Counted from the stretch's first letter, positions 1 through 64,000 are shown. The stretch: DNA of 64,000 bases from Phallusia mammillata (GCA_965637545.1 OZ281497.1:19220001-19284000); one strand, 5' to 3'. Translations and numbers: made by a program. Notes: generated from the sequence alone by a model not told the origin.

Positions 1-349
1 CTAATGGAATCCAAAACGAAATTACATTTAAGTCAGTTTTGCAACAAACAAAAATGCAGCTACTGCTTCAAGTTAAACGGGTTTCAAGTTTTTGTTAACC
101 CGCTCTTCATCGTAAGAAAGCTTATAATGACAGCGCTTGGAAGTTTGATTGGCACTAGAATTTCAATCGAAAATTTACAAAAAATACATGCCAAAGTCAA
201 CACCTGCAAACTAAATCGGCAGCTATCTAAACAGCAGTGATATTGTTTTAAACAACTTTGACGCATGTAAATCCTAATTTTCAATTTTTGCTCCAAAGAA
301 AATAGATGGTATTTCTGAAGCTTTAATATTGTCTGTTTTGATAACTATG

Positions 350-3300
350 TTTTTATGCACTCCCATAGCATTGCGGCGCTTAGTAAATAAGTTGCATCAG
401 CTTGTTTGGGCAGACGTGTTTATATTTCTTGCGTGGAAAGGCATTTTCACAGACAAAACACATAGCGTTGCCTAAAGAAGCCGCGGGTTAAATATCTTCG
501 TGTTTTCGGTCTTCTCCCGTTGCGAGCAATATTAGTAGAACACTGGAGTCAATCCATACATCATAACTCTTGGCGTGGCCGCAGACTTGTGGAATTCAGG
601 CAATGCGAGCAGACCATCTTTATTCCCATGTTTTCCAAATCTATTTTTGGCTCAGCGAAGACCCGATTTTAACGATCGACTGAAGCAAGTCTCTCCTGGC
701 CTCTGTAATTATGTCGGGGTCGTGTTATTTTGGGTCGAGGGCCTGCCGGCGTGACGTTTCATATGGCACTTTTAGGTATTTGCCTTCGTGACGTAGTTGA
801 CGTAAATGACGATCGGCAGGTGTGCACACTTGCCACGTCACGTCGCCGCAGTTCGCGAGAGAGACTTCGGGTTTGATTTACTTCACAGCGCTACCACATG
901 TTTTGCTTCTACCCACCAACAAACATTTCCAGTGTTTGTCAGTCGCTGGTTTTCGGTCTGCACCTGTTCTTTTGCCAAGCGCACAGGAGATGTGCTTCTC
1001 GCGATCTGCGGGGTTGTTTGTTTGAAAGAGGTCCGCTTTGCAAACAGGCTGCGTCGCCGTAACGCTTTGTTCCAGATGTGAACGACCTTGGAATGCTGGA
1101 GATGCTTCTCGGGTTTACGACGCCCGGAAAAACACGCCTTTGAAGGAGGCACCGACATCCCGTGGCATCGCGTGCGCTCTTGCAAGGGCTGCGAGCCCCA
1201 CCCTTGCGACGCTCACACGGCGAGTGGCTAATGTTGCACCTGTGTTTGCCGAGGTCTCACTCAGTGATAAAACGATGTGACCTGCACCCTGTCGTTGATA
1301 CTCAGTAATTGACCGCGTTTTCAGATGCAATAAATCAAAATCCAAGAGTACTCAACAACGCGGAAACGTCACAATAATGACATTTTTGCATTGCAATGCC
1401 TATAATATTAACTTTGTGGTAACCAATGGAATTCGCAGTCGTGTGCCCAACAACAAACAACCCCTCCCAGAGTTTCCATGAAATCCAGCAATAAACTACA
1501 TCGTGAGCGAGAACATCAAAGTCGTGTTTTGTCTGCTCGTGGAGATGCAGGTGTTTCCCCGTTCGTTACCTTTTCCCGGGGCGTTTTTGTTTTGAATCAC
1601 GACGAAAACAGAACTCTTCCGCTCATGATTTCCCGTCGTGATTTGAGCGAAGTTACATGTCGTGTCTTTTCCGCCACCATTTTGTATCGTTAAAGCTAGT
1701 TCTCAGAAACGTTATTGAAAACGACTTTCAGGACCATCAAAGCATACGCTTTAATTTGCTTTCCGTGGAAATTGTGTTTTGTGGGTAAATTTGGTAGTGA
1801 ACGAAATGTATTATAATCACCGCTCCTCTACATTAAAGACGGCACGAAATCCTCAAGCCCGGTTTCCTAGTCTGGTGAACTCGGCCACTCTAAAAATAAC
1901 CGAATGTTGCCCCCCCAAAAAAAAGATGTGGGTTACGTCAATCAAAAACGCTAGCTATGAGAAACACAGCATCAAAAGCAAAAACAACGAGTTTGCTAAC
2001 GACTTAAAGCCTTGATTAAACATTTTTCAAAGTTTGCTTTTCGATACTTAAACTTTGTCCTGTCGTTACTTTATCTCGATATGTTTTCCGAGATGTGTAC
2101 GTGCCCGAATTAGGGCTGTTTTTTATCACGGTTTATCCCAGTGATCGGGATAGAGCCAAAGGTATGCACGCGATGTTGGCTTACGAAAGGAGGAACTGGG
2201 AAATATTCGGCCGGACTTGAATTTACGACGCTTCTGTTTGCCCAAGCCGTGTGTAATGTGTTCGATAACGTACCTACTATCGGCAGCTAGAGTCTGTATC
2301 TTATCTCCTATGTCAAGTCCCCCGGGTCGTGCAAAGGTGTTCTAGGTGGGGTTCGTTTGACTCATTGACCCGGTTCCGGGCATAACACCCTTCTCCCCCT
2401 ATGCGCTAATGCTGTATCGTGTCACTGGCAGGAACTTTTTAAACTGTATTGAGGTCGACGCCTTGAGGAGCATAAATCTATAAGCCATTTCCATCCGCGT
2501 GTGGTCTTGTAAAGTTCCCCTCTCTCTTCGTTTTTTAAACCGCCGCTTTTCGAACAAGAGTCTATAGGCATGACATCACGCACGCCCTGTCAGCATGAAT
2601 GACATCTTATGTATATTCTGCAGGTGATGACTCTTTGCGGACGTGTGCATAGTTTTTAAAGTGCAAACAAAACAGGAAGCTCTCAATTGCGGTCTGCTTG
2701 GTGCCAGGTGCCGAGGCCGGGCGCTTGTATATCCACGTATTATGCTTTCCGTAGTGCTGTCCTATCTCCCGAGATCTGCATGTGAACTTGTACTAATAGC
2801 ATTCGTACGTCATAGCGATACGGTCGTGGGACCTTGATGGTAAATTTGGTCGGAGCGTGCTTACTTTTCTCTGCCCCACTCCTTTTATGTCGCAGGCTAT
2901 TGTTTTGCCGACCACATTTTACCGTGACACTGGGGGTACAAATGTACACAGGGTCGGCACGCGCGCTCCGAACCGGGCCATGTTTAACGTCATACATGGG
3001 TGCATTGTGCGCGAGGTTTAGACAGAACGTCGGAAAGAGACACAAAGTCTCTTGTTTCATGTGCAGAGTGCCCGGTGATGGGCGTTGGTGGGCAGAAGGT
3101 TCGTTTGTCGAGCAAGGCATGTCGCGCACCTTCAAAAAGGCCATTCTTACAGCATTGACACTACGAGTGGGATGACCTGGCGGTCGGGCGCTTTGACCAC
3201 TTCAACGCGATCCCGACGGCATTCTGCGGCAATTAACAAGCGGCCGACGTTTCAGATGATACAAGCACGAATTTTTACATAGCCGTGTATTGTTCACGTA

Positions 3301-6300
3301 GTTTGTCAACAATTCCTTTAACAAAAGCGCACACAGGTTTTTCGAGCCAGGTGCGTCACTGCGGCGCGAAAAATAGAACACAATAACGTCATCGGTATAT
3401 AAACGATGCGATTCCAACAGTGTTGTCATAACAATTGTTAAATTCGACTCCTTTGAAGGTTACGATGCTCAAATACCAAACAGAGGGTCTGTTTTCCGGA
3501 ATTTACCTTTTTGTGAAGGCTCATATCCGAAAGCGTGTAGCCTAGATATTTGTAAAAAATCGTCTGCAACCAAAGTCAACAAACACGCCTTCAGCACGCA
3601 AGGAATTCGCCTAGCCGGTGCCTTTCTTCGCGGAGATGCAGAAGGTGATGAGTGCTGTCCAACTGACGCCATGCCACCGACGCCCCGCGAAACATTCATC
3701 AGCGGGTTAAGCCGTCGCGTGCATTGAAGTGGGGGAACGTGTCTTCACAGAATGTAATCCAAGCCGGCGGTACGGCCCCGCCTATGCCGGTCAACCTGCA
3801 AATGAACTTATTGGGTAAACGCCACTCCACATAACTGCTGTCCAACTACTGGTTTTCTGTCCATTTTTGGGCGAGTTGTAGGGGCGCGCCGGCAACACGA
3901 TCGGTCGACACTTACTCCTCGCGAAGAACGACCGCCGTGATGAGCTCGATTTCTGTAATAGAGGGCCGGAGTCCATGAACATTCACTGGAATGTTCAAAG
4001 GTTTTCCAAACAAAGTCTGCGGGGACACCCAATCAACTGCGCCGTTATCGCAATGATCAAACACAAGGCGGCCCGCGTCGTGGCACGCGACGGCATTGTA
4101 CGTCACCCAGGCGACGCTGGAAACTAAAAAATGTTTCCGTTCTAGCTGCTACCCCATACAATGCAAGATTAGCTTTAGGTTGCCTTGAAATTAACAATAT
4201 CTTATACTCCAGGCGTAACATCGTGTACAGCTTGAACGACGATCGAATACAAGACCGCAAATTAATTTGTCAGCCCGGCTAATGCAAAGCCCTGCCGACG
4301 GGCGTGACGTAACATCGGGACTGCCTTTTTTTGCGCGGGCCAATTCCCAAGTCCGAACAAGGATTCCTCGGGCGGTTACATATACAACGCCAGTACAGAT
4401 TGGCTGACTTGTCACACAGACGGCGGTAGCGAACGTAGATTTCTCGGACTTATTGAACGTTTCAAATCGCAAAAGGAAATCGCAAAGGCTACAGTGCAGT
4501 GTTTTAAAGTTTTTGAAGAGTCAATTTGCAATAATCAGCAATTCAAGGTATCGCCAAGAAGCAGTTATTATGCAAAGCGCATACCAAAGGCTCGGTGGCG
4601 CCGATCGCAGCAAAATCGTATTTGTTTGTGCGTCTTAGCCTAATCGCACATAAACATATCGTAAATTCTGTTTTGAAAGCGATTGAGGTATTGAAAGTCA
4701 ATAGTTTGACAAGCGTGTTGTAACTCGCTGAATTTATCACAGTGCAGTTAGTGCAGCTACGTTTATGGCATTTGACAGTGCGTGCATACAGTTGCAACCA
4801 AGCGCAACACGCATGGTATGGGTTTAGGAAACTCATGGTTTCAGCAGTAACCTAAAATTGCCTTTTGTTGTTGAAATTCCGACAGCCTGACAAACCGGCT
4901 TGATTTTCACGACAAATGTGCCTCGGCTTATCTGCTTAAGCGCAAATCGAGGCGAGGACAAAGGCGATTTGGGACTGGCACTGACAAGACACCTGTACTC
5001 GGGTCAAAGTTACACACCTTGCTATTGGACTGGGTTTGCCTTGGTGAAGCACTTCCCACGCTTTGAGTAACGATTGCAGGTATTTAGCAATGTTCGATCG
5101 AGTACTAAGGGCGTAAGGTTGCAATAACCCGCTTTCTTTTTGGTTAAGGAGCGTGCATCAACAATTGAAATCGAAACCAACCGCATCGTCAGCTTTCACG
5201 TCTAATCTTCACGCCGCGGTTGTCGCCGCAAGATCGCAAGGTGTAAGTCAATCGTTGAATAACAGCAAAATATTTGGACGACGTTGGTCGCTACAGCGAA
5301 ACGAAGACGATGAGAGCCTTTTCGATCTCCTTAACCCTAACCTGCATGACTTTGTTGGTTATTTGCATGACACTGAACAACAGCTTCTCCGAAGCCGCTG
5401 GAAATAAGATGACAAAGAAACAACTAAGTAAGTTTACTGTCATGATCGATTGACGTGTTTTTGTCAGATTTTGTGGCATTAAGCATAAGTGAAAACACTA
5501 AATCAGTCGCTGTTTTCACTTGGACGTTTCCTGCAGTCATGAATTAATGACCCTGACTCTTCGCAGTCCTTTGTTTTATTTGCAAGAGACTCTATTAAAA
5601 ATAAAAGTTGTTCCATATGATTACGTATACGTTTCTAATCCTTCAGCAAACCCTTCCCCAAATGAATAAAATATTTAAAATCTTAACACGAGATACATCG
5701 GCATTTTGCACACCCTGGTGTCAAAATTACGGAAACGTTGTTGCATTCTGTTTTGCGGCTGCAGACCCGAGGGATGAATGCAACCATGGCGCTTTTCACG
5801 TGAGCCCAATTAATCTGCGAAACCCTTGGCATACCCCTTGTGGTCAATTGTTTTCGCATGTTGCCTATTTGCACGGATCAAGACCATGAGTCATTAAACA
5901 TACGTTTAGACACTGACGCGATACGGTAAAACTCGGTTTCCTATGTGCAAAAATCAAGTGGCTTTCCACACGAACATAAATCAACATCGCTCACTGTCAA
6001 TGCGACTGTAATCCCGGTGGTTATGGCACCGCATTATCTCAGTCAATCCTTAAGCTAAACGCCTGTAAATTGCTGGTTACACTTGAAATCGGGATTGTAA
6101 TAACGGGCCCCAGTTTCCTATTTGTGTGACAAGATACAAGAAATTGGGCGTGTCTCCTTGTTCAGTACAGCCACAGTGTATGTTAAAATCACATGACAGG
6201 CGGACATTTCAAATGTGCCCGGCCGTTCTACGACCGTCTGGTGCTAACATAGCCCATCTAAGGCAATAACAAAGGCGTGGACACAACAAGTAGCAACACC

Positions 6301-8400
6301 CCTTTTGGAGTTGCATTTCTCTTGGGACAGCAAGGCCAAGATGACCCCCTTTGACCCCGTTTGCGATTTCTATAGCGAAGGTTTTAAACAAACTCACGAA
6401 ATCAAAGAGGTTTTGCGATCAATTAGGTGCAATCCGTAATTGTAACCTCTAGCGGCCTTTGATGAGAAGTTGCACTTGTTGTTGGTGTAAATTTTGAAGG
6501 CGGGCAAACGCGCGGAATTCACTTTTGTGCTGGGCTGTTGGCGACACGATCAAGCCGTTAATTCTCCTAAAAAATGAAGATTACAGAGATCGCTTGTTCA
6601 ACATATCCCCGTGGGACTCGTTGTGCCTAGAAGCGGGCGGGCCAGACGCCGCTCAACGCCAGCACACGTCAGCAACTAACCTGGGACTGACATCAACGTA
6701 CAAATTGGTCACAGCCCCGACCCAACAAATCAACGTTGAATGACATGCCGCGGTGGGCACGCGCTGGTTGCAAGTCTCCTGCGAAAATGCGTGGCGCTAT
6801 ACAAACCTACTGCCCGTTGCCACGAACATAACAAGGGTCTTTGTATATATACGCAAGGTTTCTTCACCTGGGTTTATAAACCCTTTTGGTTTCCTTGTTA
6901 TGGAATACACTTTATGGACTGAACGAGTTCTTGACCGAAAACACGCCTCCTTAATTTCGATTATTGCTAATGTTTTCTGCATGGAGTTCGAAACGAAAAC
7001 AAGCGCCGCTTGGATTTACCAGCTGTACATATACATACACTACCTTGGCTATAATTACTATAAATCTTCCACGAGTTGCTAAACTGTTAGAACATCGGTT
7101 TTATTGGGTTTCACTTAAAAACATGTCTATTTGCAGGATCAATAGGTAAATGTTTATCGACAAGCAACCCAGTGGGATGCGACACCTTCAAATGTTTACA
7201 GAAGGCAAAACGGTGCAAGTTCGGCGAGCTAGCCAACCTCTGCTACAAGTTCACCAGCCTCGCCGATTCTTTCACCAAGCACGTAAGTCAGATCTTCGTA
7301 TATGGCATCTCGTTATTTTCAGTAGCGGCGTCTGCACACCGCGTCACGTAGCGTCCGAGATGCTGAGCTGGAATTCTAGGGGGAGCGCCGCGTGTTTGAC
7401 ACACTCAAGGAAGATGTCAAACAGCACCTCCGTTCGCGAAATAAGCCGATGCATCACGTTGGTCTCGCGAATAACCAAGGATATCGCCCTAATTCAAAAG
7501 AGTTTGTACCGTAAGGCCGACTGGAGACCGCACATAGCGTAAGCGCCGGGAGTAGACCTGGTGGAACATAAGACAGACATGGGACGGTAGACAGGCAACA
7601 GACCTGCGCGTTGAAAAAAGACCACACGAAACCGTGACGAGTCAGCCTGTGTCATGTGCTCTCCTGTACCATGGAGAGGTCAATGTTGTGAATACATTAA
7701 GTCACAAAGTAGTGTTTTTCCTGTTCTTTGTCCGCATTTACCACCTGCGGCATTGTTTATCGCGTTGGAATCACTTACAGTGCGAAAAGAACAGGTGATA
7801 CTGTGCCGGATGTTAATAATGGGTACAACTTCGCATTGGACTGCCTTCTGCTTGCAAACTTTGCCTACAGCCTCATAAAATCCCTTTTCAGAGTTTACGA
7901 TTCTTAGAATTCGGTCAAATGCAGTTGTGTACCTAAGTGCGTAAACGGCGACGTTTGCTTTGCAAGGGCGTATACTCTACGCTCGACAAAGGTCAGCGGC
8001 GCGTTCCAATCGTCACCCGCACGCAGTCAGTGGGCTAAGCGCTGTGTGACCGATGCTTGTTAAAACGTGTCGCGTAAACACACCAACTCGGGCGCAGCGT
8101 TTACGCTTCTGGCACAACCTGGGCTTCGGATCTGTGGCACCGAGTTCAACGCGCCGCCACTTTAATCCCGGCCTATCATGATCCGATTGATCTTCTCCAT
8201 TTTGTCGCAAGTATAACTGTTTGACGTTAATCCGATCAGTTCTGAAATCTGAGCGTCAGCCGTCGGCTACTTGGAGCCAAGGTTGCACCTGATCGGCGGC
8301 AAGCGTCATGTATTGTCAATCATCCTGATCTGTAGAAACGTTGTCCAAATTACTGTTGCTGCTCATCAAATTATTCGTTTTTATAAATTTGCAGCTATAC
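350..8400. other. GC/CpG-rich island with fragmented reading frames; possible decayed endogenous viral or large mobile element (family unassigned)
   Basis: About 45-55% GC by eye with abundant CpG, against AT-rich flanks. No spliceable host gene found. One minus-strand frame from ATG 8366 to 7344 has only 7 stops in 341 codons. No decisive family motif was recognised and boundaries are approximate. Confidence 0.3.
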
Positions 8401-10349
8401 TTCAGATTTCTTCTGTAGACGGGCTTGATAACTTTTAAAACAGCGTTGTAGTAAAAATTATGCGTTTGTTGTCCAATTTATGCTGTTCGCTTCGTTGTGA
8501 GAAATCTAATCAACAAAATTGGAATAAAAGTTCAACGCCAAACGACACATTCGTGTATTTTTTACATTACTTTCATTGGATGCTTGAACATGTTTTCGCA
8601 AATTTCTTTTTTCGAAAGACAAAAATCTGAACACCTTTATGAAATTTACAGGGAAAGCGTTTTATCAAGAAATCTCTCCTCTGCAAGGCGAACCAAATCA
8701 AATCAAACTTTGCAAGTTGGGGTCGCGAATGTTCTACGGTTGACAAGAAAATCGCCGAGGTACAAAGCGAGTGTTACCAGAACAGCAGCCTATGTCGGAT
8801 GGCCAGTTTGAACCACAAACCGCTAAAACTGGTTCTTCCCCCGGAGGAGGTGTTACTTAAAAGGTGGGTGTAAAATTGTAACAGGTGCAAAAGGTGCATT
8901 TACGGTGTTGACAGAACACGGTGATGGAAATTAATCCCTAAAATCGAAAGGTAACAACTGGTTATGCTGCTTTGAATCAGAAGTTTAGGAATTAAACGAA
9001 AAATGCTTTTGTTATTTGATACAATATAGATGAAAATATTTGATAAAAGTCCAATTAGATCGCGAAAATATGCCGTAGTTTGAAGTATCAAATCACATAA
9101 CCATGTGCATGAGATGTTTATTAAAGTATTCTGCATTCTTTTACAAAACATATTTAAAGTACACTTATACGGTCATGCGAGTATAGAACGTCTTACTACG
9201 GTTCTTCACGGTTTCTGGTATAGCCTTGCATTTAATTTAGTGTAAGTTATTATTCGCATAAATATTAAGCAATTCCTTCACTTTGAAAAGCTAGCTTTTG
9301 TTTAAACCACAATCCCTAGTCAATAATCTAATATTTCCACTATTGGACACAGAACATCGTTGCAACTCTTTCGTGAGATCATGAACTGCGGTGGTAATGT
9401 TGCTTCCAAATTTCGAGATGCCGTGGCCTCCATTCTCGGTCAGTCTGTTCTGTCCACACTATTCTACCTACAGGACGGATCAGAAGCTCCATATACCGAC
9501 CTAATTGCCAACTTGGTTGAGCGAACTTTGCCCAATCGGCATTCGTTTTTCGACGAGGGTGACTCAACAGTTTTATCCAGACACGTGAGCTGATACTGGT
9601 CTCCTATTGGTCGACGATGCGACTGGAACGTTCGTTGTCAGTTGCAAAGCAAAAACAGCACGCGGGGCTTAATTTCTAGGCCGGTGACTGATACAAAAGG
9701 GAATGAAATCGTGCCAAATTAGAAGAAAATGTCGGCAAATTCGTATTTGCAATTAAACAGTGCGAGCTAAGCATTGATGAAATGAACTCTAGACCTCGGA
9801 TTTATCTTCAGTATATTTTGTGCCTTTTTTTGCGTATGCTTAAACTGTACCCGTTTTATGTTCCTTGTTGTGTGTTGATATATTTATAAAAGCCTTGGTT
9901 TGTTTTATTTGACAGTGCGTCCTTGGCCATACCTCTGTCTGTCGAAACTTCATGGTCTGAAACCAAACAACATGTTCAGTTATTTTTTTAACGGGTTAGG
10001 TTTACTTCAAAACAAGTCAGCTAACCTAATCAAGCCCTAATGCTATTAGAAACTTTATCCCGCAACGTTACGCGGGCTGTACTGGATCCTTAAAACCTAA
10101 ACCTAGGTCACTATTTCCTGCTAAATCTAAAACCCTATAGACATGGATCTTAAGAACTGACGCCCTATCTGTTTTACACTGGCCGGAGCTTGTACACAGC
10201 GCTGCGGTAGGTATAGAAACTTGAGTAACCACCCGTTTGAAATTCTTTAATGACAGTCAAAGTAACACATTGAAAATAGAACTAGACAGTGTATTTGGCA
10301 AGGAAAACTCAATCAGGTAGCTTTCCTAATGACAAGTAAAATATATAAT

Positions 10350-13300
10350 TTAAAAGAAAAAGTAATAGATTAAAACAAGAAAGAGGATCGGAGCAACCGA
10401 CAATATAATCGTTGCTTCAAGTTTTATTCGTTTTACGATCGCGGTATCTTCGATAACTCGCTCAACGATCGACGTCTTCGATCCAGCCTTATTCTCGAAT
10501 GGAAATGGTTCGTCTGGAATGTCTTTGTCCAGATATGCACAAAGTGGATCCCAACCCTAAATAAAAATGATATTATAGCTCCCTCGTGCGGCCCAGTGAA
10601 ATTGTCATCCCAAGTATTTAATTTTCAGCTTTAACCCTTTAACTGCCACGGGCGCATAAATGCGCATGGAGACATGCCTCGTTGTTAACAGCGACAAAAA
10701 TCGTATTAGTGCGAATTTTTTTTCCAACTGGGGTGCGTTGGAAAGCTTGTGCATATTGGCTTCAATTTATTTGAAAAAAATGAAATGTTAGTATTTGAAA
10801 AAAATTAATTACAGTAAGGAGAAAGTGAAAAAACAAGTTTTTTTCAAATTTTTGTTTTTGAGCCGTTTTTTGATATTTTACGCTTGACTGATTCACAGAC
10901 AGCTGCTTGGAGTTGATTTCAGGGCTTTGCGTGCGTGTTGCGGCCATCTTTGTTTACAATTTGATATGTGTGCAGCTGAATTGGGCTTGAAAGTGGGTAG
11001 TTCGGGCCTGTAAATTTGCCTTGATTTGCTTGAATATACAACTGTATGAGTCAGTTTAGCTTTATTATTAGTGGTGACAACAGTTATTTATCAAGAAAAC
11101 AACTGTTGCAGAAGCACTTTGACTTTGGAAGTTGGTGCTTGCTGACCTATATTATGATTGTATCTGGCCCACAAATGCATTTACATTTGTCAAATGATGA
11201 GGAGATGTGGCCTCACGAATGGACAACAAATACAGAAGAATCAATGCAAAGTACCTTGGGAAGGCTTGAAATTGTGTTTTTTCTGCAAACTTATATGCAC
11301 TGTGTTTACAAATTTTACATGTTGTGGTGTAATAATACATAATAAACATTCCATTTAAAAAAACTTGTGAATGCATTATGTGTGTACAGCTGGTTGGTAA
11401 ACATTATAATAAGTCAGTGAAATGTCAAATTAGCCAATAAATATTATTGAAAACAAGTTCCATACCCTCAAAAACATTAATTTTATTATTTAATACTGTA
11501 AAATAACAAACTGAAATTAATGATTATGACGTCATGAGCTAATTAATGACGTAATCAAAATAACACAGATAAAATTTTGTAACGAAGTGTTTGTAAAACA
11601 ACTTGTAACTAATAATTGTAACGAAAAACATCAATAAACTGCAATTTCATGAAAAAATAGAATTAAAATGACGTCATTTCATAGGTGATGACGTCATCGA
11701 AAATTTTGTTATCTTAAAATTGTAGAAAATTATATACCCAACAACTTTCCCAGAGAAAGTTTTTGCCTATCTTCTATCGATTTTGCATAAAACCTAAAAG
11801 AGCAAGAGCATGTCTAAACATCATTTTTTGTCAAAACAAATTCGGCAGTTAAAGGGTTAAACACATACGTCAGTCATTTATTGCACATGCCATTGTCATC
11901 GTTTGCGCTTAGTTACATGCGCCTTACATGCTGCTCTTTATGGTTATCCTTTCTTTAAATGTGTTTACCTCTGAGATGTTAAACACAAGGAGTTGGTTGG
12001 GGGGCACTGTCTCCTTTACGTAACAATTGTGACGTCGATACCACATCTTCCATTTTAGCTCGTTCGGTGCTTCCGAACCCTATGTATGAAAACCCGAAAA
12101 TAATTGTCTGATTTTACAATACCTTCAATTGTGTACAAATATGCTATATTCAATAGTTGTCAGTTGCAGCAATTTTATCGTTGTATACTAATATGCATGG
12201 AAAAAATAGAGTTTATAAATTTCTATACTTACCAACACCGTAGAAAAGAGTTTTTCGTGATAAACTCTGATACGCCGACTGGCAGGGACGAAGTACACCA
12301 ATAAATTCAGCATCCAATGTTGGTTTTTAGCCAAATTAAGCATGTCTGCAAAACTGGTAAACCACGAGGTCTCGTCTCTGGTCATTAAAATCACCTGGAA
12401 ATAAATATGTTGTTGCCTTTTTTTCTTTTGCATGGATTTCGTCACAAATTAAGTAGGTTTTGATGTACACACAGGGTAGTTTCAAGTACTGTTTAAGTGT
12501 TTATAATACCAGCAGGTTTAATCATTTGGTCGAGTATTTAGATTTTTCATTTGTGGCAATTTGGTGTCTTACTAGCGGGCATTTGATTCATCTTTCATCT
12601 ACCATTCGATTCGTTCCCAGTTTTTCATACATTGTATTTGGGTCTGAGAATATGTATGCCATGTATTTTGTACATGTAATAAAGTTCAATTTTTTTTCTT
12701 GTGAAACTACACACTCATGTATTTTCGACCAATCCTATTAAGCAACTTAGATAATGCTCAAAGTTAATCAAATGCAAATACCTTTGCATCTGGCCATCGC
12801 TTGAGGAAAAATTCAAAGAAGTGTGAATGTGGAAGGTCGACCACTGCTTCACAGTCCTTGGAATAAACTTTCTCCAGAACCGCGTTTACATCTGTGCTAC
12901 GATTATGCAATATTTCTTCCCATTCGTCAAATGCGAATTCCAATCCTTCTTCGTAATCGTAAACTACGACAAACAAACACTTATGTTACGTCGTTTTTAC
13001 CAACCAGTGTGAATTTAAACTTTCAGGGAAACGTTACAATTGTCAACCACCGATAGGAAAATTAGTGTTCCTTTGGATAAGTTGATTGCCTTCTGTGTAC
13101 GTTGGATGTCGCAATCTGTTTGTAAATTTACCTCGGGGTACGTGTGTGTTTGCTGTCGAGTCGACAGCCATGGTATGTATCTAAGCGCTCAGGCAGCTAG
13201 TATTTATAAATTGCTGATTTGAGCTGACCATGGTGCTGTGCTGAATTTATTCATTATTTCACGCCCGTTTAACTGCACAAACCCCAAACAGTTGGTATGT

Positions 13301-13943
13301 TCACGTATTGTGTGTTTGTGCTGTGCGAGTTTATACCGTTGTCTTTCGTTTTAGTCGTGTGATTCGTTGAATTGGTGGTCGTGTTTATCATGACCCACCT
13401 TACGTGACGCTTTGCATAAACAATGGCACGTAAAAGAAAGCGTTACATAGCACTTAAAATTATGTAAGGTAATTTTAACGGCCAAAACAAGTAATGACTT
13501 ATACTGTACGGCGTACGCTAAACAAACACTGCATTATGCCTACGAAGTATATAAGGTAATTTTTAACTTATTGGTCATGCTTATAGCAAGCAATTATTAC
13601 CGGTGCATTAGCTGTATGTATATTGTGTGTAACTTTTCTTCTTGCCTGTTTAATATGTGGTTTGTCATAGATCACATGACTTTAAAAACATCGTTATAAA
13701 CTTCGTACAGTTTTTGTCTAACCGACTTTTATTTTGGTTAAGTTATGTCTGTCAGTTTAATGTCATGTAAAAAAGACCCAATTATTTCAATGCCATTGTC
13801 CTTTACAAAACGCTACGTAACTTGACACAAACTCTAATTCAAAAGACGTTTTACAAACCTTCATTATAGCCTAATATACGAAGCGCCCTTGCAAGAGATT
13901 TCGTTCCAGTCTTTGGTGCACCAGCACAAATCACTTTTACCAT
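10350..13943 (-). CDS. Sulfotransfer_4-type (P-loop sulfotransferase-like) protein with C-terminal transmembrane anchor, 5 exons
   Basis: Exons 13943-13859, 12963-12782, 12394-12233, 12079-11969, 10556-10350, all GT-AG and in phase. Family motifs: MVKVICAGAPKTGTKSLARALRILGY, AVVDLPH..RWPDAKVILMTRD..SWFTS, HNCYVKETVPPNQLLVFN..EGWDPLCAYL..PFPFEN. Hydrophobic tail IILSVAPILFLVLIYYFFF. Confidence 0.88.
10635..11856. mobile_element. Non-autonomous piggyBac-type element in intron 4 of the sulfotransferase-like gene
   Basis: Perfect 13-bp TIRs CCCTTTAACTGCC (10635-10647) and GGCAGTTAAAGGG (11844-11856), each flanked by TTAA. No intact transposase ORF. Confidence 0.85.
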
Positions 13944-14302
13944 TTTTGTTAAAGTGCTGTTCTAAACTAAAAGCAGCATAAACATCAACACAATCCTGCT
14001 TCAGTGACAGTCCTGCTTTGATTAACTTCAAAGCAGCCTCAGTCACAGAAGTTTACCTGTGGCAACTGACATGCGGCGAAAGCGTCACGCTTGAAGCATT
14101 TGGAGGAATTTAAATCAGTCTGAAGCACAAACCCAGTCATCCGGAACACAATAACAAACATTTACGCAAAAGTTGTCAAAACTGCCTTCAATTCAACTTA
14201 AACATAACTACGCATTTTACCAAATTTTACGTACGGTCGTAACAACGACATCAACTTCTTAACTTTGCGGTGTTTTTTGTGTCTTAAATGGTTTATTTAG
14301 AC

Positions 14303-14511
14303 CAGTAGTTCTCAGCTGGATTTCTATGATGACTTTTCGGGTGGTCCACTACATTCGTTGATAGCTGTTAGTATTTGTATCTCACTTCTTGAAAATCGTT
14401 TTTGAAGAATTATGTTCAAATGGTTGTTTCGTATGCGTACTTCAATCTTACTCCAAAAAGAAATGGTCCACGATATTATTTTTACAGGCTGGAACGAGTT
14501 GGGAACCACTG
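14303..14511. mobile_element. hAT (Buster/Charlie-like) MITE
   Basis: TIRs CAGTAGTTCTCA and TGGGAACCACTG, with exact 8-bp TSD ATTTAGAC on both sides. Confidence 0.85.
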
Positions 14512-14538
14512 ATTTAGACTAGCCTATTGCGTAAGGGT

Positions 14539-14769
14539 TCATTTCTCTTTCTGCTTTTTAACCTCAACCTTCTTTTGATCCTTCTCGTCCACCTTTTTTC
14601 TGCTATCCCTTCTTCGTACCTTAAGTTTTGTTCGAATTAGGCGAAGATCCGGATAAACCGAATCCGGTTTACTGTATTCCGAACTGGATGTTTCTTGACT
14701 AATGACTTGGACCGCGAATTTTGCTTCTATGCTAACCGCCTTTTGTTTTCCAAAGCTGCCATTAACCAT
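14539..14769 (-). CDS. Short Lys/Arg-rich ORF of unknown function (possibly not a real gene)
   Basis: ATG-initiated 76-aa ORF ending in a charged tract (KVRRRDSRKKVDEKDQKKVEVKKQKEK). No recognised domain. Confidence 0.2.
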   Translation of the reverse strand: MVNGSFGKQKAVSIEAKFAVQVISQETSSSEYSKPDSVYPDLRLIRTKLKVRRRDSRKKVDEKDQKKVEVKKQKEK

Positions 14770-15606
14770 TTAATCGTCAATCAGACAATTCTAGTTATTG
14801 GCAAATTCTGTTTTGTGTGATAGACTGAACTCCCACTTCGCAGTCTATCATTATTTAGTCAGAGTAAGAAATATGTTACTTGCTTAATCTGGCCAAACCA
14901 AATGCTTGACAAGTGGCAATTATTATGGAAATTCCAAAACCAACAGATTTGTTGTTGATCTAAAACTCCCTTGCAATTTAAAAAAATAAGAATAACTGCA
15001 CACTTTACGTTTCACTTAAAATCACGCAACAACACACAGGGTGAATGAAATGAAAATTTGTCTAATAGACTTATTGCACAAACATATACATTAGAATGAC
15101 AACTGCTGTGGGGAACATCACACACGCTAATACATTGCGAAAATCAGATCTTACAGTCAAAAATATTTCAAGCTTATAAATGAGAAGTGGTTCCAAACCA
15201 ATCCCTTTACGTTTGGTCCAATGTATAACCCTTTTTTGACATGTTAAATCTCATAAATTGTTAGCATTACCCACCCTAGGTTGTGTAGAAGGGAGCATAA
15301 TATACATTTAGAGTCGGATGTGCCTTTTGATTTCGATACCACACGAAAATTTTCAACACCTTTTTACCAAAGTATACTGGGCCAGTTCGTGGATCGTGCA
15401 CAAAATTTTTCTCAATCATGAGCCGTTGATGCTGTTTTGATAATTGCTACAGACGAATGGCAAATCATAGGCTGAATACACAAAACGGGATTGAGACTTA
15501 AATGGAAAAATGCGCTACACGTTCGATCGCCAATAATGTAAACGGATAGTGGAGAAAAAGCGAAAAAACATTCTGAAATAGGAACATTGCGAGGTGAAGT
15601 AAAAAC

Positions 15607-16034
15607 TAGTGATGCACCGAAGTTTCGGTTGGCCGGAACATTTCGGCCGAATACGCTGGTTTTCGATGTTTCGGTTTCGGCCCGAACTTTTTTGAAAATT
15701 CGGCCGAAACCGAACTTTTTGATTGCATGGAATTAATACCCAAATTTTCATTTTCGCCAATACGAAACATCATAAATTAACTATTTTTTGTATCTATAAA
15801 ATACTTGCCACATTGTCTGCGAAATGTTACAAGTTTAGTGAAGCTTTCGCATTGTGAAAGTGATTTTGGTTGTCATAACTGAGTTCACTTGCATCAACAA
15901 CACAAGGTTCAGTTAAAAACACCCATAAGAAATGCGGTTTTAGGTTCGGCCTGATTCGGCCGAAATTATTCGGCCTCGTGGCCAAATATTCGGTTTCGGC
16001 CCGAACCTTTTTAGGCGGGTTCGGTGCATCACTA
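15607..16034. mobile_element. hAT (Ac-type target) MITE
   Basis: TIRs TAGTGATGCACCGAA and TTCGGTGCATCACTA, internal TTCGG/CCGAA subterminal repeats, exact 8-bp TSD GTAAAAAC. Confidence 0.88.
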
Positions 16035-16317
16035 GTAAAAACGTAAATATGACATTGGTTCGTTTGAATCAGAAAATCAAAAATGAAATCACATGTTGCT
16101 ACAAACACCATTCAACTCAACAATACTTTGACCAAATAGACAGTTAACGAATAAGATCCAACTTAAGGGTTTGATGCGTTACTTTATTTTTAATTATGTA
16201 GCTGCAAAAAATAATTTCTACTTCTTAACATTTTAAAATTTGTGGGCCACCTGCACCTAAATACCAAATCAAGCTGATATCCAGAAATAAGCCTATGAAA
16301 TGATTGACATTGAGAAA

Positions 16318-19300
16318 TCATACTCTTGGTCCGGACTTATCCACTGTGACTGACTTGCGCAAACCTCCCTTCTTAAATCCCTGTATGGAGCCGAGCAGCG
16401 CTCCTCTTCCTGCTCCTGACGCTTGGGGTGGAGGAGACACCGGAGGAGCAGGAGGAATGGGAGGAGCCATAGAAGGAGGAGGCGGCGGAGGAGGAGGAAT
16501 ACTTGTAACTGCGGGTAAATTCGCAAGTTCAATACAGATGTTAGGGTTTAAATAGGAATAAATGAGTTAGTTGCAGGGTAACTAGCCGAGGCTGAAAATC
16601 AATGAGTAACAACGTTGCAGAAGAACAAAAAACGGCTGCTATGTTGTTAAAAAGCCTTGGTAGAAATTGTGTTAGATGGTCATAGCGTGACATGAACCGA
16701 AGATGGGTGCCCTGTAGCTGAATGGAAAAGAGGAATATGAAAGTTATTCAACTCTTAACTGGTTTCATTGTTTTGTTCCAGAAAATACCCATTTGCTCGT
16801 GAACTTTTTTTTCGGGGAGTCTGTATTATCGAAACCTCGTTTGTATGTCATTTGAGCGTGCCTTATAGATACCTGCGAAGTTACCGACTTCAATTCAGTT
16901 CTTTGACAAGTAAAAAACAAACTTATACGGCGAGGTATTTAGCAGCCCAAACAAACAGAAAGCGAGTCTTCACACTCCAGCATAAGGTACTCCGTAAGTA
17001 TGCCAGTAATAAATTCAAATAAATAAACTGATCAATCTTTTGTATGTCTTGTTTGCAACATCTGTGCAACCAAATGTTCTGAAACATTCGGAAATAAACA
17101 AGATTCTACAACAGAATTTGTTTTTTTTCCAAATTAAAAAACGACACCTCAGATAATGCGGCATACGTTTTCAAAAACCAAAGAAAGGTTTGTTTTGTGT
17201 TGTGGATTTTTTGAGTCAAATAATTGGAACAAAACAGGAAGTTAGTAAATTTTTGTGCAAATCAGTGACATGTTGCCATGTTTGGACACCCAAATTAATT
17301 AACAGGTACTACAGGAAACTCTCCGTCACCGCATGGTGGCGCAGGCAAGCAAGTATCATCTCTGTGACGTCATGCACACACATGCAAACACGCAACGAGC
17401 AACCGTGCACAAACCTGACCTTCCAGTCCTGTTTTATGACGTTGAAGCTTCATGGAAAGAACAATGGAATAATTCGAGAACACGGTAGCAATAAAAAGGT
17501 ATTGATGCAGCAAAATTATCACTTTGACAACTGATTGTATTTTGTTTTAAAGTCAAAAGTGGGCCCAAATAAATTTGTTTTTTTTACCAAATGTGAGTTG
17601 TTACAACACAATCTTTTCTTTCAACTTCCGTTTTTGTAAATTTGCAATAGGGACAGATGGTTTCAGAAACAACATACTTATGTTACCTACAAACATGTTT
17701 CTAAAAACTGAAACAATACAGATACCGGGAAAAGATATTTGATGTAGCTCTACTTGTTATAATATTTAGAAAAGCTGGTACAAGCATATTTTCCACACAT
17801 AACAGGTAATTGCAAAAATCCCACTACCTTAACATAAGGTTTACTCCAGCAAAACTAGATCAGATTTAGATTTGTAAACCATTCATAGATTTAAAAAAAA
17901 CTACAGTTGCTTTAGTCTAAAGTAACACAACAGTCTTTTACAAAACGTTATTTAATGGTATCACTACCTTGAAAGTGAATACACCAAAGTCCTACCAAAA
18001 CCTATGTGTTATTTAATCAGCAAACTAATACTTCAAACCGCATAACAAAACCCAAAACCTTGACAGAATACCAATGAAAATCAAGCAATAAACGCAACCA
18101 GTCGGTGGATCCAAGGCGGTGTTGGTTAAAAGCGAGTGAAGGTTGATAAAAAATGAACAATGCAGATGGTGACATAATAATTACCTGGTGTTGTTGCCTC
18201 ACTAGATGTCGCTGTTGGTGTTGGAGTTGTTGGAGTACTCGCCTCTGAAAAATATATTGTCAAACCCAACAATGAAAACAATTTGGTTCAAAATGTTATG
18301 CCTCTAAATAGGAAACTCAAGAATTTAGCAATAAAGGTTACAAGTTTGAAACCTATGAACTATCTAGGTTGGTTAACTGCTGTTTGCCATGTGAATATAT
18401 ATTGGATGTAAGTCAATACTAGAAGGGTGGCTTAGCACATATTGCCCTTGCATATACACTATAGCATATTTTGAAACATTAATATATTTCCTACACTTAT
18501 TTATATATGGGTCCTATATCATCCACTGTCTTTTATAACCTTGGTTTATAACCATGGGTCCCCCACACATGCAAAGTTGTAAATAATGCACTTCAAGAGA
18601 TAACAATGAGAAAGTTTGGTATTGTTAAGTCAAACACAGTGAATGGTACTGAGCATTTATAAATATGCTATATCCAGTACAAACTATTTAAATTCATTCC
18701 ATTCATACACTCTTGAAGGTTTTTTTAATTTATGGTCATCTGAGCAAAAAAGTGTTAAATAGTGAGAAAATAGAACAAAACGAAACAATCAGCTCCTATT
18801 AATGGCGAATTGCACGCCATTATAGGGGGCCAGTGGAGTAAATAATAGGGCTACAGGGTTGAACACAACAATCAACACCTATAAATGGTGCTGTACAAGC
18901 TGTACAAATTTCATTTAATTCAGACATTGTTTAAAAAATTGAACCATTTTGGGGGGCTAGTGGGGTAAATGTTGGGGCAACAGGGTTGAACATAACAATC
19001 GACAATTTTAAATAACATACTCTAAAAGGTTTCAAAATTTCATTCAATTCAGACATTATTGTTGGGGCAACAGGGTTGAACACAACAATTGACACCCATA
19101 AATGACTAATTCTAAATACTGGGGTTATCAAGTCAAACGAAGCAGGGGACACATTTACATGACCATATCTACCATCTGTGAAAGTTTCATCCAAATCCAT
19201 CAGAGATTTGATGCCAAAAGTGCATGGACAAACTTCAGCGGAAAAAAAGAAAAAAAAAAAAAAGAAAAAAAACTGAGTGAAATCAAGATGCGTCCCCTTC

Positions 19301-22300
19301 AAGAAAGGGGACCCATAATTAGCACATGGGGACTTTTACTCTAGGTTTTATACACTTGATGAATTGCAGATCACCTCTTAACACTTTATTTCATAATCTA
19401 ACAAGACAGAAAGTCATTTCTTTGTTGAACTTACTTGACTGGTCTGGATTCTCTTCAACAAGCTCCAGCTTCTTTTGAGATTTCTACAAACCACATAAAT
19501 CGATAAAGGTTTACAGCTTCATCACACATGGCCATCTTTATTTCCACACCAAACAATTTATGAAGATGTACTAGCACTAGCACATGAATATGATCAGATA
19601 AAAGTTTTTTTTTGTTCAGATAATAACAAGCTACAATCATGTAAATATAACACAAATAGATTTTATGTCATTAATAAAAAAAATTTCTCTGTTTGTCTTT
19701 TGCATTTAAGCACAAACTACAGGTTCATCTACATATTCATGGGCCATATACTGGTTAAGATATTCAAACAACAAACCTTTCTTGCTTCTAATTTCCTCCT
19801 TCTCCTTTCACTCTCTGAATTGTGGTGAACTTTTGCCTTGGACAAACGTCGTACTTGTCCAATCTGTACACAAGGTAGTTGGGTCATAATATATCACTTA
19901 CCAATTGGCAATTAACAATAAACCCATCAACCATCTAATGACAACAAGTGAAAAAGAAAGTTATTTACTGCTAGTTTTGCAGTTTCACAAGGATGCTAGT
20001 ATGCAATATCAGCAAATCTAATAGGGAATTCTGCAATTTAGCTTTTCATTAAAAATATCATCACAATTATGCATGATCTCACACATGAAAAGATGTTACT
20101 TATGTATTATAGGAGACAAGCAGGTAAGGCTGGGCCTACAGGATCAAACACAGCAATCAATACACTGCTAAGAACAAGTAGTTAACATTCTAATTTCAAC
20201 CAGCTCAGGCAATGTTTAGTATTTCCATAACACAGCAATAACTAACATTTAAAAAAACATAATTTTCACTGCTTGTCAGAATGAACATATATTACACATT
20301 TCACTTTTGTATCTAACAGCCTTAAAAATTAATATCAAATCAACATTCTATGCCAAAAAAAACTGCAGAAAAAATTAAAGTGTGCCCCGTCTGGAACAAA
20401 GAAATACTAATGACCATTGAGGTAACTAATATTAATCAACAAACTGACAAAATGGCACAGGACACAATCATTCACTTAAAAGTAACCAATGACTATTCTT
20501 ACTTGTACCAATATGTAACTTACTACTTTCTGTTCTTCCTTTAATTTTCTCTCCAAAGCTTCTTTGTACTGCCGGAAAGTTTCCTTCAATTTACTAGGGA
20601 TCTACAAAATATGTTTCTTTTAGCATTAATGTTCAAAACCAACAAGGTTATCTGCAACATTTGTACCTTTAACTGTGGCTTAATTCCAACAGTTGTTACA
20701 GTTTCATCAGCAAAGAATGGGTGACTGAGTAGACCTTCAAGGGTTGGCAAGCCATTTTTGCATGCTTCTGAACTTAAAATTGATTCCAAAACAGACCCTG
20801 AAAATGCATAAGTTTGCAGCAAACGCAAAGGAAACATGAATCCATCAAACAAAAATGATTTTTTTTGCATATTGTTTGGCAATTTATTTTTGTGTAATAG
20901 TAAGGAGAAACTCACTAATTTCTGCAGGACTTTGTGGCGGAAGGAAGTCAATTGTTGCTTGGTTAAGTGGGCGCCCATAAACCATTTCATACAGTAGTTG
21001 ACCAAAGCTGTACACATCGATTGACTCAGAACTCTGACATAAATAGGATGAAATTTAGAACACTACATGAGTTTTGTTGGCACACAATGGGGACACTGTT
21101 TTTCTCAGCAGAAAAGTTTTGCCTTGTAGTTGAAAATTAAATTTTGAATGAGATAGCTGCAGATAAGTTCAGTTATCTGCAGCTATCTCATTCAAAATTT
21201 AATTTTTAAATTTGATAACTTACATGGACTTTTCGAAACTGGCTGTAGAATGGTTTATAGAATGGTGGAATTCCCAAGAGATAATTCTCAATGTCCGTTA
21301 GCTTGCAGACTTCCTTTTCAATCAAAACATTTCCTGCAACAAACACAAATTGGACATGTCCTTTGTAAATACAGTTTTGTACAAAACAACACATATGATA
21401 GACACAAATATAGAAAAAGCAGCACATAACCTTTATATAACTTTCTCACACCATTTTCACATACCTGAGTGCAAGTGGTGAAAGGCAAGACCTTTATCAT
21501 TTAGAAATTTCAAAACCTGAAACATTAATTTTTATATGATAAAACAATAGAAGTTCACATCGTCCTGTGACAAATACAACTTACTTCCAAAATTTGTCTT
21601 CCGTATTGTCTTAGCTCCGGAATGGGCAAGCATATGGGTGATTTGGGGTTTGCATATTTCTTTAAAAAAGGTGTTTTCATCGTCTTAGTCTGAAAAAAAA
21701 ATGGTGTCATCTCAACATTTGTGAATCATTTAAGAGTGACTATATTTAAGAGTAGTATAGCTATACTTCTATTTTTCAGCCAGTGGAAGATAGGCAACAG
21801 AGCTACTTGAAAGTATTACAATTCAATTATGTACTGGTTATTTGGCCTTCAAGTGCCTAATTGTGTTTGAAAGCAAGTTGCCCAATGACTCTAATTGTTA
21901 CTAATAATCATTTCACATTAAAATAATGCCTGTTTGTGCCAAAAAACTTAAAACCTGCCAAAAATGCAGAAAATTTGCAACAATATTAATCCTCCAAAGA
22001 TGCCCACATCTCTGTTATAATCTTGCACACATTTTTGACAAATATCTGTGCCACATCAAAAAACCATGATATATATAAGCAGACTACATCAACACAGCTT
22101 GGACATTTGAAGGTTTAAATGCCTGTAAACATACGACATCTCAGTAAAAAAATTACATCTTATTTTGTTGCTGTTTTTATCATCATGCTGATTGATTGTA
22201 GATTTTGTTACTGAGATGTTTCTTCCTAAAGATCATAACGAAACCTTGATTGTGTCTATTTACAGCAAACATTATGTAGCAAAATTCGCACATTGCCAAC

Positions 22301-25198
22301 AATACCTTGCATATATAGTCTCTAAGAGAGCCATCTTTATGGAACCCTTTTATTGTAAGTGCACCATTTTCATTTGCAAGTGCATGGGCGATAGGATAAA
22401 TAGAAGGATGCTAAAAAACAAAAAAGTATTATTAAATCAGAAGCAATTTTCCAAGAAAATGTAATACCACTAGTTGCAACAAGTACCTGTATGTTTGGAA
22501 GAAGTTTCATTACAGAAGCTTGATCTTTTGAAGAAAGCAAACGATCTGGGCCGTACTCAACCTGAGATAAACATACAAGTTGAAAACAGCAAGGTGAACT
22601 CAACGCAGCTTTGAATTCACTAAACCAATAATCTAGCCTTTTTTCATTAAATTTGTTGTGTGATTGCTATTTGGGATTAGGTTAAGAAAATATTAACTAG
22701 AATGGTGGCTTTCTGATATACTTCCATTTTATATATTTTATACGATATTTACCAATTTACTATACACATCATTTGATCTACACATATGATTGTTTTTGTA
22801 AACAAAAACTAATGGGTCCCCACATGCGTGTTTGTGCGGAGTTACGGTAAACAAATGTTGCGGTGATTTTTAAATTCTTAAGAACAAATTTTTAGAAAGC
22901 GTTAACACAACAATGAAAAATTTTGTTGTATTTTTTGGCACTATTATTGTCGTATAATTACAAAAACATTAAAAAAGAACGAAACAAATACTTTCAATTT
23001 AATCTCTTGCTTTGACCCAGATATTGTCGTCCAAGGTCGGGTTTTAAACACAATTTTTTCTAGAAAGCTGTAACAGTTGTGTTACAGACAATTAAAAAGC
23101 GATTTGCCGCAAGTGTATACATCATTTAACTTTGTTTCGCAAAACGAGTTTTTCATTTAACTTTGTTTCGCAAAATGAGTAGGCCTACCATTGACCTGTA
23201 GGAACCTTTAGGGTGCACACACCAAACGACTGTTTGACCTTTTGACACCGTTTTCAATAGCACGCCGTCCTTGGTGTTCAACAACACCGTTTGACCTAAT
23301 TTATACATGCCTTGAGTATTTGATTAAAAAAAAACAAAAAAAAACGCTACGTTATGGCGAAAGAAAGTTCTGAACTGTGTTAGTAATACCTACTAATTGA
23401 CCTTAAGTAACCCGCGGCCAACCTGACAACGAGCATTTAAAAAACTTTTATCTTGCAAAAAAGTCAAGTTTATTTTTTCATATTTAGTTTGTTTAACAAA
23501 GTTTTGCTTGACATTATACGAAACCGAAGCACGCTTATTAGGTTTAAATCGCGTCATATGTGTGAAACCTTTGCCAAAACTGAAAATGTGAGTGATAACT
23601 TAATAAAACGACATAGCATTGCTGTGCAAAACAGCTGATTTCTAATCACCGAAACGACGTCTCGTAAAACGTCTGTCCGACGTCAAGCTGAGCCCTCCCG
23701 CTCTGCCCTATTATTCGTAAACGTACTCTCTTGGGACTTCTGCCTACAGTGTCTTTCTTGACCAAACGAGCGTTAGACACATTTACGTTTCGGGGGCCTG
23801 TGGATGTGTCGCTGGGTCATTCGGGGTCAAACTTCAGGTGGACCAAGTTCAGATTAATATGTAACATATGTCCAAATTTCAATAAATTTGAAGCACTCTT
23901 TCTTTACTAAACAAGCGTTACAAACCAGCGTTAAAAATTTTACGTCTCGGGGGCCTGTGGGTGAACCGCTGGGTAATTTGGGGTCAAACTTCTGGTGGAC
24001 CAAGTTTGAATTAATATCTAACATATGTCCAAATTTCAATAAATTTAAAGCACGCTTTCTTCACTAAACGAGCGTTACAGACCAGCGTTAAAAATTTTAC
24101 GTTTCGGGGGCCTGTGGGTGAACCGCTGGGTAATTTGGGGTCAAACTTCAGGTGGACCAAGTTTGGATTAATATCTAACATATGTCCAAATTTGAATAAA
24201 TTTGAAGCACTCTTTCTTGACCAAACGAGCGTTACAAACCAGCGTTAGACAGAAAAAAGAAAAAAGAAAAAAGAAAAAAGAAAAAAAGAAAAAAAAAATA
24301 CGGACAAAAACAATATGTGTCCCCTTCAGGGAAGGGGACCCATAATTATCATTTACCCAAGATAGCAACATTCTTTGCTTTGGCTGATCTTTAGGCTTTA
24401 TAAGAAAAAAGCTTTTTCTTATTCGCCAGCCCATTTCACGCAAGGGTTCCACAACTTCCCATGATGGATCTGACCGCAGAAACATGGATACAAACTGCAG
24501 TGCCAATTCTAGAATTAAAAATGTTGTTAGTTTGGAATTGAAAGCAGAAACTAACCTTTCACAGGCCTGTGTGATTTGTGTTATAATTGATAGTGTCCAG
24601 AAACTTCTTCACAACATCACTGGCAGCTAACATTGGATGTTTGAGGATGGTAGTCATTAAAGTCTCAAGCCCATGCTGCCGCTCAGCAATAAACTCCCTT
24701 TCCATGTTGCCCAGCAACCGCTTTGGAGGTAATGGAAGTTCCACACCAGCCACTTTGAGCGTTTCATGCAGAACCACAAAGTCATTGTACCTCCGTCGAA
24801 TCTATGTTTCATTGCTCATTATTAAGTATTTTCTGAGTTAACTTTGAAAAAAAAAACACCTAGTCTTCAAACTATTCCACCGTGAGCTAGCAGCTTACAT
24901 TACAAAAAAACATACAAGAGTTTGATTCTAATTACCAGTAGTTTAAATTGTATAAAATTGAGCATTACTAAATTAACTTACCTCCCATGTATTTTCTTTT
25001 AATGGACCACGCTGAATTCGCAGAATAAATTCCTACAAAACACACTATGTTATGCCACATGTGCATAATTAATGACATCAAAGCAAAGCAACTCAAACTT
25101 ACAGTGTGGGACTGGACTGTTTCTGTTCCAGTAATAACACAGGTCAATGGAATGGTGTCATCAATGACTGGTGGCTTTTCTTTGTCCAACACAGACAT
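16318..25198 (-). CDS. PXK: PX domain-containing protein kinase-like protein (PX + pseudokinase + proline-rich + WH2), 16 coding exons
   Basis: Exons 25198-25103, 25032-24982, 24801-24567, 24508-24357, 22561-22487, 22410-22306, 21689-21585, 21516-21465, 21333-21224, 21033-20916, 20797-20667, 20601-20524, 19863-19777, 19483-19435, 18244-18185, 16508-16318. The translation follows vertebrate PXK throughout (IDDTIPLT, LPLPPKRLLGNMEREFIAERQ, WEVVEPLREMGWRIRK, SSEACKNGLPT, GRGALLGSIQGFKKGGLRK). Intron 3 needs a GC donor. Confidence 0.96.
18790..19320 (+). repeat. Helentron-associated (HINE/DINE-1/Pearl-like) non-autonomous element in a PXK intron
   Basis: Three copies of the core GGGCAACAGGGTTGAACACAACAATYGACA, an A-rich microsatellite and a terminal hairpin TCCCCTT-CAAGA-AAGGGGA followed by CCCATAATT. 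The 5' boundary is approximate. Confidence 0.55.
21133..21206. repeat. Perfect 34-bp inverted repeat with 6-nt loop in PXK intron 9
   Basis: Arm AAAATTAAATTTTGAATGAGATAGCTGCAGATAA, loop GTTCAG, then the exact reverse complement. Confidence 0.95.
23650..24347 (+). repeat. Helentron-associated (HINE/Pearl-like) element with ~3.3 tandem 157-bp cores
   Basis: The GCAC anchor recurs at 23893, 24050 and 24207 (157-bp period). It is followed by a (GAAAAAA)n microsatellite and terminal hairpin TCCCCTTC-AGG-GAAGGGGA plus CCCATAATT. The 5' boundary is approximate. Confidence 0.65.
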
Positions 25199-26633
25199 GG
25201 TGTCAGTAAATTTAACAAAATTACATTCTTTACCCTGAAAAGTACAAGTAGTATACAAGGAAATGAGCTGGCAACAATAAACACCATGGTACTACAGTTT
25301 TAGTGGCTACACTTAGTCTGTAAAATATAACTTTTCTTACTTTTACTACTAGAGCCAGCTTTGATTCCACTATGTTTTCAATGTAAAACTTGGATTAAGC
25401 TGATGATTGGTGTAATTTTATAAACTTCTGGGGTTAGGGATATTTTTGATGGGGTGAGGATTGTCTGTTATTTAGCTTTTTTGATTGATGATTTTTTGTC
25501 AGAGTTAGAGGAGTTGTCTCAGTTAGGACCTATGATCTGCAAGCTGAAATTCGGCGTACCAAGCAATTTTAGTCGACTTGCAGCCCACAAACATCACAGT
25601 GATCACACTAATGTTGTGCAGTTAATATTCACATTTTATTTTTTTATTATAAAATGTTAATATTTTTTATTGGAGTTAGTATGTAGCTTAGTGGCTAAAT
25701 AAAAAGTACAAGAACCACTGTTATGTTGCCATTTACCATTAAGTTATCTAAGGTAATATCAATTTGTAGGTTTACCACAATACACAAATTGGAACATCTG
25801 TTACACTTCACAGCACCCAGTATACAGGGCATGAAATCAATAAATTACTATGACATGCAGTATGCTTATACAGTGGTAATTTTAGTTTTTGCCCAAAAAT
25901 TCTGACAAACTGATAAAACAAATCAGAAACACTTGAGTACAGGAATTTACCTCTTATGGGACGTTATCTAAATCTAGTTGAAAAACCAAATTAACCTAGA
26001 AATTGCAGCTAATACACTGGATGCACCTGCAGAATATTTAACTGTAGTATAACATACATAAGTTTCTTAAATTTCATTTTGACCTGTTTGCAGTGCTTCA
26101 CAAAAGTTTTTAGTGATGACTTTAAACAACAAATCCCAGCAGAGCAAGGGAGATTTCCAAAACTTATTTTACGCTTGCTCTCCTATCTCTAATATTACCA
26201 AATGGGTCAACTTTGGCAAATATCTTTTTCATTCTGCAATCTCCTACTTTACCATTACAAATTCTATTATATTTACCAGTCTGATAATTTGTTCCGATTT
26301 TGACGATGATCGGACATAAAAAACATTGATCTGCTAAGAACACTTTGATGCATTAAGATTTTATTTTCTCAACATTAAACTGCACATATGTACAATGACG
26401 TGTGAAAACAAACTCAATCGCGTAACATCGCGCTGCAGAGGCCTATGTACAGTTTTACCTTGTAAGTCTACTGGAACTGATTGCTTGTGAAAGATTGTTT
26501 AGTTCCAAATTAGGTGGTTTTCAAACATTGATTGCGTTTACCGGGTACATTACGTCAGAAAAAAAAAACGGTTTCAAACAGTGCGTATGGTACTATGAGT
26601 CAATATTACCAAAAGGCATATTTACAGAAAAGC

Positions 26634-29600
26634 CTAAACTGCAGTTGGTATTGGCAGGATACCTTGCAGTTTTTGCCGTACCCTCTCGAGGTAAACGTCT
26701 TTCGTTGTGGCGTGGTTTAACCAAACATTCGCAGATTGAATATTGTCGACTGCTTTTTTGAAGCATTCTAATGTGAGTTTTCTGTCGCCAAGCTCGTTGT
26801 ACACATCGCCAACGCAATCGTAAACGATTCCAGAAAGCGCGCGGGAGTCTTGAATAGTGGAACATTCGTCGGTAATCTGAAGACAGGCATCAGCAGCTTG
26901 TCTTGTTTTAGCTTCGTCGCGTGTAGACTTGCAAACGTGCATGACACTTTTTAGCATGTTGTGGCACGACGCGAGCTTGGTCTGGTTCGCAGCAATATCT
27001 CTGCAGTTGAGCTTCTCCAGAACATTGATCATCAGGGGAAGGACTTCATCCCGAACGTCGTCGTCAAGAAATTCTTTCAGCATGGAATCGGCTAAGTTTC
27101 GGCAAATGGAAGACATACTTCCCACCCAAAACAATCGCGCCGAACTCGCCATCGACAAGAATTCGTAGAGTTTTTTCGACCAAGTAAGAAACTCCACAGC
27201 CATTGGATAGAAGGACCGACCTTGTAAGATTTTTGCGATGCTGATACACTTTATCGTCAAGGGGAATTGGTTTCTAGAAGGCAAGCCTGCTCTTAATTTT
27301 CTGGAAAGATCTTTGCAACAGTCGGTCAGTGGGCCATCTCCCTTTCCCTGTCTATTCAGTTCTTCTATTTTTTCGCACAAATTGATCAGCATATCTTGAA
27401 AAATGTAAAATTAGTTTAAAGAACGTTTTCAAACTTTACATGTTTTTGTAAAGGTAAATAACAATAAGATATGAAAAATATCAAACAATAGGCTAGAATT
27501 AACTTCATTAAATCTGGGTAACAAATTACTTCTCACATTGTTTGATTCATTTACAACGGTGTAAGAATATTAAAAGATGATATCACGAACCAATTGCCTT
27601 TACCCCAACTGCGCGGGTAGAAAAATAAAGCCTACCTAAATGAGCTGCCGGATCCTTAGATGGAGACGGTCCTGGTGAAAATTGCGTAACTGAAGTGCTA
27701 GGTGCTGGTGATTCGAATACAGAAGAATCTGCGTTCAAAAAGGGCATGTTTTAAACTGCTCGATAAATTGTGTCTTTTAGTTTTTTACTTTATTTTTAGA
27801 TTGTAAAACATGGTTAATTGATTTTAAAAAATGAAGAATTAAGTTAAAAATAACCGTGAATAACCGTGTTGGGTATGGAACATTTCTTTTTAAAAAAGAA
27901 AAACTTAACTTTAAAAACATACCAACTTCATTAATAGGTGACAGGTCTTGCTGTAATGTTTCACCGTGTGAGCGTTGAAGGCGAAGTTCTTGACAAATAA
28001 AAGTATTTTTCTTTTTGTGTTTATTGAAGCCAATATTACACGCATGTAGTTCGTTAATTGCACGAAAACTTCTACACAAAAATCAAAATACCTTGGTGAT
28101 TGTAGTTTGCCAGTTCCATAAACGGGGATGCAATGTTATGCAGACCAACCCTTGAAGCGTTAGGTAAAGGCAAACTTTGTTTTCGAGATTGCTGCTTGAA
28201 TTTCATGAGTTTTTTGAACTCGAAATGCAAGCGAGCCCCATTGCAAGTTTTCAAAACGCTTTCAGCTTGTTGCAAAACTAAACAAAACAATGGAAATGTT
28301 ATGAGAAAATATACGAAAACCTCACATCAGGCAAGTGTGCTTAATAACGGTAGATGAAGCATTGGCGGCTATTGGAAAGAAAAAAATTAGTTCATAACCC
28401 TAAAACTGAGTTCTTACCTTATCCCTGGTGCCTTAAGTTGTGTGAACTCACCCATAACATTAGGATCTATCTAAAGATCCTTTGACGTCACAATTCGTCT
28501 CGTTTTGAACATCACGCCATATATTTGAACGGAAGTATAACCTACTGTTTTGGTGTAGCGGTGTTTTTGTGCACAAAAACACGCCTGTAGTCCTTGCTAT
28601 GTCATTTTCATTTTTGCAACACAAGATAGCACTGTTGCGCATGGGTGCATGTGCGACTGGTTGTGAACCTTGGCTGCTAGTTCAATAACCCTATTTACGC
28701 TTAGCAAACTTTGTTTAAATGACTTCTTAAGTTAGTTATTCGACTAATTTTATGACAACCGTGTTGTGAAAATCTTCTTTTCGAAAAAATATCTGAAGTG
28801 TAAAATACGTGTTTAATTAGAAGATCGTTTGGCCATGGCTCTAAAAGGAGTGAAGAACTTAGAAAAACGGTGGCGTTTATGTTTGACTTACGGTTGGCAC
28901 TGGTTGGCCTGTTTCGTGGTTCCGCATCCCAGCACTGGACCATTGTCGATTTTAAGAACTTGAAAACATTTTGAAAGTGCTGCACTTCGGGTTTGTCCTT
29001 CTCCTGTTGGAAAATCTTGATGCTCGGACGCAGATCGCCTCTAAGCATGTTCACGTAAAGTGGCTGTTCCCTGGCGCCTTCGTATACAGGCTGCCTCGTC
29101 ACAATCTCGAAAATTATCATGGAGAAACTGCACAATAAAAAGAAAAACTGACGTAAGGGAAAAATGTATTGCATAGTTTAAAGGTCATTGAGAACACTGT
29201 TGTGGCGTTTATTTATGATTAGTTTTGCATATAATCTTGTGCGAAAATATGTATTTACCATTCTTAAAATACATTTATGCACATAAACAATGTCGTAACA
29301 CATACCTGTACATGTCCATCGCAGCGGTCCTGGCTGATCCATCGGTTTTGCGTAGAAATTCCGGCGCAACGTAGCGAAGTGTGTATTGGCTGGAACAGGT
29401 GATTGACACTGAACCCTCATGCCTCCCGTTTGCGTCCTGAATATTCGCCGATCCAAGGTCAGCGATTTTGATCACAAGGTCGTCAGTAAGAAGTATGTTG
29501 GTCGGTTTCAGGTCTCCGTGGCAAATCACAGTGCCAGTTGCGAAATTGTGCAAATACGCCAAACCCGCTGCTAGCTGCTTTACGAAGCATACACCGATGT

Positions 29601-30428
29601 CAAGCGAGATGTTTTCCATTTTGTCGGAATGCAGAAAATCGTGCAGCGATCCGCCGTTGATGTATTCCATTACTATTGCGATGCTTCCAGTCCAACGGGT
29701 TATCCCAATTATTTTGACGATATTTTCGTGGTACAACTTGCTCAGAATGTTTGCTTCCCTTGAAACACTATTGCAGTACAAACTTAGGTTTAATATTTTT
29801 ATTTTTATTTTATGTAAGTTATATTGACTTTGAAAATATAACTACTTGCAATTAGTGCATAAGCCTTGGCTGGGAATAACTTACAATAAAAATGGTACAC
29901 GATTGGTTATCCATTATCGCCTGCTGTTATGTAGTATTTTCATTTTTTTTAAATATTCAAAAATTCAAAATATTTGCGTCACAAAACGCCATACACGTGT
30001 CTGCTGAAATTTATTAATAAATTGCAAGCGCAAAAAATACAGGCTTTAATATGTAAAAGTGGCTAGTGCTTATACTAGCAACAGCTATATAAATCAGCTA
30101 TGGTTGCGGAAATGCACATCTTTTTAGTTTACACACATATTTGGACAAGTACATTTCTTTAGAAAAATGAACGTAACATTTACAGCTTTATTCAAATTTA
30201 CAAACAAAGCTACCAGTGTATCGACGAGACTTACTTTTTAAGCACCTTTTCCTTCTGGTCTTGGTTATTGGACAAAGCGTAGCATTTCGCAACCACAGTG
30301 TCGTAAACGTCATGGTAACAACGCCGCACGTGACCGTAAGAACCGCAGCCGAGGTAGTCGTAGGTGTCAGGACTGGTGTGAAGGTCTTCAGGCGACAACT
30401 GGGAAATTCTCCGCGAGAAAGCTGTGTG
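26634..30428 (-). CDS. RIPK1-like non-RD Ser/Thr kinase with C-terminal TPR-like helical domain, copy A (5' end unresolved)
   Basis: Exons ~30428-30235, 29758-29306, 29127-28892, 28277-28092, 27728-27636, 27394-26634, in phase. Motifs: YLGCGSYGHV, VVAKCY, EANILSKLYHENIVKIIG, MEYINGGSL, ICHGDLKPTNILL, KIADLG, YVAPE, MVQCWDAEPRNRP. TPR-like end: YDCVGDVYNELGDRKLTLECFKKAVDN. Confidence 0.88.
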
Positions 30429-33264
30429 CTATATAAACGTATTAATTCAAAACGTGCGAAATTCAGTGCAAAATATGCAAAACTGTAGCAACTTGGGCAA
30501 CAAGTAAACATGCATAGCCGACATGCTACACTAATTGCTAAACTGTATAAAATATACAAGTCTTAAAAGTTGCAACCGTCCGAACCCGAAGTTTTCTTTA
30601 GAAAGCTTGAATTAAGCCCAAAAGTTCGGTTTACCAACTTGAATTACGACACAAATTTGCATTTAGCCTCAGTCAAGCCGGTGCTATCAATTAGACCCGA
30701 GCCTGAACTCAAACCCGAACCCGAAAATCCCGACCCAACTTACAACTCGCCTAAAACACATACCACATTCATTAATACCTTTCTAACATTAATCAATACG
30801 TACCTTTTTGAGGTGGCAATGAGCCCTCGTGATATTTGCACTCATTCTTGTTTTGTTTTCATCAGCAATCGCGTCCTGTCAAGAAAAACGGTCACAACAC
30901 AGTTAGTGGCTTTTTGACCAATTTTAAATTAGGTGCCAAGCTATAATTAAAGACGTAGTTTATAGGTTCAAGTGTTAATGAAAACGTAAGTATAAGCGAT
31001 TCTAATGTTTCAGTGGTCGGCCTATGTCCTTGGATTCTCAGTTACGCAACTATATAGCTTACCTGTTAACTGCTACAGTTTCATGTTGTTCCAATTCATG
31101 GTAGGTGTATTTCCATGACAACATTTAACAACAATATTTTTTGCGATCACTATCAAAAAGCAATTCGTCATTTAACGTTTCTATAAACTGATTAACTGAC
31201 CAAGTTACTTTATCAGAATGACAGTCTCGCACAGCAGACCAGCAAACGTAAATTATTAACTTTTTGCAAAGATGGATTTTCCCCTATGGGTGGTTAAACC
31301 CTTGGGTGATTTACCACCCTTTTCCCCATGGGTGGTTAAACCACTAGCCATGTCAGCAACAAGACGCACAGTAGAGATAAAATTTGGGATCGGTTTGCTA
31401 TGAAAGCAATACAGCTATAAAAACACTCTGCACCTTTTGCACACAATTTAAGATAGTCTTGGGCGGTAGAAAACGGGTTAAGCTTGTCTTGCATATTCTG
31501 ATTTTAAACATAACCTACGCTGAACAAAATACCCTGTTTATTTTCGGCTACTAACAAGCAAAAGATAACCTTTTGGGATAACCCGCGAAGATAACTCACA
31601 TCTTTTTAAATCAGTTTTTAGTTCCATTCAGAAAATGTAACACGTCAACATCTTCCATGCAACCTGTAATCGTACTGCCTTATGAAAAGGTTACAATAAA
31701 TCCCACAGGCCACTTGACTGCAGGGAATTCACGCGTCGTTCTTAAATCAGCCAAGCGAACACGTTTTGGATTCGGAGGTTTAGTAATCAACCGAGCGTTT
31801 TCTTCCGTTTACTGCAACAAGTTTCACATGGAAAGTGCTCGAATATTCTGTTTTGCGATTTTGAATAAAAACATAACATGCTAAATCGTTGCAAATGTCA
31901 CGTAACCTGGAAATTACATGCAGTTTAAAATGAACTGTTATCAGTTGTTGTAATACATAGGTTCTGTTTTGTTCTAAGAATGCCAGCTTTGGCTTAAAAC
32001 TACGTTGCATACACTTAAAGAGGCGATTTCTTGTTGAATGCACACGAGCGACGTAACTGCGCGGTGAACAAAACTTGTTAGACGACCTTACTACTGCTCA
32101 TTCAAAACGAACATCGCCAAATTTCGGATAAAAACGCTGGTCAAATCGTTTTCCACGTTCAATTTAGCCTGTCAAATATTTAAGCACTTGTAACGTAAAT
32201 GACCTAATATTCGCACTGACGTCATGAGTAAGAGCGGACGTGACTAGTAAGTTTAACCAGTAACCAACGGTTGGACTATTGCTGTTAGCACAATCAGGAA
32301 GTGCAAGTCGCAAGGACACGCATACCATTTCCTGCACGCTGTGCCCGATGTAATTTCTTTTCAGCTTGCGGATGATTTAACAGGTTTGCACAGAATTGTC
32401 GTAAACCTGACTCAACAGATTTTTGCTAAACCTTTTACGATTTTACTGTTTAAACTACAGGCTACCCAATCTTTCTGAAAGAAAATAAGGGCCAATAACA
32501 GCAAAAAACTTACCTAAACCTACAGTTATCGAAACTACACAACTCTTGGGTTGCTGACGCAAACATGGAACGAAACTGTACACATTCCTGCATGAATTAA
32601 AAATAGAACGAAACTACAGACATTCCAACGCAGTTATAAGCCTAAAACTCGAAAGGCATTTAACTGCCTAAAGGGATGCGTTCAAACCACTATGATGATC
32701 AAAAAGATATCAATATGCCCCTTTAACTGTTAGCAGACAACACGATCTTCGACACGTTTTTAAATAGATGAATACATCCAGTAGATGTAAAGACAGATAA
32801 TATTTATTTTGCCTCAAAGCGGCATCGTCAGTTCCTGTAAAATCACAAAGTTAAACACCATGAGAATAAAACCACATTACGCTGTTGCCTAAAACGTTCA
32901 AACAAAGCAAAGAACTCAGTGGATTTTACAGCTCTGTCTGTTAAAGCTGGTCTGGCGCATAAAATCACATTGACCCGCCAAAATATCTTGCGTTATAAAA
33001 AACGACCACGAAGGCGTCCCAAAGCTAGAGGTATTTTCAGTTATTTAATGCTGATGGGTACATTTCACAATAATGCATCGCTGATCAGTTATTAAACACA
33101 AATGGAAACGCTATTAAGTGCTTGCAAGGTGCCCCCAAAACGACCAATGGTCTTGCATTTTTTTACAATTACGGATATTTCAAGCCGAAGATTTCAAATT
33201 TGGACAAGCACGAAAAGTCAAAGACGTCGTTTAAGTGCAGAACAGTTTGCACCTTACATAAAGC

Positions 33265-36200
33265 TTACAGATGAATAACACTGCTGGTGTGTACAGTGTC
33301 TTCGGTTTCTGGCTCAAACACCTCATCGCCAAGATCCAAATTTTCTATTTTGTCTTGGATCGACGCAATATACTGGTCCTGGTTTTTGGCTGTGTTTGTC
33401 CAGCTGGGCGATGATATGAGGTTGTCCATTGCCTGGCGGTACATGGCAAGCGCTTGTGGGTTATTTTTAAGCTTAAAATACACGTCTCCGATGCAGTCAC
33501 AAAACTGACCTCGCTGAATCTTGTTGGGCTTGACGGGAGACGACATGGTGGTCAGAAGTGTACTCTGGCATATTTTCGCAGCTTCTTTAGCGTGGGTGTA
33601 ATCGTGAATGGAATTACAGACGTGTATAAAGTGTTTCAGTATATTGTGGCACGTGTTGATTTTTTCCGCAGGGTCGATCGTGCCGTTTCTCACTTCGTAC
33701 AACGCACCAACCAACAAGGGTAGTATGTTGTCTCTCACATCGTCGTCCTGAAACTCCTTTCCCATATCGTCAGCGAGATTTCGGCAAGTTGCAGACATCT
33801 TACCGAGGCAGTATTGCTGCTCATTGCTGCCGACTCTCAGCAGTTTGTAAAGGTTAGCGGAGATTTTCAAAAACTCGATGGACAATGAAAACATAGAACG
33901 TGACTTGAGCGAACTCGCGATCTCAATACATTTTATCATAAGAGGAAACTGGTTTCGGGTTGGCAACTTATTCTTCATGCGTTCCAGAATGTTTGTGCAT
34001 TTCCTGTCAACAGTTTCATCATCGACGTTTGCATTGACCATCTCAATAACTTTATCACACGACTTGGTCAGGTGATCAACGAAGCTGCATCCTTTAAAAC
34101 ACAAATAAGAATAAAGCACAAAGATTTTGCGTATGAGGTGAAGCTTAGCTTGATTTCGTGGTACGGTTTAAAACCTTCTCCAACAATTAAGCTCCAAACA
34201 GTTACAAACACAAAACCATGACAAGTGCAAATGCAAATTATTACATACCTTTTTGCAGCGAAGTTGGTTGACGATCTTCTTTGACTGTCGAACTGCCAGG
34301 AACTTGAGTTGATACAGGTAAACGAGGCTTTTCGGTTGACGCAGTAAGAACATCATCTTTATGTGGCGATTCTGTTACTTTCGCCCCAATGAAGTCGCGA
34401 TCGAAATGCGTCAAATCAACAGTAGCGTCATTCGGTAGGTAGGGAAGCGGCTTGCGTCCCAACCGTTTGGACAGCAACTTCCATTCGTGATGTATTTCAA
34501 GACCGTTGCATAACTTTAGATGATCCGTGGCCTGTTTACAAACTGGAAAGAGCGATTATTTAACGACTGTACGTGAATGCCGTAACAATCCCAACGTTAG
34601 TGTTTTCACACACAATAAACACAGATAAGAAATAAAAAACGCGTTTAGTAATCCGGATGAAAAACACGCGTAATTTTAACCATTTAGTAAAAACAATCAG
34701 TCTGCCCAGACGGAACAGGGGGACTAATCATTTGCTGCAATTTTAACTACCACTTTTAATTAAGTAGTTTTAGTGATTCAAAAATGACCTTCTTGTGTGC
34801 GGTCCTTATAAAAACGTTTAGGTTATTTGAAAGTGCAGCCGGAAAAAAATCATCGTACAATATATAGAGACCTACTTTCCTTGCTTGTAGGTCGTTTTTG
34901 AGGATTACAGTCCCAACACTGGGTCATGGTGTGTTTGAGAAACCCCAAAAGGGTTTGATTGTCATGTTGTTTTTCTATTTCATCCAATACATGGATGTCG
35001 GGACGAAGCTTTCCCTCCAGCAAGTTTGTGTAAAGTGGAAGTTGACGGGCACCATGATACACAGGCTTCCTCGTGAATATTTCGTAAATGATCATCGACA
35101 GACTGCACAGATAATAAGTACAAGGGTGGTTTTTAAAATTCTACAAACCAATACTTAAATGAGATTTGTCAAGGATGCTATTGCCATTTGAAATAGTTTT
35201 AATCCATGCAAGCTTGTACAACCAATAAAAATCGTGAAAGAGGGTTATGACAGGACGTATATAAAAGCTGTGTTTAAAAAACTGTTAAATCAAATATAAT
35301 CTTAAACTGGTGCAAGGAAGTTGAACTTTTGCACACGTAAATTTCGGTTCCTTTTATATGTGCGACCCCATAAGCTTTTACCCCAACATGCAAAACCTTG
35401 CGGGTCCTGGAAAAATTACCCTTTTGCTCATGTGGCTTACCATAGGATCTCCCACGCACTGTATAGTCTCGTGAGCTTTGTTCCTGGTGCAAAAGGTTAA
35501 GACAACCGATACTAGGTATACGTTGGTCATGCCGCAAACAATCAGGGTCGGGATATCGAAAGCTTTAAGCGTTTTAGCTAGTGGTTTCACTCAGTGGGAT
35601 ATTATGTACATGCAAAGCGAAATTGTTTATGTCATTGGTGCCTAAATTGTGATTTCAAGTTTTACTATATTCGCTTAAGTGATGAATCTGATTAATTAGT
35701 CACAATGTTAACTATTTTCAATCATATAAAGGCAATTATTTATGACGTAAGACACAAAACATCATCATAAAAATGACAGAGGTAAGCTCGAAAAACTAGG
35801 CATTTGTGATTGACTATAGCTGGAAACTACAACAATTTGTTAGTCATAATCCGCCATAAAATTAGTTAGTCATAAACCCCCTATTATGCCAATATTTTGC
35901 CACAACGTTCAACATTGCGCAGATATTTCCGGGTTGGTGATCGTCCAGTGTGTTATGCTTTGCGTCCTTCCAAGCAAAATCAACTCAACTGAATTCTAAG
36001 TTTCTCCAAAACGGAACTTAAAGCCGTAACAGCGCAAACAACAGGGCGTCAACAACTTTATTGTTTTAACTAAACTTTACTATTAGGTTAATTCTGCATA
36101 CGTATAAAGTTATGTCTTACAAACCTGTATATATCCATAGAAGGAAACCTTGGTCCGTACACGTGTTTCAGAAACTCGGGAGCGACGTGACTAAGCGTGT

Positions 36201-37808
36201 ATTGGCTGGATTCTTGAATCTTGACAGACTTAAACATCACCGAACCTCCTCTGTTTCCTTCTGCGTCGTGAACGTTGGTGGAGCCGAAGTCAGCAAGTTT
36301 CACGACAAATGCCAAAGTCAACAAAACGTTGGACGGCTTAAGATCGCCGTGGCACAGCACAATGTCTTCCTTGTAGCTGTGCAGGTAATCTAGTCCTGAG
36401 GTCAACTGCTGAACGATGCAAAGGCCTAGTTCCAACGACATTTTCGGAATCTTTTCGGAGAAGAGAAATTCGTGCAGTGAGCCACCATCGATGTACTCCA
36501 TAATGATGGCGACATTGTTTTTCCAACTAGTTATTCCGATTATTTTGACAATGTTTTCGTGATACAACCTGCTGAGAATGTTTGCTTCTCTGGAGACACT
36601 AAAGGGCAAATTTAAAGCAATTGGACGTTGCTCTACAAACAGAATCGGTTAAGGCAGGGGCGGGCAACATACGGCCCGCGGGCCGGATCCGGCCCGCGAC
36701 GGGATTGTGAACGGCCCGCAGACAGTTTCTGGTATTACATGATATAACGTGGCCCGCGGCCACAGTCTGCCGAATCCCCCACTACTTGCTTACTACGTCA
36801 AATTATAGTTGTAACAAACAGTAACGCTCCCCAATAACAAAAAAACTTTCCCGCCGTTGTTACCATTGCACCATACATCCATTGTTACGACATAACTGCC
36901 AACCTTGCGTGTGGCCTGCTTTCACGGTTTCCTTTGTTTCCCCACGTGTAGTGTGGTTAGTGTTTCAGCAGTATCTGAGTCTGTGGTGTATGCATTAAAT
37001 TGGCTGTGATGAATAATTTTGTTTGGACTGTATTGTAATTGCGACGTTCTTGATTGTATTTAATTTAGGTGGTCAAAAATCCGTTTTAAATCACTGGATA
37101 AATACGCGATTAATGTATCGATTCACGAATCCGGCCCGCCAAGTACTTCATTTTCCCATATCAGGCCCGCCGACTGGAGAAGTTGCCCGCCCCTGGGTTA
37201 AGGTATACGAAAACCATTAGATTTTAGATCATAAACAAATTTGGCACAAAATAATGTAACTTCGAGTAGAAATATTTTTTAAACAATATTGCAACTGTTG
37301 TGTTTATTTTTTGTATTGTTCGCTCGAAAGGTAAAATAGAATGATTAACGATTAAACGAAACAAGCTTTTACAGCTTGGATATAATTGCCAATTTACATA
37401 CCACGCAGGAGTAAGCAATCACTACAGGCAAGCAGTAACAACGCTGCACACTTGAAAAATCACGTGACCGTGAAATACAAGTAAGCGATTCACTGCCTCC
37501 AGAAATGTTCACAAAGCGTAACAACAACAGTAACAATGGCTATTATGAAAAATTCCTTACTTTTTTAGAACGTTGGCTTGTTGATTTTCATCTCCACTGA
37601 TGTGGTAACACTTGGCAACAACAGTATCGTAGAGTCTGTGATGGCAGCGACGAACATGGCCGAATGCACCACAGCCGAGATAATCGGTTTCATGGGATGT
37701 TGTCTTGAAACTGCTGGCTTCCAGTCGAAACAAATTATTTGAAAAGGCTCGAATTCTTGTCTGTAATGATTGCAAATAAAGGTTTGTTTCATTTGCAACT
37801 ATCTCCAT
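33265..37808 (-). CDS. RIPK1-like non-RD Ser/Thr kinase with C-terminal TPR-like helical domain, copy B
   Basis: Exons 37808-37561 (start uncertain), 36589-36125, 35102-34876, 34542-34249, 34091-33265, in phase. Motifs: YLGCGAFGHV, VVAKCY, LCHGDLKPSNVLL, KLADFG, HVAPE, MTQCWDCNPQKRP. The C-terminal domain is clearly paralogous to copy A. Confidence 0.9.
36655..37195. mobile_element. hAT (Buster/Charlie-like) MITE in intron 1 of kinase copy B
   Basis: TIRs CAGGGGCGGGCAAC and GTTGCCCGCCCCTG, GGCCCGC subterminal repeats, exact TSD GGTTAAGG. Confidence 0.9.
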
Positions 37809-39484
37809 AAATCTACGAGTATTGCTTAATGATCTACCCAGTGGATCTTTAGATTTGTTTGTTTCAACTTTTCTAAGGGCAGCCCGCAATGTTTGTTATT
37901 TAGTCCTCTCTGTCAGTTAAGACTGAAAAAATACCTCTTGTTTTTGTTTGTTGTCCATCGATCGAAAGGCATCCGTCAAACTAGGTTCCAGTCTCTTCAA
38001 AAGCCTTAATTTGGCATCTAGCCTACATACAGTTGAAATCGTACCAGCACTGTGATCCTAAACCGTTTAGCCACATACCACTTTTCTAAAAATATGGACT
38101 ATCATTCCCCGAGCAAAACAAAAGTCGCGTTGTTATAACAGCCGCTTAACACTGGAACTACAAGGCGACCTAAAACATAAAACAACCTATTGGCTTTGAT
38201 TACTTTACCGCAAGCATGCCAAATAGACGTTTCGCTGTGGCAAATCATTAACCAGTTTAATGTTTAATGTTAAGACCAACTAGTTCAACACATAAAATGA
38301 ACCAGTTTGGTCCAAAACTGTGGCACACGGGCCGTACTTTGATATGATTTGGGTCTCACGACCAAATTCAATTAGAACAGCAAATTCAGTCCTTAAATGC
38401 TAAAGAGTCTCCTTTTGTGGCCTACGAAAGACTTACCAAAACCTATAATGTGGCCCCAAACCTTTAAACGAAGCTTGTTCTCTCTTTATAATACAGTGGT
38501 ACCTAATAGACTTGTAGGGTTAACAACTTAAACAGTAACATTGTATGTGTAACATCACGATTTTTTTAGCTTTCTATACGTTGATTTAATCTCGATATTA
38601 TTAAGCTTGTGGCTTGCGCAATTTTAAGCAGCTAAATATCATTGACTAGGGCTAGCCGCTAGGAAATCCAATACCTTTTCTAACGGGACTTTAGTAAACT
38701 TAATACAAATATGCTGGAAAGGGCCTCACCAGTCCATTCAGCCTATTCACAAGTAAACGAACGTAGAATTTGAAGTTCCGCTTGACGGTTTTGAAAGCTG
38801 GCTTTAGCTGGCAGCTCGCATGACTTCATTCAGTTCGTGTGTAGGTGTCTATTCTGGAAATTTTTCTACCATAATCTCCGCTTGTCGTTTAAATTTTAGG
38901 TGCCCCATTTTAAGCAGTCTACCATGCATGCATACTGCAGTACCAGATATGTCAGCAGGTTCAAAGTTTTGGCCTGAGACGGACTTCACCACGCCGTTCA
39001 AGTGACTTGTCCCAAAACTATACTCGCCTTTTGTCGAATACATTTCATTTGCGGACTCTATGCCTGTTTCCATCAGTATAGCCTAAGTATCCTGATATAT
39101 GAGATTTTGATCACAGATCTTCATAATGATGGGAAGCCCATAATTAATTTATCATCAAGTCTATCTCCCTTATTGGCTTATTGCTACCAGATTCAACGCT
39201 AGGTCGTTTTTTGTTTGCATTTTTACTAAATACCAGCAAACGATATAGTTTTCTCACTATACATGTATGACTTATCGCTCTGATGCGTCCCTTGGATGGA
39301 ATGGATGTTTGAAGTACGAAACCAGTGCAGTGAATGAAAATTGTTTGTGATCATATTATTTTGTAAAAAAATGTGGTTGAGCTACTAGCTCCATATACGG
39401 CTGACCCACATTTAGCTAAATTTCGATAAGTGGCGCAAAGAGCTAAATTATTTATTTAGCAGCTGAAGAGGGGTAGGGTTAGGA

Positions 39485-39816
39485 CAGTGGTTCCCAAACT
39501 GTGGGCCATGGCCCAGTACTAGGCCACCAAGACATTTTCAATGGGCCACAGAGCCATTTGAACAGATTCTACTGTTTTGTTATACTGTAGATATTATGCG
39601 CTTTATTTTGAAAAACGTAATTTTTGCAAAGAATTCCGAATCTTGTAGCCAAATTTCAGGAGCGTGTATCTCATTAAAAATAAATTGCTAGAAAACATTT
39701 CGCCTGTTTTTGAGTTATTTTTTTTGTTTGTGCCCAAATTTACAGCACGTGGTGGGCCACGAATCGCTATTAAATAGACATTTGGGCCACAGACCAAAAA
39801 AGTTTAGGAACCCCTG
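39485..39816. mobile_element. hAT (Buster/Charlie-like) MITE
   Basis: TIRs CAGTGGTTCCCAAAC and GTTTAGGAACCCCTG, exact TSD GGTTAGGA. Confidence 0.87.
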
Positions 39817-40715
39817 GGTTAGGATGTCAGTTTTTAAAAATTTACATTAACAGGAACTAATTTATTGCTGGTTGAAGTGGAACTTAAATGCTAATACCTT
39901 ACCCCGTACGCAATATCCCTTACCTAAAGCATTTTTAGAGAAATATCGTTTTAAATGGGTAAAGTACTTTTTACGCCACCTATCGAAAAATAGTGGGTCT
40001 ACCGTGGGGTATAACATAGGTAGGTTTGTCCCCCAAAATTGACAATTTGACCAGGAATGGCTTGCTGTAATCTTTTGCGTTACATTTTTTTGAATTGAAA
40101 AAAAGCAAAACAACAACTAAAAAAACTGAAAAACTGCTGAAAATTATCCTGTTAAACAAAGGCACTTTCTCAATATCAAAGGCAAACAACAGGCATAAGA
40201 CACCAGGGAATATCGTGACCAAAGTCCTTGTGATGTAAATCGAATGTTCCTATGACGGTGATAGTGTGTTAGTTTGCGTAACAACCTATTAAATAGTTTT
40301 TTAAATGTTTGGGCCTAAGCAATTTAATGTGCAAAACGTTCTTCGCCGTTGCAAATCCTTTACCAACTTGACGTCAACTGTAATGTTGAAGATTGTTGCC
40401 CACGGGTTTCCCAACTTCTCTACAACTAAGGTGTTTTGTGCACTGTAGTGTGTGTTGTTTATGTTAAATCAGCTGATTTTTCCAATCTACAAATTGTAGG
40501 ACGTTCTTTTCCATGCGTGAAAAGAATAACTTTGATGGTTTCCTCTTCACGGTTTTGAACCAATATAAACCGGACGCTGAATTTCGGTGTTCAGGACAAC
40601 TCAAACACTAAGTGAAAATAATCTTATAATAACGCCATGCGCAAACACGTTTGTTTAGTTTGTTCAACGCTTTTATTTGGAATCACTTTTAACATATTTA
40701 GTAAATAGCCTACGC

Positions 40716-40930
40716 CAGTAGTTCTCAAACTGTGCGTCGCGACGCCCTGGTGCGTCGTTTCAATTTTCCAAGGGCGTCGCAGAATAGTTCCGTTTCGTGG
40801 ATTTTGGTGGTTGTATCGATAAACACAACTTTAATAATAAGTTTTCTCACTAACTTTTGTTTGCTGGTGCGTCGCAAGACCAGAAAACTTTTCCAGGGGC
40901 GTCGCAACAAAAAAAGTTTGAGAACCACTG
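40716..40930. mobile_element. hAT (Buster/Charlie-like) MITE
   Basis: TIRs CAGTAGTTCTCAAACT and AGTTTGAGAACCACTG, exact TSD GCCTACGC. Confidence 0.88.
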
Positions 40931-42830
40931 GCCTACGCAATAAGAAAACCGCGCGGTTATGAAGCAGGGTGTTTTGTTTCATGTTTCATAAAAGTGCAAG
41001 TTTCATGAACGCCTATGTTGGAAACGCAATGAAATACATGCATCTAGTTGAAATGTCATCGGTTAATATTTTAGCATACTGTTTTTAACATTTCAAAACT
41101 CCAAAAGTAAAAGTACATTATAACAGTTTTACGACACCGGGCAGCACAAAACAATCAGCCAAAGCAAGACCTGCTCCTTGGTGAAGCGAAGATGCAAAAT
41201 TATTAGAATAAGGGAATAATGAAGAACTGGTTGATTCAAGGGGTTGGACAGCAACGCCGAGTCACTGCCGTAAACTCTGTCGCATTTACCACATTTTTGT
41301 TAGGTTAAACGAGATGACTTACATTACATTAAAACGCCTTGGTGGCTTGTTTGCAGATCATACAGCTGTTTCGCTACAACTATAGATTAGCTAGCCTATT
41401 TCTTGGTATTGGTAATATTTGTATTCATAATGGGTTGCTTGCATTTGACAAATAATTTGATTTTCTGCAACAATTTTGAACACCAGATGTCGCAAATGTG
41501 CAGAAAGGCGAAGTGGAGAAAACGCCTTCTTTATTACCTGGTGATTTCGTCTCTTTACAGTTATTACCCAACTTTAAACAGTTACGAGACTTGGAAAGGT
41601 TTTACCATAGATTTATTTTGACCTAAGCTAGGCTTAATAAGGTTGACGATTTTTCCATTATGTCACGCATTTTGTTTAGTTTTTTTTTCACTTTGTTCGC
41701 CCTTCAGAATTGTTATTGTGATTCCATGCACACTTGTGATTTAATAACACTTACCCGGCTTTTTCGTCTAGTTTACAGACGTAAAATCCAGTAGAAAAAC
41801 AAATCACCATTTTACTTTGTCAAGTGTTCAAGCATCAGCTACTATGGCTAGCCAGTGCAAGAGTTTCAAGCAATAGTAAACACTTTTTTACCTAAAAGAA
41901 TTACAATTTCGTGCTGGCAAAAACGAGATACATTACGAAATGGAATAGTATTGATATCTAGAAAACGTCCCGGTATCGGTAAACACAAACGTTTTTTTTT
42001 CCAAAAATACCCATCCCTACTGGTAAAGTCACCGATTTTATACTAGTTTTTTCCCCCGACCGTTGAAAAAAGGGAGGCCCGCACAGAGAAAAAAAGAAAC
42101 GGTTAGTCGGCAGCCGCTTAAACAAACCGGTTGCTGCTCACTGTGGATATTTTTCAGGGATGACGCACAGTTTATAAAGCCGGGTTTCCAGCGATGACAA
42201 CTCAATGGTTAAACTTTAGGTCAAGAGCGCATTAGTACCTTAGTTTGACAGCATTTCAACACTTGTCAAAATCATATTCAAGATGAGATTCTGTAAATTT
42301 CCATTCAATCCTATTGATTATGACGTAATGCCATTGTCATCCAAAAAGAATAAAAGCGATTGTTTGAGAATTAAGCTACATTAAAGCGGAGAAGCAGCTC
42401 TCGGTTGACATTGCCATTTGGGAAAAGGATGTATTATGTGTCGTTTTGCACCGCCTTATCTGTGACTCGCATAACAGAGTAGCGTGCGAATTAAAGAGGC
42501 AAAAAATATTTTAGTTAATACTGCCATATCAGTCGCAGACTCTCAGTGTTGTTAAACTGCTGACACGGCTGAGCTTAATTTGTTTAGGAAGTACCACATT
42601 TGATTGTAATGGGTAATGGCGAAAGAAAGTTTAAAAGGCGCTTGTATTTTGATTACTACAATCGGTGTTAGCTTTTAATTTGGGTCATTGGTAAGATGTA
42701 TGGTTCCATTGTAATAAATTTATAACTTTACAGTTTCAGGTAGATTTTACCAGAATTCTAGTTTTCCTACTCAGTTGACACGCTGTGTGGTTTTGCTTGA
42801 AATCTATCTTCTTCGAACAACAACTTCAAA

Positions 42831-45800
42831 ATGTCGTTGAAAGTTAAAGAAACCGAGGTTTTTGTCGACAGCCAGAATTCTTTCAACCAGTGCCACAGCA
42901 CAACACGTCTTTTGAAAACCAAGCCCAATGGCGACGTTGAAGCTCATTGCAGCGATGATATTCCACCCAAAGAGGGCAAGGCCCTTCGAGAGAGAGACAT
43001 GTGGTCCGGAAAGTTCGACTTTTTGCTCGCTTGCTGTGGTACAGCAGTAGGGCTGGGCAACGTATGGCGCTTTCCCTATCTGTGCTACAAAAACGGCGGA
43101 GGTAGGAACGCATAAGGTCACTTTGCTACTCGCTTTAGAAAGAGGTTTGCGCAAGAAACAAACCAGTGCGATTCGCATCCTGTTTACGCGTCACGTTTAA
43201 TGTTAGTGGTATTTTTCCATGTCGGGTGTCGCGACAAACCCGGATTTGAATCCGGGTGCGAGGCTCTTGCAGCGGCCACTTGGGTAGATCAAACTTGTGC
43301 CACTTGAAACTCATTCCATTTGAGCATGTACTTACCACAGTTGCAGGTTGTCACAACAGTGGAGCCTGAGTATATGAAACATGCTTCTAAACACCACATA
43401 CTACATTTACACAACACTATTTGACATCCTTCACGACTCATGCTAAAACATCTTCTTTCTTCTATTTCAGGAGCTTTTCTTATACCGTACATGATAGTAG
43501 TCCTAATCAGCGGGGTACCGATTTTCTTTTTGGAAGTATCTCTCGGACAGTTTACAAAATATGGAGCGATCAAGTCTTGGAGTTCACTTTGTCCTATTAG
43601 CTCAGGTAGCTAGACTCAACCGTGTTGCATGTAGCCTAGATTTTGGTGTTTGCCGTCGGCGGTTTTTGCTGCGTTGGTGCGAGCATATTTAGGGCAGTCG
43701 CGCCTGATCACCGACTTTGCTTGGCAAAGTAGGTTGCCGGGCTTGCGACAGCCCAAACCGCTCGGAGTTGTTGGGTTGCTCAGTGCGCTAGAGCTTCGTT
43801 CACGCTTCGGCAGATAGTGAGGCGGCGTCGGCGGTGAAACATATACCATATGAAATACCTCCCCATAAATCCCGGTATCAGTGCTCTAACACTTTTCTGT
43901 TATGATCATTTCCCAAGGCATAGGCATTGCATCTGCTGTGATCGTATTCTTCACCCTATGCTACTACGCCGTCATTCTAGCCTGGGCACTATTTTACCTT
44001 ATCCAGTCCTTCAGGGCGGAATTACCTTGGGCAAACTGCAATAACACTTGGAACGACAAACTGAAATGTCAGGAAAACTTCACCTACGTGCGTATGCTGA
44101 ACATGACAGAGGCCGCCCGCCGGGCCAACTTCACTTCACCAGTTGAGGAATATTGGGAGTAAGTATTTGTGTTTTGTCAGTATGTATCACCGATTGGTGT
44201 GATAGCTTGTTTGTCGTGGTATGTGGGACAATTTTAATGTACAATACATACACGAGTGCCTATTAACACAATAACAGACGTACAGCTGGCCCTGTAACGT
44301 ATTCAGAACACAGGACGCAGCGAGTCACCATTCCTTCCTCTGGTTATCTAAGCCGGATTGCACCACGTGCTTTTTCGGTGATGTGACCCTCTCTGCCTGT
44401 CGGTATTTTTCCACTACGCCCGCCATTGCGCTATGTGATATCGATTGCGGTATATTTCTGAACGCATTTACCGTCAACGGCCACGGAGTGATCAAAAATA
44501 CGAGGCTTTTTATTTCCTGATAGCTTAAAACACTGTACACACCATCAACTTAAACTACATTGAATTGCGCGGTTTTGTATGATTTGTAAAAAGCCTGGAG
44601 GGCTCTCTGTGCCGGTAATTTTCCATTCTTGCCCGCCATTGACTGCTCGAGCCCATATTCAGGCACATAGCGACAAGCGCATATTGATTATAGCCCCTGG
44701 CTTTTTTGCATGTCGCTGGTCACAAATCGGATTACGACAGGCTGTTAGGAGGGCAACAGGACGTATTTTCACGTGTAAACTTTTAACAATTGTATTTGCG
44801 TGTCAACTAATTAGCTTGATTGCATGTGGGGTTTTAAACCCGTTACGAAAGGATGTCGTTTTCGCATTAACTAGTACGTGCGAATCTGTTATGAGAGTGC
44901 GAAAAGCGCAATTCGAATTTGGGTCAAAGATGACAACCAAATGTATGTTTGGCGTGTTTGTGTCAAAGCTTTTCACACAAGCTATTGAAGGTCCCTTTGC
45001 CATAGCTAAAGTAATTTGACAACAAACCAAACGAAGTACTAATCCTGTTAAGAAATAGATTTTTGAAAGTAATCGCAACTTGAATTGTTTGCTCAACTTC
45101 CGACGTTTTGGCGCGAAAATATTTTGTCAATGGAAGTTGCCATGTGATTGTCACGTGCGACAACGGAAAGTTTTGCATACTATCCTCGCGTCACGATGGC
45201 CGGTCACAAGCCGGTATACGCGTATCCGCAAACAAATGACTCACGGCACAACATCGGTGCTTTCTTGGTTGCTACTACGTTCGCAGTCCCGTGTTGTTTG
45301 ATTTTCTCTTCCTGTGGTTGGCGAAAGTTTTATCACTTTCAGGAAATGTTTTTTTTCACATAGAAAGTTCTCGTTGGCCATAGCTAATGTGATTGGTTTT
45401 GTTCATGCGTGTTTGTTATAACTTTTTTTCCATTGCAGGAGACATGTGCTGCAAATCACTGAAGGGATTGAAGACATGGGTGATATGCGATGGGAATTGG
45501 CCGGGCTACTCTTGTTGGCGTGGGTCATTTGCTACTTGACAGTTTTTCAGGGCACCAAGTCAACCGGAAAGGTATGTTTTGTTTTCTACGCGTTCCTGGC
45601 GTCCTTCAGCATGTTATGACCAATTTTCGTGAACCTGGGTCTACAAATTGAAACTGACTGGTTTATTTACAATGATTTATCAGTTGTCAACATGAAAATC
45701 AATATACTGATGTAAATCGTGAGGCCTAGTAGTTTTACTACGTTGCGAAGGGTGTGTCCTATCTACTATTGTAGGTTTACAGACTTTTCATTGGTCTGTT

Positions 45801-48800
45801 TCATTCTATCAAAACACATCCGTCCTTACTGTTTGTCCTCTTTGTGTAACCGAATATCGTAAGTGGTAGTGGCGTCCTTTGGAAATTTTCCACGACTTTC
45901 GACCTTTCAACGGCCAATCATGTTAGGACACTAACAAATGCGCCGCAATCAGACGGTTGTTAAATTATTTACCGCCAGCCAAAGCGTCCTCGAACAAACT
46001 ACGACTTTGTGTTGAAGCAACCAGACATCTAGATATTCACCGCGATAGAGCCTTTGTTTATATTTTATACATACAGCACTTGTCACCAACAGCTGTCATA
46101 GCAACAGTTGATGTGTCGCTTTGTCGTTGCCTGTCGTTACCCTCTTTATAACTTCCCTTATATCGAAACGATCTAGAAGTTTCGAAAGCAGTAAACAGCC
46201 TTTGGAAGCATGTTTTTGTTTTGTATTACCGTAAGCGTCATTTTACATTCGCTCGTTAAACGTAGCTGGGATGTTTTGTGGCCAGTGTTGATACATAAAA
46301 AGACAATATTAAGAGCTGTTTTACGGTGACTCAGAATATTACTGTGGGTGTTTACATAATCACTGCAACTAAGGTTAACGTTAAAGCTGGGTGGTTTACA
46401 ATCGGGTGCGTTCCGGGTAAAATCGTGAATAGTTCGCGTCGAAATATCGCTTAGGAATGTAGTGCTTACGGTGATAAAACCGCCCTCACTGAAACCTGCA
46501 CAGCGTTCTTGTCACGCCTCTGCTTTTGTCAGCTCTTTCTCCTTTCATCATTGGAGCGGTTTCCCGGCGTCTGTTGGTGCGATTGGTTGCTATTCTAGTG
46601 CCCTGGAGCACGTAAGCTCGCCGAGTACGATTTTTCCAGTAATTTTCCACAGAGCAGCGCGTGTATCTCGCGGTGCGCGTTGCTCTTGTGGCATTCCATT
46701 GGGACCGCTCTGTGAGTGGCTATCCTCTGTGTTCAAGCGGCATGCCCTTCATCTCAAATTCTCGAACGTTGTAATTTTTGTTCCAAAGAAGATTAACAAA
46801 AACTGAAATAAATAAGCGTCTGCTAGCCCAACGAACTCGTCTGCTCTCAACAAACAGAAGTTATGGCGCAGAGTAAAACTCATTTGCGATCAAATATTGC
46901 ATCATGTTGGTAACTTTTTACTGACAATAGGCGATGATGACGCAACATCTTATCATTTCCTGTATTATTACAGAAATGAAAAAAATGGCTCCTCACGATT
47001 TTTATTTACATAATTAAACATTTTAAACGAGACAGGCACATTTTGTGAGTTCGTGTAGGTTTCCTTGTGAAGGCGTACAAATATACTTTCTTTCTGTTAC
47101 TTTTGTACTTTTCCGTTTAGGCGTTGACGCGTTGGTGCGCACTCAAGCAAAACGAGTACCGTTACGTGGCACAAAAATTTCTATACATTCCTGCTTTTCG
47201 TCACACCAAGTAAAGCAATTTTTCTAAGGCCCGACTTTGCAGATAGTGATTCCTATTTTTGCCGCTGACGTAAAATAAGATCAAGACAATTGGGGCCCTT
47301 CTCTCGTCGCCCATTCACTTTTCATGTGGGCGAATGCTTAGTTGAAAAGTATTTGGGTTTGGTGACCGACTGTATTCAACACACAATGTAGAACTTACAG
47401 ATGAATGCGAATAATTTCAATTGCCGTATTATGATTGTGATTCACCTATCATTTACAGAGAGTATGTAAAATTTCGGAAGCCACGTTACGGCATTAAGTA
47501 AGTGAACCAGTAGAACAGTACGTGGAACCAATAACATTTATAAAGCTTAGTTACAGGGCTTCAAAAACCGAAAGTTGTGACTTTTTTGACGAAAATATTT
47601 GTCACACATATATATCACACAATTTAAGTTTCAAAAAATTATAAATTGGGCGACTGACGACAACAAACATGAAACAATGGACCAAACGGAACACTTATAA
47701 GTTTCGTTCATACCTAATATCATAAGCCATAAATCGTTAAATGGAACTTTGCGAGCGAGAGTGTACTGCGGTTGTGTGCAATGTTGCGGCGTATTGGGTT
47801 AGTTTTTAGCTTCGATTTTGCGAAATTGCAATCTCCGTTGACCACCTGGAAATCAGCGCCACTCCCATACCAGAAGCGCGCGATATAAGCCATGTTTCCC
47901 AGAAAATTATCAGCGTGTCGGCTGTACATTGAACGATAACCGTTAACCGTTAAGGCGTGCGACGACCTTCACTCGTAACGGAGTGCGTCCCTCTCAGTAT
48001 ATTCAACTGCAGACGGTTTCAATCTTCTCTGCAGTGGTAAACCGCTTCATTGGTAGGATGTGGTATCGGTCTGCACTCCCTAATAAAGGTCGAATATATG
48101 TGACTGCCAGTAACACAAACCTGCAAATAGGGCATATCACTCCCTTTTGCATTCACCTCATCCTGTTGCCATTGATTAAAGGAAGCTCGGACAGGACGTA
48201 AAATGTAAACAGGACTCTAACCTGTTTTTATGTAACCCTTCCTCTCCCTAAAACAACACGATTTTCGTGTACCGCTTAACTTTAGGACATCAATTTTGAC
48301 ACATTGCGACGTGGTTTTTACAAGTCTCTTGTTTACAGGCGATGTATTTCACTGCTACTTTTCCTTACATCATGCTTATCATCCTGCTTATCCGGGGCGT
48401 GACGTTGCCGGGTGCAATGAAGGGCATTGAGTTTTACATCAAACCGAACATCACCAAACTTGGCGAACCTCAAGTAAGTAACATATAAAACAGTGCATTA
48501 CGGCTTAAACTGGCCCTGTAGGTATAAATTTCTTTACTTCAAGGTGTACAACCAACAAAACGCAAAATATGGGGTGGGCGCCACACAGCCAATGGCAAAC
48601 TTGTTACCTGAGGTTTTTGCAGTCACGCTTAGTAAATACAAAATGTCTTGTCATGCCGCTGAAGCGTTACCGTGACGTAAAAGGGTCCTGGTTAGGGGTG
48701 TGTGGGAAGTGTGTGCCATGCTCTTCCGTGATAAACAACTCAAGTGTTTTCCGCCTCTCGGTAATATTGCATCAGCTACTTTTACACACGTTTAACCATG

Positions 48801-51800
48801 CGCCAAGCCATAAGCAACGACCTGATTTGGCACCTTGAAAGAGGCCACTCAGGTGTAAAACTGCATGCACAGGGCGTTTTCCATGTTCCCGTCTAAGTTT
48901 TGACATGCATGGGGGCGTCCTCATGAGTCAGCAGCAGCTAAACAGTTTTGACAGCTCCTCGTGATCTGTTATAGTCGAGCACCTGCTGAAGAGGTTTCGC
49001 AACTCAATTGCTCAATATTTTGCAACGTTTCTGTCAGGAAACAACCCCAGCAAACGCAAAAACAAGGCCCAACCAGCACTATGCAACACACGGAATAAAA
49101 TAATGCAAATTTCTCTTCTGAGCAATTTATCTTGTGGTTTTAGGTATGGATTGACGCCGGCACTCAGGTTTTCTTTTCCTATTCTCTCTGCATTGGCGTG
49201 CTGGTATCCCTTGGAAGCTTCAACCCCTACAACAACAACTGCTTGAGGTATGACTTTGTAGATCGCCCTTCCGTTGCTCTTTGTACGTTTCTTTATAGTC
49301 TGCTTCGAGTGGGCTGCGTTCAAAAGGTTGATTTTAGCACTGGTATGTGAACGACCGTGAATGCCCTAATTACATTGTTAAAACTCTAAAAGGGTTTGGA
49401 TAATAAGCATGAAACACTTATTCGTGCTATACGAGGTACGACTGTCGCCATTTATTTGACTCAACCGTTCCGACCAAATGCGTAACAAAGCCTAAGCTAC
49501 CATTTTATACGGGTTGTATCGCTTTAATTAATCAAACACCGCTAATAAGCCAATATAAATAACCACACTAAATGGTTGGGATACAAATGACAATATGTGT
49601 GTATTGCTATGGAGTTGCACCAAACGCCATGGAAGTACTAGAACGGGTATAAGTTTGTTTATGTGTGTTAAATTTCGGATAGCAATCGCTTAAACCGTTG
49701 GTCGCCATTCTCATATCCCACTGATCAGCATGAAAGTGCACCTGCAACGACTGACCAAGCCCAGTTAAAACACAAATCGTGTTGCCTATCATGTCAGAAT
49801 AGTTTCCAAAGCCAAAGGTCACATAGTCTAACAGTTTATATGCAGTGACCTCGCGTGCGAAGTTCGTCAGATAATAAATTTGTACAACGTGATGATAATG
49901 TCAATTAGCAACGCGCAACGGCAACTTTCTAAACGTTTTTACAGTCCTGTATCATGTTACTTGGCCATAGATAACACTCCCTTAAATTCCTCAAGTCGGT
50001 TTCCTTGTAGAAAGTCGGTTTTCGTCCCAAAGGTCTACTATGGTGGCCACAACGAAGATTTAAACCAACCCTAATAAGGCCAAGCGTCCCTACTACAGCC
50101 CATCGTGCTATTTTAAGCTCGGATGCGAAACATGGTGATTGGCATTGCTGATTGCAATCGTATATGCCCGCCATGTCGGAATAAATCCATGCCATAACAA
50201 AACATATACTAGTTTATCTGCAACATAACAGCCTGTTTACTTGGAAATCTCGCTTGTTTAAAATATAAAAATCAAGATAAGATATTAGGCAAATATTTAT
50301 GTTTATTTATTGGTGTTTATTTCCCAGAGACACTGTGATTATTGCCGGAGTGAACAGCGGTACGAGTATCCTAGCTGGCTTTGCAATCTTTTCTGCTCTC
50401 GGTTTTATGGCAACGGAGCAGGGAATGGAGGTGGCTGACGTCGCGGAAAAAGGTAAGAGAGCATTAGTGAATGGAAAATTACCGAAACGGTGGGTCATCG
50501 AAACAAAATTGCTTGTGAATAGTCTGCGGTCTTTCCACATACCCGGTGACGTGGGTTTCTTGTAAAAGCCGCATTCCGGCACCGTGTTTTCGCCTGTTTT
50601 GTCGTGTTGCAAGAGCCACGAGATCCTAAATTGCATGTTCGTAGGCTACTTACACCACCACTTGATCCGCCGGTGGTTAAAAATATGTGTTTCACGAGTG
50701 TGCCTCTCAAACAAATCTCACGTGTACATAATGACTGCTTCTTTAATAATAATTCGTTTGTGTCTAACCCGTAATTATGGCTTTTTAATGTGTGACTATT
50801 TGAAATGCGAACACAACGGTGCCATAACACAATAATTTTGCAATGCATTTATACATTGATCATTACTGTGGTGCGAAAACCATAAATGAGTGTGTCTTCC
50901 GTGCGCATGCGTGGAGCTTGTGACAACACACACACGTTAGTGCTAAAAGGAAGCTAGCAGTTGATTGAGCGCTTCTGTAATATACTGCATCTACGTGTCG
51001 TGTTTCGTGGTACTCTCTGAATGGTTAATATGGTCGGCTTGCCTCATAAGGCTCGGCGTCCTTACTACAGTTGCTGTTCTTCCGCAAGGCTCTGAAGGAC
51101 GCGAATAGGAGGCAATAAGAGGAAAAACCCTGAGCGTCGGAACATCGGAAGTGTGGTTATTGCTATAAAAGGCAATTTGCGGGAAATACAAAGGCATCGC
51201 CTTGAAACAAACCTATACCGCGTTTATATTAGGCTCTTGTGCATAAAGAACGCAAAAGAATGTCAGAACTGCCAGCATGTTGCAACGTGAACCCAGTGTC
51301 CTCATGTAAGCAGTAAACCGTTCGGTATAAATATTTTGACAGCTTTTAATAAACTGTTGACAACAGATCCTTGTAAAAAAATAAGTACTTTCCTGTTGTT
51401 TACAACCCCGCTGTATGACCTTGTTTGTCGATTTGAACTGTTTTGAACCGCATATAAGAGGATTGTAGTTGCATAAGACTAATCCCCTGTGGCGCAAATG
51501 CCGTCAACGAAACATCGGTGCGTCATGCCGCATGCAAGCAGCTGGCTCTAACACTCCGCCTTAAAGTGTTTAGAGGTCCACAACACTGTACGCTACCCGT
51601 TCTTTACACGTCACGCAAGTTATCTTAGTCGCTGATTGGTCAATGTGCATTTGACGAAGCTAATCACGGCTAATGCTTGTTGACTTCATTTGTTGTCTTC
51701 GCGTTCCATCTATTTGTGTTGTTCAAGATTTGTATTTACATTTTCAGGCCCTGGTCTTGCATTTATCGCTTACCCCAAAGAGGTTTTACTCCTTCCAGTT

Positions 51801-54800
51801 TCCCAACTCTGGTCATGTCTTTTCTTTGTCATGATATTTCTTCTCGGCATCAGCACCCTGGTGAGTCGACATTGAAACATTAAAATGTCAAAAAGGTTGT
51901 TTAAGAGCCCTTGTTACAAGTCAAGCATGGTTCAAGTTTGTGTACTTATACTTGAACGGTCTGTTTTTATCCACAGCTTACTGATACGTTGGCTTTGGTA
52001 ACTTCCCTGGGTGATCTCTTTCCCCAGCTGTTCCGCGGAGGAAAATACCGAAAAATGATTGCCATGGCTGGTGGGTGCTTCGCGTGTTACCTGGTCGGAC
52101 TCTCAATGGTTACCCAGGTAAGATTATTCACTGTTAATACATATTACTTACCTATAGGCAAAAGAACCAGATAGAGCACGCACCGCGCTTTTCGGGGAAT
52201 TCTACTTGGCGCTACTTTCAGGGGTTTTCGGTGTTTTGTTTGTGCCCGAAATTATCACCTTAGCTCAGCAGTCCTCAACCTGTGCACTGTTAGGAATTTG
52301 CTAACTTCAGGAGACAACTTTTTGCTGTATTTTTCCACGTGGTCTGTAAAAAAATTACCTCAGTTAAGAAGCGATAATGTCGATTTAAGACTCAATATTA
52401 AATAGTGTTTTCAATTTACCATCGTTTATCGACTTTAGTATATGTGGAAGAAACAGAAAAAGCTTTGAGACAACTGCCTTAGATCATGCGTTATGAAATT
52501 CTAAACAAATTCGTTAGTCAATGGTTGATTGTTTACATTAGGGTTTTCCTCGGTTTAAGTGTTTAATTTACAAGCGAAAGTAAATGCTTCCCTTCGTCAG
52601 TTTAATTTAAAAGCGAACTGAGTTCATTCTTTTCCCATATGGAACTGCGTCTTTTCATAACACCAGGAAGGGCTGACAAGGTCGGCGTGCCCATGTATCA
52701 ATGCACTGGAAACGAGGAAGGATGTGCGTGTGACGTATACGCCTTGTGATAATACCACCGACTCAAACCAACCAAACCGAAACGTGCATTTATGTATAGT
52801 GCACATATATTTCCATGCAAATATACACAAACGCAACCCAATAAGGCGTTCTTGGGTGGCATGAAAAAATCAAATGGTTAAGAACCACAGGTTTAGGGTT
52901 AGGAAGCTTTGTGTTTCATTTGATCGGCAAAAATGTCACATGGGTTGTGCGGTTCTTCGCAAAAAGTTTAGTGTTGAAATTGTTACATGTACAGTGGATT
53001 TAAATTTAACATTTACCCATTGTTCATTAGAAACAACTCATCTGTAAAGCCTGATGTAACTATGTAATATAACTAATTAAAACTGTGGGCTTGCATATAG
53101 TAACACTACCCTTTATGCGCAGGGTGGTATGTACATTCTACAGCTGTTTGACTTCTACGGTGCCAGCGGCTTTACACTGTTGTGGACGGCTTCGTGGCAG
53201 TGCATTGCTGTATCGTGGATGTACGGGGATCAGAAGTTCTACGACATACTTGAAGACATGATTGGGTACAGACCCACACCCTACTTCAGAATATGCTGGA
53301 AATATGCCGCACCCCTCCTTAACGCTGTAAGTGCTTCTGGAATTTGTATTTCATTTTGTCAAGGGATTAACCTAAACTTTAGCAAACCTCTGCTGCACAA
53401 AACCTTAAACAATTGTAACCCCTCCACCATTGGCTTATAATTTTCGACGTTTGCGTCACGTGATGTAATTAAAATACATCAACATGCCACGTTGAAGAAA
53501 AACAGACTTGCCAACGACGTGATGTTCACGCGCAGTTGTGCGTGGCGCCTGCTCGACCGATCAATAGGGGAAGTAACGAGGCCTGGTGAAATTTGAAACC
53601 GGTTTATGCCAGGTCACATCCTTTGCTGCTACAAGCCTGAGACCGCCACAATGCTAAAACGCGGGAATTCAGAATTCGGGCGCGCAGTTCATATTTTGGC
53701 GCCTTTTGAAAGGCGGGAATAAATGTTTTTGTTTTGGCCGTTGAATCCAAAGCGGATGGCCCTGAACTGATAGCACAGATAATGGGTTTTTGTTGCTACC
53801 AATAGGCTGTTGTAGTGCCGGGTGTAAAAGCCTATTTTAATTATTCATGACGTCGAGACTGAAATCCCCAGCGCTTCTAAACAAATCGAAACATTTCTGG
53901 CAATCGGTTATCAGTCACAGGCTGTATAAAAGTTCCTAGTATTATTTGTCACCAACAATAACATGACCGTTTGCTGTTAACACCAAAAACCGGTTTACGC
54001 TGTTGTTTTTAACTTCGCTGCGAGTACAGACGGTTGATCAATGACTGTACAACTGCGTTTTTTCTTTTGTATTCAGCTACCACGCCCCCTTGGTTTGAAA
54101 GCGGCTGTAAAGCTCTTTGTGGTTGATTTAAACGCTTAGCAAGGGCCCTACTACTATCTCTGCGGTTGATTTAAAGCGCTAATCAAGCGACGCTGCTATC
54201 TTGGCCGATAGGCTTTGAACTTCGTTTCCTCGTAAACAAAGCACTTGGGAATGGCGCACTCCCCCTTCGTTAAAACGCCCGCCAAGACAGTGAGCTGATT
54301 TTGCGCAGCTGGGCCGAAAACATGTAAGCAGCAGAGTAATGTTAATGGGGACTGGGGTTATGCAAAGACAACTGCCGTATGTGGCCAGTGGATGTAAATT
54401 CAACGGGTAGTAAACTATGAACCTGTTTTATATGTATGTATGTCTTTGCAGGCTATTCTTATCTTCGCCATTGTGAAGTACGAACCTCTTACCTACAACA
54501 AGACTTACAATTATCCGGCTTGGGGTCATGCGATTGGTTGGACGTTGGCCTTCTCCTCTATCTTATGTGTGCCGCTGCGTATGTTGTATGTGATTTGCAC
54601 AATGGAAGGAGACACCTGGGCCGAGGTAAACAACATCAAACGAAACCAAAAACTGTTTTTCTAAACCATGTTCCTGTACAATTACATTTTACTTTACCAC
54701 TGATGTTTAACTGTTGTTTCTTTTCTCTCTCAGAAATACCGAAACGCGACCCGACCTGAGGTTCAAATTCAGCACGGTGGCAACAGAAAGTCCAACAAGG

Positions 54801-54895
54801 TACAAGAGGAAGACGAAGAAGACCTCGAAACCTCGTCCGACGCCAGCCCACCTCCCCCATACTGCGAACAACAAGACGTAGAAACTTCAATTTAG
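42831..54895 (+). CDS. SLC6 sodium:neurotransmitter symporter, GABA/taurine/creatine-transporter-like, 12 exons
   Basis: Exons 42831-43101, 43471-43605, 43918-44158, 45439-45571, 48339-48473, 49144-49247, 50328-50452, 51748-51860, 51977-52117, 53123-53326, 54452-54625, 54734-54895, all GT-AG and in phase. Motifs: [73 protein letters not shown]. Confidence 0.95.
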
Positions 54896-57800
54896 GCCCT
54901 AACTCAACCGTCGTGAAGTTTTCTCAAATCTTTCGGAGCCGACGACGCGATTTTAGGGCCTGATGACGTCACCGCCGCATACATGTATCCAATCACGTGG
55001 CTGGGTTTTCTGACGTCACAATTAACGGAATCCGCGATGCGCACTTAAAACTACGGACGTCGTGGAAACGTGGAGATGCTCGTGCTACTGCTGCTTGCCA
55101 ATTTAAACGCGCGAGACTTTATTTATTTATTGCTTTCGTGCTGATGCGGCGTTTAGCGCAGGTTAAAACTCGAGCTGGGGATCGTAACAACTTACTGGGG
55201 CTGAATGGCGGCCATATGTTAGTTATGGTTAAATATTATAACAGGTGTTCCCTGTTTTCAGAGTTAAAACGCATTTTTCGCGTTTCTAATGTTATAAGGA
55301 ATGATAAGATTAATTGTCTATCGCCGGCCACTATTTGGCGTAATATACAAATTTATTTCAAAACGCTAATTACCTTATGTACATACATACATAGTTGTAC
55401 TATATCTTGTACAAACCTACGCCGCTTGCGTGTTTTTTGTGAATGTATAAAATGTAAAATTTTGGGTTGTGGGAACTTACAATGGCCGCTTTTCAGCCTT
55501 GAGTGCAAACAAAACTTAACTGAATATTTTGGTAGAATACAACCCGACGAAGCGTTGTGAAGGGTTGTATAAAGGCTTTGTTGTTTGTCTCGGGCGATAC
55601 AAAAAGCCAGGCAAACCGACCCCTGTAAAACTGTGCTTTTTATGTATTTCCGTGTTTATTTTCCCTTTTACTTTCCCTCCAATTCATCCCAAAACAAATT
55701 AGCCCGATTTGTAATCTTTGAAACAGTTTCACCCAATAGGCATGACACATGTTTTCTGGGACAATTTGTGCTTGAACACTGCTATAGCGGTTATAAAATT
55801 TTATCAAGACGGAAACGAGTATAGTTTCATCCTGTTGTCAATGTTTTACTGGCTATTAATTTTGTTTCAATTTCCCCCTTCATATTAGCCGCACTACAGC
55901 GAACATATGTTCACTCTTTTTGTATCTGTTAACTGGCCAACTGAGAATCCAACAGCATTATAAAAATCGTAAATCCACAGTTTTTGGTGAATTGCGTTTA
56001 AATAACCCATTTCCTTTGAGCAAATATGCGCTTTAATGCTCTTTTTTGCCTGTATACACAACTATGAAATGTTACCCCTGCGAAATGCACCTCCTGTATA
56101 CGTATGCGTGCATCGTTTTATTTCACCACTGGTGTAGTTGGGTCGTGTGCTAACGACTAGTCTTTGTACAACTTTGTAAAAAAGACCTAAATTCAACTTA
56201 AAATAACAAAGCACATTTAGATACTACGTGGGTTGCATACTCCAGCTACCCCAGTGTGTGTGTTTTTATATCTTGAACATGTCCTGTGGTGATATAACTT
56301 ATGGCATATCGTAGCTTTCATACTCGGTGAGCGCTGGCTTTTGGTATAAATGGTAATAGTTCGCGTCCTTTATTGGGCAATTTTTCCTTTAATATGATTT
56401 AGAATGTCCCCAGAAATGTTACTAAAAGTTACCCAAATTAGAGGTGTCTAGATCAAAGTTTCGACACAAATTCGCCGTATTTACCTGTGCAAAAGTTGCG
56501 ACCTAAACTAAATTGACTATACTGTGCTGCCTTTTGCAATACTTTCAAATTTGCTGTTTTCCGTGTTAATTTGCTATCCTTTGTATATGTGACGTGCGAA
56601 TTGCTTTTGCTTTTGACATATCTGCTTTCTGAAGTATGCCTTGTGTTTTCTAAATAGTTGTGTTTTTGTACCGTAGCTGAAAGCAATGACACATTTCCTT
56701 AACACATGCACAAGTCACTCGTTAAGGGCTATTCCCTTTCCGTTTGTATGTTAACAAGTCCGTCTTTTTATGAACCAGTTCTATTTTGTTTGTTTCTCTT
56801 TCTTGCGTTGGTTTCGGACAAATACAAATGAGACAAAATAAAACTTGTTGCTGTTGTTGAACTGTCAGGAAAGGTTAAACATATTTTCTGCGCCAAATTA
56901 AAGACACGGATTAAAACCGGTATGGAACTAGCAAATCAGCTTGTCAGAGATGTCCATGTTTTTATAGTGGGCCTTGGATACTAAGATCAGTTGAAGTTTG
57001 CCCTGTTGCCGAGAGAAGGTTCTGAACAAATTTCTAATACGTATTTGTGTAGCTCGTAAAACTATGTTTTTCGGTATGGTAATAGTAAGGATGTTTTGTG
57101 CACACCAAAGGACATGCCCACAGACTTCGTTTAAGTCATATCACCAGTTGAACGTTGGTTGCAAGTATGGTGAGAGTTAGCTATGTTATAGGTTGTTCCA
57201 AAGCCGTAGATGCAACAGCTTGTCGTCAATGGGAGGTGTTATTATTATTTTGCACAATCATCTGACGTCACACTCAAACCGTAAATCGTGTTGCCGGTAG
57301 CGGTGAAGCCTCACAACTGTAAACAACGGAAAATTACCAGTAGCTACCCATGGGAGGGCTGTGCATTAGGCGGAAGCTAAAGCTTGCATGAACAGGAGGT
57401 ACCGGTGATTAGACGTGATTATGCTGATGTAAGCGTATATTTGCAATGAGGTCACAGCATGTCCACCAAAGGTCGAATGAGGTCGCTTGGCAGCTCTAAA
57501 TCACGCAATACCCACTCACAAAGGATGTAAGATAATTCAACTTAGACCTACCACACTTTCATTACCAGAAAGGAGGCCTTGACAAAGAATGTGAACAGCT
57601 ACTTTTGCGCCAAAACCTATGAGCACATATGATTTGACGAATTCTATGCAGTCAATCAATATAGACCTGTATAGATAAAGTTTTTACTTACTTACATATT
57701 GTTAATTTTATTCAACTTACTAAAGCACAACTCACACACACCCTTTTTGAAGGCCAAATTGTTATTTATATATTTAGCATTTAAAGCAAATGTAGAAAAT

Positions 57801-58141
57801 TAAAAAGGAGGACATTTGGGCAATTTTTATTTTCCTGAGAGGACAACTTGCGTTTGGAGGACATGTCTTCAAAAAGAAAACACATGTTTTTTCTGTAGAG
57901 AATGCAAGGCTAAAAATTAATTAGCCTATAGTTAGTTACATTAGTAGAAACACATAAAAAACAACTTTTGCTTGTGACAGAATGTTTCGACTCGTCATTA
58001 CTTGCTTTTTAGCTCTTTTGTGTCCCTTAGTGGAAATTACGCAAGAAACACAAACAGAAACAACGATTACGCCATCCGTTTTCCACTGTTGTGTTTTTAA
58101 AGCCTTTAATTGAAATAGAAAAAAAAACACAGGATATTAAG

Positions 58142-59218
58142 TAGGCCTACCATACATCCTCCTTTTGGAGGACATGTCCTCCTTTTTAACAAAAAGTAGG
58201 TTGTCCTCCAGGGACAAGAAAACATGCCCAATTATCCATCTTTTTGAATTTTCTGTATTTACTAAATGTCTATTAAATAACAATTGTGCCTTGAAAACCG
58301 GCCAAAGAGGGTAATTGTAGTCATTGTTAATTCAAATTAACAGTTTATGGTAAGTTAAACCACATCCAAATTGGTCTATAATAATTGACTGCGTGAAATT
58401 TGTCAAATAGGCTATCTTAAGATAGCACAATTGTGTTTTCATTTTCTTAAACACAAAAGTAAGTCACAAGTTTGGGAAATCTTTATTTCCAGGCTGAAAT
58501 CAGTTGACAATTTTTTAAAAAACAAATATATTTCGCTAAAAAAGCATCTTCAGTGTCTACAGAGAGCAATAAAAGGTATTAAAATTAGAAAAAGCTAATA
58601 GTTCTTTAACAAACACGATCATTCCACAACTGAAAGCCTAGCAGACTAAACTGACTGTGAACACGCAAAGCAATAAAAGATAAGAAATGCACGAAAGACA
58701 AAAACCGTAAAAGTGTAAAAGGCGAAGAAAAACACACGTCACTTACACCTGGGTAAAACCATTTTTGTAATGTTAATTTTTGCATCAATTTTATTTAGTC
58801 ATCTGTCTTCGGCTAAATCCAGGTCCGCAGTACGAGGTTGTTCGACAAACACGACACAGTAACAACTTTCCATTCGTGGTTTCTTTGTAAACTCGTTGGG
58901 GTGACGGTCTTTAAAGTGGTGCAAAAGCGCCGTCCCGTCATTGCGCTGCGAAGTGTCAAACTTCGCCCAAATGGCACGGTGACCCGACCCGACCACCGGG
59001 TGGCAAATCGATTTTTTGTCTGGCCTACATATTGTTCTTGGTTTTGTATGAGTTAAACTTGTGATATATATAATATGAAAGGTGGAAATCGTTGCAACAA
59101 TGGCAATAGAACAGGGAATGATTCCCAGAATCAAAATCAGGGTTTATCAAAAGTAAGTGTTAACATTCTTTGTGGGGTATGTGTCCTCCTTTTTGGTTGT
59201 GAAAATATGGTAGGCCTA
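58142..59218 (-). mobile_element. Degenerate hAT element with possible BED zinc-finger remnant
   Basis: Inverted ends TAGGCCTACCATA and TATGGTAGGCCTA with no matching TSD. The internal minus-strand ORF has AIWAKF...DGTALLHHFKDRHPNEF, resembling the BED finger W..F / GT..L..H....HP pattern. Confidence 0.4.
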
Positions 59219-59404
59219 AGTAAAACGCATGTGAAAACACTGTTCTTAGCAACAATCAAGAAAAATGTGGCAATAAATACGCACCCTTATTGCGTAGCCT
59301 ACATTAAGCATATTTTATTACAAAATTGATTGGCGTTTTTTTTTTCATTTATTCTTTCAAAAAGCAATATTGATGCCAAATGCAGTGTAGGCTATAGGCT
59401 ACAC

Positions 59405-59819
59405 CAGTGGTTCTCAACCTTTCGTGGACCGTGCCCCCTAAAAGTGACTGTTTGGCCTTGTGGCCCCTTCAAGTAACCTTGTAAGTCCTGTGGCCCCTTA
59501 AAAAATGAAATGGCAACCCGTGTTGCAATTCGGTACTAATTTCGGCTCTAAACAGGTCGAATACAGTAAACAAGAATCTGTAATCGTGAAAACCCTCGAT
59601 ATAGGCAAATAGTGTGTGAAATAGTCGTTATTTGCAACACAATAATGTGTGAAATAGTCGTTATTTGCAACACAAAAGTTATTTGCAACACAAACCTAAT
59701 TATGCGCATTAAAAAAGAAAATGGCTTTTTGTGGGTGTTTCTGGTGAATATACACCTGTGTCCCCAGAACATAGCTCGTGGCCCCCCTAGGGGCCATGGG
59801 CCCTGATTGAGAACCACTG
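59405..59819. mobile_element. hAT (Charlie-like) MITE
   Basis: TIRs CAGTGGTTCTCAA and TTGAGAACCACTG. The TSD is imperfect (GGCTACAC versus CTATACAC) and the element abuts the next MITE. Confidence 0.7.
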
Positions 59820-59826
59820 CTATACA

Positions 59827-60208
59827 CAGGGTTGCCATCGACTTGAAACCAAAAATAAGGACAACCGAAAAAAAAATTTGTTATACGAAACAAAACAAAC
59901 GTTTTTGAACAAATCTTTGCATTTATACGAGACGTGACATATCATATGCAATATTTTGGCAAAAACAATCTGTTCCACCCACTCCTTGTTTGAAGAAAAT
60001 ACTTGCTCACAACAGCTCAGGTCTAGGTTTTCTTTTACTTGTAGCATTTCACTAAGTATGTTCCTTGTAATTGTTAAAAATAATACAAAAGAAGGACTCA
60101 AGTCAAAAATAAGGACATTTCTTAGAAATAAGGACAATGAACTTTTCTAAGACATAGCCCTTCAAAATAAGGACAAATCTTAGAAATAAGGACGGTATGG
60201 CAACCCTG
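59827..60208. mobile_element. hAT MITE with AAATAAGGAC subterminal repeats
   Basis: TIRs CAGGGTTGCCAT and ATGGCAACCCTG, exact TSD GCTATACA. Confidence 0.87.
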
Positions 60209-60459
60209 GCTATACACCATAAAAAACTTCTTTATAAACATTTGACTTGCAAATTACTTTCGGGAAATCCCCTATCGTTTCAACGATGTGCTGCTGAAGA
60301 AAATCGTTAGGTTTGTGTGGTCGCTAAATGTATTTCAAAAAGCCTGTGCTGCTTTTAAGACATAAAATTGTGCATTAGTATTTTCTTGACAAAACTTTTC
60401 TAATAAATCTGAAAAAAAAGAATTAAAACTTACTTTAAGCATTTCACTTAAAAGCTGAA

Positions 60460-62585
60460 ATGTCGGATAAAGCTTCATCTACGAGGTGGCCAACTGGCGA
60501 AAACTTGGCAGCAACACAGGAAGATTACACAAACATTCCAGGAGCTACGCCTTTTTTCAAACTTGATTCAAAAGATTTTAGTTTGGAAAACTACACTCCA
60601 TCTACAGGTCTTCCAAGTAATCCACAAGACTACTTAAGAAATGTTATGTATGTGGCGTTGTGCAAAAATAATTTGTGACTAATGTTTTATGTTTTTATTA
60701 CCTGCTGTTTTACAAAATATTTAGGATTGAGGCCAGAGATTGTCCCAACGTTGTTGTTGCAAAGTCAAGACCTTCAAAAATTAAACAAAACGATTTAAAT
60801 TTGGTAAGTTGTTTGTTTTTTAATCAATTACAAAGTTTACAAATCAAAATCATGTAACAAAACAACAAGTGTGTGTGCGCAGCCTGAAGAAGAGGATATC
60901 CCAGGTGGTAACTTTGCTCCAACAAAAGAATGGTGCCAAATGCAAGTTTCAAACTTCTTTGTAGCCAGATCTGAGTTTTCAAGACACTTGGCAGTGCTGA
61001 AATCAATTAAACGCCAAACGAAGAAACGTCCAAAACTTCCCATATATCCATTGGTATACACACCCGACCATATATATATATATACATGAACATTCCTTTT
61101 TATAATCACACAGTCAATTTTGTCATAATCTAGTTATTGAACTTTTTAGCCAGCATGGGATGATGAGCTTAACTGGCGACTGTTATCTTTGGGCAACAAA
61201 TTTACAGAGAGAAATTCTGACTTTTCATCATCTCCAGGTAAATTTTTTGATGCCATGTCAAATGTTGTCCAATACTTCATACTTTATCTGACAATAACTT
61301 TGCAGAGTATAACATATGACATAACAATAGCATATGTGATTGTGTACTTTTGTACTGGGTTCAATATGTGTAACCAATTTTACAGTGGTAAAGGATGAAA
61401 ACATGGAAACAGCAGATGAAAAACATGTTAGCACCACTATGGCTGACAATAAAGAATCCTGTGAAAACATGCAGGCTTCTGCCAACATAGAAGAGGATAG
61501 AATTGTTGACCTCTCTCAACTTAAGGTAGAATTGTTCATGTTTTAATAAACACAGTAAAGTTGGTGAACATAAACTATTTAGGTATAGTAAACCTTGGTT
61601 AATCTGGACCTGTTTAGTCCAAACAATTTGTCCAGATTAGACGAAAATTTAACAGAATTAGCCGAATCCGGTTCAAACCCAGGTTTAGTGTATATACTCA
61701 ATTTCATTCACAATATACATTGTGTTAGTTGTACACCAACAAAAAACATTTCAGGTTGGTTAAACTTTATTGTCATGAGAAGGCACTTTTTTATGTTTTT
61801 GTTTCCTAATTTTTTGTGGATTACCTTTAAAGTTTTATGTAGGAGGGGTATCCACCACTCTTGAGGATGCTTTTGCGAATGGATGCAAAGCATGTGGAAT
61901 CCAACTTGGAGTACCATGTTCGATGGCTGCAGACATATGGTTTCTCACATCAACAAGGAAGGTTAATAATTTTGACCATTTTTTACAAATTCAACAAAAT
62001 GCTATTGATGCTTTTTGCAATATCAATTGTGTGGTGTACCAATTGATAAAATACAATAAAAATGAGGCACGAAAAGGCAGTTTCAAGAACTCCGATTCAA
62101 TAGTACCTGATCTCTGTTTGTAATTTAGGATCAGATAGTTTACATTTTCAATTCAGGATAACCTTTATTTAATTTCGCTTTATAGTAACTTTGGTGTCGC
62201 TGCAACATCACTGCTTAACATGATTTAAACATTTTATTATAACATTGTTTGGTTTCAGATGGATTTATGCACTCTTGGTATGTTTGGAAAAGCCCCTGTT
62301 TCCTACTGTATTGTCAACCCTACGGGATCTTGCCAGACAATGTGCGCAACTACGAACTACTTATGTAAGGAAAATATACACAGAAAAGACTTTTATTTCA
62401 AAACTTGTGCACTAAAAACAAATAACAAAAACACTAAGTATTATACACAATACACGTATGCCTACAGCTAACCTATTATTTGTTTTAAGACATCTGAAGA
62501 TATGGAACAACTTAATGGATTGAATCTGATCATTTGCATTGTTGGCAAATACTTTGACCAATCAGATTTGTTGGATAACACTTAA
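60460..62585 (+). CDS. GEMIN2: Gem-associated protein 2 (SMN complex), 8 exons
   Basis: Exons 60460-60647, 60725-60803, 60883-61053, 61150-61237, 61386-61525, 61843-61961, 62259-62364, 62490-62585, in phase. Motifs: [62 protein letters not shown]. Confidence 0.93.
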
Positions 62586-62889
62586 TCCTGTGTGTCACAA
62601 GTATCAATGCAAATTAAGTTATCTTCAGATACAGAGGCTGACCTCATAAGGCATGTGATGTGGTGTTGAATCTCTGGACAAAACAGTGAGATCGCTAGAA
62701 ATGTGTTACTTCACAACTTTGTATAACGGTTTTATGGTGAATAACAAAGTATATTTTGTGTATTTTTCTGATCTTTTTTGTACTCTTTCCAGTGGTAAAC
62801 GAATTACAGGTTCTTTTTCGTATCGATTGACCTTATTGAGAAGGCAGCCTCAGCTAAATTTTAAACCACAACAGAAAACGAAAACGGAA

Positions 62890-63920
62890 CTACAACTTCG
62901 CCGCTGTGCATTCGTTTCGGGTGTTCTTAACTTCGCAAATGTAGGCATTCAGTTTAATGCAATTCTCATCGTTCCATACAAACTCGGGTCGGGTCTTTAA
63001 TTCTTCAACACAATCCTCAGTGTGGTACTGTTTGTCGGGGATTCCCCTTGGAAACTTGGTAAATTGCGATATGTTCCTGTAGTGAAGTTCGCTTTTGTCT
63101 GCCCACACCTTTCTTCGTTCCTGGACCCTATCGTCGAGACCTAGTTGACATAGAGTGAACCAGGTGTAAAATGCCAGAAGTACCACTGGTCAGGTCACAG
63201 ATTGATTTGATTCATCACAAAAGCATATTAGCCTATATAAGCTTGCTTACATTTTTTGTGGTTATTTGTAGCGAATGAACACTTTATTCAGATCGAATGC
63301 AAAAGTTTACACGGCCTATGGCCAGCACACAAACTCTTCCTTACCGATCCAAAACGACCACATATTAGACTGTTGCATTAGTATCTCAAGGAAATCTTGA
63401 ATTCGTTCCGTCTTGGGCATTGCAAGCATCCCACCCTCCTGGCGACAAGCACTCTCCGCCAATTCGTAAGTGCGAAGATCGTCAAAAACTTGGTAACATC
63501 GACAATCCAGTTGCTCATAACCCAATGGACATGGATTGGGTTTTCGACCTTAAAATGTATTTTACGTTACTTTTCTAACAATATGTAGGGGTGTCACTCG
63601 AATCTAAGGTGGTCTCTGGAAACAGTTAAGTTTTCCCTAACCATAGCCACAGAGGCATATATGTTTTGGTATTTGTTGAGTGTTGAAAGTGTATGCGGAA
63701 AATGAACACACACTTCTTCGCAATTCGACGCATATCCTTCGAAAAGGTACTGACCTATTTCACGTAGAATTTGAGCAGCGTGCTTTCGCATCTGTTGCTT
63801 GTGTAACGAGGTGTGCCACACGAAAATGTCCCGGATGTCACCATGAAAATGAGGATTGTACTTCGGACTTCCAGGAAGCCGAAAGTCCCTCCTGCCCTCG
63901 CTTAGGTGTCCGTTTTCATC
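62890..63920 (-). CDS. 3' exons of a LamG/pentraxin-like plus C-type lectin domain protein (5' part outside the window)
   Basis: Exons 63920-63755, 63548-63345 and 63140-~62890. FHGDIRDIFVWHTSL resembles the end of a LamG/pentraxin domain. CPLGY..CY..AESAC..GGMLA..FWIGLDD..DCV..WNDENC..AYICE is a C-type lectin domain. Confidence 0.82.
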
Positions 63921-64000
63921 CTGTCAAGTACAGATTTTGTAATACTATTTATGTGGCAAGTGACGAAATTAATTTTGTGACCAAATACTTCCTCATCAGT

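Follow-up and report, generated by a model that had tools for sequence, protein, structure and literature searches.

Two adjoining genes in the genome of the ascidian Phallusia mammillata raise the question of whether a chordate lineage has joined RIPK-like kinases to a recognition domain of its own, where vertebrate RIPKs carry death, CARD, RHIM or ankyrin domains. The window analysed here is a stretch of 64,000 nt (GCA_965637545.1 OZ281497.1:19220001-19284000).

Architecture of the two genes

Genes A and B (Table 1) are co-oriented on the minus strand and share one layout: a non-RD kinase domain, a short linker and an all-helical C-terminal domain of ~255 aa encoded whole on one last exon. 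An earlier note on this DNA had described adjacent, co-oriented paralogues with an HGDLKP kinase motif and a single-exon helical C-terminus, and we found this arrangement in both genes. The C-terminal domains are 37% identical (242 aa, E-value 2e-59), close to the ~40% estimated by eye, and the motif blocks quoted for them are invariant columns of the alignment. The linker, described as Ser/Pro-rich, is enriched but only moderately so (S+P+T 26–28%; 26% in B). As the note had stated, adaptor domains were absent: Pfam gave no match to a death domain, CARD or ankyrin repeats in the window exons or in GenBank protein CAB3263626.1, where it matched kinase families alone, and neither protein matched the RHIM core tetrad [IV]Q[IVLC]G.

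Table 1. Features of genes A and B, in coordinates of the window
Feature	Coordinates	Strand	Content
B exon 0	37935..38102	-	5' UTR and first 8 codons, ATG 37958-37956; may reach further 5'
B exon 1	37561..37760	-	Kinase N-lobe, Gly-loop GCGAFG, VVAK lysine
MITE-like insert, B intron 1	36649..37201		High-copy; outside the protein
B exon 2	36125..36598	-	Kinase core, C-helix to activation segment: HGDLKPSN, DFG, APE
B exon 3	34876..35102	-	Kinase C-lobe; RNA joints on both sides
B exon 4	34249..34542	-	Kinase end and linker, about 98 aa; RNA joints on both sides
B exon 5	33265..34091	-	Entire TPR-like alpha-solenoid, acidic tail, stop 33265-33267
A exon 1 (predicted)	30235..30428	-	Kinase N-lobe, GCGSYG, VVAK
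A exon 2 (predicted)	29306..29767	-	Kinase core: HGDLKPTN, DLG, APE
A exon 3 (predicted)	28892..29127	-	Kinase C-lobe; junctions match the RNA-proven ones of B
A exon 4 (predicted)	28092..28277	-	Kinase end and linker; acceptor parallels 34542 of B
A exon 5 (predicted)	27636..27728	-	Ser/Pro-rich linker mini-exon; in-frame AG/GT pair, exon 4 to last exon
A exon 6	26634..27394	-	TPR-like alpha-solenoid and stop; acceptor phase 1 as in B

Gene B was delineated from RNA contigs. The GT..AG joints 34091/34249, 34542/34876, 35102/36125 and 37760/37935 occur in RNA runs X1, X3 and X5 (those flanking exon 3 in three runs, the 37760/37935 joint in a contig of X1) and none occurs in DNA run X10; the status of the runs as RNA was assigned automatically and is confirmed only by these joints, the runs being otherwise uncharacterised. 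One RNA contig extends from below 33100, where the 3' UTR runs on, across all joints to 36594, reaching from the last exon into kinase exon 2. Contigs cover 36125-36594 of exon 2 (Pfam Pkinase, E-value 8e-25). In exon 1 the acceptor is taken from RNA, while the donor (GTAAGG after 37561) is predicted and has the same phase and position in A. Exon 0 lies upstream of the kinase exons, outside the span 26634-37808 first noted for the pair; the in-frame ATG at 37808, where that span ends, falls inside an intron, and the RNA contigs place the initiation codon at 37958. The insert in intron 1 carries terminal inverted repeats of 20 nt with TTAA on either flank, and its word depth in the DNA run is 40,000-220,000 vs 45-69 in the flanks.

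The kinase and the helical domain of B are carried on one spliced transcript, with RNA joints connecting the last exon to the kinase exons as had been supposed. The cDNA-derived P. mammillata protein CAB3263626.1 is identical to B residues 108-681, including all of exon 3, and likewise carries both domains. The name of this entry, 'CBL-interacting protein kinase 33-like', is wrong, and its sequence is truncated; the present gene models correct that. A literature search on run DRR090687 returned nothing relevant.

Exons 1 to 5 of gene A are predictions. Its open frame begins just past the TAG at acceptor 30428, homologous to 37760 of B, and the exon 1 donor (GTAAGT after 30235) shares its phase with B. 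Exon 2 (Pfam Pkinase, E-value 4e-30) is 61% identical to exon 2 of B and has agreeing junctions. For exon 4 the donor may be either 28092 or 28146, both in-frame.

The kinase domain and its relatives

Both kinases look active, since the full set of catalytic motifs can be read in each: Gly-loop, VAIK lysine, HxD...N, DFG/DLG and APE (GCGSYG, VVAK, HGDLKPTN, DLG and APE in A; GCGAFG, VVAK, HGDLKPSN, DFG and APE in B). The non-RD class named in the earlier note was borne out; A and B have HGD, and in an alignment of 22 sequences of the clade H and D are invariant, with HGD as the consensus.

Kinase affinity was judged by ranking scores against solved structures. Residues 1-215 of CAB3263626.1 scored 58 bits with RIPK1, 56.6 with RIPK3, 55.6 with RIPK4 and 53.4 with TAK1. 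The clade profile gave 197/190 for RIPK1, 178 for RIPK2, 171 for RIPK4, 155 for IRAK4 and <148 for TAK1; RIPK1 and RIPK2 were also the best-scoring solved kinase domains for the C-lobe of B. Thus, the proposed likeness to RIPK1 stands to the extent that no solved structure scores above RIPK1 with the clade profile. It is weakened by JAK1, which scores almost the same as RIPK1 with this profile, and by TAK1, which comes close to or above RIPK1 with single pieces (with exon 2 alone JAK and TAK1 lead); the RHIM and death domain that define RIPK1 are absent as well. We use 'RIPK-like' for the nearest similarity by score ranking, not for family membership.

A tree that included TAK1, insect Tube/IRAK-like and plant Raf-like kinases recovered (A,(B,L003)) with support 100/99, where L003 is the orthologue of B in another species. 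A tunicate clade (99/94) encloses these three sequences, and TAK1, the insect Tube/IRAK-like and the plant Raf-like/MAPKKK kinases fall outside it. The two kinases thus belong to a clade made up of tunicate sequences only.

The C-terminal solenoid

The C-terminal domain is a generic TPR-like alpha-solenoid, a right-handed superhelix of antiparallel helical hairpins. The AlphaFold2 model has 12 helices (pLDDT 77, pTM 0.73). Its best Foldseek matches are the TPR regions of KLC1/2 (E-value 2e-4); comparison with VPS35, eIF3 and designed helical repeats gave Z 12-16 (VIA; VPS35 Z 15.3). Atlas matches are TPR clusters at TM 0.4-0.5, and the language-model neighbours are all TPR proteins.

There are about six hairpins, and only the last is a recognisable canonical TPR. 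Around 320 TPR proteins match the solenoid, all of them only around query positions 200-235. Against the Pfam TPR models the window solenoids score 13-15 bits, below the cut-offs of 27-30, and a cluster-type relative (see below) passes TPR_1 with 29.6 bits (threshold 27.8). The structure and profile checks agree with the earlier description of an unfamiliar TPR-like domain: none of them linked it to a known adaptor fold or to a family already described.

When 1.84 billion proteins were searched with a narrow two-sequence solenoid profile, the only matches were the protein itself, a single fragment of 120 aa and TPR proteins of a generic kind; this search missed the distant copies in the same genome, so its blank does not show rarity. 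A word search with the solenoid alone gave no match, by a length-limited method that is uninformative here.

A large family in the same genome

The earlier note had seen two copies, and a first search of the genome also returned only two; broader profiles overturned that count, and the pair is not the whole family. We found at least 150 kinase-exon matches and, with the broader profile A3, at least 141 solenoid-exon matches. Every one of the 21 loci fetched has a kinase exon 5' of the solenoid exon and on its strand; outside chromosome C2 the pairing consists of coordinates of exon matches only. By these counts the genome holds well over 100 related kinase–solenoid units, arranged in tandem arrays. 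Together with the tunicate-only kinase clade, the copy number upholds the idea of a lineage-restricted, expanded family. An hmmsearch with the solenoid profile gave no match among kinases of other tunicates, which were mostly prokaryote-style ORFs that would miss a separate exon. No paper describing the family was found in the literature on ascidian kinase expansions of this kind.

A close counterpart to the window pair is the cluster-type kinase–linker–TPR family of the same genome, which falls in the same kinase clade (99/94) and has a homologous single-exon solenoid. Profile A1 aligned with the solenoid of the paralogue at C2:25.66 Mb (hhalign probability 89.6%, E-value 1.9e-6), and profile A2 reaches cluster-type copies at an E-value of 1e-7; the window-pair solenoid is only 17–19% identical to the cluster type. 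In contrast to the cluster type, the window genes have a three-exon kinase with conserved intron positions and a short linker. No tandem repeat was found in a cluster-type linker region. In the branch that contains the window pair there are only four spliced copies whose solenoids are closely related. We regard the pair as an old, low-copy, intron-bearing branch of the expanded family.

Evolutionary rates and age of the duplication

Between A and B the kinase is 60% identical and the solenoid 36%. Synonymous divergence is saturated (kinase dN 0.32), and dN/dS could therefore not be computed for this pair. Two findings show the duplication to be old: the saturated dS, and an orthologue of B in another species that excludes A. 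Both copies have been kept. The earlier wording, fast-evolving despite adjacency, is thus misleading for A and B.

Per-domain constraint was assessed in the cluster paralogues, where omega is 0.27 for the kinase and 0.66 for the solenoid, with some solenoid windows above 1. The solenoid is thus under weaker constraint than the kinase. The higher omega is due in part to a lower dS in the solenoid (0.235 vs 0.485 in the kinase), a pattern that gene conversion, instead of diversifying selection, could produce.

Proposed function and alternative explanations

The reading that we prefer, and hold as somewhat probable, is that A and B encode cytoplasmic, catalytically competent non-RD Ser/Thr kinases of the TKL group (nearest solved structures RIPK1, RIPK2 and RIPK4), each with a docking solenoid and together part of a varied recognition repertoire. 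A flexible linker would join the kinase to the C-terminal alpha-solenoid, a putative docking module for proteins or peptides that would stand in for the death, CARD, RHIM or ankyrin domains that vertebrate RIPKs carry. The solenoid may either bring the kinase to a partner or keep it inactive in the absence of a bound ligand. In the manner usual for non-RD kinases, the enzyme would phosphorylate with no need to prime its activation loop. In size and in diversity the family would suit a varied recognition repertoire, for example in innate immunity or in some other self/non-self or stress system; its sensor or immune role is putative.

The strongest alternative, possible though unlikely in our judgement, is that these are ordinary developmental or housekeeping kinases whose TPR-like tail anchors them to a fixed, conserved partner and that have no role in recognition or immunity. 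The old duplication with both copies conserved would suit it, as would the orthologue of B in another species, the kinase dN of 0.32 at saturated dS and the small size of the window branch. Expression points the same way: B is expressed in 8 runs from 2 studies, and with a model species such as this the samples may well come from embryos. Against this, the same architecture recurs in well over 100 tandem-array copies with a less constrained solenoid, which is unusual for a fixed interaction, and non-RD kinases are over-represented in innate immune signalling.

It is rather improbable that A is a duplicate that has fallen silent or is decaying, B being the only working gene. In the RNA runs that contain B, next to nothing of A is found (a share of 0.17 in one run, 0.00 in the others), no A protein was found in the library of 1.84 billion proteins, and its upstream ATG, or first coding exon, was not located by DNA similarity. 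Yet all six predicted exons are open with conserved splice phases, and the catalytic motifs are all intact. With dS saturated, the 60% identity that the kinase of A still shares with that of B requires long purifying selection.

We give slightly less credence still to the solenoid acting mainly in cis, by autoinhibitory fold-back or by Hsp70/Hsp90 chaperone docking, rather than as a sensor of external ligands. The C-terminal TPR domains of plant BSKs and mycobacterial PknG regulate their own kinase, B has an acidic tail at its C-terminal end, and the length of the linker would permit fold-back. On the other hand, there is one canonical TPR here, vs the three-TPR carboxylate clamp of Hsp-binding domains, and action purely in cis does not explain the patches with pN/pS above 1 in the cluster paralogues. 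That the kinase and the helical domain are two adjoining genes merged by eye is extremely improbable, with nothing in its favour except the intervening intron, and for B it is refuted by single RNA contigs (three runs) crossing from kinase exon 2 to the last exon and by CAB3263626.1, which includes both parts.

A bolder form of the preferred reading is that ascidians, which lack RIPK1-type adaptors, built more than 100 intracellular receptor-kinases, in which a RIPK-like non-RD kinase is coupled directly to a variable TPR sensor, as a diversified innate-immune or self/non-self system, the window pair being its ancient and conserved founding branch. We consider this unlikely as a whole; if true, the family would be a chordate counterpart of the receptor-like cytoplasmic kinases and NLR arrays of plants. 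A tunicate-only RIPK-like clade with a private TPR-like domain in over 100 copies would represent a different coupling of recognition to kinase in a chordate, and the family supplies candidates for ascidian innate immunity or allorecognition.

Comparison with known systems

Vertebrate RIPK1 and RIPK2 share with A and B the layout in which an intermediate linker separates an N-terminal kinase from a C-terminal interaction domain. Both are also non-RD kinases, and the DLG motif of gene A occurs in RIPK1 too. The RHIM, death domain and CARD of these proteins are absent here, and identity is low (~58 bits over 200 aa). As, in addition, one study found no RIPK1 homologues (kinase + RHIM + DD) in tunicates (PMC12119088), A and B are not orthologues of RIPK1 or RIPK2.

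The best structural matches of the solenoid, the kinesin light chain TPR (KLC1, E-value 2e-4) and the C-terminal solenoid of VPS35 (TM 0.45), are remote: TM is only 0.3–0.47 and identity 9–17%, and designed helical repeats score equally. This likeness reflects a common fold class, not a family relationship.

Plant BSKs (RLCK-XII) and mycobacterial PknG have the same order of kinase and C-terminal TPR as A and B. Their TPR both regulates the kinase and serves to dock partners, which makes them a functional analogy only. Their kinase lineages are unrelated to A and B (plant Raf-like/MAPKKK sequences lie outside the tunicate clade), and no homology was detected between the A/B solenoid and their TPR parts; the resemblance is convergent.

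RIPK4, itself among the top-scoring structures, and ANKK1 (RIPK5) have a RIPK-type kinase followed by C-terminal helical repeats, as in the window genes. Their repeats are ankyrin, whereas those of A and B are TPR-like with no ankyrin signal in Pfam, and they are single-copy vertebrate genes, whereas A and B belong to an expanded family.

Locus and gene models

The window is eukaryotic DNA (GC ∼38–42%, zero N) located at 19.22–19.28 Mb of the chromosome-scale contig C4 in a 240-Mb genome. It carries genes A and B, both minus-strand and in head-to-tail order (see table). Central exons of both genes match the Pfam kinase family (E 4e-30 for A and 8e-25 for B), and the last exon of each is a single long exon coding for a helical domain of ∼255 aa.

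Features of the kinase gene pair (window positions)
Feature	Position	Gene	Remarks
Gene A	26634–∼30428 (modelled exons)	A	minus strand
Solenoid exon	26634–27394	A	last exon
Gene B	33265–38102 (modelled exons)	B	minus strand
Solenoid exon	33265–34091	B	last exon
Splice joints	34091/34249, 34542/34876, 35102/36125	B	GT..AG ends
Splice joint	37760/37935	B	
Start codon	37958	B	upstream exon
ATG ending the span of the earlier note	37808	B	intronic
Inverted-repeat element, 553 bp	36649–37201	B, intron 1	20-nt terminal inverted repeats, TTAA flanks
Variants in solenoid exon, run X10	33787–33917	B	4 nonsynonymous, 3 synonymous
Variants in kinase exon 3, run X10	34932–34967	B	5 nonsynonymous, 1 synonymous; 13 codons (36 bp)

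Three of the gene B splice joints were found in contigs of three sequencing runs (X1, X3 and X5, from two studies) and none of them was present in the DNA run X10; therefore, X1, X3 and X5 hold spliced RNA. A single RNA contig connects kinase exon 2 of gene B with the last exon and the 3′ UTR. For gene B, this establishes the architecture claimed in the earlier note, kinase and helical domain in one gene, and refutes the alternative that the two parts are separate genes. Another contig carries the fourth joint, which places the start codon of B in an upstream exon; the ATG at which the span of the earlier note ends is therefore intronic. The original observation is confirmed and its gene boundaries are revised. 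The assembled gene B protein has 681 aa; its residues 108–681 are identical to GenBank protein CAB3263626.1 from the ascidian Phallusia mammillata, the deposited sequence being a 5′-truncated version. The junction of exons 1 and 2 of gene B, which no contig bridges, is predicted; it has a strong donor and agrees with gene A in position and phase.

The gene A model was built by homology; every junction common with B has identical phase, two donors are possible for exon 4, and a DNA similarity search for the ATG-bearing first exon did not find it. Gene A is nearly missing from the RNA runs in which B occurs (share 0.17 in one, 0.00 in the rest) and may be silent.

The terminal repeats of the element in intron 1 of gene B are TTAAGGCAGGGGCGGGCAAC and its complement. 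Its word depth in the DNA run is 40,000–220,000 versus ∼45–69 in the single-copy flanks. The element is a very high-copy MITE, possibly of piggyBac type; ARAGORN detected no tRNA-like part in it.

Kinase domains and their relatives

Both proteins retain the Gly-loop, the VVAK lysine, which is Lys58 in B, the HGDLKxxN catalytic loop and APE, while the third motif is DFG in B and DLG in A. These intact motifs indicate that both kinases are catalytically competent. The kinases are non-RD, as had been read from the HGDLKP motif. Death domain, CARD and ankyrin signals were not found in either protein by the Pfam scan, nor was a RHIM tetrad found by motif search, in agreement with the earlier note. 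A published survey reported zero RIPK1 homologues (kinase + RHIM + death domain) in tunicates (PMC12119088).

Scores against solved structures vary with the kinase piece taken as query: kinase exon 2 alone gave JAK (67 bits), TAK1 (59) and then RIPK1 (51), and subdomains V–XI gave RIPK1 (58 bits), RIPK3 (56.6), RIPK4 (55.6) and TAK1 (53.4). With a profile of 22 sequences of the clade the order was RIPK1 (197/190), JAK1 (196), RIPK2 (178), TYK2 (177), RIPK4 (171), IRAK4 (155) and TAK1 (<148).

A maximum-likelihood kinase tree was built from tunicate sequences with Drosophila TAK1, insect Tube/IRAK-like and plant Raf-like kinases. A, B and L003, a genomic contig of run DRR090687, form one clade (100/99), in which L003 is sister to B (97/83); the A/B duplication is therefore older than that species split. 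The branches that follow outward are a tandem pair from C2:25.66 Mb (96/86), then six further Phallusia kinases with introns (100/96), kinases of Clavelina and ENA assemblies (97/93; one Clavelina kinase carries the NCBI name ‘RIPK2-like’) and, outermost, the large Phallusia cluster on contig C2 (99/94). All the Drosophila, insect and plant kinases fall outside this clade. Because vertebrate RIPKs are absent from the tree, ‘RIPK-like’ denotes the best similarity and not clade membership; the earlier interpretation is partly supported.

In L003 (positions 1448–1810), a gene B orthologue probably from a related ascidian, the solenoid frame stops after 120 aa. The stop codon TAA, 500 bp from the contig end, overlaps a possible GT donor; the copy is either truncated or interrupted here by an additional intron.

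C-terminal solenoid

The C-terminal domains of A and B show 37% identity across 242 residues (E 2e-59), and the motif blocks singled out in the earlier note are invariant columns of this pairwise alignment. The AlphaFold2 model has 12 helices (pLDDT 77, pTM 0.73). The best Foldseek matches in PDB were kinesin light chain TPR domains (E 2e-4, TM 0.3–0.4) and the VPS35 C-terminal solenoid (TM 0.45). An exhaustive structure aligner gave Z 12–16 for designed helical repeats, VPS35 and eIF3 subunits, a level that any solenoid would be expected to reach. Structural-atlas and language-model neighbours were all TPR proteins.

A profile search of 1.84 billion proteins retrieved the protein itself, a single fragment of 120 aa from DRR090687 (P0004) and ∼320 TPR proteins matching only near positions 200–235. 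P0004 is 39% identical to B, and its contig also bears kinase and linker exons. One cluster-type solenoid exceeds the Pfam TPR_1 threshold. The fold class is therefore established as a TPR-like alpha-solenoid, which ends in a single canonical TPR and is otherwise of no described family, in line with the unfamiliar TPR-like domain of the earlier note.

Eight cysteines are invariant between the two solenoids, among them those of a C-H...H-x-C pattern within one helix (CHNxLKxxxHVC); cysteine content is 11/276 in B and 12/251 in A.

Family size and domain partners

Kinase exon 2 of gene B has at least 150 matches across the genome, the 150 listed being part of 286 candidates; many lie in tandem arrays. 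The closest paralogues (C2:25.66 Mb) end in a single-exon helical domain, which aligns to the A/B profile with hhalign probability 89.6% (E 1.9e-6); with these two paralogues added, the profile reached copies of the large kinase-solenoid cluster at E 1e-7. An eight-sequence profile has at least 141 matches in the genome (including a few fragments of one exon), mostly at C2:0.7–5.3 Mb, C1:33–36 Mb and C1:6.0–6.2 Mb. This genome-wide count, proposed in the earlier note, shows that the pair belongs to a very large family. All 21 C2 loci fetched have a kinase open frame followed by one solenoid exon 2–6 kb downstream on the same strand. A literature search for an ascidian kinase-linker-TPR family found no paper.

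Other close kinase paralogues are followed by Kelch repeats or by a DUF294 nucleotidyltransferase and TPR_12. Same-clade kinases precede Kelch-repeat exons at C8:12920000–12929999 (L009) and, as an intronless tandem, in ENA contig ERZ25067590 (L004); this kinase thus seems to have been joined to repeat domains of more than one kind. At C7:3988000–3997999 (L013, plus strand) a same-clade kinase precedes a region of acidic repeats, a DUF294 nucleotidyltransferase-like exon (E 3e-10) and an open frame of 479 aa rich in TPR_12 (E 1e-12); kinase, DUF294 exon and TPR_12 frame may form a single gene. At C4:24684000–24693999 (L008, minus strand) exons that match the GTPase domain of guanylate-binding proteins (Pfam GBP, E 9e-10 and 2e-5) immediately precede, on the same strand, a kinase from an array of at least eight same-clade kinases (C4:24.69–24.83 Mb); this could be a GBP-kinase fusion or a neighbouring gene pair.

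Rates of change

Synonymous sites are saturated between A and B (pS > 0.8). The two kinases share 60% identity, the linkers 29% and the solenoids 36%, with dN of 0.32 in the kinase versus 0.66 in the solenoid. Per-domain dN/dS, also suggested in the earlier note, was computed for 21 cluster paralogues: the median omega is 0.66 for the solenoid versus 0.27 for the kinase, and the solenoid value is the higher one in 208 of 208 usable pairs, which establishes differential constraint. Several 20-codon solenoid windows have pN/pS of 1.0–1.5; in the kinase, windows with reliable coverage reach at most 0.86. Solenoid dS in these paralogues is about half the kinase dS (0.235 versus 0.485); therefore, gene conversion could inflate solenoid omega.

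Run X10 stems from another individual and shows variants relative to the reference in the solenoid exon and kinase exon 3 of gene B (see table). Of the seven variant sites in the solenoid exon, six have roughly half depth, as a divergent allele would give.

Possible function

Most likely, A and B are active, non-RD members of a RIPK-like clade of tunicate kinases, with the C-terminal solenoid as a putative docking or regulatory module. We infer that the solenoid would bind a ligand or partner and control the kinase, possibly in an immune role. Alternatively, the solenoid may be a purely cis-acting autoinhibitory or chaperone-docking tail, or the solenoid kinase may be a fixed developmental scaffold. 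The pair, RIPK-like kinases whose TPR-like tail is lineage-specific, draws its interest mainly from the size and lineage restriction of its family. In vertebrate RIPKs, the position that the solenoid occupies in A and B is held instead by death, CARD, RHIM or ankyrin domains.
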